A stretch of DNA of 64,000 bases from an uncultured delta proteobacterium (GCA_963798485.1 CAWCTR010000030.1:96001-160000); one strand, 5' to 3'; shown: positions 1-64,000, numbered from the stretch's first letter. Notes: generated from the letters alone by a model not told the origin. Made by a program: numbers and translations.

Positions 1-1734
1 CTCCTGCGTGGCAGGGTTGATGTAGATATCGGTGTTCTTCATCTTCTCCGAATCGGGATTGAAGACATCCACCCAGGGGAGCTTGCACAGACCCAGATTG
101 TCATTACCCAGCCTGACCCTTGGATACGCTACCAACGCCCTGGCCTTATCCTGGAAGGAAGGGAAGGCTCCCAGGAGGTCCGCTTTGATGAGCCATGCCG
201 CTGCATGATGCGCCCCGATATCGCTGGCCGCAGCGTAGGAGCCCTGCATTGACAAAGACCGGTGGGTCCGGTACAGCGAGAAGGGAAGCCCCTTAGACTG
301 CATGGCAAACCGCCCGAGCTCTTTTTTCACACCGTTCTTACCGGTTCGTCTGGTATAGGTGTCACTGACCCAGTCGATGAGCTCACGCATACCCTTGCCG
401 GCCACGCTGGCCAATTCCGTTTTTCGGCGAGGGATCTCATGGAGGAATCGCAGGGCGGCTTGTGAATCACCCCAGTTCAATGTAATCCCGCCGGTATCTT
501 CCTTGGTCAGATATCCCCGCTGGAAGCATTCCATGAGGAATGCTATGATGACGGCAGTAGTGATCGTATCTATCCCATAGTCATCGCAGTACCAGTTGGC
601 TTCCATGATGAACTCGGCATTCCACATACCCAGGTTGGAACCGAATCCTGCGGCGGTTTCATACTCGGGCCCGTCCACCCACACCTTCCGGCCCTTTTTA
701 TCTCCGGAGGTCAATCTCACCCAGCCGCCTTTTGTGCATTGGAGATTGCAGCCGGGGAAGCACCCGTCATTGCCTCTGTGCTCGAACAGGTGCTCTTCAT
801 AGTATTTACCGCAGATATTTCCTGCCTGCGGATCTGACCCAAGCTGGTAATTCTTTACGGGCAGAGATTGGTAGGTATCCTTGTTCATGAAGGAGATCAG
901 ACCGGCAGAGCCTTTGCGACCCATCCTCAAAGAGGTGGGATCAACTTCCTTGATGACCTTATGGAGTTTTGCCCCGGAGTGTTTGACCTTTTCCCAGTCA
1001 TGTGCCCCGTAGGGGTTTTCACCATGCGGATAGGAAGCAAGGATGATGATAGACCTGATTCCCTTATGCATCATAACCGTGCCGAGGCCTGTCCTTCCTG
1101 CCTGCTTTGTCCGGAAGATCCCTTTCGTCCCGTCAACAGGCTTGGTGGGGTCGAAATAGTGGCTGTTGATGCATCCGTAGGTGGTATTGGCCGCACCGAT
1201 GCCGGTCGTGACGAAAACGATGTTCTTCTTGTCATACCCCTTGCTTGTGAACTGCTCGACTATCTCGTGTTCCAGGTCGAAGACTTGGTCGATAACAGGC
1301 GCATTCATTATACTCACTTCCTGATTGAAGCCGTCGATGACAATCATGATGTTGTGAGCGGACCTTCCCGTGATCTCCAGGGCATCGAATCCGGCATACT
1401 TGAGATAGGCGCCGAAATGGCCCCCGAAGTTGGAGACACCGGGGATACCGGTGATCGGCGAGAGGGAAACGGCCATGCACTTGCTCGTGCCGGGGAACTG
1501 GGGAACGCCTCCCAGCGGCCCCGGAGAAAGGATAAGGGGGGTTTGGGGATCATAGGCGCTCATTCCGGGGGCTGTTTTCTTGTGCAACAGATAAAGACCC
1601 AGGCCACGACCTCCGATAAAATAATCTCTCACCTTCGGGTCGAGTTCAGGCGCCTCAATCGACCCTGTCCCTAGATCCAGGGTGAGGATGCGGTTTACAT
1701 ACCCACGATTAAGCTGCACGTTCACATACTTCAT
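1..1734 (-). CDS. aor: Aldehyde:ferredoxin oxidoreductase (W/Mo-pterin AOR family), 3' end beyond the window edge
   Basis: Absent from the ORF track because it is open-ended. Manual minus-strand translation from ATG 1734 (RBS GAAAGGAA): MKYVNVQLNRGYVNRILTLDL...FIGGRGLG, with AOR motifs QAGRTGLGTVM, CFPGCNLQC, VDGPEYET, CDDYGIDTI, LGLCKLPW. Confidence 0.9.
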   Translation of the reverse strand, partial: MKYVNVQLNRGYVNRILTLDLGTGSIEAPELDPKVRDYFIGGRGLGLYLLHKKTAPGMSAYDPQTPLILSPGPLGGVPQFPGTSKCMAVSLSPITGIPGVSNFGGHFGAYLKYAGFDALEITGRSAHNIMIVIDGFNQEVSIMNAPVIDQVFDLEHEIVEQFTSKGYDKKNIVFVTTGIGAANTTYGCINSHYFDPTKPVDGTKGIFRTKQAGRTGLGTVMMHKGIRSIIILASYPHGENPYGAHDWEKVKHSGAKLHKVIKEVDPTSLRMGRKGSAGLISFMNKDTYQSLPVKNYQLGSDPQAGNICGKYYEEHLFEHRGNDGCFPGCNLQCTKGGWVRLTSGDKKGRKVWVDGPEYETAAGFGSNLGMWNAEFIMEANWYCDDYGIDTITTAVIIAFLMECFQRGYLTKEDTGGITLNWGDSQAALRFLHEIPRRKTELASVAGKGMRELIDWVSDTYTRRTGKNGVKKELGRFAMQSKGLPFSLYRTHRSLSMQGSYAAASDIGAHHAAAWLIKADLLGAFPSFQDKARALVAYPRVRLGNDNLGLCKLPWVDVFNPDSEKMKNTDIYINPATQE

Positions 1735-2209
1735 TGCATATTCCTTTCTCAGGCCGCCTTATGATGTACGGGCACACATAGATTGTATCGTAATCATTGG
1801 CTGTTTTCAAACAGAGGTAAGATAAGACAAAGGGGTTTTCCTGTCAATGAGTTATCTTTCCTGGAGTTTCCCGAGTTTTATCACTCAGTAGTCGATAACC
1901 ATTTGTATTTAGCTCCCTGTATTTTTCAGGGTTGTTAAGTCAAAGGTTGTATCACCTTTGAGGTTGAATACACCTGGGCCTGTGTCGGCCTTTATTCCTG
2001 CAGGGTATCCAACGGTTTGTGCCAGGATGACTTTTTGATGAGCGTGGAGTTTCATAGCATCAGCAAGGGCTTCCCTGTCAATCAGACCCCTTCATGGCCG
2101 AACTGCAATAGATCAGCGATTTTTATCTTTTAGCCATGGTGGTTTCATGTTAATTTTTTTCAATGAAAAAATCAGAGCGTATGAACACCCTTGAGGGGCA
2201 GTCGCAACC

Positions 2210-4177
2210 ATGAAAAAGATAAAGAGCCTGTTGATCGCCAATCGCGGAGAAATAGCCTGCAGGGTGATAAAGACATGCCGGAAACTGGGGATTGCAACCG
2301 TTGCCGTTTATTCACAGATCGATAAGGGCAGCGTGTTCATGAACATGGCGGACGAGGCAGTCTGTCTGGGCGAGGCAGGGATCGGGGCCTACCTTGACCA
2401 GGACAGGATAATCCAGGCGGCCAACCTGACCGGTGCGGATGCAATACATCCGGGATACGGGCTTCTCTCGGAGAATCCCGAATTCGCTTCACGCTGCCAC
2501 GCAGAGGGCATAACGTTCATCGGGCCTTCTCCTGAATCCATCAGGGTGATGGGCTCCAAGATCGCAGCCCGTGAGCTCTGCGAGAAGATAGGCGTCCCCG
2601 TTATCCCGGGGTTCAAGGTGGGCGGAGAATCCATGGAAGAACTCGCCAAAAAGGCTTTAGATATAGGATATCCGCTCCTCATCAAGGCATCACAGGGGGG
2701 CGGCGGCATCGGCATCTACCGGGTGGATGATCCTTCCCTCCTGGAAGGCTCGCTGCCGGCTGCACGAAAGAAGTCCATGGCCGTCTACGGCAGCGACAGC
2801 CTGCTCATTGAGAAATACCTGAGCTCTGTACGACATATTGAATTCCAGGTCCTGGGTGACCTGCACGGAAAGGTGATCCACTGCCTTGAGCGGGAGTGCT
2901 CGGTCCAGCGCAGGCATCAGAAGCTTATCGAGGAATCCCCGTCTCCTGCCATGACGGAGCCCTTGAGGAAGAAGATGGGGAAGGCGGCCATCGCCATTGC
3001 AAAGGCCGTGAACTATACGAATGCCGGCACCGTGGAATTCGTGCTGGGTGATGACGGGGCGTTCTTCTTCCTGGAGATGAACACCAGGCTTCAGGTGGAG
3101 CACCCGGTGACCGAGGCCGTAACCGGGCTGGACCTGGTGGAGATGCAGATAGCCATTGCCGAGGGCGAGCCGCTGCCCGTGACCCAGGCGGATGTCTCCA
3201 TAAAAGGCCATGCCATCGAATGCCGGGTCTACGCCGAAGACCCGGATAATGACTTTGTCCCTTCCGCAGGGGACCTGCTTTTGTGGAGGGCTGCCCATGG
3301 TGCCCGGACCGACAGCGGTGTTGCCACCTCTTCTCGGATAACCATTGATTTCGACCCCCTCCTGGCAAAGGTGATCGCGCATGCCGATTCCCGCGCGAAT
3401 GCCATGAGGCGGATGAACAGGGCATTGAAGGAGACCACTGCACTGGGCGTGGCCACCAACATCGATTTCCTGTCGCGTCTTGTGACGGACGAGGCATTCA
3501 CAAATGGCCGGATCAAGACAGACTTTTTCGACAAGGACTCTCCTGTGATGGACAGACCCTCACTGAGAGAGGAAGAGTCGAGGGTGCTCGTCATGGCCGC
3601 CATTGTGGCCCGGTTCAACGATCACGAGGAAGGCCTCCGGGAGCTGGGGTGGCAGGGGGGCTACCACAGGATGAAATATGCAGGTTTTCTGCTGCATGGA
3701 GTTCAGTATCCGGCGAACTATAGAAAAAAGGACGGGAACAACTTTACAATCATCATACAGAAAGACACCTATGACGTCTGTGTGGCCGGGAAGGACACGG
3801 ATTCCATGTCCCTCATCGTCAACAACAGGCAGCTCAGGTTCTCCTATGCCCTTGACCAGGAGACGGTGTTCCTCCATTCCATGAACGTGGGGCACCATCA
3901 GCTCACCTATCTGTCGCGGTTCCATTCAATGGAATTCCGGCACCACAAAAAGGGGGCCCGCGAGGCGCCTATGGACGGCAAGGTAGCACTGGTATTGGTG
4001 CAACCAGGCCAGACCATAAAGAAAGGCCAGGACCTCATCATCATCGAGTCCATGAAGATGGAAAACATCATCGCCGCCCACGAGCAGGGCGTGGTGAAGG
4101 AGATCTTTGTGAAGCAGGGTGATTTTGTTAAGATGGGGTCCATACTCATAGAAATTGATACGGAGAATAACCCATGA
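2210..4177 (+). CDS. Biotin-dependent acyl-CoA carboxylase alpha subunit (biotin carboxylase + BCCP)
   Basis: LLIANRGEIACR, IHPGYG, ERECSVQRRHQK, FLEMNTRLQVEHPVTE; C-terminal biotinyl motif ESMKME. Confidence 0.95.
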   Translation: MKKIKSLLIANRGEIACRVIKTCRKLGIATVAVYSQIDKGSVFMNMADEAVCLGEAGIGAYLDQDRIIQAANLTGADAIHPGYGLLSENPEFASRCHAEGITFIGPSPESIRVMGSKIAARELCEKIGVPVIPGFKVGGESMEELAKKALDIGYPLLIKASQGGGGIGIYRVDDPSLLEGSLPAARKKSMAVYGSDSLLIEKYLSSVRHIEFQVLGDLHGKVIHCLERECSVQRRHQKLIEESPSPAMTEPLRKKMGKAAIAIAKAVNYTNAGTVEFVLGDDGAFFFLEMNTRLQVEHPVTEAVTGLDLVEMQIAIAEGEPLPVTQADVSIKGHAIECRVYAEDPDNDFVPSAGDLLLWRAAHGARTDSGVATSSRITIDFDPLLAKVIAHADSRANAMRRMNRALKETTALGVATNIDFLSRLVTDEAFTNGRIKTDFFDKDSPVMDRPSLREEESRVLVMAAIVARFNDHEEGLRELGWQGGYHRMKYAGFLLHGVQYPANYRKKDGNNFTIIIQKDTYDVCVAGKDTDSMSLIVNNRQLRFSYALDQETVFLHSMNVGHHQLTYLSRFHSMEFRHHKKGAREAPMDGKVALVLVQPGQTIKKGQDLIIIESMKMENIIAAHEQGVVKEIFVKQGDFVKMGSILIEIDTENNP

Positions 4178-5724
4178 GTGAAACTCTCGATCCATATAAG
4201 ATAGCCGAACTTGCTTCCCGCATCGAAAAGAACAAGGCGCTTGGGAGTGAAAAGAAGGTAAGCAAACAGCACGACAAGGGAAGGCTTACTGTGCGCGAGC
4301 GGATCGAGGCGCTCCTCGATAAGGGATCATTTGACGAGTATGGTGTGCTCTGCCACAGCGATCTTCCCGAGGCCGTTTCAAAGACACCGGCTGACGGCAA
4401 GGTATGCGGGTTCGGCCGGATAGACAACCGCACCGTATACGTTTCAGGCGACGACGTCACGGTCATGTCCGGTGCAGGCGGGCGCATAGGGGTCATCAAG
4501 GCGCTCAAGAACCTGCACTACGCTGCAACCAAGGGCTTCCCCTGTATACATCTCGGTGACGGAGGCGGGGCACGCATCCCCGACACCATGGGGGCGACAG
4601 GCATCATGAAGGCCATGGAGATCGTGGATGCCCACAACCGCGAGGTGCCGTTCATCGTATCCATTATGGGCGAATGCTATGGCGGCCCCACCTGGGAGGC
4701 ATCCATCTCGGATGTGGTCATACAGGTGAAAGGCGCCATCATGGCGGTCACATCGCCCCGTATCATCGAGGTGGCCACCGGCGAAATCTCGACAGCCGAG
4801 GAACTCGGCGGCTGGGAGATCCATGCGCGCACCACCGGCCAGGTGGACCTGTTCGCCGAGAATGAAGAGGAGTGCCTCTGGCTGATACGCCGCCTGCTCG
4901 GTTTTCTGCCGGGTAATGCGCGCGAACTTCCGCCAAATAAGCCATGCGACGACCCCTCAGGGGTAAAGATCGAATCCATCTTCGAGGCGGTCCCGGAAGA
5001 CCCCAAGACCCTCTATGATATCCACAACGCCCTGGACCTCATCTTCGATTCCGACAGCATCCTGGAGCTCAAGCCCTATTACGACGGCAGCCTGGTCACG
5101 TGCTTTGCCCGCCTGGACGGATACAGTGTGGGCGTACTCGCCAACAACCCTTTGGTGACCGCGGGCGCCATGGGGCCGGGGGCCTGCGACAAGGCCATCG
5201 CCTTCATCTGTCTGTGCGACTCGTTCAACATCCCCATGATCTTCATTCACGACACGCCGGGTTTTCTCGTGGGCAGGGATGCAGAAGCCGGGAAGATGCC
5301 CTTGAAGATCATGTCCATGATAAAGGCGCTCCAGCTCACCACTGTACCCGTGGTGAGCCTCATCACCCGCAAGTCCTACGGCATGGCGCACCACAACATG
5401 GCGGGCGGCAAGCTCTCGGATTCCATCATCGCCTGGCCCACTGCAGACATCTCGTTCATGTCGGCCGATGTCGCCATCAATGCCGCCTTCGGCCAGAACT
5501 TTTCTGACAGCCCGGGGGCGGCAGATATGAGAACGGCATTCATGAAGGAGATGATCCGCAGGGCCGAGCCCTGGGAGGCAGCCGGGCTGAACCTCATCGA
5601 TAAGGTCATAGACCCCCGCGACACCAGGACCGAGCTGATAAAGGCCCTTGCCCTTGCCCGCGGCAGCAGCGGAGAGCGGGGCATGAGCAGGCGTTTGCTG
5701 GCCTCCTGGCCGAAGATGGTGTGA
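4174..5724 (+). CDS. Acyl-CoA carboxylase carboxyltransferase (beta) subunit
   Basis: GRLTVRERIEALLD, GGGARIP, ELGG..IH...TGQVD, DTPGF, RKSYG, VIDPRDTR; overlaps the alpha-subunit stop (ATGA). Confidence 0.92.
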   Translation: MSETLDPYKIAELASRIEKNKALGSEKKVSKQHDKGRLTVRERIEALLDKGSFDEYGVLCHSDLPEAVSKTPADGKVCGFGRIDNRTVYVSGDDVTVMSGAGGRIGVIKALKNLHYAATKGFPCIHLGDGGGARIPDTMGATGIMKAMEIVDAHNREVPFIVSIMGECYGGPTWEASISDVVIQVKGAIMAVTSPRIIEVATGEISTAEELGGWEIHARTTGQVDLFAENEEECLWLIRRLLGFLPGNARELPPNKPCDDPSGVKIESIFEAVPEDPKTLYDIHNALDLIFDSDSILELKPYYDGSLVTCFARLDGYSVGVLANNPLVTAGAMGPGACDKAIAFICLCDSFNIPMIFIHDTPGFLVGRDAEAGKMPLKIMSMIKALQLTTVPVVSLITRKSYGMAHHNMAGGKLSDSIIAWPTADISFMSADVAINAAFGQNFSDSPGAADMRTAFMKEMIRRAEPWEAAGLNLIDKVIDPRDTRTELIKALALARGSSGERGMSRRLLASWPKMV

Positions 5725-5781
5725 CAAATCAAAATCAGCCCCAGCCTTGTATTGGGGGTTCACTTCATATCTTATGGCAAC

Positions 5782-6720
5782 CTATTGCTGAGGAGTCGCT
5801 CCGGCCTCTCCACCCTTTTTTGTTTCAGCAGTTTTGAAGTACGTATCAATATTATCTAGGAGGACCTTTGCCTTTCTCCTGGCTATTTCGTTCAAAAAGG
5901 TCTTGTCAGCGTAGGTGTTTGCCGGCGTTTCAAGGATTGTCGCCAGGGTCTTCTTAAACAGCTCCCTGTCCTGGATCTGGCAGGCGTAATACCTGGCATA
6001 CATGACATGGAAAGCAAAAATACTGTTGCCTGAGTAGGTAAAGGCCTTGTCAAACTCCTCCCGGGCCTTTTCAGGGTCACCACCATCGGCTTTGGGCCGG
6101 TTTGCATATAGTGCCCCCAGCAATGCATGCACGCTGCCGTTGTTATACGAATCATCGAGTGAATTGATAAACTCCAACATGGCCTCCATCTTGGGTATGT
6201 CTGTGCGGGCCTCTGGCGTATCAAGGTTGAGGTTGATCCAGCCGGCCCAGTTCATTGCAGTCCAGTAGAGGGCCTGGATATTTTTCTTGTCGAAGGTGGC
6301 AGGCAGTGCCTGTTTGAATGCCAAGATAGAAGTTTCATAGGTAATGGCGTGTTTGAAGATCCTGTAACGTTTGAGTTCATCCAGGGTATAATCTCTTCCC
6401 TTAAGGTAATTGAGACTTGCCTCCTTCTTATCGGTGTCCTCCGCGAAGCAGAAGGCATACCCGTAATATGCCCCGGATAACCTGTATAATAATGACTCCT
6501 CAGATTCAGGCCCGATAAGACCGTCCATATATTGGAGGTATGGGGGCATGGCGGTGCCGAACATGTCCACATCAGGGTTCGTATTGGCAGTAGTATAAAT
6601 ATCCTCCAAAAAAGATCCCGTGGGCGGCTCAACCGCAGCCTTGTGTGCACAGCCGGACAGGAACAGGGTGCTTGTCAGGATAAGGAGCCATCCGGCAATC
6701 CGAAATGAGCGTATGGCCAT
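5782..6720 (-). CDS. TRAP transporter TatT (T-component)-like lipoprotein
   Basis: Lipobox LFLSGC; LYWTAMNWAGWI, GGDPEKAREEFDKA, YARYYA, NEIARRKAK resemble the TatT family; RBS GGAGG before ATG 6720. Confidence 0.7.
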   Translation of the reverse strand: MAIRSFRIAGWLLILTSTLFLSGCAHKAAVEPPTGSFLEDIYTTANTNPDVDMFGTAMPPYLQYMDGLIGPESEESLLYRLSGAYYGYAFCFAEDTDKKEASLNYLKGRDYTLDELKRYRIFKHAITYETSILAFKQALPATFDKKNIQALYWTAMNWAGWINLNLDTPEARTDIPKMEAMLEFINSLDDSYNNGSVHALLGALYANRPKADGGDPEKAREEFDKAFTYSGNSIFAFHVMYARYYACQIQDRELFKKTLATILETPANTYADKTFLNEIARRKAKVLLDNIDTYFKTAETKKGGEAGATPQQ

Positions 6721-6907
6721 ATAAACCTCCATTGAATTGCTAAGGGTACATTCCCCTATGCCACCCGCAAGAAAGTCTCTCGCTTCCAGGAGAAGCATCT
6801 TTATATCTTATCACCCCACGAAATACTTTGCAATGAAAAGGCCTTGGAATACTGTTTTTATTATAGCGATTATCCGATAGGTAATTTATCAATTCGAGGG
6901 AATAAAC

Positions 6908-9839
6908 ATGATACATGAAGAAACAATCAGGAAGATACTCGACAGTATCGGTGATGGGTATTATGAAATGGATCTTGCAGGAAACCTGACTTCCTTTAAT
7001 AAATGGCTCCCCATAATTTCCGGATATAGTGATGAAGAGATAATGAATATGGATTTCCGGAAATACATGGATGCCGAGGATGCCAAAAAGGTCTTTCATG
7101 TATATCAGAATGTCTTTCTAACCGGCCGGCAGGTTAATGCGGTGACATGGGCCTTGATCAAGAAGAATGGATCGCAAGCCCAGGCGGAGGCGTCGGTCTC
7201 GCTTATAAAGGACGAGTCTGATAAACCAATAGGGTTTCGCGGTATTGTCAGGGACGTAACAGAGAGGAAAAAGACAGAAGAGGCCTTGAAGGCAAGTGAG
7301 GAAAGGTACCGCGCCCTTGCCGAGAATATGCAGGATGTCATCTGGATTATCAAGGATATGAATTTCAGTTATGTCAGCCCTGCTGTTGAAAGACAATGGG
7401 GATATTGTATTGAAGATATCCTCGGCAAACCTGTGGAAAATTTCCTGGACACTCAATCATGCCTCACGCTGAATAACATTGTGAATGATGTAGTTCTTTC
7501 AGAAGGTGAAAATAAGGCGATCCTCGAAATGCCCCTTGAGCTTGAGGTCATATGCAAGGATGGCTCTAAGATTTGGACAGAGGCTTCAATCAATGTACTC
7601 TTTGATCCTTCAGGTAAATTGGCAGGCTTCCAGGGGTTATCGAGGGATATTACACTCAGGAAGATGGTTGAGGGTGCGCTGGAGGAAAATTTTAATCTCC
7701 TCCAGAAACTGATCGACTCCATACCCAACCCCATATTCTATACCGACACCCAAGGGAGGCTGAACGGATGCAACCTGGCATACGAAGTGGTCTGCGGGGA
7801 GGCAAAGGTTGATATTGTCGGAAGCCCTTTCTCCGCGGTATCCCCCAAAGAGCTGCTTGCACTCTATAATAAAGAGTCTTCCGGGTTGTCAGGGGAGCAT
7901 GACAGCATACAGGAATACCTATCAGGCATGGAATATGCCGATGGGTCCAGGCACGATATCATACTGAGCATTACCACCTTTACCGACGCCGAGGGGAAGA
8001 AGGCCGGAACGGTAGGTGTACTGTTCGACATCACCGATCAGAAGCGTCAAGAACAGAAGATCCAGCAGGCGCTTGATGAATCGGAGAAAAGTCAGGCTGA
8101 GATATCCGCATTGCTGAATGCCTCACATATTGTCCTGGAGAAACAGGATTTTGAAGAATCATCACATGGTATCTTCGATAACTGCAAGACCCTGATCGGG
8201 GCATCCGCAGGGTATGTTTCTATCTTTGGAGAAGATACCGGCCAAGAGGAGATAATATATACGGATCTGGCCGTTGTTAATGGCAGTGCCCTGACATGCC
8301 TCGGCATGAAAGAGGAACTGAGAGATATTGTCTCGGTGAAGGGGAAAACCATATTCATCAATAAGATTTCATGTAAAGAAAATGATATCCCTTTTGAACC
8401 ACAGCCCTACAACGTTCTTGTTTCGCCGCTCAAGGGAGAGGGGGGACCACAGGGCCTTATCGTCCTGGTGAACAAGCCAGGGGGGTTCAATAAGGACGAT
8501 GCGCGGTTGGCCAAGGCCTTCGGCGAGTTTGCATCCATTTCACTGCTCAACAGCCGTACCCTGAGGTCCCTTGAGACCAGCGAGAAACGGTTCCGCTCGG
8601 TCGCCCAGACAGCCAATGACGCATTTATTACTTACGACACCGATTCAAGGATTATTCTGTGGAACAAGAGTGCGGAAAGGATGTTCGGTCATGCAACACA
8701 TGATGCATTAGGAAGAGACATAACTATCATAATCCCTGAGAGATTAAGGGATGCGTACAAGAGAGAAGTGAATAACATTATGAATGCCGCGCATAAGACC
8801 CAGACGAAAGATCCGCAGATGATAGGGAGAGCTTTCCAGATGACGGGATTGAAGAGTGACAAAAAAGAATTTCCCATCGAGATCTCGGTCTCCTCCTGGG
8901 AAGCAGAAGGGAAAAGCTTCTTCACTGCTATTATAAGAGATATCGCAGAAAGAAAACTGCTTGAAGATTCACTCAGGAAAGAGACGGATGATTTAAAAAG
9001 CGCTAGGGAGGAGTTGGAGAAGGCATATAAGGAACTCCAGACCACACAGTCACGTATCCTCCAGCAGGAAAAGATGGCCTCCATCGGACAGCTGGCCGCC
9101 GGGATGGCGCATGAAATCAATAATCCTATGGGATTTATCTCCAGCAATCTTTCAACCTTGGGCAAGTATGCCGGTAAAATTCATGACTATCTTTCAACCC
9201 AATCCGAGTTGCTTCAACGTGTTAAGAACAGTGAAGTCGTTGAACAACTTAATGGGAAGCGAAAGTCCCTGAAGATAGATTTCATCGTTGAAGATATCAA
9301 GGAATTGGTTAGGGAATCGCAGGACGGCGCTGAAAGGGTCAAGAAGATCGTGCAGGATTTAAAGAGCTTCTCACGGGTTGATCAGGAGGTACACAAGCCT
9401 GCCGATATCAATGAATGCATAGAGAGCACTCTGAATATCGTGTGGAATGAGTTGAAATACAAGGCAACTATACAAAAAGAATATGGAGAGATACCCTTAA
9501 CCAAATGCTATCCACAACAGATAAACCAGGTATTCATGAACCTCTTTGTCAATGCCGCACAGGCCATTGAGAAGCAAGGGGTGATAACGGTCAGGACATG
9601 GAGCCGGGACAATTCAATCTTTGCCTCTATCTCCGATACGGGCTGCGGTATGAAGTCCAGAGACCGTAAACCGCATCTTTGAGCCTTTCTTTACAACCAA
9701 GGATGTAGGCAAGGGCACCGGCCTTGGCCTGAGTATAACCTATGACATCATAAAAAAGCATGAAGGTGAGATAACCGTACAAAGCGAGCTCGGCAAAGGG
9801 ACCACATTTACCATACGAATTCCTGTTGTAGAAGAATAA
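6908..9839 (+). CDS. Multi-PAS/GAF sensor histidine kinase with a one-base frameshift near 9655
   Basis: Several PAS/PAC repeats, H-box [12 protein letters not shown]-box [15 protein letters not shown]. The F and G2 boxes ([18 protein letters not shown]) continue in another frame to TAA 9839. Confidence 0.9.
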
Positions 9840-9917
9840 GGGGCTTGGCAGGAAAGTCGCGGGATAATTTGTTTGAATGTTGCATTTTTAAATCCTCTAT
9901 TTTATATGAGACCCCTT

Positions 9918-11417
9918 TTAATCATTGAATAGATAATCGTACCAGAACTTCTTGGAACGGTCGATGTTCAGGTCTACATGGATGTGCTTGATCTGGGTGA
10001 ACTCCAGCAGACCGTGGGGACCCAGCTCCCTGCCGACCCCGGACTGCTTGAACCCACCGAAAGGTGCAAGGGGGTTGAGCAGGTGGTAGTCATTGATCCA
10101 CACCGTGCCTGTCCGGATCTGCTTGGCCACTTCGATGGCCCAGGGAATGTCCTTGGAGAATACTGCTCCCCCAAGCCCGAAGATGCTGTCATTGGCCATG
10201 GCAATGGCATCTCCGATACTTTTATACTTTATTACCGAAAGCACCGGGCCGAAGATCTCTTCGCGGGCAATGGTCATATCGTTGCTCACCTCTTCGAATA
10301 CGGTGGGTTCAACATAATATCCCTTGGTGAGGTGTCCGGGCTGTTTCCCGCCGATAGAGCATTTAGCCCCTTCTTTCTTGCCTGTCTCAATATAGCGCAG
10401 GACCGTCTTGTGTTGTGCCTTTGAGATCACCGGCCCAATGGTTGTCTCAGGGTCCATGGGGTCGCCGAGTTTTATATGGGTTACCCTCTCCTTCACCCGT
10501 TCCATGAATTCGTCGTAGATCGATTCAGGGACAAAGCACCTGGTCCCGGATTCACAGACCTGCCCCACATGGAAGAAGGTACCGAATAGGGCACCGTCAA
10601 CGGCCAGGGTGAGGTCGGCATCCTCCAAGATAATGGTGGGGCTCTTGCCTCCCAGCTCCAAAGTCACCTTCTTAATGGTGTCTGCGGCCAGCTTCATCAC
10701 CTGTCGGCCTGTCTCCGTGGAGCCGGTCAGGGCAACCTTGTCTACCTTCGGGTTTGTGCACAGCTCTTCACCGATGACCGAACCGGGGCCGGTAATAAGG
10801 TTAAAAACACCCGCAGGGATATCACACTCACCAAATATTTTTGCCAGTTCTAGGGCGGACAGAGGTGTGTCGGAAGCCGGTTTCAGTATGAGACTGTTAC
10901 CCATGACGAGTGACGGTGCGGTTTTCCAGACTGCCATGAGCAGGGGGAAGTTCCAGGGGATGATGCCTGCGCACACACCGATGGGCTCCCGGTGGACAAA
11001 GTTCCATGACGTGTAGGGCAGGTCAATCCATGGGAGAGGTTCGTAGGTCGGGATGCGCTCACCAAGCTCAACAAGGGTGCGGAAATGATCGATGCTGAAT
11101 GGCAGGTCCATCAGTGTGGCCTTGCGGATTGTGGCTCCCGAGTCCATGCTCTCAATCGTGGCGATCTCGGTCTGCCGCTCTACCAGCTTATCCACTACCT
11201 TCATGAGTCTGCAGGCGCGCTCCTTTACTGGCATCCTGCTCCACACCCCGGAGTCAAAGGACTTGCGTGCCGCCTCTATGGCCCTTTTCGCATCGTTCCT
11301 GGTACCCACCGGTACAAGGGCTATGGGCTCCTCGGTGGCCGGGTTGTACGTGGGTCTGGTCTCGCCGGTCTCTGCATCAACAAACGCCCCGTCAATGAAC
11401 AGCTTGTATTTCTCCAT
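9918..11417 (-). CDS. NAD(P)-dependent aldehyde dehydrogenase
   Basis: IIPWNFP, LKPAS, TGSTETG, LELGGKSP, catalytic Cys in GQVCESG, EEIFGP. Confidence 0.95.
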   Translation of the reverse strand: MEKYKLFIDGAFVDAETGETRPTYNPATEEPIALVPVGTRNDAKRAIEAARKSFDSGVWSRMPVKERACRLMKVVDKLVERQTEIATIESMDSGATIRKATLMDLPFSIDHFRTLVELGERIPTYEPLPWIDLPYTSWNFVHREPIGVCAGIIPWNFPLLMAVWKTAPSLVMGNSLILKPASDTPLSALELAKIFGECDIPAGVFNLITGPGSVIGEELCTNPKVDKVALTGSTETGRQVMKLAADTIKKVTLELGGKSPTIILEDADLTLAVDGALFGTFFHVGQVCESGTRCFVPESIYDEFMERVKERVTHIKLGDPMDPETTIGPVISKAQHKTVLRYIETGKKEGAKCSIGGKQPGHLTKGYYVEPTVFEEVSNDMTIAREEIFGPVLSVIKYKSIGDAIAMANDSIFGLGGAVFSKDIPWAIEVAKQIRTGTVWINDYHLLNPLAPFGGFKQSGVGRELGPHGLLEFTQIKHIHVDLNIDRSKKFWYDYLFND

Positions 11418-11695
11418 ACACCCCTCCTTATCAGATGAATCAGCCGGGCCAAGAAAATCGAAATGTTATATTATGCACTAACGAGCATACTAAAATAATA
11501 ACGAATCCGGTTCAATCGGGGGTGATATGAAAATGATGTCGTGCCTGCTCGTATGGATCTGTAGCAAAATCTATTACTGCTTGTACTTATTGACATAATA
11601 AACTGATTAGGCTTAAGCTTATTGTGTAATTCATTGAATACTGAGGCGGACATACCCTTCCCCGGCATCGCAATACACATATTGAGGAGCGATTG

Positions 11696-14386
11696 ATGGA
11701 TGGTACTGTGTTGACATTGAATGGAAAGCAGGTTGAATTCAAACAGGGACAGACGATCCTCGACGTTGCTACTGACAATGGTATTAAAATTCCAACGCTG
11801 TGCTATCTGAAGGGCTGTACGCCCACCGGTGCGTGCCGGGTGTGCCTGGTGGAGGTCGCAGGGGCCAGGTCACTGGTGGCCTCGTGTTCCACCCCGGCCG
11901 AGAAGGGCATGCTTATTGAGACCGACTCACAGCGTGTTCATCACTCGCGCAAGCTCAACATCGAGTTCCTGCTGGCAAGCGGCAAGCACAACTGCCTCAC
12001 CTGCGAGAGCTCGGGTGACTGCACCCTCCAGGAAATGGCATATCGTTATGGCATCGAGACGCTCCGATTCGAGAGCACTCCCCAGCCTTATGAAACAGAA
12101 GATGTGAACCCCTTCATCATCCGTGACTTCAAGAAGTGCATCCTGTGCGGACGCTGTGTGCAGGCCTGCCAGGACGTCCAGGTAAACCAGGCCATCTCGT
12201 TCGGCAACCGCGGGCCTCATGCCAAGATCATTGCAGGCACGGACACGCGCTATGACCTGAGCGACTGCGTGTTCTGCGGGCAGTGCGTGCAGGCATGCCC
12301 GGTGGGCGCCCTCATCGAGAAGAAGTCGAAGTTTCTTGGCCGCATCTGGGATGTGCGAAAGGTCCGCACCACCTGTCCCTACTGCGGGGTAGGGTGCCAG
12401 CAGTTGTTGCATGTTAAAGCCGGGAAGATCGTCAAGGTCACGGCCCCGGACGACGCTTTGCCCAACAAGGGCAGGCTCTGTGTCAAGGGCCGGTTCGGGT
12501 ATGACTTCATCTACTCTGAAGACCGCCTCAAAACGCCGCTCATCAAGGAGAACGGAACGTTTAGGGATGCGTCATGGGACGAGGCCCTCAACTTGGTAGT
12601 TAGGAAATTTAAAGAGATCAAGGAAAAGCACGGTCCTGACGCCATAGCCGGCGTCAGCTGCGCCAGGAGCCTGAACGAAGACTCCTACCAGATGCAGAAG
12701 CTCTTCCGCGCAGTGATCGGCACCAACAACATCGATCACTGCGCGCGAACGTGACACGCCCCCACGGTCGCCGGTCTGGCGATCGCATTCGGTTCAGGCG
12801 CAATGACGAACTCCTTCGGCGAGTTCGAGAACGCCAAGATGTTCCTGGTCATCGGGTCCAACATGACCGAGGCCCATCCCGTGGCAGCCACCTTCCTCAA
12901 GAACGCGGTCATGAAGGGGGCCGAGCTCATCTTGGTGGACCCGAGAAAGCATAAACTCGCTGATTTCGCCGGCATGCATGTCCCCATAAAAGTGGGCAGC
13001 GATATCGCCTTCCTGAACGGTCTCATGTACGTCCTCATCACCGAGGACCTCTATGACAAGGAATTTGTAGAGGCACGCTGCAAGGGGTTTGACGAGCTTA
13101 AGGCCATGGTCATGAACTACCCGCCGGAAAAGGCCGCCGAAATAGCAGGGGTGAGCGCCGACATGATCCGGCTGGCGGCCCGGAGACTGGCATCGGTGAA
13201 GCCGGTCATGTGCTGCTACACACTGGGTATCACCGAGCATACCTGTGGAAGAAATAATGTTCTCTCAGTTGCCAACCTCCAGATGCTGCTGGGAAACCTG
13301 GGCATGGAGGGCGGCGGTGTGAACCCTCTGAGAGGACAGAACAACGTGCAGGGCGCCTGTGACATGGGGGCCTTGCCCAATGTGTTCCCCGGCTATCAGC
13401 AGGTAGGCAACGCGGAAGCCCGGGCCAAGTTCGAAAAGGCCTGGGGCGTCACCGGCCTGCCCGACAAGCCGGGCCTTATGATCCCCCAGATGATGGATGG
13501 CCTCAAGGATGGCAAGATCAAGGGCTTATGGATCTTCGGCGAAAACCTGGCGAATACCGAACCGGATATCGCCAAGGTCGAACATGAGCTCGCCTCTGCC
13601 GAGTTTCTCGTGTGCAACGACATCTTCCCCACCGAGACCACCCGGTTCGCCCACGTCGTGTTCCCGGCAGCGGCCTGGAGCGAGGACGACGGCACCTTCA
13701 CCAGCTCTGAGCGCCGTATCAGCAGGGTGCGCAAGGTGAGCGAGCCCCCGGGAGAGGCCAGGCCGAACTGGTGGATCTTCAAGGAGATCGCAAAGAGGAT
13801 GGGTCATGAGTGGCAATCGAACAGCGGCCCCGAGCTCTGGGACAACGAGGTCTCGGTCCTGGCACCCGCCTTTGGCGGGGTGAAATATCGCCGCATCGAG
13901 AACGACGGCCTCCAGTGGCCGTGCCCCAACGAGGAGCACCCCGGAACTGCAGTTCTCCATAGGGGAGGTGTGTTCGCGAGCGGCCTGGGCCAGCTTACGC
14001 CCGTGGAATGGACCCCGCCCGCCGAGGTAGCGGACAGCGAGTATCCCTTTGTGTTGTCCACGGGCCGCAGGCTCTACCACTACCATACCCGTACCCAGAC
14101 CGGCCGCACCGGCCTGGACTGGTTGCTGGGCGAGGAGACCGCGGACATATCTCTTGAAGACGCCCGGAACCTGGGCATCAGCCATGGCGAGACGATTCGG
14201 GTACGGTCCCGCAGGGGAGAGGTCAAAGTGAAGGCCAAGGTCACCAAGCAGGTACCCAGGGGCATGGTCTGGATGTCCTTCCACTTCAGGGACGGCAATG
14301 CCAACTGGCTTACCAACCCGGCCTTTGACCCGAACACGCTGACCGCCGAGTACAAGGCCTGCGCAGTGGCCATCGAGAAGATCTGA
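11696..14386 (+). CDS. fdhF: Formate dehydrogenase alpha subunit, selenocysteine-containing, with N-terminal [2Fe-2S]/[4Fe-4S] module
   Basis: ORFs 11693-12754 and 12803-14386 are in one frame joined by TGA 12752-12754, reading NIDHCART-U-HAPTVAGL..FGSGAMTN. Fe-S motifs GACRVC, CILCGRCVQAC, CVFCGQCVQACP, CPYCGVGC; RGQNNVQG. Confidence 0.95.
12766..12784 (+). promoter_or_regulatory. Bacterial SECIS hairpin
   Basis: GGTCGCC-GGTCT-GGCGATC stem-loop begins 11 nt after the in-frame UGA, matching fdhF-type SECIS spacing and loop. Confidence 0.8.
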
Positions 14387-14517
14387 TGCCTGAAGCGTTG
14401 GGGATGATCTTCCCCAACGCCATTCTCTTAGAGGAAATCCTCGAAAATAGTGGTATAAGGAAACCGTTGCGATTATAAATTCCCTGTGAACTCATAACGA
14501 TTACATGCGGCAGATAA

Positions 14518-14535
14518 TATGTTAAATTTAACATA
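14518..14535. promoter_or_regulatory. Perfect 18-bp palindrome upstream of modA, candidate operator
   Basis: TATGTTAAATTTAACATA equals its reverse complement and ends 20 nt before the modA start. Confidence 0.55.
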
Positions 14536-14555
14536 AATCAAATAAGAGGACATTC

Positions 14556-15302
14556 ATGATGAAGATCCGGTCAATCATCTTTGTATTCTGCATTATTATT
14601 ACTTTTGCATTTACCGCCTCAGCCCAGGACAAGATAACGGTCGCGGTTGCAGCGAATTTTATCGAGCCGTTCAAGGAGATAGCCGTACTATTCGAGACGA
14701 ATACCCATATTCAGGCTGAGCCGACATTCTCTTCAACCGGCAAGCTCTTTGCGCAGATCAGTGAGGGTGCACCTTATGATGTATTCCTCTCTGCGGATGA
14801 AAAACGCCCCGGTGAGCTTTTCCAGAAGGGGCTCTCCGGGAAGCCCTTTGTTTATGCAAAGGGTGAGGTCGTGCTGTGGACCGCACGGAAAGACCTTTGT
14901 GATGCAGGTGATTGGAAAGTTATACTCGTGAGATCCGATGTAAAAAAGATCGCAATAGCGAACACCGAGACAGCGCCCTATGGTACTGCATCCATGAAGG
15001 CCTTGAAGGATGCCGGTTTGTGGGACAGCCTGCAGGGGAAATTCGTCTTTCCCCAGGACATTGCCCAGGCCTTTCAGTATGCCTCTACCGGAAGTGTGGA
15101 TGCCGGGTTCTGCGCCCTTTCCTCGGCCCTTTCGCAGCAGGGCAAGGCTGGGTGTTACCTCGTGGTGAAGGAAGCGCCTGTTGTTGTTCAGGCCGCATGC
15201 GTGCTGGGCAGGACAGGACAGAAAGCGGCTGCCGAGAAGTTTGCTGCATTCCTCCTCTCTGCTGAGGCGGACCATGTGAAAAAGAAATACGGGTACAAGT
15301 AG
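14556..15302 (+). CDS. modA: Molybdate ABC transporter substrate-binding protein
   Basis: Signal peptide, VAVAAN, SSTGKL.AQI..GAPYDVFLSAD, IAN...APYG. Confidence 0.93.
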   Translation: MMKIRSIIFVFCIIITFAFTASAQDKITVAVAANFIEPFKEIAVLFETNTHIQAEPTFSSTGKLFAQISEGAPYDVFLSADEKRPGELFQKGLSGKPFVYAKGEVVLWTARKDLCDAGDWKVILVRSDVKKIAIANTETAPYGTASMKALKDAGLWDSLQGKFVFPQDIAQAFQYASTGSVDAGFCALSSALSQQGKAGCYLVVKEAPVVVQAACVLGRTGQKAAAEKFAAFLLSAEADHVKKKYGYK

Positions 15303-15304
15303 GA

Positions 15305-15970
15305 ATGGACCTCGTCGCATTATATCTCTCCATCAAACTTGCCGTGGTGAGCACGATCGTGTTGATCATCATCGCGGCCCCACTGTCTTACGCCCTTGTG
15401 TACTCACGAATTCCCGGAAAGACCCTTCTCGATGCGCTCATCAACCTTCCCATCGTGCTCCCGCCCACAGTGCTTGGTTTCTACCTTCTCATAGTCATGA
15501 GCCCGAAAGGCAGCATGGGCCATGTCTGGGAGTCGGTCTTCGGGTTTTCACTCCTGTTCACGTTCACCGGGATCGTCATTGCATCGATCATCTACAGCCT
15601 GCCCTTTGCCGTTGCACCCATGAAAGCGGCCTTCGCCAGGATTGAGCCACGCCTTGTGGAAAACGCACAGGTGCTCGGGCTTTCCCCTGCCATGATCTTC
15701 TTCAGGGTGATCCTCCCAAACTCTTTGGCCGGGATTGCAGCCTCAGCCATCCTTGTCTTTTTGCATACCATAGGCGAGTTCGGGGTGATCCTCATGGTGG
15801 GAGGCAGCATCCCGGGCAAGACCAAGGTTGCATCCATCGCCATCTATGAGGCCGTAGAGGCATTGCGGTATCAGGATGCCTGGTTGATGTCCATCATGCT
15901 TGTCCCTGTGTGTTTTGTGTTTCTACTCCTGGTGAACCGGCTCACACCCGAGGTGCATCATGGGGCTTGA
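15305..15970 (+). CDS. modB: Molybdate ABC transporter permease
   Basis: LPIVLPPTVLGFYLL, YSLPFAV, HTIGEFGVILMVGGSIPGKT. Confidence 0.93.
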   Translation: MDLVALYLSIKLAVVSTIVLIIIAAPLSYALVYSRIPGKTLLDALINLPIVLPPTVLGFYLLIVMSPKGSMGHVWESVFGFSLLFTFTGIVIASIIYSLPFAVAPMKAAFARIEPRLVENAQVLGLSPAMIFFRVILPNSLAGIAASAILVFLHTIGEFGVILMVGGSIPGKTKVASIAIYEAVEALRYQDAWLMSIMLVPVCFVFLLLVNRLTPEVHHGA

Positions 15971-16712
15971 TGTACGGATAAAAAAGAGGCTCAAGGACTT
16001 TGAGCTCAACGTAGCGTTCTCCTGCATGGACGGGCGGCTGCTCGCCATAGTAGGCCCCTCGGGCGCAGGCAAAACCACCATCATACGCATGCTGGCCGGT
16101 CTCCAGAAACCGGACCAGGGCCTCATCACCTGTAAAGAAGAGATATGGGCCAGCACGAGAGACAAGATCCATGTGCCTGCCAGGAAGAGGGGGATCGGGT
16201 ATGTATTTCAGGAATTCACCCTGTTTCCTCATATGAATGTCTATAAGAACGTGGCCTTTGCGACAAAGGACTCTAAGGCCGTGGAAGAGTTCATGCGGCT
16301 TTTCGATATCTGGCACATCAGGGACAGCAAGCCGCACAAGATCTCAGGAGGGGAACGCCAGCGATGCGCCATATGCCAGGCCCTGGCCCGTTCACCAAGG
16401 GTATTGCTTTTGGATGAGCCGTTTTCAGCCCTTGATGCGCTGACCCGAAGGAAACTCCGTGAAATGGTGAAGGACTTGAAGCACGAGTTGAACATCCCCA
16501 TCATTCATGTGACCCATGACATAAGGGAGGCACTCTTCCTGGCAGATGACATCCTGCCTGTGGTACAGGGCAGGGTGGAAGGCAAATGGCTGCTGCAGTT
16601 CATGCTCATGTCCAGAGAGGTCGGCCGGTGTCTTGCCTATGACAACAGTGCCGGAAAGAATGAAGAAGAGGAAATCGAACTATCCATTGCTACGAAGGAG
16701 TCCATGCGATGA
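15960..16712 (+). CDS. modC: Molybdate ABC transporter ATPase (short, no obvious TOBE domain)
   Basis: GPSGAGKT, ISGGERQR, LLLDEPFSALD, HVTHD. Confidence 0.88.
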   Translation: MGLDVRIKKRLKDFELNVAFSCMDGRLLAIVGPSGAGKTTIIRMLAGLQKPDQGLITCKEEIWASTRDKIHVPARKRGIGYVFQEFTLFPHMNVYKNVAFATKDSKAVEEFMRLFDIWHIRDSKPHKISGGERQRCAICQALARSPRVLLLDEPFSALDALTRRKLREMVKDLKHELNIPIIHVTHDIREALFLADDILPVVQGRVEGKWLLQFMLMSREVGRCLAYDNSAGKNEEEEIELSIATKESMR

Positions 16713-17350
16713 ATATCGGACCGTATTCCATTGAAGACTACATGCACCTGGTCAAATCATTTCACGGCAACATTGCGCCCGGTCTCATCATCGGCGGGTT
16801 CATGGTGGACCTTGCCATGAAAAATCTCCCGGATGGGGTCCTGTTCGATGCCATCAGCGAGACCCAGACCTGCCTTCCGGATGCCATCCAGCTGCTGACG
16901 CCCTGTACTATCGGAAACGGCTGGCTCAAGGTCATGGACTTCGGCCGTTATGCCCTGTGCCTTTTTGACAAGTATCAAGGCAATGGAGTCAGGGTGTTTC
17001 TTGACCCTGAAAAGCTGGAGAATTGGCAGGAGATCAAGACCTGGTTCTTCAAGCTCAAGCCCAAAAAGGATCAGGACCCGATCATCCTCAGGGACCGGAT
17101 CATCGATGCAGGCCCGGACATCCTCACTGTTCAACATGTCACGGTGGACAATGCTTTTCTCGGCAAGAAGGGCAAGGGCGCTATCGCCGCATGCCCCTCG
17201 TGTGGAGAGGCATACCCTTCAAAAGACGGTGCTGTCTGCCTTGCCTGCCAGGGGGGAAGCCCATATACACGCGAATCCCAGGGCGAGACACATGGGACCA
17301 AACCTGACCTCAAGGTAATACCATCTACCTCTGGTTCGACAAAGGGGTGA
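16709..17350 (+). CDS. FmdE/FwdE-family protein with C-terminal zinc finger
   Basis: FHGNIAPGL, ETQTCLPDAIQLLTPCTIGN, CPSCGE...CLAC; ATGA overlap with modC. Confidence 0.8.
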   Translation: MNIGPYSIEDYMHLVKSFHGNIAPGLIIGGFMVDLAMKNLPDGVLFDAISETQTCLPDAIQLLTPCTIGNGWLKVMDFGRYALCLFDKYQGNGVRVFLDPEKLENWQEIKTWFFKLKPKKDQDPIILRDRIIDAGPDILTVQHVTVDNAFLGKKGKGAIAACPSCGEAYPSKDGAVCLACQGGSPYTRESQGETHGTKPDLKVIPSTSGSTKG

Positions 17351-17473
17351 ACCATCACAGGGTACTGATCATTCGTGGGGGGCATGCGGTTCGCCTAACT
17401 GAAAAAAATACTAGTCATGGGATGACCTATGAGGTTATACTAGTCTCAGATCACATGTCATCAGAGAGGGGCC

Positions 17474-17884
17474 ATGACGGAGCCGGTGAGAGTCGTAGCG
17501 CATTTTATCGATGACATAGTCGTGAAGGGTTACACCTCTGATTTCAACCCCAGCCACCCGTTTTTCCATATCCATCAGGCGATTCCGGGATCGCAGCCTG
17601 ATGGACCCCTTCGGATGGAACTCAAAGAGATCAAGGCGGTTTTCTTTGTGAAGACCCTTGAAGGGAACAGGGAATACCAGGAGAGAAAGGAGTTCATAGA
17701 AGGTGATCGGATTCTGGGCCGGATGGTGGAGGTTACCTTCATCGATGGTGAGACGATCAGGGGATATACGGTTGATTATAATCCCAAGCAGCAGGGGTAT
17801 TTTTTAATACCGGTAGACCCTAACAGCAATAATATCCAGATCTTCGTGGTCTCATATGCGGTCAGCGGCATCCGTTTCCTGTAA
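17474..17884 (+). CDS. Hypothetical protein with an internal duplication (DUF6982-like)
   Basis: Two similar halves: VVAHFIDDIVVKGYTSDFNP and VEVTFIDGETIRGYTVDYNP. Confidence 0.65.
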   Translation: MTEPVRVVAHFIDDIVVKGYTSDFNPSHPFFHIHQAIPGSQPDGPLRMELKEIKAVFFVKTLEGNREYQERKEFIEGDRILGRMVEVTFIDGETIRGYTVDYNPKQQGYFLIPVDPNSNNIQIFVVSYAVSGIRFL

Positions 17885-17922
17885 ATGAATGGTAACCTGG
17901 CTGGCCTCATGCGCTAAGGGAC

Positions 17923-18525
17923 ATGGCTATGCCGGCATTCTTCGACTCTACGATGTACACCTGGTTGATACTGCCCACTCTCATCTTTTTTGCCCGCATC
18001 ATGGACGTAAGCCTTGATACGGTCCGCATTATTTTCATCAACAGGCATCTCAAACACTATGCCACCATCATCGGCTTTTTTGAGGTGTTGATCTGGCTCA
18101 TGGCCATCCGCCAGATCTTCGAACACCTGAGTAACCCTTTCTGTATGATCGCCTATGCCGCCGGTTTTGCCACAGGTAACTACGTAGGCATTCTCATTGA
18201 GAACAGGCTGTCCATCGGAAAGGTGATCATCCGCATCATCACCAGGATGGAGGCCGACGAATTCATTACCTTCCTCAGGTCTGCAGGGTATGGGCTCACC
18301 ATCATCGATGCCGAGGGAGTGACAGGGCCGGTGAAGGTCATTATGTCCATTGTGGAGCGCAGCAACATCGAGCACATTGTTGAAATGATCAAACAGCACA
18401 ACCCCCAGGCCTTCTATTCGGTGGAGGACGTGCGTTTTGTCAGCGAGGCCGTTACGCCCTACCGTCTCCCCGGCCCGCGCAGGTGGGAGCGTTTTGTCTC
18501 CCGGATGCGCAAGCGAGAGGAATAA
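17923..18525 (+). CDS. DUF2179/DUF5698 (UPF0316-like) membrane protein
   Basis: IFFARIMDVSLDTVRII, GFFEVLIW, YAAGFATGNYVG, GYGLTIIDAEG, NPQAFY. Confidence 0.8.
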   Translation: MAMPAFFDSTMYTWLILPTLIFFARIMDVSLDTVRIIFINRHLKHYATIIGFFEVLIWLMAIRQIFEHLSNPFCMIAYAAGFATGNYVGILIENRLSIGKVIIRIITRMEADEFITFLRSAGYGLTIIDAEGVTGPVKVIMSIVERSNIEHIVEMIKQHNPQAFYSVEDVRFVSEAVTPYRLPGPRRWERFVSRMRKREE

Positions 18526-18587
18526 GGGTTCATCTTAAGTATGGTAAAGAATGGCACTGAACTTGGATACATTGGGGAGGGAACTGA

Positions 18588-19541
18588 TTGAGGACCACAT
18601 CACTTCCAGGGCAAGCAGGAATTTCGAGGCTGAACCTTTTCCTGGCACTTTCCCGTACGCCCCATTTGTTATTGGATCTGGCAGCCCCTGGTTTGGCGGC
18701 ATTGCTTTGTTTGGGTGCCTTTCCCTCTGCCAGGGTGCTTGTCCTTGGGCTGATCACCGCCTTCTCTGGTTATACGGCCGTGTATGCCCTGAACGATATC
18801 ATTGATTACCGCTTTGATAAGGAACTCATTGGCTCAAGCACAGCCCATGAATCGAAACCGGACCTGGACAGCGTACTAGTACGCCATCCCATTGCGCAGG
18901 GGATGTTGAGTTACAAGGAAGCCTTGTTTTGGACCTCTGCCTGGGCGGTCCCGGCGCTGGCAGGGGCCTTTCTCCTCAACCCCATATGCCTTGCCATTTT
19001 CCTCGGTGCCGCTGTGTTTGAAGTCATCTACTGTTGTCTCCTGAAGATCACCCACCTCCGCAGTATCATCAGCGGAATAGTCAAAACCTCAGGGCCCATC
19101 GCAGCGGTTTTCGCGGTAAACCCACAACCTACCATGCCATTCTTGATGACACTCTTTCTCTGGCTCTTCTTCTGGGAGATCGGGGGGCAGAATGTCCCGA
19201 ACGATCTGTCCGATCTGGATACCGATCAGCAGATAAGGGCCCGGACAATCCCTGTGCGCTTCGGTGCACAGAGGTCTATCCTGATCATATGCTTCTCACT
19301 GGTCATTGCCGTTGCCATGAGTATGGCCATGTTCTGGGTAGTGCCAAACCATATAAGACCTCTCTATCTCTTGGGTGCGATATTTTCAGGATTGTATTTT
19401 CTCCTGTTACCTGCTTACCATCTGGTTAAGACCAGGGGGGCAGAGGAGGCCTCCCGGCTGTTTAACCGGTGCAGTTACTATCCTTTGTCCATGCTCATGA
19501 TAACAGTGTTGAGCTTGGCGGCTATTCGAATAATTGTATAA
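18588..19541 (+). CDS. UbiA-family membrane prenyltransferase
   Basis: Asp-rich motifs YALNDIIDYRFD and NVPNDLSDLDTD, RHPIAQG, TIPVRFG; multiple TM helices. Confidence 0.9.
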   Translation: MRTTSLPGQAGISRLNLFLALSRTPHLLLDLAAPGLAALLCLGAFPSARVLVLGLITAFSGYTAVYALNDIIDYRFDKELIGSSTAHESKPDLDSVLVRHPIAQGMLSYKEALFWTSAWAVPALAGAFLLNPICLAIFLGAAVFEVIYCCLLKITHLRSIISGIVKTSGPIAAVFAVNPQPTMPFLMTLFLWLFFWEIGGQNVPNDLSDLDTDQQIRARTIPVRFGAQRSILIICFSLVIAVAMSMAMFWVVPNHIRPLYLLGAIFSGLYFLLLPAYHLVKTRGAEEASRLFNRCSYYPLSMLMITVLSLAAIRIIV

Positions 19542-19575
19542 TGGGTTAGATGGTACCCTATCAAGAAAGGACGAT

Positions 19576-20292
19576 ATGAAAGAATTCGACCCGGAATCTC
19601 TGGCAGAATTCAACGGCAAAGACGGTAAGCCCGTGTATGTGGCCCACAAGGGCAAGGTGTTCGACCTAAGCGAGAGCAGACTATGGAAGACCGGGCTCCA
19701 CATGAAGCGTCACCCCGCAGGGCAAGATCTCACCATCGATATCTGGGCGGCACCACATGGACCTGAGGTCCTGGACAAATATCCTCAAGTAGGCACCTTG
19801 AAAAAACAAGCCACTGGTGGCCAGTTGCCCAATCCATTGGAAATGATGATGGATCGGTTTCCCTTTCTGCGCCGTCATCCGCACCCCATGCTGGTGCACT
19901 TCCCCATTGTATTCATGATCGCCCCTGCGATCTTTTGCATCCTTTACCTTATCACCGATATGAAGTCTTTTGAGACCACGGCCTTTCACTGCCTGGGTGC
20001 AGGCATCCTTTTTTCCATTCCGGCCATCCTTACAGGCTTCTTCACCTGGTGGCTCAACTATCAGGCCAGATCCATGAGGCCCATCAGGATCAAGATATAC
20101 TTTTCCCTCTTCCTCTTTGCAGTCGCCCTCATTACCTTCTCCTGGCGGGCATTGTTCACGGATGTCCTCACCTCTTTGGACAAAGAGGGTATTGCATATT
20201 TTCTGCTGATCCTCTCGCTGGTCCCTCTGGTGGGGGTCATAGGCTGGTATGGCGCAAGCCTGACCTTTCCCCTTGAGAAAAAATCTCTGTGA
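19576..20292 (+). CDS. Cytochrome b5-like domain fused to a DUF2231-like membrane domain
   Basis: LAEFNGKDGKPVYVA.KGKVFD, GLHMKRHPAGQDLT, APHG; then HPHPMLVHFPI and four TM segments; RBS AAGGA before ATG 19576. Confidence 0.82.
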   Translation: MKEFDPESLAEFNGKDGKPVYVAHKGKVFDLSESRLWKTGLHMKRHPAGQDLTIDIWAAPHGPEVLDKYPQVGTLKKQATGGQLPNPLEMMMDRFPFLRRHPHPMLVHFPIVFMIAPAIFCILYLITDMKSFETTAFHCLGAGILFSIPAILTGFFTWWLNYQARSMRPIRIKIYFSLFLFAVALITFSWRALFTDVLTSLDKEGIAYFLLILSLVPLVGVIGWYGASLTFPLEKKSL

Positions 20293-20299
20293 AGTATCC

Positions 20300-20893
20300 C
20301 TATCGTTTGATTGCAAGTCCGAAGATCTCCAGCTTTTTGATCTCTACACATTTTCCAAGCTCCAGTCCGGCCATACACAAGCCTTGCTTCAAGTCCCGGC
20401 TGCAGAACCGGTTCTCGGTCGGATGGAGGAGGATATGCCTGGTGAGGATGTTCTGGTAAAGCGTCGGGTAGAGCTCTTCGAAGAAGTAGACACCGCCGGG
20501 CTTCAAAACCCTGACGATCTCTGAAAGTGCACCTTGCCAGTCAGGGATATGATGGAGGACCCCGAAGCCGAAAACTGCATCCATAATCCCGGCTTGATAG
20601 GGCAGTTGGTTCACATCGCCTACATAAAAGGAGACACCGGATCTCTTCTCTGGGGAAAGGTAGTTGAAGGCCTTCTGAATCATCCGGATATCGAGGTCCA
20701 TGGCATGCAGCATTGCGGGCTTGAACATGGTCTTGATAAGAAAGGAGCCTGCCCCCCTGCCGCATCCTATTTCCAGGACAGCAGCATCGGGCTTCTGCCC
20801 AAGGCCCTTTTTCAGCAATGCGATCTCCAGGCGCTGCTGCAGAGGCCGGATAGGGTTATTGACCGCCATGCGTTCCGCCCAGTTCAGTTTCAT
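20300..20893 (-). CDS. Class I SAM-dependent methyltransferase
   Basis: VLEIGCGRGAG, GVLHHIPDW, RVLKPGG; ATGA overlap with ubiE. Confidence 0.88.
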   Translation of the reverse strand: MKLNWAERMAVNNPIRPLQQRLEIALLKKGLGQKPDAAVLEIGCGRGAGSFLIKTMFKPAMLHAMDLDIRMIQKAFNYLSPEKRSGVSFYVGDVNQLPYQAGIMDAVFGFGVLHHIPDWQGALSEIVRVLKPGGVYFFEELYPTLYQNILTRHILLHPTENRFCSRDLKQGLCMAGLELGKCVEIKKLEIFGLAIKR

Positions 20894-21636
20894 TGTTTGA
20901 CCCCGATATAGATAACCGCAATACCATTCGTGAGCCTTCGGTAGGTCACCCGGGAAAATCCGGTATCTCTCATTTTGGCTGCGAAATCATCAGGTGCAGG
21001 GAACTTTCGTATGGACTCGGGAAGATAGAGATATGCCTCGCTGTTTCCTGCCAGGAGTTTGCCTACCAAGGGCATGATGTGAAAAGAATAGAAATCATAG
21101 AGAAACCTGAACCAGGAAGAGGTGGGTATGGAGAACTCCAGGCACATCATCTTCCCACCCGGCTTGAGGACCCGGTACATCTCTTGAAGTCCTTTGTCCA
21201 TGTCTGTCAGGTTACGAACACCAAAGCCAACCATGGCTGCATCAAAAGAACCGTCAAGGAAAGACATGGACTCCGCATCCCCCTGGACATAGTTGATTCG
21301 TTCTGTCAGCGATGCCTTTGCCACCTTTTGCGTTGCCCATTCCATCATGGCGCGGTTGATGTCATAGAGGGTCACCCGTCCATGAGGACCAACCGCCTTT
21401 GCCGCCAGTATTGAAAGATCTCCTGTCCCCCCGCATACGTCGATTACCCGGTCTCCTGGTTTTAACCCCAAGACATTTACGGATAACCGTTTCCAGAGGT
21501 GGTGGAGTCCGAGACTGAGGATGGTATTCATGAAATCATACTTATTGGCTATGCTCGTGAAGTGTCTGAGGACATATCCGGCCTTGTCCTCACGGGGAAC
21601 CGCGGGTGAACCGGAATAGGCCTTCATTTTCTTCAT
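20890..21636 (-). CDS. ubiE: UbiE/MenG-family quinone C-methyltransferase
   Basis: FTSIANKYDFMN.ILSLGLHHLWK, DVCGGTGD, GFGVRNLTD, EMYRVLKPGG...CLEFS, AYLYLPESIRKFP. Confidence 0.92.
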   Translation of the reverse strand: MKKMKAYSGSPAVPREDKAGYVLRHFTSIANKYDFMNTILSLGLHHLWKRLSVNVLGLKPGDRVIDVCGGTGDLSILAAKAVGPHGRVTLYDINRAMMEWATQKVAKASLTERINYVQGDAESMSFLDGSFDAAMVGFGVRNLTDMDKGLQEMYRVLKPGGKMMCLEFSIPTSSWFRFLYDFYSFHIMPLVGKLLAGNSEAYLYLPESIRKFPAPDDFAAKMRDTGFSRVTYRRLTNGIAVIYIGVKQ

Positions 21637-22523
21637 ATCTGATACCCGTCTCCCAGCATGGCCAAAAGGTCAAACCCAGCCTCTTGAAAGATGGGGAGGA
21701 GAAAGCTCAGGCTCTCTTGGCCGGCATGCACGGGCATGTTCGCATAGGTATAGAGTTCCAGGCTGATATCATCTTTATAGCCGCTTTTCAGGATGACATC
21801 GAGTACGTTGTGAAAACCAATGGCACCGAGGCCCGGGATAAGGTGGTAATGGCGGCGGTCATGGGCGATATCTTCAATATGGATATGCCCGATCCAGGGC
21901 AGAAGCTCTTGGAAGGCCTCGCATGGGTCTTCCCCTGCGCAGAAGAAATGCCCGATGTCGAAATTGAGCCCGAGAGAGGTTGATTGGGCTTCCTGAATGA
22001 ATTCCTTGAACTGCCGGGTATTTTCCAAAAGCAGGTCAGGCTCCGGTTCCACAAGGATCTTTACCTGAAGCTGTTCTGCCAAGGGCAAAACCTTTTCCAT
22101 ACTGTCATGGAAAAGGGCCAAGGCAACCTTACGGGACATGCCATTCAAAGGGCCTCCGGGGGGGACGGAGATATTGTCACACCCGAGATAAGACGCCAGC
22201 TTCAGGCATTCGAGGGTGTGTCGGATCCTGATCTCCCTACTCTCTTTCATGGGTTCTATCCAGGAGGGAAGGTAGGTATCACCCACTGCGAACAGGGTGA
22301 AGCTGTTCAGGTTGGTAATCCGAAGGCCCTTTTCATCAACCAGCTTTTTAAGCCGGATCAGGCCTTCCGGCCCCCAGTCCCGGGGGTAGAGGTGGGGGCG
22401 GTCTGCCATGACTTCAACCCCGCCGAAACCCAGCCCGGCGATCATGTCAATGGCATCGAACAATGGGTAATTAACAAAGGCGTTGGTGCTGTATCCGAGC
22501 TTCAATCGATTATCTCCCGGCAA
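21633..22523 (-). CDS. Xylose-isomerase-like TIM barrel (sugar phosphate isomerase/epimerase/dehydratase family)
   Basis: YSTNAF, VEPEP, NFDIGH, HIHIEDI, HYHLIPGLGAI, ISLELY metal-binding pattern. Confidence 0.85.
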   Translation of the reverse strand: MPGDNRLKLGYSTNAFVNYPLFDAIDMIAGLGFGGVEVMADRPHLYPRDWGPEGLIRLKKLVDEKGLRITNLNSFTLFAVGDTYLPSWIEPMKESREIRIRHTLECLKLASYLGCDNISVPPGGPLNGMSRKVALALFHDSMEKVLPLAEQLQVKILVEPEPDLLLENTRQFKEFIQEAQSTSLGLNFDIGHFFCAGEDPCEAFQELLPWIGHIHIEDIAHDRRHYHLIPGLGAIGFHNVLDVILKSGYKDDISLELYTYANMPVHAGQESLSFLLPIFQEAGFDLLAMLGDGYQI

Positions 22524-23647
22524 TCATTTTCCAGGTGATGGAGAGCAGAGAGTTGTTCCTGAAAGGTGACCGGGGGATTGGGGCCTGCGGGTTTCTTAAA
22601 ATAGAATCCCAGCTCCGGCACCAGACCAGGCCGTTTGGCCTTATGCACGGCAACCATCCACCATGCCAGGTCAATGATCATGGGCCCTGCCAATATAGAG
22701 TCACGGGCCTGCAGATTCAACCTGAGGCTCATGGGCATTCCGAACAGCCCGGTAAAGTCAATGACATCCCAGGCCTCTTTACAATCCCCACGGGGGGGAT
22801 AATAATCGATGACCACCTTATGGGAGGGCGCCCCATAGTGATGACCAACCCGGTATCCAAGAATATCTTCGAGCAGGTCGGTTTTATTGGCGATCTTGCC
22901 TGCCGCCTTATCGGGATCGGCAAGGTTCCTGCCGTCTTCATTACCAAGGATATTCAAACTGTACCATCCATCCACCTGCAGGCCGCGCGCCTTCAGCGCT
23001 GAGGCGAGCACCATCTTAAGATAGGTCTGGCCGGTCTTCCCGTCGCGGCCGCACAAGGGGACCCCGGCCTTTATTGCCTCCTGGGCGATCATTGGCAGCT
23101 CCAGGTAATTTGATGTGAAGTTCACGATTGGCGTGCCTGTAGATATGGCAGCAAGGACATAGGCCAGGTCAGGGAAGTCCCGGGCATCGGCCTGTGAATA
23201 GATTTCATCCAGTGATTGGAATTCCTGAAGGTCCATTACTCTGCTTGCCGGAAGCAGATTGACAAGGACAGGATGGGTATCCGGGAAGAGGCCTTTAAAA
23301 TCATGGATATCCCTTATTAAGTGCTCTACCTGTTTATGAAGAGGTAAATCATTGCCTGGTGCCTGCCGTATCGGGAATGTGCCGAGATGTTCCAGGCAGG
23401 GGAGATATTTCTCAGGGGGGAGAACACCATGGTATTCGATGGCCTGCTTAAGGGTTCGAGGGGCTACATCCCACCCGGCAAGCTCGAGGCCCGTCAGAGG
23501 GTCCAGGTCCTTGAACCAGTGGCCCGTGGTCAGCCAGGGCAGCACCTTTTCAGGGGCTTCCTTCATTACTGCAATGGCGGCGGCAACGGTAGAACCTGTC
23601 GCACCTGCGGCACCGGCAATAAGGAGAAGAGGCGGGTTCGAGTGCAA
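22502..23647 (-). CDS. ino1: myo-inositol-1-phosphate (inositol-3-phosphate) synthase homolog
   Basis: GRDGKTGQTYLK, WYSLNILGNEDG, IDYYPPRGDCKEAWD, RDSILAGP..IDL, FYFKKP; Rossmann GAAGATGS. Confidence 0.9.
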   Translation of the reverse strand: MHSNPPLLLIAGAAGATGSTVAAAIAVMKEAPEKVLPWLTTGHWFKDLDPLTGLELAGWDVAPRTLKQAIEYHGVLPPEKYLPCLEHLGTFPIRQAPGNDLPLHKQVEHLIRDIHDFKGLFPDTHPVLVNLLPASRVMDLQEFQSLDEIYSQADARDFPDLAYVLAAISTGTPIVNFTSNYLELPMIAQEAIKAGVPLCGRDGKTGQTYLKMVLASALKARGLQVDGWYSLNILGNEDGRNLADPDKAAGKIANKTDLLEDILGYRVGHHYGAPSHKVVIDYYPPRGDCKEAWDVIDFTGLFGMPMSLRLNLQARDSILAGPMIIDLAWWMVAVHKAKRPGLVPELGFYFKKPAGPNPPVTFQEQLSALHHLENDCREIID

Positions 23648-23648
23648 G

Positions 23649-24629
23649 CTAGACCTTTCCCCGCATTATCCAGTAAACCATGCCGGTGTAGAACAAGATA
23701 ACGGGGAAGATCACGATCCCTGCCCCATAGAAGAGGAATCGAAGCGTCTGGACAGGGGCCGCTGCCGTTTCAATTGTAACGGTAAATGGAATCATATATG
23801 GCCAGAAGCCTGCCTCCAAGGCCAGGAATGCGGCAAAGAAGATAATAACCGCCATCCCGTAGGGGACCCAGTCCAGCCGTCTTTGTACCCCTGTCCACAG
23901 GCTGATGGAGGCAAGGGCTATAATCAGCGGGAATATCATAAGCCAGACATCTTCAAAAAAGCGGTCCCTGACACGCAGGTGGATTGCAAGGGTGTAGAGA
24001 AAGACGACGGCAAGAACCCCCAGGACCCCTGCGAGCAGCCACCCCACCCGGTCATAGGCCCATTCGCGTATGGGTCCCCCCGTCTTGAAGACAAGCCAGG
24101 CAGCACCCAGGAGCGTATAACCTATTACCAGACCCATGCCGCAGAACAAAGAAAACGGTGTCAGCCAGTCGAATGCGCCCCCTGCGTATTGTCCGTCAAC
24201 AACACTAAGCCCCTGGACCATCCTTCCGATGGCTATCCCTTGAACAAGGCTTACCATGAAGGAGCCGAGGAAGAATCCTCTGTACCAGAACCGTCTGTAG
24301 CGCCCTGCATGATAACGGAACTCAAATGCGACACCTCGGAATATCAACCCCATAAGCATGAGGGCCATGGGCAGGTAGAAGGCGGGGAGAAAGATTGCAT
24401 AGACCATGGGAAAGGCTGCAAAGAGGCCGGCCCCGATGAGGACGAGCCAGACTTCGTTCCCGTCCCAGAATGGGGCGATAGCGTTCATCATGGTATCCTT
24501 GAATCCCTCGTCCCTTGTGGTACCGGACAGGATGCCTACACCGAGGTCATAGCCGTCAAGGATGACATAAAAGAGCATGGCAAAGGCAATCAGAGAAGCC
24601 CAGAAGACAGGGAGCCAGGATGCACCCAT
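23649..24629 (-). CDS. cydB: Cytochrome bd quinol oxidase subunit II
   Basis: YVILDGYDLGVGIL, PFWDGNEVWLVL, FAAFP..Y, LIFRGVAFEFR. Confidence 0.95.
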   Translation of the reverse strand: MGASWLPVFWASLIAFAMLFYVILDGYDLGVGILSGTTRDEGFKDTMMNAIAPFWDGNEVWLVLIGAGLFAAFPMVYAIFLPAFYLPMALMLMGLIFRGVAFEFRYHAGRYRRFWYRGFFLGSFMVSLVQGIAIGRMVQGLSVVDGQYAGGAFDWLTPFSLFCGMGLVIGYTLLGAAWLVFKTGGPIREWAYDRVGWLLAGVLGVLAVVFLYTLAIHLRVRDRFFEDVWLMIFPLIIALASISLWTGVQRRLDWVPYGMAVIIFFAAFLALEAGFWPYMIPFTVTIETAAAPVQTLRFLFYGAGIVIFPVILFYTGMVYWIMRGKV

Positions 24630-24634
24630 AAGTG

Positions 24635-26008
24635 TTACCCCTTTGCCTGAGTAGTAGTACCGGCTGTTCTTGCTTCAGCCGTAATCTTGGTTTCAGCATC
24701 AGACGGGCCTTGGCGAAGCAGGGCGTAGATATAGAAAGCGCCCGGGAAAAAGATCACGGAGTATACAATCGCATAGCCGATAAGGGTTGTGAGAACATTT
24801 GCCCCGCTCAGTGTCGGGGTCAGCGTGTCGGATGTCCTCAGAAGGCCGTATACCACCCAGGGCTGGCGGCCTATCTCTGTGGTGAACCAGCCGAGGATAA
24901 CGGCAAGGAAGCCTAGGGGGAAGGCAAGGCTCGCTGACCAGAGGTACCATCGTGTGGTCTCCAGCCGCCCGCGCAAACGAAGCCATAGACCGAACAGGCT
25001 GATGCCCAGCATCAGCATGCCGAGACCTACCATGATGCGGAAAGAAAAGAAGGGGATGAGGACAGGCGGCCAGGCATCTTTGGGGAAATCACTCAGACCG
25101 TGAACAGGTGCCGTCCAGCTGCCTGTTGCAAGCCAGCTCCCGATGTAAGGTGTCGTGATGGTGAAGAGGTTTCTCTGATTCTTTTCATCAGGGATTGCGA
25201 ACCATATCTGTGATCCCGGCTGTTCAGGGTGCCAGCGCGCCTCTACGGCAGCGAATTTTGCCGGCTGATAAGTATACATGTGTTTGCCGTTGATATCTCC
25301 TATAATGATCTGGACGATCATCAGCACCGCCGTGATCACCAGTCCCCAGTTCAGCATGACACGCGCCTCGGCGCGATGAACATCCCTGAGCACATACCAA
25401 GCCCCTGTGGATATAATGCACATGGCGGTGGTAAGGAATGTGGCCAGCAGCATGTGCAACCAGCGGGCCAGGAACACCGGCCCGAGGACGATCGCCGTCC
25501 AGTCGGTGGGGATGATCCTGCCGGCAATGATTTTATAACCCACCGGCACCTGCATCCAGCTGTTGTTGCACAGGATCCAGAAGGAAGACAAGACTGCGCC
25601 CATGGCCAGCATGCAGCATGAAAAGAAATAGAACCACGGTGCTGCTCGGTTGCGGCCGTAGAGTACGACACCCAGGAAGGTCGCCTCAAGCATGAATGCC
25701 GTGAAGGTCTCATACCCAAGCAAGGGTCCCATGACGGAACCCGCCTTTGACGACATCACGCTCCAGTTGGTGCCGAACTGGAATGCCATGACCATGCCGC
25801 TGACAACACCCATGGCGAACAGTATCGCAAAGATCTTCAACCAGAAATCAAAGAGCCTTTGGTAGAGAGAATTGCCGCTTGATAGATGCAGCCCTTCAAG
25901 CAGCGCCAGCCATATGGATAATCCGATGGTTATGGAAGGAAAGATTATATGAAAGGAGACAGTGAACGCGAATTGGATGCGGGAGAAGATCAACGGATCT
26001 AGATTCAC
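24635..26008 (-). CDS. cydA: Cytochrome bd quinol oxidase subunit I (short Q-loop, CioA-like)
   Basis: SRIQFAFTVSFHIIFP, FQFGTNW, RWLH, QPAKFAAVE, FRIMVG, GWFTTEIGRQPW. Confidence 0.95.
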   Translation of the reverse strand: MNLDPLIFSRIQFAFTVSFHIIFPSITIGLSIWLALLEGLHLSSGNSLYQRLFDFWLKIFAILFAMGVVSGMVMAFQFGTNWSVMSSKAGSVMGPLLGYETFTAFMLEATFLGVVLYGRNRAAPWFYFFSCCMLAMGAVLSSFWILCNNSWMQVPVGYKIIAGRIIPTDWTAIVLGPVFLARWLHMLLATFLTTAMCIISTGAWYVLRDVHRAEARVMLNWGLVITAVLMIVQIIIGDINGKHMYTYQPAKFAAVEARWHPEQPGSQIWFAIPDEKNQRNLFTITTPYIGSWLATGSWTAPVHGLSDFPKDAWPPVLIPFFSFRIMVGLGMLMLGISLFGLWLRLRGRLETTRWYLWSASLAFPLGFLAVILGWFTTEIGRQPWVVYGLLRTSDTLTPTLSGANVLTTLIGYAIVYSVIFFPGAFYIYALLRQGPSDAETKITAEARTAGTTTQAKG

Positions 26009-26114
26009 GATTCATGCCTCCATCCATCTCGTTAAAATCATACCTACTTTAAGTTATATATACGTTAAGGGAACAGGATTGAAAGTCAAGAAGAAAGAAC
26101 CCGGAAAGTGTTTT

Positions 26115-27506
26115 TCAGTCTTTGACGGAATCCAGCTTCACGCCCAAGTCATAGTATGCCGACATGCGGGACTGAAAGCTGTTTTTGAGCATGCCGTTCG
26201 TATCGAGATAATCGAAGATCAGGGCATCCTCCTTGCCTTCGGTCACGCGCAGGATGCGGCCGATGTACTGCTTGACCCTGCCGGTGAATTTGACAGGTGT
26301 GGCCAGGAAGATAGAGGAGAGCTGCTTGAGGTCGAATCCCTCACCTATGAGCTGGGCCGTTGCCACCAGGACCTTGGCCTGGTTGCAGTTGAGATCCTCA
26401 ACAATCCGGGCACGTTCCTTGACCTGCACCGAACCGGTGAGCAGGCATGCCTTTATACCGCGGTCGGTGATGGCCGTGAAGAGCTCTTTGCAGTGGGAGA
26501 CGCGGTCCGAGATGACAAGTGCAATTCCGCTTTCCGGGGTACAGGCCCGGGCCACTACGTCTTCCACGATGAACTTGTTCCTTTTCGCATCGTTCACCAG
26601 GGCCGAGATCATGTACTGGTATTCGTCCGCATCGAAGAAGTATGCACAATTGGTGTGGCGGATAATGAGCTTGGCCCTCATGATCTTGTCAAGGGCCTGG
26701 AGCTCATGGGAATTGATCTGGTGTACCCGGTCGCCCAGGTAGAAGTAGATGATCCTGGTGAGCTTGTCCCTTCGGTAGGGCGTGGCCGAAAGCCCCAGCA
26801 TGAAGGTGCTGTCGAATACGCTCACCGCTTCGGTAAAGGTGCGTGACGGTGTGTGGTGGCACTCATCCACCACAAGGTGACCGATTGCCGGCTTGACATC
26901 ATCGATCACCTTATAGAGCGAGTTGATAATGGCAATGGTGAGCTTGTCGCCGAGGCGGTTGTGCCCATCGCCGATAAGGCCGATGGAGTCTGAGGGGATA
27001 TCAAGAAATTCGCATGAGCGCTTGTGCCACTGGTACATGAGCTCCTTGGTGTGTACGATCACCAGGGCTCTCTGACGGCGCTGGGCAATAACGGCAAGGG
27101 CCATAACCGTCTTGCCTGCACCGGGTGGCGCCTCCAAAACCCCGAACCTCCTGCCCATGACATCTCTTACCGCTGAGACTTGGTAGGGGTGTAGCGCTAT
27201 TTTGAATGAAAAAGAAACTGGGGGCAATAAGCGGGTCTTGTCCACGATGGTATAGGCGACTTCCTTCAGCCTAAAGCGGAGCGTGTGGATGTAACCCCTG
27301 GGCATGATGAGCACACCGCTCTTTCTTTTGTAAAACCTGATGAATTCGGGTTGGAAGTTCCTCCTGCGGCTGCGGCTGTAGGTTTCCACCTGCTCCCACT
27401 TGGGATTGGGCAGGGTCAGATCGGCCTCTATGATCTGCACGGCCTGCTCGGGCAGGTCTGCCTCAAAGATTCTGATGGCATTATCCACATGGATCAAGAC
27501 ATTCAT
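26115..27506 (-). CDS. Superfamily 2 DExH-box helicase (SSL2/XPB-like)
   Basis: APPGAGKT, VVDECHH, GLSATPYR, EGFDL, QYIGRILR. Confidence 0.9.
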   Translation of the reverse strand: MNVLIHVDNAIRIFEADLPEQAVQIIEADLTLPNPKWEQVETYSRSRRRNFQPEFIRFYKRKSGVLIMPRGYIHTLRFRLKEVAYTIVDKTRLLPPVSFSFKIALHPYQVSAVRDVMGRRFGVLEAPPGAGKTVMALAVIAQRRQRALVIVHTKELMYQWHKRSCEFLDIPSDSIGLIGDGHNRLGDKLTIAIINSLYKVIDDVKPAIGHLVVDECHHTPSRTFTEAVSVFDSTFMLGLSATPYRRDKLTRIIYFYLGDRVHQINSHELQALDKIMRAKLIIRHTNCAYFFDADEYQYMISALVNDAKRNKFIVEDVVARACTPESGIALVISDRVSHCKELFTAITDRGIKACLLTGSVQVKERARIVEDLNCNQAKVLVATAQLIGEGFDLKQLSSIFLATPVKFTGRVKQYIGRILRVTEGKEDALIFDYLDTNGMLKNSFQSRMSAYYDLGVKLDSVKD

Positions 27507-27516
27507 TTACCGGGCC

Positions 27517-28092
27517 TCATTCCAGGGCTTGTTTCAATTCATCGAGGAAATGCCTGGCCTCATCCCTGTCTAAAGAGATTTTAACCGTGCCCCCGCCTGG
27601 ATGGGCGAACTTGAGTGCGATACCTTCGTCCTCTTTATCAATCTTCCAGCGTGTATTTCCGGGCATTCCGACCGATGGCGCAAGCCAGTCGTCAGCTTGG
27701 AATTCAGCGATCTGGATAAGAACGCCAAAGGCATATCTCGGGTGGATGAAGAGTTCTTTCCATACAGAACCATAGTCATTGAATCCGAAGAAGGGGATAT
27801 TGTTTTTCGCAAGGGCCTCTTTTACCGTCTGGATGCTCTGCGTCTGCAGGGTTATGTGGTGTACTCCACCGGGTTTATCCTTCAGAAAGTTGTCCAGGAA
27901 ACTGCCACTGGCGGTAGGGGTGATAAGTTCGAGCCTGCTGAGGTCTCCCAGGGACAGGTTTTCCCAGTAGTACTTCATGTCAGGGTCCTTGCCGGATGAT
28001 CCGGTAACGGCCCCGAGGACCTCGGAAAAGAAGCTTAAAGCCTTGTCGTAATCCTTTACCGCAATGGCCACGTGATCAACACGAGATATCAT
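27517..28092 (-). CDS. VOC-family protein, methylmalonyl-CoA epimerase-like
   Basis: VDHVAIAV, RLELITP, GGVHHITL, FIHP...FGVLIQIAE; extra C-terminal segment. Confidence 0.8.
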   Translation of the reverse strand: MISRVDHVAIAVKDYDKALSFFSEVLGAVTGSSGKDPDMKYYWENLSLGDLSRLELITPTASGSFLDNFLKDKPGGVHHITLQTQSIQTVKEALAKNNIPFFGFNDYGSVWKELFIHPRYAFGVLIQIAEFQADDWLAPSVGMPGNTRWKIDKEDEGIALKFAHPGGGTVKISLDRDEARHFLDELKQALE

Positions 28093-28197
28093 GACATCCC
28101 CCCAAGAAAGATACTTTCGCTCGAGCCTAAGCGAAGCAGGGCTGCGGCGTCAAATGAAATTCATTTGGGTGGGAAGAAACAGGCCGGGGGAAACACT

Positions 28198-28228
28198 AAA
28201 AAGGGAGGCCTCGAAAGAGGCCCCCCTT
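28198..28228 (-). terminator. Rho-independent terminator
   Basis: Plus-strand AAGGGAGGCCTC-GAAA-GAGGCCCCCCTT stem-loop with a T-run on the minus strand, just after the small-ORF operon. Confidence 0.75.
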
Positions 28229-28267
28229 GGAGATCTACGTAAAAGCTCCTTGTAGGGGAAAGAGGTA

Positions 28268-28375
28268 CTACTTCACGCGGGATGTTTCAGGCTGCTTCAC
28301 GGTCACTTTGGCTGCAAAGCGGGCTGCTATGGCAATGAAAGAAACAGCGCCGATACCAATGAATATGAATGTCAT
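28268..28375 (-). CDS. 35-aa single-TM small protein (below the ORF-track cutoff)
   Basis: MTFIFIGIGAVSFIAIAARFAAKVTVKQPETSRVK; ATGA overlap with the upstream stop and an AAGGAG RBS inside the upstream gene. Confidence 0.6.
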   Translation of the reverse strand: MTFIFIGIGAVSFIAIAARFAAKVTVKQPETSRVK

Positions 28376-28611
28376 GATTCTTTTCTCCTTTCCACCAATA
28401 CCTCTTCGACAAAACCTTTAAACCCTAATACTATACCAATTATGAGCCCGAGCATCGTAAAATTTGGCGCCATGTGGGTGATCTGGTCCACATACATACC
28501 GGCATACAGGCCGAGGAATGTCATAATGACCAGCACGAAGCTGAGTGCGCTGATCCGGACGATTCTGCTTGTCAGCTTCCTCGATAACCTGTCTCTTACG
28601 AGCCGTTTCAC
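28372..28611 (-). CDS. AtpZ/AtpI (ATPase_gene1)-like two-TM protein
   Basis: LGLYAGMYVD......PNFTMLGLIIGIVLGF pattern; RBS AAGGAG. Confidence 0.7.
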   Translation of the reverse strand: MKRLVRDRLSRKLTSRIVRISALSFVLVIMTFLGLYAGMYVDQITHMAPNFTMLGLIIGIVLGFKGFVEEVLVERRKES

Positions 28612-28637
28612 GACATTTTCTCCTTCTTAAGCCTTTC

Positions 28638-28814
28638 CTAGAAGAGCTGGGCGATCATCTGTCTTACCGGACCGGAATTGACGCCCACGAGAGCAACGAT
28701 GAGCACGAATATGGCAGTTGCTTCCACCGGGGTAAGCCCTAATACGCGATAGGTGAACCTGATGCCGGTGCCGGTCATGAACATGCAACCAATTACGATC
28801 CAGAGTGTTATCAT
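28638..28814 (-). CDS. 58-aa two-TM hypothetical protein
   Basis: MITLWIVIGCMFMTGTGIRFTYRVLGLTPVEATAIFVLIVALVG...; RBS AAGGAG. Confidence 0.65.
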   Translation of the reverse strand: MITLWIVIGCMFMTGTGIRFTYRVLGLTPVEATAIFVLIVALVGVNSGPVRQMIAQLF

Positions 28815-28851
28815 TTCCATTCTCCTTTTTTGTTTCTCTGATGAATGAGAA

Positions 28852-28867
28852 GGCAATGTTCATGCCA
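28852..28867 (-). promoter_or_regulatory. Sigma-54 (-24/-12) promoter
   Basis: Minus strand TGGCATG-AACA-TTGCC matches TGGCAYR-N4-TTGC, about 40 nt upstream of the small-protein operon. Confidence 0.7.
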
Positions 28868-29059
28868 GGGGATTCGAATTTATAACTAATTGAAATATGA
28901 AAGGTAATGCACTAGCTATGAAAGGGCTAAATGTCAGATTGACAAGCAGGCGTGTTTGCATATCAATTTTTGTGACAATTTGACAAAAAGATTGAAAACC
29001 CTCTTGCCGGAATGACAATGTGGCAATGGACTTCAACAGCTGCACTATTTATTATGAAA

Positions 29060-29087
29060 TAAAGATTATTCCCCGGATATCCGTTAA
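29060..29087 (+). promoter_or_regulatory. Possible sigma-28 (FliA) promoter for the MCP
   Basis: TAAA-N16-TCCGTTAA versus consensus TAAA-N15/16-GCCGATAA. Confidence 0.35.
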
Positions 29088-29110
29088 GAGATAATATTAA
29101 GCAAAGCAGG

Positions 29111-29138
29111 CAGGATCTTTCTAACAGGATCTTTCTAA
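29111..29138. repeat. 14-bp perfect tandem repeat
   Basis: CAGGATCTTTCTAA twice in the MCP leader. Confidence 0.8.
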
Positions 29139-29170
29139 ATAGTTGCAAAAGTAAACATGGGGAGCAGCAT

Positions 29171-30730
29171 ATGTTCGATTTTTTAAGTAACCTGACTATC
29201 AAGATGAAGATGGTAGGCCTCGCAATCTGCGGGATCATTTCTTTTGTCTGTATCCTTTCCCTTGTCTATTATATTAATTTCGATTCTGAGTTGAAAAGGC
29301 TTGCGATGTCAGACCAGGAGATGAGGATTCGCATGTTCTGGCATCTCATGGAAGATAAAGGCCGGAACATCGATCTTGTGGATAATAAGCTCAAGATCGG
29401 GGCCTATGTCATCAATGATAATTATGAACTCCCGGATAAAATGAAAAAGCTGTGCGGAGGCACATCAGCCATATTCATGCACGATGAGAAGATCTCGACA
29501 AATGTCATGAACCCGGATGGAACACGAGCCACAGGCACAAAACTAAAAGGCCCTGCGCACGATGCAATTTTCAAGGATCAGAAACCGTATCGGGGGGAGG
29601 CAGATATCCTCGGAACACCCTACTTCACCGCCTATGACCCCATCAAGAACAGTAAGGGCGATATCATTGGCGTGCTTTATACAGGCGTGAAGAAGAGCGA
29701 GTACTACAAATCGTTCAATACACTCGTTACTCATATACTTATTTTGGCCCTCATCGTTACCGTTGGTACTGCGCTTTTGTGGTTCTGGCTTGTGAACGGT
29801 ATGATCACCAAGCCCATGAATTATGTCATCAGGCGCATCAAGGATATTGTCGAAGGGGAGGGCGACCTCACCAAGCGGATAGATACGAAAGGAAATGATG
29901 AAATCGGTAAACTGGGTCAGGGCATTAATGCCTTTTTATCGAATTTCGAGAATATCATCGCAAAGGTCAAGGAAACATCTTCTCAAGTAAACACTACTAC
30001 ACAAGAGGTTGCAGCCGGTTCCCAGGGATTATCACAGATTACCCAGGAACAGGCATCGGCCGTAGAACAGGTGGCTGCTACGATTGAGCAGATGACCTCC
30101 AGTATCAAACAGAATGCATCTCATGCAGAGAAGGGCCGCGACATGACAAGCAGTCTGGTGCAGCAGACTACCATCACACGCGAGTCAACCAAAGACCTTA
30201 TGAAGGCCATGGATGAGATCTCGATGTCATCCAAGAAAATCGGGGATATTATTGTAACCGTGAATGAGGTTGCCTTTCAGACCAATCTCCTGGCCTTGAA
30301 TGCCGCAGTAGAGGCGGCCCGGGCCGGTGAGCACGGAAAGGGATTTGCCGTTGTCGCCCAGGAGGTGAGGTCTCTGGCGCAGCGTTCAGCCGAGGCTGCC
30401 AAACAGATTAAAGAAATGATCCAGGATACCGTAAATAAAGTGAATGCCGGTGATGATATTGTGAAGAAAGCCGTTATTTCCCTGAAAGAGATCATCGGGC
30501 ATATCGATATGCTCTCTCAGACTATGGATGAGATCTCCTCGTCGTCAAATGAGCAGGCTATAGGCGTTGATGAGGTGAACAGGGCTATCAGCCAGATTGA
30601 TACAACCACCCAGCAAAATGCCTCGACCGTTGAAGAGCTAGCCGCCGCAACAGGTCTCCTCAGCACTGAAGCCGAAGTGCTTAACAAGACTGTTGCGCGT
30701 TTCAGGGTAACAAAGGACTTATCAGCGTAA
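29171..30730 (+). CDS. Methyl-accepting chemotaxis protein (Cache + HAMP + MA)
   Basis: Two TM, Cache-like [34 protein letters not shown], signalling hairpin [27 protein letters not shown]. Confidence 0.95.
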
Positions 30731-31945
30731 TACCTGCATAATACGCTCAAGTGCTGATTCTACATTCTCATGGCTGTTGAATGCGCTGATGCGGATATAG
30801 CCCTGGCCGCACCTGCCGAATCCGGCACCGGGAGTGCATACGACACCGGCCTTGTTCAGGAGCATATCGAAGAATTCCCAGGAATCTAAGCCGGTCTTTA
30901 CCCAGATATAGGGGGAGTTTTTACCTCCGGTGCATGTGTACCCAAGAGATTGCATGCCTGCCCTGATACGGGAGGCATTCTTCATATAGTAGTGAATCAA
31001 CTCCTTTACCTGGATCTTGCCCGCATCTGAATAAATTGCCTCGGCAGCCTTTTGCACAGGGTAGGAGACACCGTTGAACTTGGTGGCCTGACGCCTGTTC
31101 CAGAAGGTATGAAGGAGGTGTTTATGGCCGGCGGCGTCATATGCCATGCAGTTTTTTGGCACCACCGTGAAGGCGCACCGGGTTCCGGTGAACCCGGCGG
31201 TCTTGGAAAAGCTCCTGAACTCGATGGAGACTTCCCTCGCGCCGTCTATTTCATAGATGGACCGGGGTAGACTCTCATCGTTTATGAAGGCCTCATAAGC
31301 GGCATCATAGAGGATAAGGGCCTTGTTCTGCCTGGCATAATCCACCCAGGACTTCAACTGGGCTTTTGTGATGGTTGCACCGGTAGGGTTGTTGGGAAAG
31401 CACAGGTAGATAAGGTCCGCCTTCTCGTCCGGGATCACGGGAACGAACCCGTTTCCTTCAGTGCTGTCGAGATAGACTATATTCTTGTATCTTCCGTCTG
31501 CCGGGTCGCCTGAACGGCCCGCCATGACATTGGTATCCAGGTAAACGGGATAGACAGGGTCGGGAATGGCGATGCGGATATCGGCTGAAAAGATCTCCTG
31601 GATGTTTGCCGTGTCGCTCTTTGCGCCGTCGCTGACGAATATCTCATCTGAGTGAATGTCTGCGCCACGGGCCTGATAATCAGACAGGGCGATCTTTTCC
31701 CTTAAGAATGCATAACCCTGCTCAGGGCCATAGCCCTTGAAGGTGCTGTCCAGGGCCATTTCATCTACTGCCTTGTGAAAGGCATCAATGCAGGCCTTGG
31801 GTAATGCCCGGGTGACATCGCCGATGCCAAGGCGAATGATATCTTTGGCGGGGTTAGCCTCCTGGAAGGCAGCCACGCGCTTGCTGATCTCGGAAAAAAG
31901 GTATGACGGCTTCAACTTTAAATAGTTCTCATTGATCCTGATCAT
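30722..31945 (-). CDS. dapL: LL-diaminopimelate aminotransferase
   Basis: [57 protein letters not shown]. Confidence 0.95.
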
Positions 31946-32008
31946 AAATACACCTTCATATTTTTCCGCATTATATATTCATAGATGGCGGTCCTAGAGC
32001 AAGGAGAT

Positions 32009-32065
32009 TGTAGGAGCGGCTTTAGCCGCGATTTCCGCACAATCGCGGCTGAAGCCGCTCCTACA
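32009..32065. repeat. GTAG-family REP doublet (REPIN-like), copy 1
   Basis: TGTAGGAGCGGCTTTAGCCGCGAT...ATCGCGGCTGAAGCCGCTCCTACA inverted pair. Confidence 0.85.
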
Positions 32066-32087
32066 AATGGTTTTAATGCAGGGGGTC

Positions 32088-32756
32088 TTACATGATGAAC
32101 GCCTGTACTTCCTTGGCAAGCCACCGGGCCCATGCATCAATCCCGGCGCCGGTCTTACCGGAGGTCTCAAGTATGGTAATGCCTGGGTTCAGGGTGCGGA
32201 CCCGCTCATAGAGTTTCTTCATGTCGAAGTCGGACAGCCCCAGGTAGTCGACCTTGTTCACCAGCAGGACATCGCAGATGCTGAACATGAGAGGGTACTT
32301 GAGCGGCTTGTCGTCACCCTCGGGAACACTCAGGATCATGGCGTTCTTGACGGCCCCGGTGTCGAATTCGGCCGGGCACACCAGGTTGCCCACATTTTCT
32401 ATGATAACGAGGTCAAGGCCTGCCAGGTCGAGGGCGTCGAGCCCCTTCATCACCATGCCGGCATCCAGGTGGCAGAATCCGCCAGTCCTGATCTGGACTG
32501 CAGGTATGCCGGCACCGGCAACCTTCTCCGCATCCACCATGGAGTCGATGTCCGCCTCCAGCACGCCGATGCGGAATCTATCCTTGAGGTGCTCTATGGT
32601 CTTGAGGATCAGGGTCGTTTTACCGGCTCCCGGCGAGCTCATGAGGTTGAGGAGGAATGTCTTGCCACTTTTCAGTTTCTTCCTGAGGTCATCCGCTTCT
32701 TTCTTGTTATCCGAGAGGATCTCCTCTTTGATCTCGATCAGCCTGATCTCACTCAT
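32088..32756 (-). CDS. hypB: Hydrogenase nickel incorporation GTPase HypB
   Basis: SSPGAGKTT, TGGFCHLDA, ENVGNLVCPAEFD, EGDDKPLKYP, NKVD. Confidence 0.95.
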   Translation of the reverse strand: MSEIRLIEIKEEILSDNKKEADDLRKKLKSGKTFLLNLMSSPGAGKTTLILKTIEHLKDRFRIGVLEADIDSMVDAEKVAGAGIPAVQIRTGGFCHLDAGMVMKGLDALDLAGLDLVIIENVGNLVCPAEFDTGAVKNAMILSVPEGDDKPLKYPLMFSICDVLLVNKVDYLGLSDFDMKKLYERVRTLNPGITILETSGKTGAGIDAWARWLAKEVQAFIM

Positions 32757-33106
32757 CACTGCGCCTCCATGTCCTTGATATGGTATTCCTTGCCCGACAC
32801 CAGTGAAAACTTCTTTTGTCCGCATGCAGGGCAGGTGATGCCGTCGAATTTTGTCTTGTCGATCTCAAAGTGTTTCCCGCACCCTTCGCATGCGAGCACT
32901 GCCGGAACCCACTGGATCTTCAGCCTGGCGCCCTCTGCAATCGTGCCTGCGCTCAAGTGGTCAAAGTATTTCTGCATCCATTCCTCTTCCAGGTCGCTCA
33001 ATGTACCTACACAAAGGCCTATGGCATGGACCTTTTGTACGTGGTGCATGGCCGCGTGTTTGAGCACGATTGACAATATGCTCTGCATGACAGGGAGTTC
33101 GTGCAT
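32756..33106 (-). CDS. hypA: Nickel metallochaperone HypA
   Basis: MHE start, CEGCG...CPACG, SGKEY. Confidence 0.93.
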   Translation of the reverse strand: MHELPVMQSILSIVLKHAAMHHVQKVHAIGLCVGTLSDLEEEWMQKYFDHLSAGTIAEGARLKIQWVPAVLACEGCGKHFEIDKTKFDGITCPACGQKKFSLVSGKEYHIKDMEAQ

Positions 33107-33124
33107 TGCTTTTCCCCCTTTCTG

Positions 33125-33766
33125 TTACAGTAGGCCCTCATGCTCTTTGTGGAAGCGCGCGAAGAAAATTTCCATGAAGTCATGGCGTTCCCGGGCCATG
33201 CGCGAGCCTTCGGCTGTGAGCATCCTGTCCTTGATCTTGCTCAGCTTTACCTGGTATTCCCGGTAGCCTGTGTCGTCCCTGCTGTAGGGTTTGGTATGCT
33301 CGGGGTCGGCGTCAGGGTTGTGCAGCAGGGCACCCACCTCTCCGGCAAACAGGTATGCCCGCGCAATGCCCACCGCCCCGATGGCATCCAACTTGTCCGC
33401 ATCGAAGAGGACCTTGGCCTCGATGGTCCGGGGCACATGAGAGTTGCGGTACCGGTGAGTAAGGATGCAGTGGAGGATGTTCTCTTTCTTTTCATCAGGG
33501 ATGAGATAGTTATCCAAGAGCTCTTTGGCCATCTCGGCGCCCTTCTCGGCATGGCAGATCCCCCCTTTTGATCTATCCTGAAAGGTCCTGCCGATATCGT
33601 GAAGGTATGCGGATATGGTGAGGATATCGAGGTCCGCCCCCTCAATGGCCCCGATGTGCATGCAGAGTTTATACACCCTGAGGGTATGCTCCCAGTCATG
33701 ACTGTACTTTGCGTTTTCAAAATGATCCCGGGCATAGCCGCAAAGGGCATCGATGATGTCGTTCAT
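33125..33766 (-). CDS. HD-domain phosphohydrolase
   Basis: SHDWEHTLRV, LHDIG, HAEKG, DADKLDAIGA; start uncertain (33766 or 33784). Confidence 0.88.
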   Translation of the reverse strand: MNDIIDALCGYARDHFENAKYSHDWEHTLRVYKLCMHIGAIEGADLDILTISAYLHDIGRTFQDRSKGGICHAEKGAEMAKELLDNYLIPDEKKENILHCILTHRYRNSHVPRTIEAKVLFDADKLDAIGAVGIARAYLFAGEVGALLHNPDADPEHTKPYSRDDTGYREYQVKLSKIKDRMLTAEGSRMARERHDFMEIFFARFHKEHEGLL

Positions 33767-33912
33767 AGACAGGGCTGATACCATATGCATTTCCGATTGT
33801 GACAAGGGAATCCGGGCCATGCAGACGGGGAGCTTTTGCCTTGACAGCCAAAGAGGCATATATTAGCGATAAGCACTAATTATCTTGAGGGGTGCGTAAG
33901 AAAGGAGAAGGT

Positions 33913-35112
33913 ATGAGCGAGAATGATGAAAAGAGATTCGGAATGGCATCCCGGGCTATCCATGCAGGTGAACCCCGTGACAAATACGCCGATTCCCTTA
34001 CCACACCCATATTCCAGACCTCTACATTCACTTTCAAAAACAGCAAGGACATCAGGGAATATACCAAGGAAAAGAAAGAACGGTTCGAGTACGGCAGATA
34101 CGGCAATCCTACCGAGGTCATTGCACAACGGCGCATTGCAGACCTTGAAGGTGCCGAGGATTGCCTGGTCTTCTCCTCGGGCATGATGGCCATTACCACC
34201 ACCATACTTTCCCTGGTCCGTACGGGAGACCATATCGTCATCACTGATGACAGCTACAAAAAAACACTGGAGTTCTGCAAGATCTATCTGCAGAGGTTCG
34301 GTGTGGATTGCACTATCGTACCCTTCGGTGACTATGATGCCCTTGACCGAGCCATCAAGGAGAACACGAGGTTCATCTTCTCCGAGTCACCCACGAACCC
34401 CTACCTGAACGTCTTCGACCTCGTGTTGTTGAAGAAGATTGCGGACAAGCACCACGTGCTCACCCTCATCGACAGCACCATCGCGACCTCCATCAACCAG
34501 CGGCCCCTGGAATACGGTATCGACCTGGTCACCCATAGCGGCACCAAGTATCTCTCAGGCCACAACGACATCCTGGCCGGTGTGGTGCTGGGCAGCACCG
34601 AGCTCATCACCCCCATCAGGAGCCTGCACAAATCCATGGGCGGCCTCATCGACGCGCACTGCTGCTATCTGCTGCTCAGGGGCATCAAGACCTTCCCCAT
34701 GCGTGTGGAGCGGCAGAACGCAACAGCCCTGGAAGTGGCGGAATTCCTTGAAGGCCACCCGGCTGTGGAGCGGGTATACTACCCGTTCCTCGAAAGCCAC
34801 CAGCACTACTCAATAGCCAAGGAACAGATGACAGGCGGAGGGTGCGTGGTAACCTTTACCATGAAGGGCGGCCTTGAAGAGGCCAACCGTTTTATGGATT
34901 CACTGGAGATGATCTACATCGGCCCGAGCTTCGGCGGCGCAGAGACACTCATCACACACCCGGCCACGGTGACCTATTACGACTATACCCGTGAGAAGCG
35001 CTATGAATTGGGCATCACCGACACCCTGTTCCGGCTCGCCGTAGGCCTGGAAGATGTGAAAGATATTATCGAGGACCTTCAAAGGGCGTTTACAAAGGCG
35101 AAGAAGATGTAG
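33913..35112 (+). CDS. Cys/Met metabolism PLP enzyme (cystathionine gamma-synthase / methionine gamma-lyase family)
   Basis: PIFQTSTF, YGRYGNPT, FSSGM, ESPTNP, HSGTKYLSGHND, RLAVGLED. Confidence 0.92.
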   Translation: MSENDEKRFGMASRAIHAGEPRDKYADSLTTPIFQTSTFTFKNSKDIREYTKEKKERFEYGRYGNPTEVIAQRRIADLEGAEDCLVFSSGMMAITTTILSLVRTGDHIVITDDSYKKTLEFCKIYLQRFGVDCTIVPFGDYDALDRAIKENTRFIFSESPTNPYLNVFDLVLLKKIADKHHVLTLIDSTIATSINQRPLEYGIDLVTHSGTKYLSGHNDILAGVVLGSTELITPIRSLHKSMGGLIDAHCCYLLLRGIKTFPMRVERQNATALEVAEFLEGHPAVERVYYPFLESHQHYSIAKEQMTGGGCVVTFTMKGGLEEANRFMDSLEMIYIGPSFGGAETLITHPATVTYYDYTREKRYELGITDTLFRLAVGLEDVKDIIEDLQRAFTKAKKM

Positions 35113-35135
35113 GCTCGGCAATCAGGAAGGATGCT

Positions 35136-35939
35136 TCACAGGGAGGCAAGCACGCCCTTGAAGATATCCGCGATTTTCGGCCCGGCCTTTTCCGCCATGG
35201 CAATGACCGTCTCGATGGGAACGCTCAGATAGCTATCCGGGTCGTTGTTGTTGGTAATGGCCGATATGGCAAGCACCTCCATGCCGCAGTGCACTGCCTG
35301 GATCACCTCCATGACCGTGGACATACCTACAGCGTCGGCGCCGATCCGCTGAAGCATCCAGGTCTCGGCGGCGGTTTCCATGGATGGGCCCATGACCTGC
35401 ACGTACACGCCTTCGTGTAATCTGATGGAGTTCTCCTTGGCATACTTTCTCGCCAAGTTATTCAGCCGCCTCGAGTAGGGCTGTGTCATATCGGGGAAGC
35501 GGGGGCCGAACCGGTCTTTGTTGGGGCCCACCAGGGGATTGCTGCCGGTGAGGTTCATGTGATCCGTGATGAGCATGGCGCTGCCGGGCAACAGGGCCTT
35601 CCTGAGCCCGCCTGCAGCGTTTGAGATGAACAGGGTCTTAATGCCCAAGAGCTTGAAGACCCGGATAGGTAGTGTAATCTCTTGGGCTGAATATCCTTCG
35701 TAGAGGTGAAACCGGCCGCTCATGACCACGACATCCTTGCCGCCCAGGGCGCCCTTCAGCAGCCTGCCTGCATGACTGGTGACCGTGGATTGAGGAAAAC
35801 CCGGGATCTCGGAGTAGGGGATGGAGGTGCTGATGGAGATATCCCGTTCCATGACGCCGAGCCCTGTACCGAGGATGACGGCTGCCTGGGCGCCTTGAAG
35901 CGCGTGAAGTGCCGCAGCCGCATTGGTCTCTTTGTCCAT
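35136..35939 (-). CDS. Purine-nucleoside phosphorylase (trimeric type)
   Basis: ILGTGLG, GRFHLYEG, SNAAGG, GPRFPDM, GPSMET.AE, GADAVGMSTV.E. Confidence 0.92.
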   Translation of the reverse strand: MDKETNAAAALHALQGAQAAVILGTGLGVMERDISISTSIPYSEIPGFPQSTVTSHAGRLLKGALGGKDVVVMSGRFHLYEGYSAQEITLPIRVFKLLGIKTLFISNAAGGLRKALLPGSAMLITDHMNLTGSNPLVGPNKDRFGPRFPDMTQPYSRRLNNLARKYAKENSIRLHEGVYVQVMGPSMETAAETWMLQRIGADAVGMSTVMEVIQAVHCGMEVLAISAITNNNDPDSYLSVPIETVIAMAEKAGPKIADIFKGVLASL

Positions 35940-35941
35940 GC

Positions 35942-36115
35942 TTACTTGTCCAGGGCTATAGCCTCATCAATGAGCATGATCGGGATCTCGTCCTCGATGC
36001 GGTATTTCAGCTTGCAGGCATTGCAGATGAGCCCGCTTTTGTCTTTTTCAAGGACCAGCCCGCCTTTGCACTTGGGGCAGACCAGGATGTCCAGCAGTTC
36101 TTTATCAATCGGCAT
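35942..36115 (-). CDS. Trm112/YcaR-family small protein (below the ORF-track cutoff)
   Basis: MPIDKELLDILVCPKCKGGL...LICNACKLKYRIEDEIPIMLIDEA; RBS GGAGG. Confidence 0.88.
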   Translation of the reverse strand: MPIDKELLDILVCPKCKGGLVLEKDKSGLICNACKLKYRIEDEIPIMLIDEAIALDK

Positions 36116-36717
36116 GATAACCTCCTAGAAAATCTATGGCATTGTGGGAACATGATTGTCAAGGACGTGTGGTGGAAATTCACAATAGATAATTATCAGA
36201 GATCAACGAATGGTCTGGTTTTGGGGAAATCGTATAGTTATTGAAGAGATCTTCAATATGTGCAATGCTTTGATTTTGGCACGAAAGCTATGGTCTTAAG
36301 TAATTTAACAGCATATTGCCTTGCGTTTAATATAAGCATATACTTCAATTATTCCTCTGATGATTATATAAGGTATACCCATCGAGGGACTTACATACTT
36401 TCGCATCACAAGGGGAGCAATGGAACAGAAACCTGGGTTAATCTCGGTCTCTTCCTTTCAATCCTTTTACCCTGTCATGGCGGATTCTCCCGTAAGGGCT
36501 TACACCCCCGGGATGAAGAAGAGAATAAGATTGACGATTTTCAGAAAATAGAGTGAAAGTATCGCTCTGTCGTTAGGAGATTTTGACCCGGCCACAGAGA
36601 GGGGATCTTTAAGTGGTAACCCGGGATCTTTTAAAAAAGAAGAACATTATTACCATCTGGTTAAGTCATTGAATCAAGGAGAATAAATAAAAATATCTCA
36701 TAATGTATGGAGGAGAG

Positions 36718-37410
36718 ATGAAAAAGAAAGGTTTATTTCTATTGATGCTAGCAATGGTTCTAAATGTTGGTTGCGCTAACCAAAAAACATGGACGTACAG
36801 GGCGGAACCACATACAATGGGTGTTACTCCTTTAATTAATAAAAAGTTGGCCGTGCTACCTTTGTTGGACAGTAGGGAAAACTCAAATGAAAACATGTGG
36901 GCTATGTATTTGATCCCGCTGGTGCCTTATGGATGGCAGGATTATAACACCCCAGAAGGCGCCCAAATGCATATTACGAGTGGTTTGTGGCTTTTCAGGC
37001 CAGCCGAAGACTTCTCCAAGGCCATTGCGGAAGAGTTAAATAATTCCGGAATATTCCAGGAAGCCTTTTTTTCCTATAAGGCCAGTGAAGGTGACTTGGT
37101 GTTGAGAGGGGAGTTGAAATCAACACATTATACCGGTAAATTGATAACATACGGCCTCTCGATATATGGGCCCTTGTTATGGCTTTTGCCTGTGCCGAGT
37201 ACATATACAACAAATGAAGTCGAGCTGGTGGTGAGGATTGAAGATACTGCGCACAACAAAGTAGTTTGGGAAAATACTTACAAGAAAGATGAAAATGGGA
37301 CAGGAATAGGTATGTATTACCATCCATCGGATTTTAACTATGACAAGCTCTTAAAAGAGATCATGAAGGATGCTCTTGATGCTCTGAAGAAGACTCCACC
37401 TCAAACGTAA
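36718..37410 (+). CDS. Hypothetical lipoprotein
   Basis: MKKK + hydrophobic stretch + LNVGC lipobox; RBS GGAG; AT-richer than flanks. Confidence 0.7.
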   Translation: MKKKGLFLLMLAMVLNVGCANQKTWTYRAEPHTMGVTPLINKKLAVLPLLDSRENSNENMWAMYLIPLVPYGWQDYNTPEGAQMHITSGLWLFRPAEDFSKAIAEELNNSGIFQEAFFSYKASEGDLVLRGELKSTHYTGKLITYGLSIYGPLLWLLPVPSTYTTNEVELVVRIEDTAHNKVVWENTYKKDENGTGIGMYYHPSDFNYDKLLKEIMKDALDALKKTPPQT

Positions 37411-37680
37411 TGTAATGCGAGGGGTTTGTCATTTATTTTACTGAACCCTTCTTGAATCTTTCTTTATATAAGTCAAAGCTGAGATTTCTGCGATAAAGTG
37501 GCGCTTTCATAAGATCTGAGAAACAGTTGATCTTATGCCACCCCACACGTTCTGATACAGAGTATCATGCACCATATATTCCAGACTTAAATCATCGGTC
37601 TATCGTCTTATCTAAACCATGGCGATCTCGAAGAGATCTATGCCTTTGTCACACTGAAATGTACCTATAGACCTTTACCC

Positions 37681-39600
37681 CTATTGTTCAAAGTAGGGAT
37701 AGCCCCTTAAGCCTTCTTCATACATGTTCATTATCTCCCGGCGTTCCTGGGGTGTGATGAGGTTTTCCCGGATAGCCTGTTCCGCCGTGGCCCTGAACTG
37801 TTTGGTCATGTTTTTCGGTTCGTATTCCACGTAGGATAGTACATCGGCCACCGAATCTCCTTCGAGTTCTCTGACAAAGCTGTAGCTCCCGTCTTCATGC
37901 ACACGGATGCTCACCACATTGGTGTCGCCCATAAGATTGTGGAGGTCTCCCAGGGTTTCCTGATAAGCCCCCACCAGAAAGACGCCCAGGTAATAGTCCT
38001 CATTTTCCTTTACCGTATGCAGCGACAAGGCGCGCCGTACTCCCTGTTTGTCGATGAAATGATCGATTTTCCCGTCGGAGTCGCAGGTGATGTCCGCAAG
38101 GATGGCGTTTCTCGAAGGCATTTCAGCCAGCCGGTGCACCGGCATCACCGGAAAAAGATAACCGATGGCCCAGGAATCGGGCAGGGACTGGAATACACTG
38201 AAATTGGCGTAATAGGTATCGCACAGGGCGGTATCGATATCTATCAGATCCTTGGGAACGACTTTCAGGTTTTTGACATTCTCACTCAGGGCCTCGATGA
38301 TGTTCCAGAATATCTTGTCGCCCAGTGCCCGCTGCCTCAGGGTCAGGTCTCCGATTTTGAACATCTGGCGGATCTCATCACGGTAATACAGCGCGTCATT
38401 GTAACATTCCTGGAGATTCCGCACACTGAGCGATTTGAGAACCTCAAGCATGTTCAGGATGATTTCCGGGGTGTCTTCAGGCAATTCCTTGGACACGGAA
38501 TCCGTATCGATGGAACTGGTGTCGAAAATATTGAACAATAGAACCGAGTAATAAGCCACGGTGGCCCGGCCGGACTCGGTGATGATGGTGGGATGGGCAA
38601 TGTCGTGTTCATTCAGGATTTCCATGATGGCTTCGATCACGTCGGCGCAGTACTCATCCAGGGTATAGTTACGCGAGTTCAGGTAATTGGTGTGGGAACC
38701 GTCATAATCAACAGCCAAGCCGCCGCCCAGATCGAAATAACCCATGGCTGCTCCTTCGTGCACAAGACCGGCATAAACCCGGCAGGCTTCCTGGATGGAG
38801 GCCCTTATATCCCGGATATTGGGAATCTGTGAACCCAGGTGATAATGGAGAAGCTGGAGGCAGTCCAGCATGCCCGCCCTTTCGAGTTTTTCGATTGCTT
38901 CAATGATCTGGGAGATGGTCAGGCCGAAAATACTCCGGTCTCCGCCGGATTCGGTCCAGTGCCCGCCTGCCTGGGTGGAAAGCTTTAAACGGACACCCAG
39001 AAGGGGCTTGATTCCCAGTACCTTTGACCGTTCGAGGATCAGGTCCAGCTCTCCTGGCATTTCCAATACGAAGAAACACTTGAATCCCATCTTGCAGGCA
39101 TACAGCCCGAGATCGATGAATTCCCGGTCCTTGTAGCCATTGCATACCAGGCAGGCTTCCTTGTCATCCAGAAAGGACAGGGCCGCAATCAGTTCGGCCT
39201 TGCTGCCGGCTTCGAGCCCGTGGTGATAGATTTTGCCGATGCGGGTGATGGTTTCGATCACCTGTTTCTGCTGGTTCACCTTGATAGGGTAGACCCCTTT
39301 GAATTCCCCTTTGTAATCGAACTTGGCAATGGCGGAGCGGAAACTCTCGTGTATCTGGATGATCTGGGAGTCGAGGATGTCTTCGAAACGAAGGAGCATA
39401 GGCATGTCATACCCACGTGCTCTGATCCCGGATATGATTTCGGGAAGATTGACGGATACATCTTTTTTGTCTCGGAGAGGTGTGACCACTACATCCCCTT
39501 TATCGGAAATACTGAAGTATCCGGATCCCCATTCCCGTATCTGGTACAGCTCAGTGGAATCATTCACCGTCCATCGTTCCATGGTATGTTTCTGTTTCAT
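37681..39600 (-). CDS. speA: Biosynthetic arginine decarboxylase
   Basis: WGSGYF, YPIKVNQ (PLP Lys), GLEAGSKAEL, HYHLGSQI, DLGGGLAVDYDG, DITCDSDG, GAYQETLGDLHNL. Confidence 0.95.
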   Translation of the reverse strand: MKQKHTMERWTVNDSTELYQIREWGSGYFSISDKGDVVVTPLRDKKDVSVNLPEIISGIRARGYDMPMLLRFEDILDSQIIQIHESFRSAIAKFDYKGEFKGVYPIKVNQQKQVIETITRIGKIYHHGLEAGSKAELIAALSFLDDKEACLVCNGYKDREFIDLGLYACKMGFKCFFVLEMPGELDLILERSKVLGIKPLLGVRLKLSTQAGGHWTESGGDRSIFGLTISQIIEAIEKLERAGMLDCLQLLHYHLGSQIPNIRDIRASIQEACRVYAGLVHEGAAMGYFDLGGGLAVDYDGSHTNYLNSRNYTLDEYCADVIEAIMEILNEHDIAHPTIITESGRATVAYYSVLLFNIFDTSSIDTDSVSKELPEDTPEIILNMLEVLKSLSVRNLQECYNDALYYRDEIRQMFKIGDLTLRQRALGDKIFWNIIEALSENVKNLKVVPKDLIDIDTALCDTYYANFSVFQSLPDSWAIGYLFPVMPVHRLAEMPSRNAILADITCDSDGKIDHFIDKQGVRRALSLHTVKENEDYYLGVFLVGAYQETLGDLHNLMGDTNVVSIRVHEDGSYSFVRELEGDSVADVLSYVEYEPKNMTKQFRATAEQAIRENLITPQERREIMNMYEEGLRGYPYFEQ

Positions 39601-39601
39601 A

Positions 39602-40775
39602 TTATTCGAGTCTCCCTTTGAAATCATCATACCCGAACCGGCGCACGATCTCGTAGCTGCCGTCTTCGTGCAGCAGGGCGAGATCGGGTAGGGGCGTGCC
39701 GTTGAAGGTATTGTTCTTCACGAAGCTGTACTGGAGCATATCGCCGAAGACGAGCTTGTCACCGGTCTTTCAGGGGCTCTTCAAAAGAATATTCGCCGAT
39801 AACATCGCCCGCCATGCAGGTGTTGCCGCCAAGGATGCAGGTATAGGGATGCACCCCGGAGAGGCTGCGCCGAAGAGGGGCGGCGTGTACGGCACTTCCA
39901 GGACATCGGGCATGTGGCAGGAGGCCGAGGCATCCAGGATGGCGATTGCTTTTTCGTTGTGAACGATATCCAGCACTGTTGCCACCAGATAGCCGGCATC
40001 GACCACCAGGCCGCTCCCCGGTTCCAGAATCACCTCAACCGCAAAAGCAGTGCGGAAATCCCTTATAGCGTTGATAAGGGTCTCGATGTCATATCCTTGT
40101 TTATTGATGAAATGCCCGCCGCCAAAATTTACTGCCTCGACACGCTTGATGTATGTGGCGAATTCTCCGGCAATATGGTTGATGAGACCAGCGGATCCAT
40201 CATGAAGGGACTCGCACAAGGCATGGACGTGAAGGATGTCGATCTCGTCCCAATCAAGCTTGTCAAGCTCGGCACGGACCACGCCGAAGCGGCAGCCCGG
40301 TGAACAGGGGTCATAGAGATGGCCGCCTAGCGTTGCCTTTGAATAACCCGGGTTGATGCGGATGCCGACCTTTTTATCTATCCCTGCGGCCCTCACGGCA
40401 GGGCAGAAAGCGCCGGATCTGTGTAACGGAATTGAAATAGATATGATCGGCTGATATGTAACAGTTCTTTGAAGGGTGTTTTCCGTATAGGCAGGCGCAT
40501 AGACATGTACTTCCTTGCCGAATTCTTCTTTGCCGAGACGCGCTTCGTAGAGACCGCTGGCAGTTGTGCCGTCGAGGGACTGGCGCATCAGGGGGAATAC
40601 GGCAGGCATTGCAAACGACTTCATTGCCAGAAGAATACGGCATCCGGTCCTGCAGTGCGGATATGGGCCGCCGTTGCCATGTTCTTTTTAGAGGCCATGT
40701 CAACCACGTAGGCAGGTGTTTGTATTTTAGAGAGGGCTGCATCGAGGAGAGGGGGCAAGAACCGTTCAATTCCAT
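39602..40775 (-). pseudogene. nspC: Carboxy(nor)spermidine decarboxylase with multiple frameshifts (probably assembly errors)
   Basis: Pieces in different frames: TPAYVVD; MKSFA, TTASGLYEARLG, GIRINPG, YDPC..SPGCRFG, HALCE, NFGGGH, EPG, HMPDVLE; GGNTCMAGD, FGDMLQYSFVKNNTFNG, FGYDDFKGRL. Confidence 0.85.
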
Positions 40776-40795
40776 TCTCCCGCGGTTACAGTGCC

Positions 40796-40890
40796 AAGTC
40801 TCTCCCTTTTATAAAGGGAGGACAGGAGGGATTTTCTTCTAGAGATCAAAGAAATCTCCCCTGTCCCCTCCTTAGAAAGGAGGGGGACTT
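40796..40890. repeat. Inverted doublet of hairpins (second repeat family) between CASDH and nspC
   Basis: AAGTCTCTCCCTTTTATAAAGGGAGGACAGGAGGGATTT...AAATCTCCCCTGTCCCCTCCTTAGAAAGGAGGGGGACTT; the arms are imperfect reverse complements. Confidence 0.7.
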
Positions 40891-40935
40891 ATTGCGGATT
40901 CACAGATAAAAATTTTATATACAGCCATAAAATCG

Positions 40936-42165
40936 TTACAGTCCATAACAGGAATCATTCGAAGGCGTCGAGATTTTTGTAGCCTGTGCGTCAAGCTTCT
41001 CCGCATGCCAGGGCAGACCCTGGCGTGCAACCTCTTCAAGGAAGGGCTCCGGTGGAAGCTGTTCGACGTTGTATACGCCCTTACCGCTCCAGATGCCCTT
41101 CATCATCATAATGGCGCCGGTCAAGGCAGGGACACCGGTCGTATACGATACGGCCTGGGCTTTCAGTTCGCGGTTGCACGCGGCATGGTCGCATACATTG
41201 TAAAGGATGTACTCTGCCGGCTTGGCCCCTTTCACACCCCGCATGATGCAGCCGATGGACGTCTTTCCGGTGTAGTTCTCGGCCAGCGAGGATGGTTCAG
41301 GAAGAAGCTGCTTGAGGAACTGCAGAGGGATAATTTCAACGCCGTTGTATTTGACCGGATCGATTCTCGTCATGCCGACGTTCTGCAGGACTTCCAGGTG
41401 CTTGATGTAGTTGTCCGAAAAGGTCATCCAGAAACGGATCTGTTTGAGGCCGTGGATATTCTTAACCAGCGATTCCTCTTCTTCATGATAAATCAGATAG
41501 GATTTGCGCGGGCCCACCTGCGGGTAATCGATCATGCAGGAAATGCTCAAGGGGTCGATCTCGATCCACTCCCCTTCTTTCCAATACCTGCCGCGCTGAG
41601 TGACTTCGCGGATATTGATCTCCGGATTGAAATTGGTGGCAAAGGCCTTGCCGTGGCTGCCGTCGTTGCAGTCAATGATGTCTATGGTGCTGATCTCATC
41701 GAACAGGTTTTTCTGGGCATAGGCGCAGAATATGCTGATCACGCCGGGATCAAAGCCGCAGCCGAGCACCGCCATGATGCCTTTGTCGCGGAAGCGGTCC
41801 TGATAGGCCCATTGCCACGTATAGCTGAACTTGGCCTCGTCCTTGGGTTCATAATTAGCCGTGTCCAGGTAGTGAACACCGGTGGCGAGGCAGGCATCCA
41901 TGATAGGCAGGTCCTGATAAGGCAGCGCCATGTTGACCACGAGATCCGGCTTGAGCTCTTCAATCAGACGAATAACCTGCGCCGCGTCATCCGCATCAAC
42001 CTGCGATATGGTGATATCGGAATTGCATTCCTTCTGGACCTTGCGACATTTTTCCAGCGTCCTAGACGCCAGGTGGATCTTCTTGAAGACATTGCGATTC
42101 AGGGCGCATTTCTTGGCCACCACGGATCCCGCCGACCCGGCACCGATGATGAGGATGCTGTTCAT
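40936..42165 (-). CDS. Carboxy(nor)spermidine dehydrogenase (saccharopine dehydrogenase family)
   Basis: IIGAGSAG, ALPYQDL.IMDAC, YLDTANYEP, GCGFDPGV, FATNFNPEINIREV, QAVSYTTGVP. Confidence 0.92.
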   Translation of the reverse strand: MNSILIIGAGSAGSVVAKKCALNRNVFKKIHLASRTLEKCRKVQKECNSDITISQVDADDAAQVIRLIEELKPDLVVNMALPYQDLPIMDACLATGVHYLDTANYEPKDEAKFSYTWQWAYQDRFRDKGIMAVLGCGFDPGVISIFCAYAQKNLFDEISTIDIIDCNDGSHGKAFATNFNPEINIREVTQRGRYWKEGEWIEIDPLSISCMIDYPQVGPRKSYLIYHEEEESLVKNIHGLKQIRFWMTFSDNYIKHLEVLQNVGMTRIDPVKYNGVEIIPLQFLKQLLPEPSSLAENYTGKTSIGCIMRGVKGAKPAEYILYNVCDHAACNRELKAQAVSYTTGVPALTGAIMMMKGIWSGKGVYNVEQLPPEPFLEEVARQGLPWHAEKLDAQATKISTPSNDSCYGL

Positions 42166-42188
42166 GGTTCTACTCCTATTGTTTTTAT

Positions 42189-42245
42189 TGCAGGAGCGCC
42201 TTCAGGCGCGATCATGCGTCCATCGCGGCTTAAGCCGCTCCTACA
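42189..42245. repeat. GTAG-family REP doublet, copy 2
   Basis: TGCAGGAGCGCCTTCAGGCGCGAT...ATCGCGGCTTAAGCCGCTCCTACA; supplies the speB stop codon. Confidence 0.8.
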
Positions 42246-43072
42246 ATTCGTGCAGAGCATTCTTTCTTCCAAGCGCAATAAGGCACTCCCTTACCACCTT
42301 CGCCGCCACAACGGCTGAGACCCCTGTTGGGTCAAGCTGTGGGGCGAGTTCAACAACATCAAGGCCCACAATGTGAAGTCTGGTTATGATTGAGATAAGG
42401 ATGGTGATCAACTCATTGAATATGAGCCCGCCCGGCTCCGGGGTGCCTGTGCCGGGAAAGATCGACGGGTCGAGAATGTCGAGGTCGCAGGTGAGGTAGC
42501 AGGGCTTGGTCCCTGTCCTTAAGGCGATTTGTTCGGGCAGGGATATCATATCGCTTACCAGGACATGCTCCTGCCTTGTGCACGAGCGGATGCCTATCTG
42601 CCGTACGCTTTCAGTGCCCAGGAGGTCCAGTACCCGGCGCATGACCGTGGCATGCGACAGCCTCTGGCCCAGGTATTCTTCCCGCAGGTCTGCATGGGCG
42701 TCCAGGTGGATGACCTTCAGCTCAGGGTATATCTTGGCAGCGGCACGTATGGCGCCCAGACTCATCAGGTGCTCTCCGCCCAACAGGAAAGGGGTCTTTT
42801 CGCTCGGATAAGATATTATGTGTGGTTTCTTCAATGAGTTCGAGCGCAGGGATCGGGTCGCCGAAGGGGAGCTCCAGATCTCCCTTGTCCATGAAGGAGC
42901 AGTCTTCCAGGTCAGCGATCTGGATGAATGAGAAGGTCTCCAGCCCATAGGATGCCTCACGGATCGCACCAGGCCCGAAACGGGACCCTGGACGGAAGCT
43001 TGAAGTGGAATCAAAAGGCGCGCCGAAAATACAAATGGCCCCTTCGGGGTTGGAAGCCATAAAGGTGCTCAT
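42241..43072 (-). CDS. speB: Agmatinase with one frameshift in a 4-base homopolymer near 42797-42800
   Basis: GAPFDSTSSFRPGSRFGP (ORF 42722-43072) joined to GGEH, HLDAHADLR, SHAT, DLDILDP, PGTGTPEPGG (ORF 42241-43014). Confidence 0.88.
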
Positions 43073-43100
43073 AGTACGTTATATCCACCCCCCCTTTCTT

Positions 43101-43637
43101 TTAAAAGCTCGGTGGGGCAGAGATCCACAGGATCTTTGCCGTTTTATCTGATCTGTTCTCAAGAGAGTGCTTCTTGTTTGCCGTATAGTAGAAAGCATCC
43201 CCTGACTGCGCGCTGTAGGCCTCTTTACCAAGGTTTATGATGATCTTGCCCATGAGCACGATCCCGCATTCGTCGCCGTAGTGGGCCCTCTCGGGTTCGG
43301 TTCCTGCATCGGGGGCAATGGTCACCAGGAGCATGTCCACTTCCCGGTCCTGGGCTGCTGCGATGAGCACTTCCCGCTTCACGCCGTCTTCCTCTTCAAT
43401 GGTGACACGCTGTCTGCGGTTGAACACCACCACATCCCGGTCTTCCTCTGCGAAAAACTCGCCGGCATTGGTATCAAGTGCGTTCAGTATGAGTTCCAGG
43501 GTGTCCAGAGATGGAGACTGAAGGTCGCGTTCCAAAAGCGAAATGAAACCTTTGGTAAGGTCGGCCCTATTGGCAAGATCTTCCTGGGTAAGACCTTGGG
43601 CGAGCCTCAGATTTTTGATCTTTTCACCAATGTTCAT
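43101..43637 (-). CDS. XRE-family HTH + cupin transcriptional regulator (PuuR-like)
   Basis: IGEKIKNLR..GLTQEDLA..LTKGFISLLER..SPS; cupin HYGDECG; first gene of the polyamine operon. Confidence 0.9.
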   Translation of the reverse strand: MNIGEKIKNLRLAQGLTQEDLANRADLTKGFISLLERDLQSPSLDTLELILNALDTNAGEFFAEEDRDVVVFNRRQRVTIEEEDGVKREVLIAAAQDREVDMLLVTIAPDAGTEPERAHYGDECGIVLMGKIIINLGKEAYSAQSGDAFYYTANKKHSLENRSDKTAKILWISAPPSF

Positions 43638-43767
43638 CTCTTTCTCTCGAACGACTTAAGTGTATCTAATAGTTTATTGTAGTAAACTGTTTTACGCGGT
43701 TTATTATGATAAATGACCCCCCTCTGTCAAGGGATATTTTATGGGGTTTGATGATAGGCGTAAAAGA

Positions 43768-44544
43768 TTACAGTGCTTTGAATTTGTTTTTGGATTGACC
43801 GATGCGGCTAACCGGCCGGTAGGGGTCGTGCTCATAGACAAGCTGCCATCCCTTCCGGATGGCTTCATTGAGGATCTTTTTCTTGGTTTCGAGTATCTCC
43901 AAGGGGTAGAGGTCATAGGACATGATGCAGGGCAGATGCACGTGGGCGGCAGTGGGGATGAGGTCGCCCGGATAGAGAACTTCATCATCGATGAGCACGC
44001 TCATATGCCCGCGCGTATGTCCGGGGGTTGCCAGGACCTGGATGCCATCTACTATTATGCAGGGCGGATCTACCAGATGCAGCTTTTCCCCGAGAAGATC
44101 AAGATCGGCCTTCCGGTAGCTCCCTTTGCTCAAGAGGCTCTTGCTGTGTGCGTCTTCCCACTCCAGGCGCGAGATGACCACCTCTGAACGCACGGTCATA
44201 TCATGGATGCCTCCGCAGTGATCGAAGTGGAGATGGGTGCAGATGAGACAGTCAACCGGTTCTTTCATGAGACTGACCTGTTCGAGGGTGGTGCCGAGGA
44301 TGTCCCAATCCTTTTTGGTGTAGAGTGATCCGAGGCCGGTATCCACGAGATAGGTCCTTCCTTGCTTGTTGATACGCAGGATATTGGTGGCCATGACGAT
44401 CCGGTTCTGCTCGTCCGGGGGAAACCATGTCTCCCACATAACCTTCGGCACCCGCCCGAACATGCCGCCGCCATCCAGCAGGAAGTTGCCGCAGTTGATG
44501 ACTTCAATGGTTGTGCCGTGTTTGGTCGTAAAGGTCATGCCCAC
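43768..44544 (-). CDS. MBL-fold metallohydrolase (YtnP-like)
   Basis: LDGGGMFG.VPK, VDTGLG, THLHFDHCGG, TPGHT.GH, GDLIPT, EHDP. Confidence 0.88.
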   Translation of the reverse strand: MGMTFTTKHGTTIEVINCGNFLLDGGGMFGRVPKVMWETWFPPDEQNRIVMATNILRINKQGRTYLVDTGLGSLYTKKDWDILGTTLEQVSLMKEPVDCLICTHLHFDHCGGIHDMTVRSEVVISRLEWEDAHSKSLLSKGSYRKADLDLLGEKLHLVDPPCIIVDGIQVLATPGHTRGHMSVLIDDEVLYPGDLIPTAAHVHLPCIMSYDLYPLEILETKKKILNEAIRKGWQLVYEHDPYRPVSRIGQSKNKFKAL

Positions 44545-44657
44545 AACGGACCACTATCATGCTGAAATACACCTTGTAAAGATCAGGGATTTTTAGGGTG
44601 TACGTCGCGGCATTGTCTTTCTTGTATGCATGCCTTATAGATGACAAGGGTATCTGT

Positions 44658-45530
44658 ATGAAAATGAACAACAGCAGCCGGGGTATGAATAACGGTAAAA
44701 TTCACCTGCTGTTCCAGACTGTGTTCATCCTTGCAGGTATGGGTGGTTTATTCGGCCTGCTCGGCTGGATGATCTTCGGGACAACAGGGTTCCTCTGCGC
44801 CCTTGTTATCGCCTTTTTGTTTTTTCTATTCACCCCAAAGGTATCTCCCTGGCTGGTGCTCAGGATGTATAGGGCAAGGAGGTTATCTTATAATGAAGCC
44901 CCTGGCCTTTTTGATATTGTGATGGATTTCTCAAAAAAGGCCGGGCTTTCTACTATTCCTCTCCTGTACTATGTGCCGAACCGCATGATGAACGCATTCA
45001 GCATAGGCTCGGCCAAAGGCTCGGCCATTGCCCTTTCTGACGGTATCGTGAGATATTTAGGGCGGCGTGAAATCGCCGGCGTGCTGGCCCATGAGATAAC
45101 CCACATTAAAAACAACGATCTCAGGCTCCATGCCCTGGCGGATCTTATGACCAGGATTACAAGCCTCCTATCGTTCCTTGGTCAGGCCTTGATAATCCTC
45201 TACCTCCCCATGGTCTTCTTTTCAAAAACGGATATCCCCCTCATCCCTATCCTCCTGCTCATCTTCGCACCTTCCGTGAGCGTACTGCTTCAACTCGCCT
45301 TGTCACGTACCCGTGAGTTTGATGCAGACCTTGGCTCTGCAGAATTGACCGGTGACCCAATGGCCCTCGCCTCGGCATTACAGAAAATGGATCATTACGA
45401 GCGAGGCATATGGGACATTGTGTATTTACCAGGACGGAAACAGTCTCATCCATCCATATTGAGGACCCACCCGAATACAAAAGAGCGGCTGGAAAGGCTT
45501 TCTGCTCTTGCAGAAAAGAGAAATACATAA
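44658..45530 (+). CDS. HtpX-like M48 zinc metallopeptidase
   Basis: NAF, GVLAHEITH, LSRTREFDAD, LASALQK, THP; start uncertain. Confidence 0.88.
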   Translation: MKMNNSSRGMNNGKIHLLFQTVFILAGMGGLFGLLGWMIFGTTGFLCALVIAFLFFLFTPKVSPWLVLRMYRARRLSYNEAPGLFDIVMDFSKKAGLSTIPLLYYVPNRMMNAFSIGSAKGSAIALSDGIVRYLGRREIAGVLAHEITHIKNNDLRLHALADLMTRITSLLSFLGQALIILYLPMVFFSKTDIPLIPILLLIFAPSVSVLLQLALSRTREFDADLGSAELTGDPMALASALQKMDHYERGIWDIVYLPGRKQSHPSILRTHPNTKERLERLSALAEKRNT

Positions 45531-45638
45531 GGGTATTGGGGTTTGACTGAATTGGCCCTTTAGTGTTAATGAGTATTAGATTGATTCGAGAGATAGTCAC
45601 GGAAATATTCAAGAAATTCAAAGCAAAGGGGAGTAGGA

Positions 45639-46751
45639 ATGAAGAGAGCACTGATTTTCTTGCCGGCAATCGCATTCATGATGGTTGCCGGTTCGCTCTT
45701 TGCGGCGGATACGATCAAATTCGGGGTAGCGGGCGCACACAGCGGAGACCTTTCGTCCTATGGTCTTCCCAGTTTAAATGCGGCAAAGCTCGTGGTGGGT
45801 GAGGTGAATGCCAAGGGCGGTATTCTCGGCAAGAAGGTGGAGATCCTTCCTGCGGACGATGTATGTAAGCCCGAAGTGGCTGCCAATGTTGCAAGCAAGC
45901 TTGTATCCGACGGCGTCAATGTCGTACTCGGTCACATTTGCAGTGGCGCAACAAAGACCGGCCTTGGAATTTACAAAGAAGCAAAGATAATAACGATGTC
46001 TCCTTCTGCAACGAAAACAGACCTGACCATGAGTGGTGAATACCCGAATTTTTTCCGTACAATAGGATCAGGTGATTATCAAGCAATGATTATAACAAGG
46101 TTTGCTTTAAAGAGGCTCAAGCTCAAGACGTTCGCATTGATACATGACAAAGGTGACTACGGTAAGGATGTTGCTGAATCTGCGATGAAGTATCTCAATA
46201 AGGTTAGTGGTGTTAAAGTGGTGCTCTTTGAAGGTATTACACCTGGTGCTGTCGACTATTCAGCAATTGTACAAAAAATCAATCGTTCAAAAGCAGAAGC
46301 GGTAATTTATGGTGGATATCATCCCGAGGCTGCAAAGATAGTTGTGAGGATGAGAAACAAGGAAATGAAGACTCTTTTTATTTCTGATGATGGTGTTAAA
46401 GATGATACCTTCATTAAGGTAGCAGGAAGTAATGCAGAGGGAATATATGCGACAGGCCCAGCTGATACATCCAAGAACCCCATGGCCATTGCAGCCAATG
46501 AGAAGCACAAGAAGACATTCGGTACCGATCCGGGGGCATTTTATCTGAATGCATACGCTGCATCCCTGTGCCTGCTTCAGGCCATCGAAAAGGCCGGCTC
46601 CACCAATTACGATGCAGTTTCCCAGGCGTTGCGTACCAACTGGTTCGAGACACCGCTCGGAAAGATCAGCTTTGACAAACACGGCGATGCCAAAGGAATC
46701 AGCTTCTCCATGTACCAGGTACAGAAGGGTATGTACGTAGAGGTACAATAG
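45639..46751 (+). CDS. livK: Branched-chain amino acid ABC transporter substrate-binding protein
   Basis: INAKGG-like VNAKGGILG, DDVCKP, GHICSGAT, FFRT, YGGYHPEA. Confidence 0.9.
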   Translation: MKRALIFLPAIAFMMVAGSLFAADTIKFGVAGAHSGDLSSYGLPSLNAAKLVVGEVNAKGGILGKKVEILPADDVCKPEVAANVASKLVSDGVNVVLGHICSGATKTGLGIYKEAKIITMSPSATKTDLTMSGEYPNFFRTIGSGDYQAMIITRFALKRLKLKTFALIHDKGDYGKDVAESAMKYLNKVSGVKVVLFEGITPGAVDYSAIVQKINRSKAEAVIYGGYHPEAAKIVVRMRNKEMKTLFISDDGVKDDTFIKVAGSNAEGIYATGPADTSKNPMAIAANEKHKKTFGTDPGAFYLNAYAASLCLLQAIEKAGSTNYDAVSQALRTNWFETPLGKISFDKHGDAKGISFSMYQVQKGMYVEVQ

Positions 46752-46831
46752 CAAATGAATCCCTTGAAAGGGGATGGGAAACCTACGTCCCTTTACTTTT
46801 TCAAATAAGGAACATATCATCTAAGGTATAC

Positions 46832-47731
46832 ATGGACTACTTCTTAGAACTCTTCTTCGGCGGGCTCATACGCGGCAGTATTTATGCACTCATTGCTTTG
46901 GGCTATACCATGGTCTACGGGATTATAGAGCTCATCAACTTTGCCCATGGTGAGATCTATATGATCGGCGCCTTTACGGCCCTGATCGTTGCGAGCGCGC
47001 TGGCTCTCATGGGTATGAGCGGCTGGTCGCTTCTTGTTCTGGCCGGGATAGTGGCCATGATATATTCGGCAGCCTACGGGTTTACCCTTGAGAAGATCGC
47101 CTATAAGCCCCTACGCAAGGCCCAGAGGCTCTCGCCTCTTATCAGCGCCATCGGTATGTCTATTTTCCTGCAGAATTATGTACTGCTTGCCCAGACATCC
47201 GATTTTGTCTCTTTCCCGGCATTAATCAAAGAATTCACCTTCATGAAGAATGTAACCATAATGCGTTCCTCGGAACTGGTAATCTTTATAACCACCATAG
47301 TGGCCACGACCCTGCTTACACTCTTCATCAAGTTCACGCGCATGGGCAAGGCCATGCGTGCCGTGGCCCAGGACAAGACCATGGCCATGCTGCTCGGCGT
47401 GAATGTGAACCGGGTCATCTCGGTGACTTTCATCATCGGGAGCGCCCTGGCAGCTGTCGGGGGTGTGCTCATATCATCTTATATCGGGCAGATCAATTTC
47501 TCTATCGGCTTCATCGCAGGTATCAAGGCCTTCACTGCGGCTGTCCTTGGCGGCATAGGCAGCATCCCAGGCGCCGTTCTCGGCGGCATGATACTAGGAT
47601 GGACCGAGAGCTTTGCAACAGGCTATGTATCGAGCGACTACGAAGACGTGTTCGCCTTCGGCCTGCTCGTGTTCATCCTCATTTTCAGACCCGCAGGAAT
47701 CCTCGGGAAGACCACCTCGGAAAAGGTGTAA
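46832..47731 (+). CDS. livH: Branched-chain amino acid ABC transporter permease
   Basis: YALIALGYTMVYGII.LINFAHGE, KAFTAAVLGGIGS. Confidence 0.93.
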   Translation: MDYFLELFFGGLIRGSIYALIALGYTMVYGIIELINFAHGEIYMIGAFTALIVASALALMGMSGWSLLVLAGIVAMIYSAAYGFTLEKIAYKPLRKAQRLSPLISAIGMSIFLQNYVLLAQTSDFVSFPALIKEFTFMKNVTIMRSSELVIFITTIVATTLLTLFIKFTRMGKAMRAVAQDKTMAMLLGVNVNRVISVTFIIGSALAAVGGVLISSYIGQINFSIGFIAGIKAFTAAVLGGIGSIPGAVLGGMILGWTESFATGYVSSDYEDVFAFGLLVFILIFRPAGILGKTTSEKV

Positions 47732-47742
47732 AGACTTAAACC

Positions 47743-48993
47743 ATGAACACTGATACGAAATCTTTTATGCAGCGGGCCTTAGGAGAGATCACTCAATCGG
47801 GCATGGCTGCGCTGTGGTTTATGTTCCTTACCTTTCCCCTCATGGTCATGAAGGTCAATACGCTGGACCGTACAATTCAGTGGCGCTGGATGAACATGCT
47901 TTATGTAGGTATCGGTGCGTTTTCTCTCTCTTTTGTCTGGCGCTACCTCCTCACGCGCAAGGAAACAGGGGCGTCCAGGGATGATGCCGAGACCTGGCAG
48001 AAGAGGGCAGGCAAATTCATCCGGTCGGATAAACGCATTTATATACCCTGCATGGCATGCTTGGCTCTCTTTGCTGTCATCTTTCCATTTTTATTTTCCA
48101 GTTACCAGACCTCCATCATGATCACGGCGCTCATGTATGTAATGCTGGGTCTGGGGCTCAATATCGTGGTTGGACTGGCGGGACTGCTCAACCTGGGATA
48201 CGTGGCATTCTATGCGGTAGGCGCCTATTTCTATGCGCTCATGAATCATCATTTCGGGCTCGGCTTCTGGGTGGCCCTGCCGCTCTCCGGGGTCTTGGCG
48301 GCCACATTCGGTATCCTACTCGGCTTCCCGGTGCTCCGCTTACGGGGTGATTACCTGGCTATTGTCACACTGGGTTTTGGTGAGATCATCAAGCTTATCC
48401 TGGAGAACTGGAACGGGTTGTCGTATGGCCCAAGCGGTATTGCCGGGATATCCAGGCCTTCTACCTTCGGTATTCAACTCACCCTCCAGCAGCACATGGT
48501 CTACCTCTACTACATCATGATCATGCTGGTAATCTTTACCATGCTCGTGGTGGGCAGGCTTAGGAACTCACGGATCGGAAGGGCATGGATAGCGCTCCGC
48601 GAAGACGAGGTAGCCTGCCAGGTCATGGGGATCGACAAGACCGCCACCAAGCTTATGGCCTTCGCACTTGGCGCTACATGGGCTGGGTTTGTGGGCTGCA
48701 TCCTGGCAGCCAAAACCACCTTCATCAACCCTGCGAGTTTTACCTTTATGGAATCGGCCATGATCCTCTCCATCGTGGTGCTGGGAGGTATGGGGTCAAT
48801 AGTGGGGGTGATGGTGGGCGCCTTTATCCTCATCCTACTCCCCGAGTATCTGAGGGCCTTTTCCGAGTACCGCATGCTTGCCTTCGGTGCAAGTATGGTT
48901 CTCATCATGGTCTTCAGGCCGCAAGGCATCATCAGCGGCATCAGGCAGCGATACGAGTTTCATCAGGAAACCCCCGAGGTGGCCCAGAAATGA
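47743..48993 (+). CDS. livM: Branched-chain amino acid ABC transporter permease
   Basis: LGLNIVVGLAGLL.LGYVAFYAVGAY, LRLRGDYLAIVTLGFGEI. Confidence 0.93.
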   Translation: MNTDTKSFMQRALGEITQSGMAALWFMFLTFPLMVMKVNTLDRTIQWRWMNMLYVGIGAFSLSFVWRYLLTRKETGASRDDAETWQKRAGKFIRSDKRIYIPCMACLALFAVIFPFLFSSYQTSIMITALMYVMLGLGLNIVVGLAGLLNLGYVAFYAVGAYFYALMNHHFGLGFWVALPLSGVLAATFGILLGFPVLRLRGDYLAIVTLGFGEIIKLILENWNGLSYGPSGIAGISRPSTFGIQLTLQQHMVYLYYIMIMLVIFTMLVVGRLRNSRIGRAWIALREDEVACQVMGIDKTATKLMAFALGATWAGFVGCILAAKTTFINPASFTFMESAMILSIVVLGGMGSIVGVMVGAFILILLPEYLRAFSEYRMLAFGASMVLIMVFRPQGIISGIRQRYEFHQETPEVAQK

Positions 48994-49787
48994 CAGCCAT
49001 GAAGCCTGTGCTCGACATCAGGGGGCTCACCATGGACTTCGGGGGTCTGCGGGCCATCGATACGATCAGTATCCAGGTGAATAAAGGGGAGATCGTGGCA
49101 TTGATAGGCCCCAACGGAGCAGGCAAGACCACATTCTTTAATTGCATCACCGGTATCTACGAGCCTACCAAAGGAGACATGATCATCAATCCGCCCGGTA
49201 AGGCCTCCCGCAGGATAAATAAACTCAAGCCCAACATCGTCACCAAGCACGGTCTGGCGCGCACCTTTCAAAACATACGGCTTTTCCAGAAGATGACCGT
49301 GCTGGAAAACGTCATGGTGGCAAGGCACTGCAGGACACACTCGGGTATTGCAGGGGCCATCTTCAGGGACAAGAAGACACGTATGGAAGAGCGGGAGATA
49401 GTGGATTTCTCCTACCGGATGCTCGAAAAGATGGGGCTTTCCCACTATGTGAATGAGCCGGCCCGGGAGCTTCCTTACGGGGCTCAGCGAAGGCTCGAGA
49501 TAGCCCGGGCCATGGCCACCGAACCCTTCCTGCTCCTCCTGGACGAACCGGCAGCCGGTATGAACCCCAAGGAGACCGGGGAGCTCGACGAGCTTATTAC
49601 CCGGATCCGTGATGAAGACGGGATCTCCATCCTCCTTATCGAGCACGACATGAAGCTTGTCATGAGCATATCCGAGCGCATCTATGTCCTTGACTATGGG
49701 CAGATGATCGCCCAAGGGACACCCAGAGAGATAGTCGAGAATCCAAATGTCATCAAGGCATATCTCGGGGAGGCCTTTGATGCTTAA
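48990..49787 (+). CDS. livG: Branched-chain amino acid ABC transporter ATPase
   Basis: FGGLRA, GPNGAGKTT, RTFQNIRLF, LPYGAQRRLEIARA, IEHDM. Confidence 0.93.
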   Translation: MTAMKPVLDIRGLTMDFGGLRAIDTISIQVNKGEIVALIGPNGAGKTTFFNCITGIYEPTKGDMIINPPGKASRRINKLKPNIVTKHGLARTFQNIRLFQKMTVLENVMVARHCRTHSGIAGAIFRDKKTRMEEREIVDFSYRMLEKMGLSHYVNEPARELPYGAQRRLEIARAMATEPFLLLLDEPAAGMNPKETGELDELITRIRDEDGISILLIEHDMKLVMSISERIYVLDYGQMIAQGTPREIVENPNVIKAYLGEAFDA

Positions 49788-50487
49788 GGTAAAGAACCTC
49801 CATACCTACTACGGCGGTATCCATGCATTGAAGAGTGTTTCCCTGGAGCTTGCCCAAGGCGAGATAGTGACCCTGATAGGTGCCAATGGCGCAGGCAAGT
49901 CCACTACACTTATGTCCATCTGCGGCATCGCGCCGCCGCGATATGGCGAGATCCACTTTATGGGCCGGCCCACCCAAAATATGAGTCCTGACAAGATATT
50001 CGCCTTAGGCATCGTACAGGTTCCTGAGGGCAGGAGAATATTTCCCAACATGACCGTTACTGAGAATCTTGACATGGGGGCATACCTGAGAAAGGACAAG
50101 GCCGGCATCAAAGGAGACCTTGATTATATCTTTAACCTCTTTCCCCGCCTGGCGGAACGGCGCCACCAGTCAGGTGGGACGCTGTCCGGCGGCGAGCAGC
50201 AGATGCTCGCCATATCCCGCGGACTCATGAGCAGGCCCAAGCTCCTGCTGCTGGATGAGCCGTCGCTGGGATTGGCGCCGGTGCTCGTACAGCTTATCTT
50301 CGAGACCATCAGCAAGATCAACCGCGAGAACAAGACCACAATATTCCTCGTGGAGCAGAACGCCAACATGGCGCTTCGCATAGCGCACCGGGGTTATGTG
50401 ATAGAGAGTGGTGCAATCGCCATGGAGGATACCGCATCAAACCTTTTAAAGAGCGAGAAGATCAAGGCGGCGTATCTGGGGCTATGA
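49780..50487 (+). CDS. livF: Branched-chain amino acid ABC transporter ATPase
   Basis: GANGAGKST, VPEGRRIF, LSGGEQQMLA, VEQNA. Confidence 0.93.
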   Translation: MLKVKNLHTYYGGIHALKSVSLELAQGEIVTLIGANGAGKSTTLMSICGIAPPRYGEIHFMGRPTQNMSPDKIFALGIVQVPEGRRIFPNMTVTENLDMGAYLRKDKAGIKGDLDYIFNLFPRLAERRHQSGGTLSGGEQQMLAISRGLMSRPKLLLLDEPSLGLAPVLVQLIFETISKINRENKTTIFLVEQNANMALRIAHRGYVIESGAIAMEDTASNLLKSEKIKAAYLGL

Positions 50488-50533
50488 ATGTTTTTATCTG
50501 ATTTGATATATGATATAAAGGGGAAGATCGATA

Positions 50534-50762
50534 ATGCAGATCCATTTTTCACGGCATGCGAAGAGGAGAGCACGGCTTTATAACATAGCAGAATCGATGA
50601 TAGTGGATGTATTGAAATGATAGAGAATTGTCACAGGGTGAGCATGAGATTATAGAAAAGATGGCAGGGATAGGGTATCCTGTGAAGATCGTTGTTCGTG
50701 TTGAGGATGATATAATAACGGTTATAACGAGTTACCCTTTAAAGAAGGGGAGATCGAAATGA
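50534..50762 (+). pseudogene. DUF4258-like putative toxin, frameshifted near 50615
   Basis: MQIHFSRHAKRRARLYNI...VLK*; removing one A from TTGAAATGAT gives ...DRELSQGEHEII...KIVVRVEDDIITVITSYPL, ending with an ATGA overlap on DUF2283. Confidence 0.7.
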
Positions 50763-50986
50763 AAGTATGTTACGACAAGAAGGTAGATGCACTGTATATC
50801 AAGCTGGGGACCAGGTCACCGGATGGGGTTGTTGAGATTTCAGAAGGTGTCAACTTGGATACCACCTCAGACGGAAAAATCGTTGGAATAGAGATCCTCA
50901 ATGCCTCCAAAAAAATGGATATCAATACAATTCTCTCATATCAGCTTGAATTTGATAAAAAGTTGCTGACTCAAAAGGTTGCCTAA
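50759..50986 (+). CDS. DUF2283 domain protein (putative antitoxin)
   Basis: YDKKVDALYIKL, NLD...GKIVGIEILNAS. Confidence 0.88.
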   Translation: MKVCYDKKVDALYIKLGTRSPDGVVEISEGVNLDTTSDGKIVGIEILNASKKMDINTILSYQLEFDKKLLTQKVA

Positions 50987-51063
50987 CTGTTAGCTCCACA
51001 GGACGGTTGATTGACAGACACAGGACATAGGTTACCTTTTACTCCCCATAGTGGTGAATCCGC

Positions 51064-51126
51064 TGTAGGAGCGGCTTCAGCCGCGATTTTATCTCACCCA
51101 TGATCGCGCCTGAAGGCGCTCCTACA
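51064..51126. repeat. GTAG-family REP doublet, copy 3
   Basis: TGTAGGAGCGGCTTCAGCCGCGAT...ATCGCGCCTGAAGGCGCTCCTACA. Confidence 0.85.
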
Positions 51127-51155
51127 GACGTTGCAATAATCGTCGATTCTACAAT

Positions 51156-53843
51156 TCATGCCGTCGGGGAGGGCTCTCCCTGGTTTCTCTGCAATCCCGA
51201 CGCAACCACCCGGGCGAGTGAACCGGCGAGGGCATTCAGTGCTTCCTCGTTGGGCAGCGTGATCTTCATGAGGAGTCTCCCATCAGTGCCGCGTTCCATG
51301 CCTTCTGAAAGGCTCGCCTTGAGCATTTTGGCTATCTGATCGTTGTTATCCGATTCGACCCCGACAGGGAACAAGGCCCCGATAAAATCAAATGCTGCTC
51401 CCAGCAGCTGTCCTCCGGCCAGCGAAACCTGTTCCCTGTGTGCATGTGCCATTGCCTCATTACGCACCTTGGCCTGTGCGCTCATATCCAAGGGGGCCTC
51501 CGGCTTCTCACCCAGCAGGATTTCCATGCGTTTCTTCAGCTCTTCTATACCTGACGCCATGGTTATCTCGGAAGCGGTTGCATTCGGATCCAGCACGGTC
51601 AACGAAAGGTCTTTTTTTGCCGATAGCGTTGCAAGCAGTTGTTCTTCAAGGGTGTTTTCCGTAACAAGCAGATATACCTGCACCGGGCGTTTCTGCCCCA
51701 TGCGATGTGCCCGGCCGATGCGTTGATCAAGCACTGCCGGGTTCCATGGCAGGTCCACGTTCACCACCGTATTGGCGGCCTGCAGGTTCAAACCCGTGGA
51801 GCCGGCGTTCGTGGTGATGAAAAAGGTGCATTCCGAGTTATGTTGAAACTCATGAACAAGGCCCTGCCTTTTTTTCTGAGGAACTGAACCGTCCAGGCGC
51901 ACAAAGTTCACCTTGAACTTGTTCAATAGCGGCTCTACCAGGTCCAGCATGCCGGTCCATTCGGAAAACATAATCACCTTGCGCTCGGTTTCTGCTGCGA
52001 ATTCTTCAATCATGCCCTCAAGCTCTGCGAGCTTGCTGGAAAAACCTGGCGGTTGTTTGTCGACCAGGCAGGTGCTGTTGGCTGCAAGGCGGCAGATAAG
52101 GAGCGCCTTCTGGAGGCGCAGCATGTCCATCTCGTTGATGTACTTTTTCGAAATGATGGACTGAATAATCCTCTTCTGGGCAGTGTGGAGCTCAAGCTGT
52201 TCCTCTGTCGGGGCGATGCGGATCACCTCTGTGGTGCGCGGTGGGAGCTGTTTCATGACCTCTTGCCTGGTCCTTCTCAGCAGGACGGGGGCCAGATTTT
52301 TCCGGAGCTCGTCAAGCTTCTTATACCCCAGCACCTTGCCGGTTGCATTCGTAACCCGGTGACGGTTGAGGAACCTGAAGGCAGGTCCCAGGCGACGGTC
52401 ATCGATGAATTCGACTACTGAATAGAGCTCTTCCAGCCGGTTTTCCAGAGGGGTACCGGTAAGTACAAGTGCAAAGGGTGACCTGAGGGCCTTGATGGTC
52501 TGTGAGGTCTTTGCCTCCCAGTTCTTGATACGCTGGCCTTCATCAAGGATGATCAGGTCCCACTGCATGCGCTCTATGACCAGGATATCGCGCAGGACCT
52601 GTTCATAATTGCAGATGGTGAAAAAGCATGCATTGTCATACTGAAGTGCTCGTTCTTCGGCGCTGCCGAGCACTGTCTGGGCGCTGCGGTTACAGAAGCG
52701 GTCGATTTCGATGAGCCACTGGGATTTCAGAGATGCGGGGCAGACCACCAGCACCTTGCTGATGGCAGTGTCCTGGGCCAGCAACTCGGCCGCACCGATG
52801 CCCTGAACGGTCTTACCCAGGCCCATGTCATCAGCCAACACAGCCCTGCCTGCACCTATGGCAAAGGCGATCCCATCAAGCTGGTAAGGGAGCAGCTCGG
52901 TCTTGAGCAGGGTTGTTCTTAAGGGATGATTCGCAGGGTCTTTCCGGATTTCCGCAGACCTTGTCTTGTACCCGTTTAAGATAAAGCTCCCGGTTGATAT
53001 ATGCCTCGGCATCCGGGTAGATGATTAACCTTTTGACCGAGCGTCTCGACCTGTGAGATCCGGTTCAAGAGATCCCGCACATCGATGATATCCGTATCTC
53101 GCAAGGGATCAAGAATAGCGGATATGTCAGGATCGAGACCCTCCGGGAGGAGGAGCCTCAGATGAAGATCATTGCCGTACTTCACATATACGGCGATATC
53201 CGTAATACAAAACGCAGTCTTGAGCACGGACTTTTTGAACTTTTTCTTTACGGTAGAGATGGCAAAAAGAATGTGCTTACAGGTACCCAGCGTATTCTTT
53301 CTGAAATCCGGGCATGAACAGAAGGATTCTCCCCGTTCCCATCCCCGCAATGCCACGCGGTAACTTTTGCCGGATGAGGCATTGGTGATGATGTAATCGG
53401 TCCACAGCTCGCCGGGGTTGACAGACTCCAGGCGCATCTTTTCGGTAATCTGATCGCTCCTGCCTCTCGATGATGGCGCGTTCAATGAGTTCAGCGTCGG
53501 AGAGCTCTTCAATGGGCACTTTCTCAGGCGGCGGGGCTGCAAGCCCCAGGGCAAGTTTTTCTTCCAGGATCAGAGACAATGCTGCTCCTTGGTGCTGGCA
53601 GGGCACTGTGCATGAACTGCAACTGAGTGTGAGCTTGTTGTTGCTGGAGAGATCGATCGATATGGCTGCCATGGCATCCGGAAGGTGAAGATGAAAATGA
53701 TTATTAGTGAGAGATACCTGTTCATCAATGCTAATCTCGAACCGTCCTCCATGCCGGATGAGCTGTTCACCTTTGGGGCCCAGCATCTTGCAGGCCTGTG
53801 CATAGGTGAGGTGCGACAGGATATCCTTCAATGCAACCATCAT
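51156..53843 (-). CDS. SWIM zinc finger + SNF2-family helicase, split by about three frameshifts (near 53450 and 52960-53030)
   Basis: SWIM-like CSSC...CQH and CSCPDF....LGTCKH; SNF2 motifs LADDMGLGKT, ILDEGQRIKN, LTGTPLEN, GLNLQAAN, WNPAVLDQRIGRAHRMGQ. Confidence 0.85.
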
Positions 53844-53996
53844 ATCCTCCTCATATTCAATGCCCTGAAATTTCAGACACCATAGACATTCCCCCTTGCC
53901 CTGTCAATTGCAGCCAGAATAAGACCATTGAAGAGCGTTTACGGATGCGGCTTTTAGGTTTTACAGCCGAGCATCGAAAACTCTGATCAATCACCC

Positions 53997-54072
53997 TGTA
54001 GGAGCGGCTTCAGCCGCGATATTTTTCCCCAATCATGATCGCGTGATGATCGCGCCTGAAGGTGCTCCTACA
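53997..54072. repeat. GTAG-family REP doublet, copy 4
   Basis: TGTAGGAGCGGCTTCAGCCGCGAT...ATCGCGCCTGAAGGTGCTCCTACA with a longer spacer containing a duplicated ATGATCGCG. Confidence 0.85.
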
Positions 54073-54490
54073 GAATATCATTAAGGTTAATGGTTATTTG
54101 ATTAGCGCCGGGAAGAAGCTGAAAGCTTTTGTTGAACCTATCACGGAAATCAAAAAAGAGCAGGAATGATACTACTGGCATTAGAGAAAGGCTGACTATA
54201 ATTACTCGTGGAGATAATAGCCACTTCATGATAAAGCTCTACTTTATGATATGATCCCGATGCAAGTACAACTTCCTATGCTTATATTTTGTGATAAATT
54301 ATGAGGTTAAGGGCCTTTGTACCAATTTATTCATCAAGTTTGCATTGAATTGTGACGAAAATCCAATATATATTTTCGTGCATAGTTTTATATGCCTCTA
54401 TGAGGCACATTCAATGAATTGGCATTCGACACCACACCCGCAAGGGCGGAGCTTTATCCTTAAAATCATGTAAGCTTGTCCTTTGAAACA

Positions 54491-55537
54491 ATGGTCACGG
54501 TAAAAATAGCTGAATCTCATAATAAGAGGAGATGGGATGATTACGTAATTTCCCAAGCTGATGCAGGGCCATACCATCTCTTTGCATGGAAAGAAGCGGT
54601 TGAGTCCGCTTATGAGCACCGGGCGATTTATCTTATTGCTGAGGATAACAAAGGAATTGTTCAGGGTGTGCTCCCTCTTTTCCTGGTGAAGCCACCTTTA
54701 CTGAAAGGTACGCTGGTTTCCCTGCCTTTCTGTGATTACGGTGGTGTACTCACCTATAATGAAGAAATGAAAGATGTTCTTCTCCAAACCGCATTGGAAT
54801 TATCTAGAAAGCACAAGGCACAACTGGAAATACGTCTGAAAACACCTGAAGCCATGGTCCGGAGCTTGTCATGCCTAAATGTCACATCTCATAAGGTGAG
54901 GATGGTGCTCGATCTCCCTGAGAATTCCGAGAACCTTTGGGACACCTTTAAGTCAAAGCTGAGGAGCCAGATAAAGAGGCCCCAGAAAGATGGCCTCCAG
55001 TTCACTATTGGCAACAGCGAACTAGTGGATGATTTTTATCGCGTCTTTGCGGTCAACATGCGCGATATCGGCTCGCCGGTTCACTCCAAAAAATGGATTG
55101 ATGCCGTTGTCCGATTCTTCGGCGAAAGGGCCCATGTGGGCATTGTCTATGCAGGGGCCAAACCTGTAGCCGGCGGGATTATTCTTGGGGTAAACGATAT
55201 CGTGGCCATACCTTGGGCATCAGCCCTGAATGATTATAGCCGGTCAAGCCCCAACATGCTCCTGTACTGGGGATTGCTGGCATATGCATGCGACCATGGA
55301 TTCAAACGGTTCGACTTCGGCAGATCCACGCCCGGGGAGGGGACATACCGTTTCAAGGAACAATGGGGGGCAGCACCCTTCACATTGTACTGGTATAAAC
55401 AAGGGATCTCCGACCACCGGGAAAACAATGATGCAACCGGTATACTCCGCCCTTTGGTGGAAAAGGCCTGGGCGCGCTTGCCCCAGAGGTATACTGATAT
55501 CATTGGCCCCATGGTGCGGAGATACATATCGCTGTAA
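54491..55537 (+). CDS. FemAB-like protein, exosortase/PEP-CTERM system polysaccharide-associated
   Basis: LVSLPFCDYGG, FY.VF..NMRDIG.PV, PNMLLYW, FDFGRST..GTY.FK.QWG. Confidence 0.88.
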   Translation: MVTVKIAESHNKRRWDDYVISQADAGPYHLFAWKEAVESAYEHRAIYLIAEDNKGIVQGVLPLFLVKPPLLKGTLVSLPFCDYGGVLTYNEEMKDVLLQTALELSRKHKAQLEIRLKTPEAMVRSLSCLNVTSHKVRMVLDLPENSENLWDTFKSKLRSQIKRPQKDGLQFTIGNSELVDDFYRVFAVNMRDIGSPVHSKKWIDAVVRFFGERAHVGIVYAGAKPVAGGIILGVNDIVAIPWASALNDYSRSSPNMLLYWGLLAYACDHGFKRFDFGRSTPGEGTYRFKEQWGAAPFTLYWYKQGISDHRENNDATGILRPLVEKAWARLPQRYTDIIGPMVRRYISL

Positions 55538-55552
55538 TCGAAGGCAGGGTAC

Positions 55553-56722
55553 TTGATGCATGCGGTAAAGAAAATGAAAGGGTTAGCAAACTGGTATCCC
55601 CCTGCCGAAACAAACATCCCGTGGACTGCATTGGTCCGTTCATTCTTTCCCGGACAGGCCGACCTTGAAACCGACCTCCAGAAATATCTGCATGTGGAGG
55701 CCTGTATCCTTGGAAGAAGTGCGAGGGCTCTCTTGAGCAGGCTGCTCACGGAGTTGCAAAAAACCAAGGATGGATCATCGCGCAGCCAGGTGCTCATACC
55801 CGGATATACCTGCTACTCCGTTGCCGCTTCCGTGGCTAGGGCTGGATTGAAGATCGCGTGTTATGACCTGGATCCGTTCACACTCGAACCGGTCATGGAT
55901 TCCATTCGAGCCATGACCGGAGAGGACACATTGGCTGTTGTCGGACAACACCTTTTCGGTATCCCCGTAGACCTGGATGACCTTGCGAGTCATGCCCGGC
56001 AGAACGGTTCTTACTTCATTGAGAACGCAGCCCAGGCCTTCGGTGGCACAAGGCTGGGAAGACAGCTCGGCACCCAGGGGGATTTCGGTCTCTTCAGCTT
56101 CGGCCGTGGCAAGTCACTTCCCCTTGGCTCAGGTGGAGCCCTCATCGGTGATCAGGGTGTGTTAAAGAATCTCGACATGGCAAAGGCAGGTCCGGGATAC
56201 CTGGACCTGTTTATGGCCGTCGCGAACCGGTGTCTGGCCGACCGGAGGGTATATGGCGTCTTGGAGGCTTTGCCCCTCGGCCTTGGAGAAACCATTTTTG
56301 ATCCCGGGTTTCCTATACAAGCCATGCCCGATGCCCTGAAAAGGCTTGGAAGATCTTCACTTCAATTCTTGCCGCAAATGAATGAGCACAGAAAAACAAT
56401 CGCCAGGATCTATCATGAAATCTTGGGAGAAAGGGCCATGGTCACTCTTCGGCCTGAGTACAGTGCGGTATATACTAGATTCCCTATCCGAGCAGGGGCG
56501 CAGCTGATTCCAGAAAAACTCATCAGGCTCGGGGTAAGGCGGATGTATCCCAAGGCAATACTGGATGAGCCTTCCATACGACCCTATTGTTCCACGAACA
56601 ACATCACAACTCCTCGATCATCGATCATTGCGGAAACCCTCTTAACCCTCCCCACCCATAGGGATATCACACTCCAAATTGCCGCAGAGATCGCAGAAGG
56701 CATTCAAGAGATCTGTTGGTGA
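55553..56722 (+). CDS. DegT/DnrJ/EryC1/StrS-family aminotransferase-like protein
   Basis: VLIPGYTC, HLFGIP.D, IENAAQAFG, FSFGRGKSL, LLTLPTH. Confidence 0.82.
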   Translation: MMHAVKKMKGLANWYPPAETNIPWTALVRSFFPGQADLETDLQKYLHVEACILGRSARALLSRLLTELQKTKDGSSRSQVLIPGYTCYSVAASVARAGLKIACYDLDPFTLEPVMDSIRAMTGEDTLAVVGQHLFGIPVDLDDLASHARQNGSYFIENAAQAFGGTRLGRQLGTQGDFGLFSFGRGKSLPLGSGGALIGDQGVLKNLDMAKAGPGYLDLFMAVANRCLADRRVYGVLEALPLGLGETIFDPGFPIQAMPDALKRLGRSSLQFLPQMNEHRKTIARIYHEILGERAMVTLRPEYSAVYTRFPIRAGAQLIPEKLIRLGVRRMYPKAILDEPSIRPYCSTNNITTPRSSIIAETLLTLPTHRDITLQIAAEIAEGIQEICW

Positions 56723-56824
56723 ATTTGGGCTAGCTGCAATCTGATCTTACAACCGTCAGAAAGGATAAACTCTGTCTGATCGGATTGGAGCTACTACCTA
56801 TTAATTTTTGTTATTTCTACTACC

Positions 56825-57667
56825 ATGGAAAACATTCTAAAAAATAAAAAAGACTTCATACTCTGGGGGTTGCTTACTCTAAGCTTCATCGTCTGTTACT
56901 TTTTCACATTTCAGTGGTTGAACTTTAAGTATCAGGCACAGGATTCATACTATTCACATGGCTACCTGATCCCCTTTGTGAGTGCCTACCTCATTTATCT
57001 GAGGCGTAAAGAAATCGGCCAGGTTTCTCTTGAGAGCACACCTATTGGCCTTGGTGTCATCATTTTTGCTCTGTCAATTCATCTATTAGGAGTTCTGGGA
57101 GACATCAATTTCATATCAGGATTTTCCATAGTATTCTACTTGTTAGGATGCTCTCTCTATCTGCTCGGTACACGAATAACGTGGATCATTGCCTTTCCAC
57201 TCTTTTTCCTCATCTTCATGTGCCCGATTCCCGAATCATATATCAACCTCGTTGCTCTCCCTTCCAAATCAATGGCAACCAGCCTGGCTTTGTACTTCAT
57301 GGATCTAGTCAAGATTCCTTATGTGAGGGAAGGGTTCATCATTCATCTTGCCCGCTCTACATTCATAGTAGGGACCCCATGCAACGGGATGAGGTCCTTT
57401 ATCTCCTTCGCGGCCCTTGGGTTATTGATGCTCTATCTGGTTAGGACGTCCTGGAGGAAGAGGCTCCTCTTTCTCGCCATTATTCCCCCTCTCGCCTTGT
57501 TGTTGAACGGAGTACGGATTGCTCTGTTGCTCTGGATTGCCTATACCTATGGGAGCAAGGCGGCTTCCCCGGAGAGCTATCTCCATGACGGATCGGGTGT
57601 TCTTGTTTTTGTAATGGGATTTGTCATATTGCTGTTCTTTTATAAAAAACTCTATGAAAAAAGATAA
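56825..57667 (+). CDS. Exosortase (EpsH family)
   Basis: YSHGYLIP; candidate catalytic triad PCNG (Cys), NGVRI (Arg), LHD (His); multi-TM. Confidence 0.9.
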   Translation: MENILKNKKDFILWGLLTLSFIVCYFFTFQWLNFKYQAQDSYYSHGYLIPFVSAYLIYLRRKEIGQVSLESTPIGLGVIIFALSIHLLGVLGDINFISGFSIVFYLLGCSLYLLGTRITWIIAFPLFFLIFMCPIPESYINLVALPSKSMATSLALYFMDLVKIPYVREGFIIHLARSTFIVGTPCNGMRSFISFAALGLLMLYLVRTSWRKRLLFLAIIPPLALLLNGVRIALLLWIAYTYGSKAASPESYLHDGSGVLVFVMGFVILLFFYKKLYEKR

Positions 57668-58307
57668 TCTCAGACTTGTGATCATCATACTATTGACCGG
57701 AGTATGTTCACTCTTGATTTTCAAGACAACATTTATCCATGAGATTGATAACAAGAACCTGAATAATTTCCCCTACACGATTAATGATTGGGGGGGGGAG
57801 AATATACCTATGGGTGAGTATGTATATCGAAGCCTGGGGACGCCGTATGCATTTATGCGTAATTACAACTCGAAGAATTTCGAAATACCAGTGAATTTAT
57901 CCATAGTTTGGTGCGATGACAGAAGAATCGTATTCCATACCCCTGAAGAATGCCTGGGTGGTGTCGGTGAACTTGTCAAGGAAAAGCGGTATGTAACGGT
58001 CATGCTTCGAAATAATACAAGAGTTGCTCAGTTGATCATCGAACGGAATAATCAGAGACAGATGGTTTTGTATTTCTACGATACTGATGGATATGTCACT
58101 ACAAGAGAGAGTGAGATTCGTATGAAAATTCTCATGAGAAGGATGAAGCTTAAACGATCGAGTGTGGCATTCGTACGCCTGATGGCACCAATTATAAACA
58201 ATGACGAAGAGACAATGAGTGTCCTAAAGAATTTTCTCTACCTCGTTTACCCTGCAATCCAGGATTATACGTACATAGAAAGGATAAACAAGCAGTTTTC
58301 ACAATAA
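57654..58307 (+). CDS. EpsI-family exosortase-associated protein
   Basis: FPYTINDW.G, RNY, FHTPEECLGGVG, VAFVRL; directly follows the exosortase. Confidence 0.8.
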   Translation: MKKDNLRLVIIILLTGVCSLLIFKTTFIHEIDNKNLNNFPYTINDWGGENIPMGEYVYRSLGTPYAFMRNYNSKNFEIPVNLSIVWCDDRRIVFHTPEECLGGVGELVKEKRYVTVMLRNNTRVAQLIIERNNQRQMVLYFYDTDGYVTTRESEIRMKILMRRMKLKRSSVAFVRLMAPIINNDEETMSVLKNFLYLVYPAIQDYTYIERINKQFSQ

Positions 58308-58323
58308 ACAATGAGGTTTTTCC

Positions 58324-58878
58324 ATGATCTTAAGAATAATAAATTCCTTGTACCAGGCCTTGTTGATGGAAAAAAGAAAAGTATATATTCAGAAGCTCGT
58401 TAATAACGGCCTCAGGCTTGGGAAAAATGTAAATATTGTCAATATGTTTTTCTTTGACCCTTCCCACTGTTTCCTCATCTCTATCGGTGATAACTGCACA
58501 ATCTGCCCTAATGTACGCCTTATTGCACATGATGCGAGCACAAAGCTATATCTGGGATATACCAAAATTGGTAAGATTGATGTCCGTGAGAATTGTTTTC
58601 TTGGTGATTCTGTAATCGTACTTCCGAATGTTATCATTGGACCATATTCTGTCGTTGGTGCAGGTTCTGTTGTGACGAAGGATATACCGCCTCATACCGT
58701 TGCAGCAGGTAACCCTGCAAGAGTGATATGCACCCTGGATGAGTATCTTATGAAGATTAGAACGCTGAGTGCTTCAAAAAATATTTTCAATGAAAATTAC
58801 CTCAATAATCAGCTGGAGGAGCATAAGAAGAAGGAGATCATAGATTCAATAGATAATTCAATAGGCTTCATTATTTAA
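58324..58878 (+). CDS. Hexapeptide-repeat (LbH) O-acyltransferase
   Basis: ISIGDNCTI, HD, VVGAGSVVTKDIP...AAGNPARVI. Confidence 0.88.
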   Translation: MILRIINSLYQALLMEKRKVYIQKLVNNGLRLGKNVNIVNMFFFDPSHCFLISIGDNCTICPNVRLIAHDASTKLYLGYTKIGKIDVRENCFLGDSVIVLPNVIIGPYSVVGAGSVVTKDIPPHTVAAGNPARVICTLDEYLMKIRTLSASKNIFNENYLNNQLEEHKKKEIIDSIDNSIGFII

Positions 58879-58884
58879 TTCCAT

Positions 58885-59046
58885 ATGGATGATCAACACA
58901 ATAGAAATTCATCCTTTGAAACTGGTTGGTATCCACCTGCCGAGGTGAAAATCCCGGTTAATGCATTGTTTTTAACCTTAATCTCGATGGATCTAGCCAA
59001 GACTATAGCACTTCAACTTAAAAGGGAGTTTGACCTGCTTTCATGA
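58885..59046 (+). pseudogene. Internally deleted remnant of a DegT-like paralog (53-aa ORF)
   Basis: WYPPAEVKIPVNAL matches the N-terminus (WYPPAETNIPWTAL) and ISMDLAKTIA loosely matches the C-terminus (ITLQIAAEIA) of 55553-56722. Confidence 0.6.
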
Positions 59047-59081
59047 TTGAACGAATTTATGCTTACTTTCTATAAAGGAAT

Positions 59082-60221
59082 ATGATGATTTTCATAAATA
59101 GCATGTTCTGGTCATCCTTGGGCTTTATTGTCTATGCCTATCTTGGATATCCTCTAGTACTAAAGATACTCTCTTATTTTATTTCTGTCCCGGTCAAGAA
59201 GGCAGCGTTTAACCCTTTGGTAACCCTTATTATCTCGGTTTATAATGAAGAAAATGTGATTGCTGAAAAGATAGAGAATTCGCTCACTTTAGATTATCCG
59301 AAGGATCGTCTGGAAATCATGGTCGTTTCAGATTCATCAACAGATAGGACAGACGAGATTGCCAAGGAATATGAATGTCAGGGAGTAAAGACCTTGCGAA
59401 TTGAGGGCAGGTTAGGAAAGACCTCTTGCCTGAATAAAGCTGTTCCAGAGGCAAAAGGGGAGATTATTGTATTCTCGGATGCCAACTCTGTTTACGATAA
59501 AAGTGCCATAGAAGAGATTGTAGCAAATTTTGCCGACAGAAGCGTGGGTTGCGTGACAGGGTATACTAAATACTTCTCCAAAAGTATAATGGTTGAGTCC
59601 GTGGGTTTGTACGCCTACCTTGAGAAGAAAACAAAGGAATTAGAGAGTATGTTAGGATCCTGTGTCGGTGCGGACGGTGCTATTTTTGCTATTCGGAAAG
59701 AACTTTATCAGCCCTTGAAAATAACAGATATCAACGATTTTGTTATCCCTTTGCAGATTGTTGCCCTGGAATATCGGACAGTACTGGAAAGGGACGCCTA
59801 CTGTTATGAAGAAACCGCAAAAGACTCTCAAGGTGAGTTTATTAGACAGGTAAGGATTACCAACCGCACCTTGCGAGCCTTATTCAATAATAAGAATTTA
59901 TTCAATGTTTTTCGCTATAAGCTATTCTCCTTTTACTTGATTTCGCACAAACTCCTCAAATTTATGGTACCCTTATTTATGGCGGTTATTCTTTTGAGTA
60001 ATCTGATATTGGCAGGGAGAAGCTCGCTGTTTAAAGTATTCCTTGTCCTTCAGGCGATTTTATACGGCTCAGCCATGCTGAAAATAAAGGAAGAGGCTGG
60101 CCTGCTTGTAAAACTGATATCTGCCTGCCGGACGTTTAACGTAGTAAATGCCGCCATCCTTAAGGGGTGGCTAACCTATTTCAAGGGAGAGGATTTCACA
60201 ACCTGGAAAACAAGTCGATAG
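59082..60221 (+). CDS. Glycosyltransferase family 2 (membrane-anchored)
   Basis: YLGYP, IISVYNEE, SDSSTD.T, FSDAN, GADGAIFAIR, INDF, SHKLL. Confidence 0.9.
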   Translation: MMIFINSMFWSSLGFIVYAYLGYPLVLKILSYFISVPVKKAAFNPLVTLIISVYNEENVIAEKIENSLTLDYPKDRLEIMVVSDSSTDRTDEIAKEYECQGVKTLRIEGRLGKTSCLNKAVPEAKGEIIVFSDANSVYDKSAIEEIVANFADRSVGCVTGYTKYFSKSIMVESVGLYAYLEKKTKELESMLGSCVGADGAIFAIRKELYQPLKITDINDFVIPLQIVALEYRTVLERDAYCYEETAKDSQGEFIRQVRITNRTLRALFNNKNLFNVFRYKLFSFYLISHKLLKFMVPLFMAVILLSNLILAGRSSLFKVFLVLQAILYGSAMLKIKEEAGLLVKLISACRTFNVVNAAILKGWLTYFKGEDFTTWKTSR

Positions 60222-60343
60222 AACCAATTGCAAAACTACCAGAATGTCATTCCCGCGAAGGCGGGAATCCAGTTTTTTCAAGGACTTCTGGACCCCCGCC
60301 TTCGCGGGGGTGACACCTTTTATTAGTTTTGCAATTAGCTCGA
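60219..60343. mobile_element. MITE-like element enclosing a GTCATTCCCGCGAAGGCGGGAATCCA-type REP doublet
   Basis: Outer inverted repeat AATTGCAAAACTA (60226-60238) / TAGTTTTGCAATT (60324-60336); inner inverted pair 60245-60315. Confidence 0.6.
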
Positions 60344-60366
60344 TAGTTTTTAATCTCTCTTAGGGT

Positions 60367-60900
60367 TGAATTCCCCGCAGCTTGCTGCGAGAGGTAGTGA
60401 GTGGTAGAGTAGATGAGTGAGCATATATATTCACAAGAGTCACAATGTATCGGTATTACTCTACCATATAGTATGTCCTGCAAAATATCGAAAGGTAGTA
60501 TTTTCAGAAGAAGTAGAAGAGGCGTTGAAGGAGATCTGTTTGGAGATAGGTAATAGGTACGAGATACATTTTGTTGAGATAGGGACAGACAGAGATCACA
60601 TGCATTTTTTAGTGCAGTCAATACCTACATACAGCCCAACGAAGATAGTAAGAGTAATCAAGAGCATAACGGCGAAGGAGCTATTTCGGAGAATACCATC
60701 TGTGAAGAAGGCATTGTGGGGTGGTGAGTTTTGGACAGATGGATATTATATCAACACGGTCAGTAGGCATGGGAATGAGGATGTTGTACGTCAATATGTA
60801 GAGGGGCAAGGTAAGGAGCAAGAGTATAAGAAGCTTCATAGTGAGCAACTACGACTGTTCTAGGCACCAGATACCCCGTAGCTTGCTGCGGGGTAGTTCA
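60367..60900 (+). mobile_element. IS200-type insertion sequence (tnpA only)
   Basis: Subterminal hairpins CGCAGC-TT-GCTGCG (60376-60389) and TACCCCGTAGCTTGCTGCGGGGTA (60872-60895) flank tnpA; exact ends approximate. Confidence 0.85.
60417..60863 (+). CDS. tnpA: IS200/IS605 Y1 HUH transposase
   Basis: YHIVCPAKYR, DHMH (HUH), KSITA, LWGGEFW..GYY, VRQYV..Q (catalytic Tyr). Confidence 0.95.
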   Translation: MSIYIHKSHNVSVLLYHIVCPAKYRKVVFSEEVEEALKEICLEIGNRYEIHFVEIGTDRDHMHFLVQSIPTYSPTKIVRVIKSITAKELFRRIPSVKKALWGGEFWTDGYYINTVSRHGNEDVVRQYVEGQGKEQEYKKLHSEQLRLF

Positions 60901-60946
60901 TTTACATTACTTGGAAAAATTAAAGTAAGGAAGAGGTATTGAATGT

Positions 60947-61852
60947 ATGAATAAACCAACATGCAGCATTATCGTGCCCTGTTATAACTCATCAAAATAT
61001 CTTCCAGCATGCCTAGATTCCCTTCTCCGGCAGACTTATGTAGATTTTGAGGTGGTGATCATTGATGACGGGTCGACCGATGACACAGATAATGTGATAA
61101 AACCCTATCTGAATGACTCTCGCATGAAATATATCAAACAACAAAATGCCGGACCGGCGAAAGCGAGAAATAAAGGGATTAAGAGTGCAGAAGGTAATTT
61201 CATAGCATTTCTGGATTCAGACGATCTATGGAAAGCAACTAAACTTGAAAAACAGATGCAGCTATTTGCTGATTCTTCTGTTGGTGTTATTTATAGCACT
61301 GCACGATATATCAATGATCTTGGACAGGATGTGTGCTCCCTAAATCGAATGGAGTATCTTAAGCCGCGTGAAGGGAAAGTGACTGACTTCCTGTTTGTCG
61401 ATAATTTTGTTCCCTTCTCTTCCGTTGTCATTCGCAGAGAATGCCTCGATAAAGCAGGTCTGTTTGATGAAGAACTCGGCTCTTCGGAGGATTGGGATTT
61501 ATTGTTGCGTATTTCCGTCTTCTTCGAATTTCGTTATATTGATGAACCGTTGTTATATTATAGATTACATAGTAATCAGGTTTCTCGTGATACTGAGAAA
61601 AGGTTTCTGTATAATGAAAAGATAAGAGAAAAATTTATTAAATGCAACAATGGTTTCATATCACGTAGTATAATCCGACAGGCTGCCGTTTACACATATA
61701 TCCAAGCCGCCTGCTTTTATCAATCAGTCGACATACGCAGGGCGATAAAATACTCTATTCATGCCCTGAGAATAGCTCCCTTGGATATGGGAGTGATTAC
61801 AGGATTCATAAAAACTTGTCTCATGGCCTGTTATTCATTGGGAAGACGATAA
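60947..61852 (+). CDS. Glycosyltransferase family 2
   Basis: SIIVPCYN, IIDDGSTD, NAGPAKARN, AFLDSDD, SEDWDL. Confidence 0.92.
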   Translation: MNKPTCSIIVPCYNSSKYLPACLDSLLRQTYVDFEVVIIDDGSTDDTDNVIKPYLNDSRMKYIKQQNAGPAKARNKGIKSAEGNFIAFLDSDDLWKATKLEKQMQLFADSSVGVIYSTARYINDLGQDVCSLNRMEYLKPREGKVTDFLFVDNFVPFSSVVIRRECLDKAGLFDEELGSSEDWDLLLRISVFFEFRYIDEPLLYYRLHSNQVSRDTEKRFLYNEKIREKFIKCNNGFISRSIIRQAAVYTYIQAACFYQSVDIRRAIKYSIHALRIAPLDMGVITGFIKTCLMACYSLGRR

Positions 61853-61951
61853 GGTTTATTGCTCCGCGATATCCAAAAGGTAAAATTTATGACCGTGGAA
61901 GGATTAACCAGTGAAGAGAAGAGAAAGAATCTCAGGAAAGATTGACTCTCA

Positions 61952-63243
61952 ATGGAAGGCCTCATAGACACTAAGAATGATCCAGATTATACCATAACAG
62001 TTTCTTCTCACGTATCTGAAGACGATGAGACCGCCACAAGTTTGCTGTCTTTTTACATGTTTCTTATCCTGACGTTCATGCTCATTGGAAGACCACAAGA
62101 CGTTTTCATGTTTCTTCGGCCGCTACGGCCCAGCCTAATGGTCTCCTTAATTAATGTAGCATTGGTTCTATTGCAGGGCAGAAGCATTTTTGAAGGGCTT
62201 CTCAGACAATCCATCGGGAGAAAATATCTCTATTTTTTTGAAATGATGATAGTAAGCATACCGTTTGCCTACTTTAGAAGGAATGCATTTGAATTTGTCG
62301 TCTTTCAATACAGTATGAATATGTTATACTTTTGCCTCTTCATTACACATGTCAATTCTTATGATAGAATGAAAGCATTAGTTTTCACGATAGTCTGTTC
62401 AATCTTCTTTTACGGGGTAGTGAGTCTGCGTGGGGGAATCAGCATAGGAGGGAGGTATACTTTTGGATCTATGTACGATCCGAATGATCTGGCGTACCTG
62501 CTAGTGTCACTTGTACCCTTCACGGGTCTTTTTTTCCAGGGGCGTGAAAAGTGGACAACCATGATCCTTGCTATCGTAACTGCTACATATCTCTTATATT
62601 GATTGTATATACCGGTTCCAGAGCCGGATTGATCGGACTTGTTATCCTCCTATTTCTTTTTCTTTTTACCAATATAAGCCCTGTGAAAAGATCGATTAAG
62701 ATCGTATTATTCATCGGTATCATCATTTTCACGGCCGCATATGCAGGGAAGATATTTACCGAGCGAAACTCTACTATCCTCAACCCCGGCGAGGATTACA
62801 ATGTCACAGATGAATACGGCCGCTTAGAACTCTGGAAAAAAGGGGTCGAGTTCACACTGATGAGGCCGTTGACAGGCGTCGGCGCCACATGTTTCCCTGA
62901 GGCAATCGGAGTCAACAGAAAAAAGCGGGGGATTCAGGAGAAATGGCAGGTCGTGCATAATGCATATCTGCAAATATCATCTGAACTGGGATTGATCGCA
63001 TTCATATTCTTTTTTCTGATGCTGAAAGAATCATTTCAGATCTTCAAAAATGCAAGGAGAATAGAAAATAATCTGGAAGGAATGACGTCTATTAATAGGC
63101 TTGCAGGTATTCTTCAAATAAGTTTCATATCCCACCTTTTTGTTGCGGCATTCCTTGCGCAAGGGTACTCTATCTTTTTCACCTTATTCTTTGCCTTTGC
63201 AGTGGTGATTAACAAGATGCAAGGCAGTTTCAAAGGAGGTTAA
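61952..63243 (+). CDS. O-antigen ligase/Wzy-like polymerase, frameshift near 62580
   Basis: YDPNDLA (first ORF) and TGSRAG, GRLELW, RPLTGVG, HNAYLQ..SELG (second ORF). Confidence 0.82.
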
Positions 63244-63245
63244 GA

Positions 63246-63878
63246 ATGGCTTTGGTTAAAAATATAAATCGCATATTAACCAAACTAATTGTTACTGCAA
63301 AAAATTTAAAAAGAACTGCTTACCATCATTATGGAAAACATAAATTCCCAATATTAATATTTATATATTATAGCATATTCAGATTTAATACATTTTATCT
63401 TCTTGGAATTAATCTATTAAATGATTTGCCTCCACACAATCTCGATAATTACTATAGGGTGGTAAAACCAAGCCTCGAAGAACTGGAAAAAATCAGGGAA
63501 GGGAAAGAACTCCCCAGAGAATTTTACTATGACAGGATTTTCAATATAAAAACATGCTATTTGGCCTTTAAGGAAGACGAGCTTGCCTACATACATTGGG
63601 TCTTATTCAAAGGAGACTATAACAGGTTTCTCATATTGGGAGATAAGGTGGCTGAACTGAACTACAACACAACGCTCAAGAAGTTTAGAGGTGATAAACT
63701 CATGGGAAAGATGGTGGCATACATCTGCGAAGATCTGAAAAAATCAGGGTTCAACAAGGCAGTGGGAGTGGCCCATGAATCAAACTTACCATCGATTAAA
63801 GCTACAGAGATTGCTGGTTGGCAGAGAATGGGTGTAATTAGGGCATGGGGCCCATTCAACAGGAAAGTGAAAGTCTGA
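63246..63878 (+). CDS. Hypothetical protein, GNAT-like
   Basis: TLKKFRGDKL and ESNLPS resemble acetyl-CoA binding motifs; AT-rich. Confidence 0.55.
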   Translation: MALVKNINRILTKLIVTAKNLKRTAYHHYGKHKFPILIFIYYSIFRFNTFYLLGINLLNDLPPHNLDNYYRVVKPSLEELEKIREGKELPREFYYDRIFNIKTCYLAFKEDELAYIHWVLFKGDYNRFLILGDKVAELNYNTTLKKFRGDKLMGKMVAYICEDLKKSGFNKAVGVAHESNLPSIKATEIAGWQRMGVIRAWGPFNRKVKV

Positions 63879-63888
63879 AATAATAAAA

Positions 63889-64000
63889 ATGGTAAAGGTC
63901 GCATACATTTTAACCCCTGTTGAATTCGGAGGTTCTGAAAAAGTAAATATTACCTTTTTAAGAAATACTAACAGGGAACGTTACGATATACACCCTATTC
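63889..64000 (+). CDS. Glycosyltransferase family 4, N-terminal fragment
   Basis: MVKVAYILTPVEFGGSEK; open at the window end. Confidence 0.6.
   Translation, partial: MVKVAYILTPVEFGGSEKVNITFLRNTNRERYDIHPI

Follow-up and report, generated by a model that had tools for sequence, protein, structure and literature searches.

Organization of the cydAB-linked gene cluster

The window analyzed here is a 64,000-nt stretch of DNA from an uncultured delta proteobacterium, a sulfate-reducer-type bacterium, in which ORF calls and Pfam/NCBIfam searches defined an eight-gene cluster spanning positions 18588-26008 (Table 1). In the operon headed by cydA, gaps of 5 nt and 1 nt separate cydA from cydB and cydB from MIPS-X, respectively, and TIM-X/UbiE-X and UbiE-X/MT2 each overlap by 4 nt. 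MT2 converges with the b5/DUF2231 gene, their stops lying 7 nt apart, and the latter overlaps UbiA-X by 8 nt. The genes, gaps and overlaps listed in the first-pass annotation were reproduced with the exception of the TIM-X start. The 22-nt overlap with MIPS-X claimed there applies if TIM-X is taken as the longest ORF; since TIM-X orthologs begin M(K/V)LGYS and the window has a TTG at 22505 overlapping the MIPS-X stop as TTGA, this TTG is probably the start, giving a 4-nt overlap and making the shorter gene more likely than one reaching 22523. A promoter and terminator pattern scan produced no signal clearly exceeding that of shuffled sequence. As also noted previously, the annotated neighbors (12.8-30.7 kb) do not include genes of the chorismate, mqn or men routes or a ring hydroxylase.

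Table 1. Positions and domain matches of the eight clustered genes
Gene	Position	Strand	Match	Predicted product or remark
cydA	24635-26008	-	PF01654, 493.8 bits	Cytochrome bd quinol oxidase subunit I; heads the operon
cydB	23649-24629	-	PF02322, 276.8 bits; TIGR00203, 135 bits (cut-off 117)	Cytochrome bd subunit II
MIPS-X	22502-23647	-	PF01658, 106.7 bits; PF07994, 56.8 bits	381 aa, short
TIM-X	21633-22505 (longest ORF to 22523)	-	PF01261, 129.6 bits	Xylose-isomerase-like TIM-barrel metalloenzyme
UbiE-X	20890-21636	-	PF01209, 261 bits	UbiE/MenG-family quinol C-methyltransferase
MT2	20300-20893	-	Methyltransf_11/25/31	Class I SAM methyltransferase, candidate O-methyltransferase
UbiA-X	18588-19541	+	PF01040, 107.7 bits	UbiA-superfamily prenyltransferase, uncharacterized clade
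b5/DUF2231	19534-20292	+	PF00173, 29.2 bits; PF09990, 62.7 bits	Cytochrome b5/DUF2231 fusion, candidate membrane redox partner

Predicted functions of the encoded proteins

The closest PDB matches of MIPS-X were 7nwr and 1u1i. Alignment indicated that the catalytic residues of MIPS are kept, with D225, N255, D261, K274, K278, K306, D332 and K367 of the A. fulgidus enzyme, which we take to be its catalytic residues, all identical in MIPS-X. Proteins at least 52% identical to MIPS-X were present in 11 genomes of a 301-genome phylum sample, with next-best matches at or below 44%, indicating by sequence a distinct clade of myo-inositol-1-phosphate-synthase-family cyclases; one of these genomes (G150) also has a canonical 450-aa-type MIPS. 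MIPS-X adjoins TIM-X in all 11, and the two were adjacent in 45 of the 55 metagenome loci whose upstream sequence was long enough.

The predicted TIM-X structure has a pLDDT of 92.9. An ortholog alignment, in which E159, E161, D189 and H192 are invariant and H215 and E256 nearly so, shows conservation of the acidic and His residues typical of the TIM-barrel superfamily. PDB profile searches placed MJ1311 first (89.8 bits) and AsbF second (59 bits). In fold searches the epimerases/isomerases UlaE, Art22 and MJ1311 were equally close, with AsbF, IolE and IolI among the structural relatives, and there was no specific pointer to a dehydratase. TIM-X shares its superfamily with IolE (inosose dehydratase), IolI (inosose isomerase) and AsbF/QuiC (3-dehydroshikimate dehydratase), which act on polyhydroxy-cyclohexanones and are among its sequence or fold matches, but it scores well under every family cut-off (IolE 32 bits against 290; EboE 28.6 bits against 250) and its closest solved relative, MJ1311, is uncharacterized. 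TIM-X is a candidate keto-cyclitol dehydratase or isomerase.

UbiE-X passes the bifunctional UbiE model NF001244 (242.5 bits, cut-off 216), and its top NCBIfam model is MpqE (291 bits, under the cut-off of 335). It is the sole full-length UbiE/MenG-family member, and the sole strong PF01209 match, in the host genome. Homologs at least 53% identical occur in 39 of the 301 genomes. Five of these (G174, G265, G211, G064 and G176) additionally have a MenG-type paralog, located in G265 between two MqnA/D matches, and sequence comparison thereby indicates that UbiE-X is a paralog separate from the menaquinone MenG type. In five other genomes (G000, G029, G070, G106 and G150) UbiE-X is the only UbiE-family gene (E <=1e-30) and must therefore serve menaquinone too, which its cluster position could reflect. 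MT2 scored 32.7 bits with the UbiG model (cut-off 103) and follows UbiE-X in loci of families f1, f26, f33 and f39; other lineages have a true UbiG-type methyltransferase in its place, that of G211 reaching 261 bits with TIGR01983 (cut-off 103).

UbiA-X contains both Asp-rich motifs and gave no PDB sequence match at E <=0.01. Its top NCBIfam model was 'ubiA_other' (87 bits, cut-off 181), and models for archaeal ether-lipid prenyltransferases (52-65 bits) scored roughly as high as aromatic ones. Assignment as MenA, MqnP or 4-HB UbiA was rejected, all such models giving at most 46 bits (MenA and MqnP 24-42 bits). UbiA-X differs from the bona fide MenA of the host (NF004751, 350 bits), and in G152 the probable MqnP is a different PF01040 protein (202 bits) next to an MqnA/D match. 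By these scores and the paralog pairs UbiA-X and UbiE-X are both non-canonical, contrary to the placement in canonical MqnP/MenA/MenG clades that the first-pass annotation named as refuting its proposal. In the window, as in L011, L032, L048-L051, L060 and L065, the b5/DUF2231 gene adjoins UbiA-X, and L034 has a c-type-cytochrome/DUF2231 fusion next to MIPS-X. cydA adjoins the cluster in close relatives, and a 44%-identical cydA lies beside a variant with a DHQS-like cyclase (G211/L047), placing cydAB next to the cluster in two unrelated architectures.

Gene linkage and quinone pathways across genomes

The cydAB-MIPS-TIM-UbiE-MT arrangement was intact in four of eight genome-contig loci, all four from Desulfomonilia or delta-proteobacterial MAGs, and MIPS-TIM-UbiE with MT and/or UbiA was found in five families of the phylum sample (f1, f26, f33, f73 and f93) and on metagenome contigs. 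A TIM-X ortholog was present in 19 of the 301 genomes. UbiE-X occurred in 18 of these 19 and 21 of the other 282, and UbiA-X (35 genomes in total, 27 of them with UbiE-X) in 15 and 20, respectively, although members of the sample are related, so these counts overstate independence.

At least five gene orders, differing by lineage, tie TIM-X to quinone-tailoring genes: MIPS-TIM-UbiE-MT2(-UbiA) in f1, f26, f33 and metagenomes, MIPS-TIM-UbiG-type-UbiE in G241, L090 and L112, UbiG-type-MIPS-TIM in L121 and L124, TIM-UbiE lacking a cyclase gene in G050 and G302, and TIM with a DHQS-like cyclase together with UbiG/UbiA-X/cydAB (G211), polyprenyl synthase (G269) or UbiE/UbiA-X/UbiG-type (L130). The linkage, whose lack of conservation the first-pass annotation named as refuting its proposal, recurs in other genomes and in several orders. 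In G211 and G269 the DHQS-like gene (PRK06203 model, 525-552 bits) occupies the place of MIPS and canonical aroB exists separately, indicating at the sequence level a second, non-housekeeping copy and a non-homologous swap for MIPS.

The linkage is not universal. Among 54 metagenome loci extending at least 1 kb downstream, 41 have no query gene after TIM-X, and the 17 loci flanked on each side by at least 5 kb included ten MIPS-TIM pairs with no recognized quinone gene nearby and one solitary TIM-X (L125). MIPS-TIM lies among unrelated neighbors in L012, L013 and G152, the last having neither UbiA-X nor UbiE-X. In two Desulfobacterales genomes, as on most long metagenome contigs, no quinone genes accompany the pair. 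UbiA-X is missing from four of the 19 genomes with TIM-X, and TIM-X from 20 of those with UbiA-X. A UbiE-MT2/b5-UbiA module free of TIM and MIPS was observed in f39 (L048), and UbiA-b5 pairs in L049-L051.

In the host genome (97.5% complete) UbiD, MqnA/D, MenB and MenD were not found and MenA is present apart from the cluster; regarding the question raised earlier of a separate men, mqn or ubi pathway, MenA was thus the only one of these genes detected. Members of Desulfomonile, the genus of the host's relatives, are cultured with added 1,4-naphthoquinone (PMC7773648). A salvaged naphthoquinone probably gives the host menaquinone as well, via this MenA. MqnA/D genes were found in five of the 11 genomes with the MIPS-TIM pair, where the cluster would add a second carrier rather than substitute for menaquinone. 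UbiD-family decarboxylases were not found in G000, G214, G005 and G241, which argues against a carboxylated ring precursor.

A possible sugar-derived quinol and alternative products

The operon content suggests an undescribed synthesis of a respiratory quinone ring with sugar, not chorismate, as its source. Our tentative reading, for which we see slightly less than an even chance, is that the product is a benzoquinol bearing prenyl and methyl groups, made by way of a sugar cyclase independently of chorismate, that feeds cytochrome bd. The data show the identities of the genes, the structure of the operon, a linkage both conserved and re-shuffled, co-occurrence across genomes and the missing UbiD, Mqn and Men genes, whereas each chemical step, including aromatization and oxidation of the product by cytochrome bd, is inferred. 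MIPS-X would close a hexose phosphate into a six-membered carbon ring, which TIM-X, as a metal-dependent enzyme, would dehydrate or isomerize as a (keto)cyclitol towards a polyhydroxybenzene. UbiA-X would join a polyprenyl chain to the ring, UbiE-X would C-methylate it and MT2 would add a further methyl, probably on oxygen, the role presumably taken by true UbiG in other lineages. The b5/DUF2231 membrane heme protein may serve as redox partner, and the co-transcribed cytochrome bd would oxidize the resulting quinol. Canonical MIPS ends with an NADH reduction giving inositol phosphate, and aromatization to a tetrahydroxybenzene requires net oxidation; the reduced MIPS product and the lack of a dehydrogenase gene in the operon count against the aromatization step. 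The ubiquinone-like carrier proposed in the first-pass annotation is partly supported, by the conserved linkage, the non-canonical UbiA and UbiE, the DHQS-like replacement of MIPS and the lack of a detected UbiD. The specific route given there, from inosose by way of tetrahydroxybenzene to ubiquinone, is hypothetical, MIPS-TIM often stands alone, and where MqnA/D is present the cluster would provide a second carrier.

A literature search found no paper on such a sugar-cyclase-linked prenylquinone cluster. According to PMC11874023, the source also for the Mpq genes of methyl-plastoquinone, every extant quinone pathway draws on a chorismate derivative; an O2-independent UbiTUV ubiquinone route is described in Desulfobacterota class GWC2-55-46 (PMC13386864). 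The cluster resembles the ubiquinone and Mpq systems in its UbiA-family prenyltransferase, its UbiE-type C-methyltransferase matching MpqE and bifunctional UbiE models, the true UbiG of relatives and the predicted product class, a methylated and possibly methoxylated polyprenyl benzoquinol. It differs from the ubiquinone system in the absence of a detected UbiD, in a UbiA-X far under 4-HB prenyltransferase models, and in having a cyclase and TIM barrel in the genomic place of UbiC, UbiD/X and hydroxylases, of which UbiD was searched for genome-wide. In combining a prenyltransferase with a UbiE-family methylase the cluster also recalls the late menaquinone steps (MenA or MqnP, then MenG), and UbiE-X is the sole MenG candidate in several genomes, whereas the host MenA is separate and five genomes have a MenG-type paralog in addition to the UbiE-X type. 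Menaquinone synthesis does not require a second methyltransferase, a cyclase or a TIM barrel.

A rather unlikely alternative is that two unrelated modules adjoin, MIPS-X/TIM-X supplying an inositol phosphate or isomer for a solute or lipid head group, and UbiE-X, MT2, UbiA-X and b5/DUF2231 tailoring a quinone whose ring is obtained by salvage or by synthesis outside the cluster, such as a menaquinone-related ring or one derived from an imported aromatic compound, with cydAB there as the quinol user. The solitary MIPS-TIM pairs, the modules free of both genes, the genomes with UbiE-X as sole UbiE, the intact MIPS catalytic residues, the host MenA unaccompanied by MenB, MenD or MqnA/D, and the naphthoquinone supplied to Desulfomonile (PMC7773648) are all consistent with this. 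However, linkage of TIM-X with UbiE, UbiG and UbiA-X in several orders and with another cyclase is more than one inherited chance adjacency would explain, UbiE-X is nearly constant in TIM-X genomes, the canonical MIPS of G150 argues that MIPS-X is not simply for inositol supply, and the 4-nt overlaps of TIM/UbiE and UbiE/MT2 suggest translational coupling.

Quite improbable is a non-aromatic prenylated and methylated cyclitol lipid acting as a carrier or protective lipid rather than a redox quinone, by analogy with the proposal for the ebo cluster. That cluster encodes EboC (UbiA-type prenyltransferase), EboD (DHQS-like sugar phosphate cyclase) and EboE (xylose-isomerase-like TIM barrel), and its proposed product is an isoprenoid-cyclitol-derived compound (PMC5133447). 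The core logic of cyclase, TIM barrel and UbiA-family enzyme is shared, DHQS-like cyclases accompany TIM-X in G269, G211 and L130, the TIM-X fold lies near epimerases and isomerases, and UbiA-X fits ether-lipid and aromatic models about equally. The window cluster differs in its MIPS-family cyclase, in a TIM-X failing the EboE model, in the lack of an EboC-named model among the 19 NCBIfam matches of UbiA-X and in its additional UbiE, MT2/UbiG, b5/DUF2231 and cydAB genes, and EboA, TatD-like EboB and phosphodiesterase EboF are absent from the annotated genes, in agreement with the earlier remark that the TatD and phosphatase partners are missing. The full-length UbiE, the true UbiG of relatives and the adjacency of cydAB also speak against such a lipid. 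To our knowledge the rings on which UbiE and UbiG act are invariably aromatic, either prenyl-quinols or catechols.

Highly improbable is a shikimate-branch variant, in which cyclase and TIM barrel would yield a carboxylated aromatic, as when an AsbF-like dehydratase takes dehydroquinate to protocatechuate, for ubiquinone-like processing by UbiA-X, UbiG and UbiE: AsbF is the second-best TIM-X profile match, in G269 and G211 the DHQS-like partner clears the cut-off of a model labeled 3-dehydroquinate synthase and UbiG occurs in DHQS-type lineages, but no UbiD was detected in the four genomes above, canonical aroB is separate, and the partner in the window and most loci is MIPS, from which a carboxylated ring is impossible.

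Gene content of the cytochrome bd-MIPS cluster

Eight ORFs lie within 18588-26008 of the window, and matches to Pfam and NCBIfam families agree with the labels given to all eight in the first-pass annotation, including a cytochrome bd oxidase indicated by CydA and CydB domains encoded in adjacent genes (Pfam). The gaps and overlaps described between the genes were also borne out, save that the 22-nt overlap between the genes for the MIPS-family protein (MIPS-X) and the TIM barrel (TIM-X) is more probably 4 nt, because TIM orthologs start at 'M(K/V)LGYS' in the ortholog alignment and a TTG at 22505 shares bases with the MIPS stop codon (TTGA). The cluster is flanked by unrelated genes encoding a formate-dehydrogenase-like protein, a molybdate/tungstate-type ABC transporter, FmdE, DUF6982, a DUF5698/DUF2179 protein, a helicase, a glyoxalase-fold protein and an MCP. 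The match to the formate-dehydrogenase-like molybdopterin oxidoreductase starts at profile position 98 in the second of two ORFs, the first being immediately 5' of it; these could be one gene with an in-frame stop, possibly selenocysteine, and are followed by the molybdate/tungstate-type transporter and FmdE. A scan for promoter and terminator patterns gave nothing clearly exceeding shuffled sequences.

Positions (window coordinates) and family matches of the cluster genes and of a neighbouring ORF pair
Feature	Position	Strand	Family match and remarks
ORF preceding the molybdopterin oxidoreductase	11693-12754	+	
Molybdopterin oxidoreductase, formate-dehydrogenase-like, second ORF	12803-14386	+	
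UbiA-X, UbiA-family prenyltransferase	18588-19541	+	PF01040; converges on minus-strand genes
Cytochrome b5 domain fused to DUF2231 membrane domain (b5/DUF2231)	19534-20292	+	Family matches; converges on minus-strand genes
MT2, small class I methyltransferase	20300-20893	-	Family matches
UbiE-X, full-length UbiE	20890-21636	-	PF01209
TIM-X, xylose-isomerase-like TIM barrel	21633-22523 (longest ORF)	-	PF01261
MIPS-X, MIPS family, 381 aa	22502-23647	-	PF01658 and PF07994
cydB	23649-24629	-	PF02322, 276.8 bits; 5-nt gap to cydA
cydA	24635-26008	-	PF01654, 493.8 bits

MIPS-X has a Gly-rich N-terminus, matches PF01658 (106.7 bits, gathering cut-off 27) and PF07994 (56.8 bits, cut-off 25) and, in a phmmer alignment with positions counted by hand, is identical to 1u1i at eight of eight catalytic residues of A. 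fulgidus MIPS (1u1i/3qvs; D225, N255, D261, K274, K278, K306, D332 and K367). Its sole NCBIfam match, the inositol-3-phosphate synthase equivalog TIGR03450, was not passed (32.7 bits vs 638). TIM-X matches PF01261 (129.6 bits), and its structure model (pLDDT 92.9) gave a TM score of 0.82 to UlaE. Among TIM-X orthologs E159, E161, D189 and H192 are invariant and H213, H215, D218, H225, H227 and E256 are conserved at 90% or above; by analogy these acidic and His residues are candidate metal ligands. The curated models for IolE (32.4 bits vs 290) and EboE (28.6 vs 250) were not reached. A profile-to-PDB search ranked the uncharacterised MJ1311 first (89.8 bits), followed by AsbF (59 bits), TM0416, Art22 and IolI, and in a fold search UlaE, Art22, MJ1311, AsbF, IolE and IolI were about equally close, favouring no specific activity. 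Members of this TIM-barrel family use keto-sugars and keto-cyclitols as substrates via metal-assisted enolisation, and TIM-X is a candidate dehydratase, epimerase or isomerase, activities that sequence and fold do not tell apart.

UbiE-X matches PF01209 over profile positions 7-233 of 233 (261 bits) and passes NF001244 (242.5 bits vs 216) and TIGR01934 (261 bits vs 158). Its top-scoring NCBIfam model, MpqE NF052510 (291.2 bits), lies under the cut-off of 335; in the ranking of these models UbiE-X stands nearest to MpqE and bifunctional UbiE, with demethylmenaquinone-only models lower (183-206 bits). UbiA-X (PF01040, 107.7 bits) has both Asp-rich motifs, read in translation as 'NDIIDYRFD' and 'DLSDLDTD', and falls short of MenA NF004751 (23.8 bits vs 264), three MqnP models (33-42 bits vs 375-430) and 4-hydroxybenzoate UbiA TIGR01474 (37 vs 275). 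A PDB sequence search found no solved structure related to UbiA-X, and in the Protein Atlas both UbiA-X and b5/DUF2231 match only their own unannotated families, mostly from Thermodesulfobacteriota. MT2 does not reach UbiG TIGR01983 (32.7 bits vs 103) and shares 24% identity with the UbiG of a sampled genome (G211), although it holds the position filled by UbiG-type enzymes in other lineages. Literature searches on DUF2231 and on MJ1311 found nothing relevant.

Conservation and variation of the MIPS-TIM linkage

Linkage was examined in 301 genomes drawn evenly from the phylum (G numbers, with families as f numbers) and in a separate set of eight loci from a species-level genome collection. The order cydAB-MIPS-TIM-UbiE-MT2 is kept in four of these eight (L008, L009, L010 and L014), MIPS-TIM-UbiE-MT2 converges on b5/DUF2231-UbiA in L011, two Desulfobacterales loci (L012 and L013) have MIPS-TIM alone among unrelated genes and the sequence of L015 stops inside MIPS. 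An apparent truncation of TIM in L012 (CP070746.1 region) is an artefact of masked bases, seen as X in translation. The MIPS-X clade is sharply bounded in the genome sample, with members at 52% identity or above in 11 of 301 genomes and next-best matches, the approximately 450-aa MIPS of the same phylum, at 44% or below. A TIM ortholog directly adjoins MIPS in all 11. The genes that follow vary: MIPS-TIM-UbiE-MT2, in some loci joined by a convergent UbiA, occurs in f1 (G214), f26 (G029, G070, G106 and G170) and f33 (G174, which has two DUF2231 proteins), MIPS-TIM-UbiE in f73 (G150), MIPS-TIM-MT-UbiE, with MT a methyltransferase, in f93 (G241) and MIPS-TIM-DUF169 in f74 (G152). One DUF2231 protein of G174 (L034:8305-9021), encoded divergently beside MIPS, carries a c-type cytochrome domain in place of b5; the b5/DUF2231 copy of this locus lies after MT2. 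The DUF169 (COG2043) gene directly 3' of TIM in G152 (L033:8345-9148) is also found in metagenome contigs L069, L071, L072 and L088, with 80-89% mutual identity.

A metagenome pattern scan seeded by the TIM alignment returned 444 relatives, from which the best 80 were counted. Among these best 80, 55 loci include 1300 nt or more upstream of TIM, and in 45 of them the MIPS-X clade is directly upstream; 54 loci include 1 kb or more downstream, and there the gene after TIM is UbiE in nine, a UbiG-type methyltransferase in two, DUF169 in three, a gene like 3-dehydroquinate synthase (DHQS-like) in one and no query gene in 41. The 17 loci of the best 80 that extend for 5 kb or more in both directions comprise 15 with MIPS, one with a DHQS-like gene and one with neither, and six of the 17 carry at least one of UbiE, MT and UbiA type (the ortholog of UbiA-X). 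These locus counts indicate that MIPS-TIM is the invariant core, to which quinone genes are often, though not always, linked.

Some genomes that lack the MIPS-X clade also have TIM orthologs, at 49-57% identity. In two of these (G269 and G211) the gene after TIM encodes a DHQS-like sugar-phosphate cyclase (PF01761/PF24621; PRK06203 525-552 bits), which scores 207-224 bits on TIGR01357, under the cut-off of 305, and a canonical aroB present elsewhere in each genome scores 330-339 bits. The order in G211 is cydBA (divergent), TIM, DHQS-like gene, a methyltransferase on the opposite strand that passes UbiG TIGR01983 (261 bits vs 103) and UbiA type; in G269 a polyprenyl synthetase gene comes after TIM and the DHQS-like gene, and a metagenome contig (L130) brings together UbiE, UbiA type, a UbiG-type methyltransferase, TIM and a DHQS-like gene. 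UbiE directly follows TIM with no adjacent cyclase in f46 (G050 and G302). No further cyclase was found near this pair or near five other MIPS-less TIM loci (L125, L131, L109, L081 and L139), where the neighbours are transporters, regulators and MTHFR. The linkage is thus conserved and is more than simple synteny.

A distant cluster type (L041-L045, from G086, G300, G227, G184 and G225, respectively) consists of a MIPS-like gene of approximately 405-415 aa, 29-37% identical to that of the window, then two paralogous TIM barrels at 35-38% and 42-45% identity. The three genes are adjacent in L041-L044 and have other genes between them in L045, and the neighbours are mixed (cytochrome c, NUDIX, DUF72). 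G086 has UbiA type, MT2 and b5/DUF2231 at a separate locus (L060).

UbiA type (at least 44% identity, plus one match at 35%) was found in 35 of 301 genomes and UbiE type (at least 53% identity) in 39, most other genomes having a UbiE-family gene at 34-43% identity. Nineteen genomes have a TIM ortholog at 49% identity or above (one a partial match); UbiE type is present in 18 of these vs 21 of 282 others, UbiA type in 15 of the 19 vs 20 of 282, and 27 of the 35 UbiA-type genomes have UbiE type; these counts are descriptive and not a test, because the sampled genomes are related. Modules without TIM or MIPS include UbiE-MT2 converging on b5/DUF2231-UbiA (G208), UbiA-UbiE-UbiG-type (G265), MT-UbiA-UbiE (G269) and several UbiA-b5/DUF2231 pairs.

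Quinone genes of the host and UbiE and UbiA paralogs

The host assembly (G000; 4.3 Mb, 32 contigs, 97.5% complete), in which the window occupies C30:96001-160000, is within the genome collection most closely related to MAGs titled Desulfomonilia or 'delta proteobacterium'. Of its four UbiA-family genes, one encodes a bona fide MenA (NF004751, 350 bits vs 264) and is located among clpB, KDO8P synthase, rpoN and an opp-type ABC transporter with no other men genes. The neighbouring clpB is split (L007:6872-7894 and 7620-9572 on host contig C16, model positions 1-253 and 253-853), which is a frameshift or assembly error. UbiE-X is the sole strong UbiE-family gene of the host (260.6 bits, runner-up 61.9). 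No MqnA/D (PF02621) was found in the host genome, and neither MenD (best 43.5 bits) nor MenB (best 126 bits vs 342.7) was found there over cut-off. The host is therefore equipped to prenylate and methylate a naphthoquinone head group, but no known route for its synthesis is apparent. This gene set fits naphthoquinone salvage, and a passage in PMC7773648 describes Desulfomonile cultures as routinely supplied with 1,4-naphthoquinone. UbiD (PF01977) had no match in G000 (97.5% complete), G214, G241 or G005.

Across the 301 genomes MqnA/D (PF02621) is present in 151 and a MenB-like match (E <=1e-60) in 46, the cut-off being exceeded in 12 of them. Neither marker is thus found in at least 104 genomes, among them three of three in f1 and six of six in f2. 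MenA was over cut-off in all six genomes tested (G000-G005). Replacement of a missing menaquinone head-group pathway by MIPS-TIM was rejected, since five of the 11 pair-bearing genomes have MqnA/D. A role for UbiA-X as the MqnP of the lineage was likewise rejected: the prenyltransferase beside an MqnA/D match in G152 is a different PF01040 protein (202 bits), and UbiA type is present in 35 of 301 genomes vs 151 for MqnA/D.

In four genomes with MqnA/D (G029, G070, G106 and G150) no UbiE-family match other than the cluster copy reaches E <=1e-30, so this copy must also finish menaquinone; the single UbiE of E. coli likewise serves two quinones. Five others (G174, G265, G211, G064 and G176) have window-type UbiE, at 53-59% identity in four and 46% in G064, together with a second copy 36-41% identical, indicating that window-type UbiE is a distinct cluster-associated paralog. 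It lies in the cluster or within approximately 16 kb of it in G174, G265, G211 and G064, and the second copy of G265 is situated between two MqnA/D matches (contig C20). A role as menaquinone methylase accounts for window-type UbiE only in part. The complete genome G269 has two window-type copies of 55% identity each, 22 kb apart (C1:2850625-2851359 and 2873463-2874182), one adjoining UbiA type.

Candidate products of the cluster

For a cyclase, a TIM barrel, UbiA, UbiE, an O-methyltransferase and a quinol oxidase encoded together, the most economical reading is conversion of a carbocycle to a benzoquinol. The carbocycle would be made from a sugar phosphate, aromatised, and then prenylated and methylated. 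We tentatively assign a sugar-derived prenyl-quinol as the product, at slightly less than even probability. It is possible, if rather doubtful, that this would be the first isoprenoid quinone with a non-chorismate ring, in which a MIPS-type or DHQS-like cyclase and a TIM-barrel dehydratase would supply a pre-oxygenated polyhydroxybenzene that UbiA-X, UbiE-X and MT2 or UbiG would turn into a ubiquinone- or demethoxyubiquinone-like carrier without O2, hydroxylase or decarboxylase. A carboxyl-free, pre-oxygenated ring agrees with the lack of UbiD in four cluster-bearing genomes, with the true UbiG of some lineages and with the interchangeability of MIPS and DHQS-like cyclase. One weak point of the benzoquinol reading is that the operon lacks a dehydrogenase. 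MIPS normally ends by reducing an inosose intermediate; the MIPS-TIM pair may treat the keto intermediate differently, the ring may be a benzenetriol that arises without net redox change, or the b5/DUF2231 protein may join in an oxidation.

A second weak point is that the MIPS-TIM pair stands alone in many contigs and in G152 is present without UbiA or UbiE type. Solitary pairs favour two unrelated modules that happen to be neighbours, an explanation that is unlikely but retains appreciable weight. Linkage that is conserved, re-shuffled and partly non-orthologous, together with co-occurrence of the genes, supports the initial proposal of a functional unit of sugar cyclase, quinone tailoring and cytochrome bd. 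Architecturally the nearest known system is the ebo cluster, with a DHQS-like cyclase, a TIM barrel and UbiA, the product of which is not known according to an excerpt of PMC5133447. It differs in its extra genes and its defining models are not reached by the window proteins; EboA, TatD-like EboB and phosphodiesterase EboF are absent from the Pfam matches of the eight cluster genes and ten flanking ORFs. A non-aromatic prenyl-cyclitol as the product is improbable. A variant of the shikimate branch is highly improbable, and the little probability left falls to something else. All extant quinone pathways begin from a chorismate derivative, as a section of PMC11874023 puts it.

The benzoquinol reading has its nearest counterpart in tailoring enzymology in ubiquinone and methyl-plastoquinone biosynthesis, the early steps of which are missing here. 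Ubiquinone ring oxygens come from O2-dependent hydroxylases or the UbiTUV system. Ubiquinone genes are placed in only one Desulfobacterota class by portions of PMC13386864, and in those portions no mention of a MIPS-TIM-UbiE cluster was found. Full-text searches turned up no paper in which a MIPS name is paired with UbiE or UbiA in connection with quinones, and those on inosose-to-tetrahydroxybenzene conversion with quinone or prenyltransferase returned chemistry papers only, in which the cluster is not described. If correct, a sugar-derived quinol would represent a third way to make respiratory quinones, with ring and oxygens from sugar phosphate, and would provide strictly anaerobic Desulfobacterota with a quinol of higher potential, of use to cytochrome bd and in defence against oxygen. 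It would also bear on the origin of high-potential quinones before abundant oxygen, alter genome-based prediction of quinone repertoires, provide a testable lead on the chemistry of ebo-type clusters and assign a function to a widespread unannotated gene pair (444 TIM relatives in the metagenome scan).

In one metagenome contig (L082:10867-11580) a Fe/Mn superoxide dismutase gene directly follows TIM which, together with cydAB at other loci, may point to a connection with oxygen defence.
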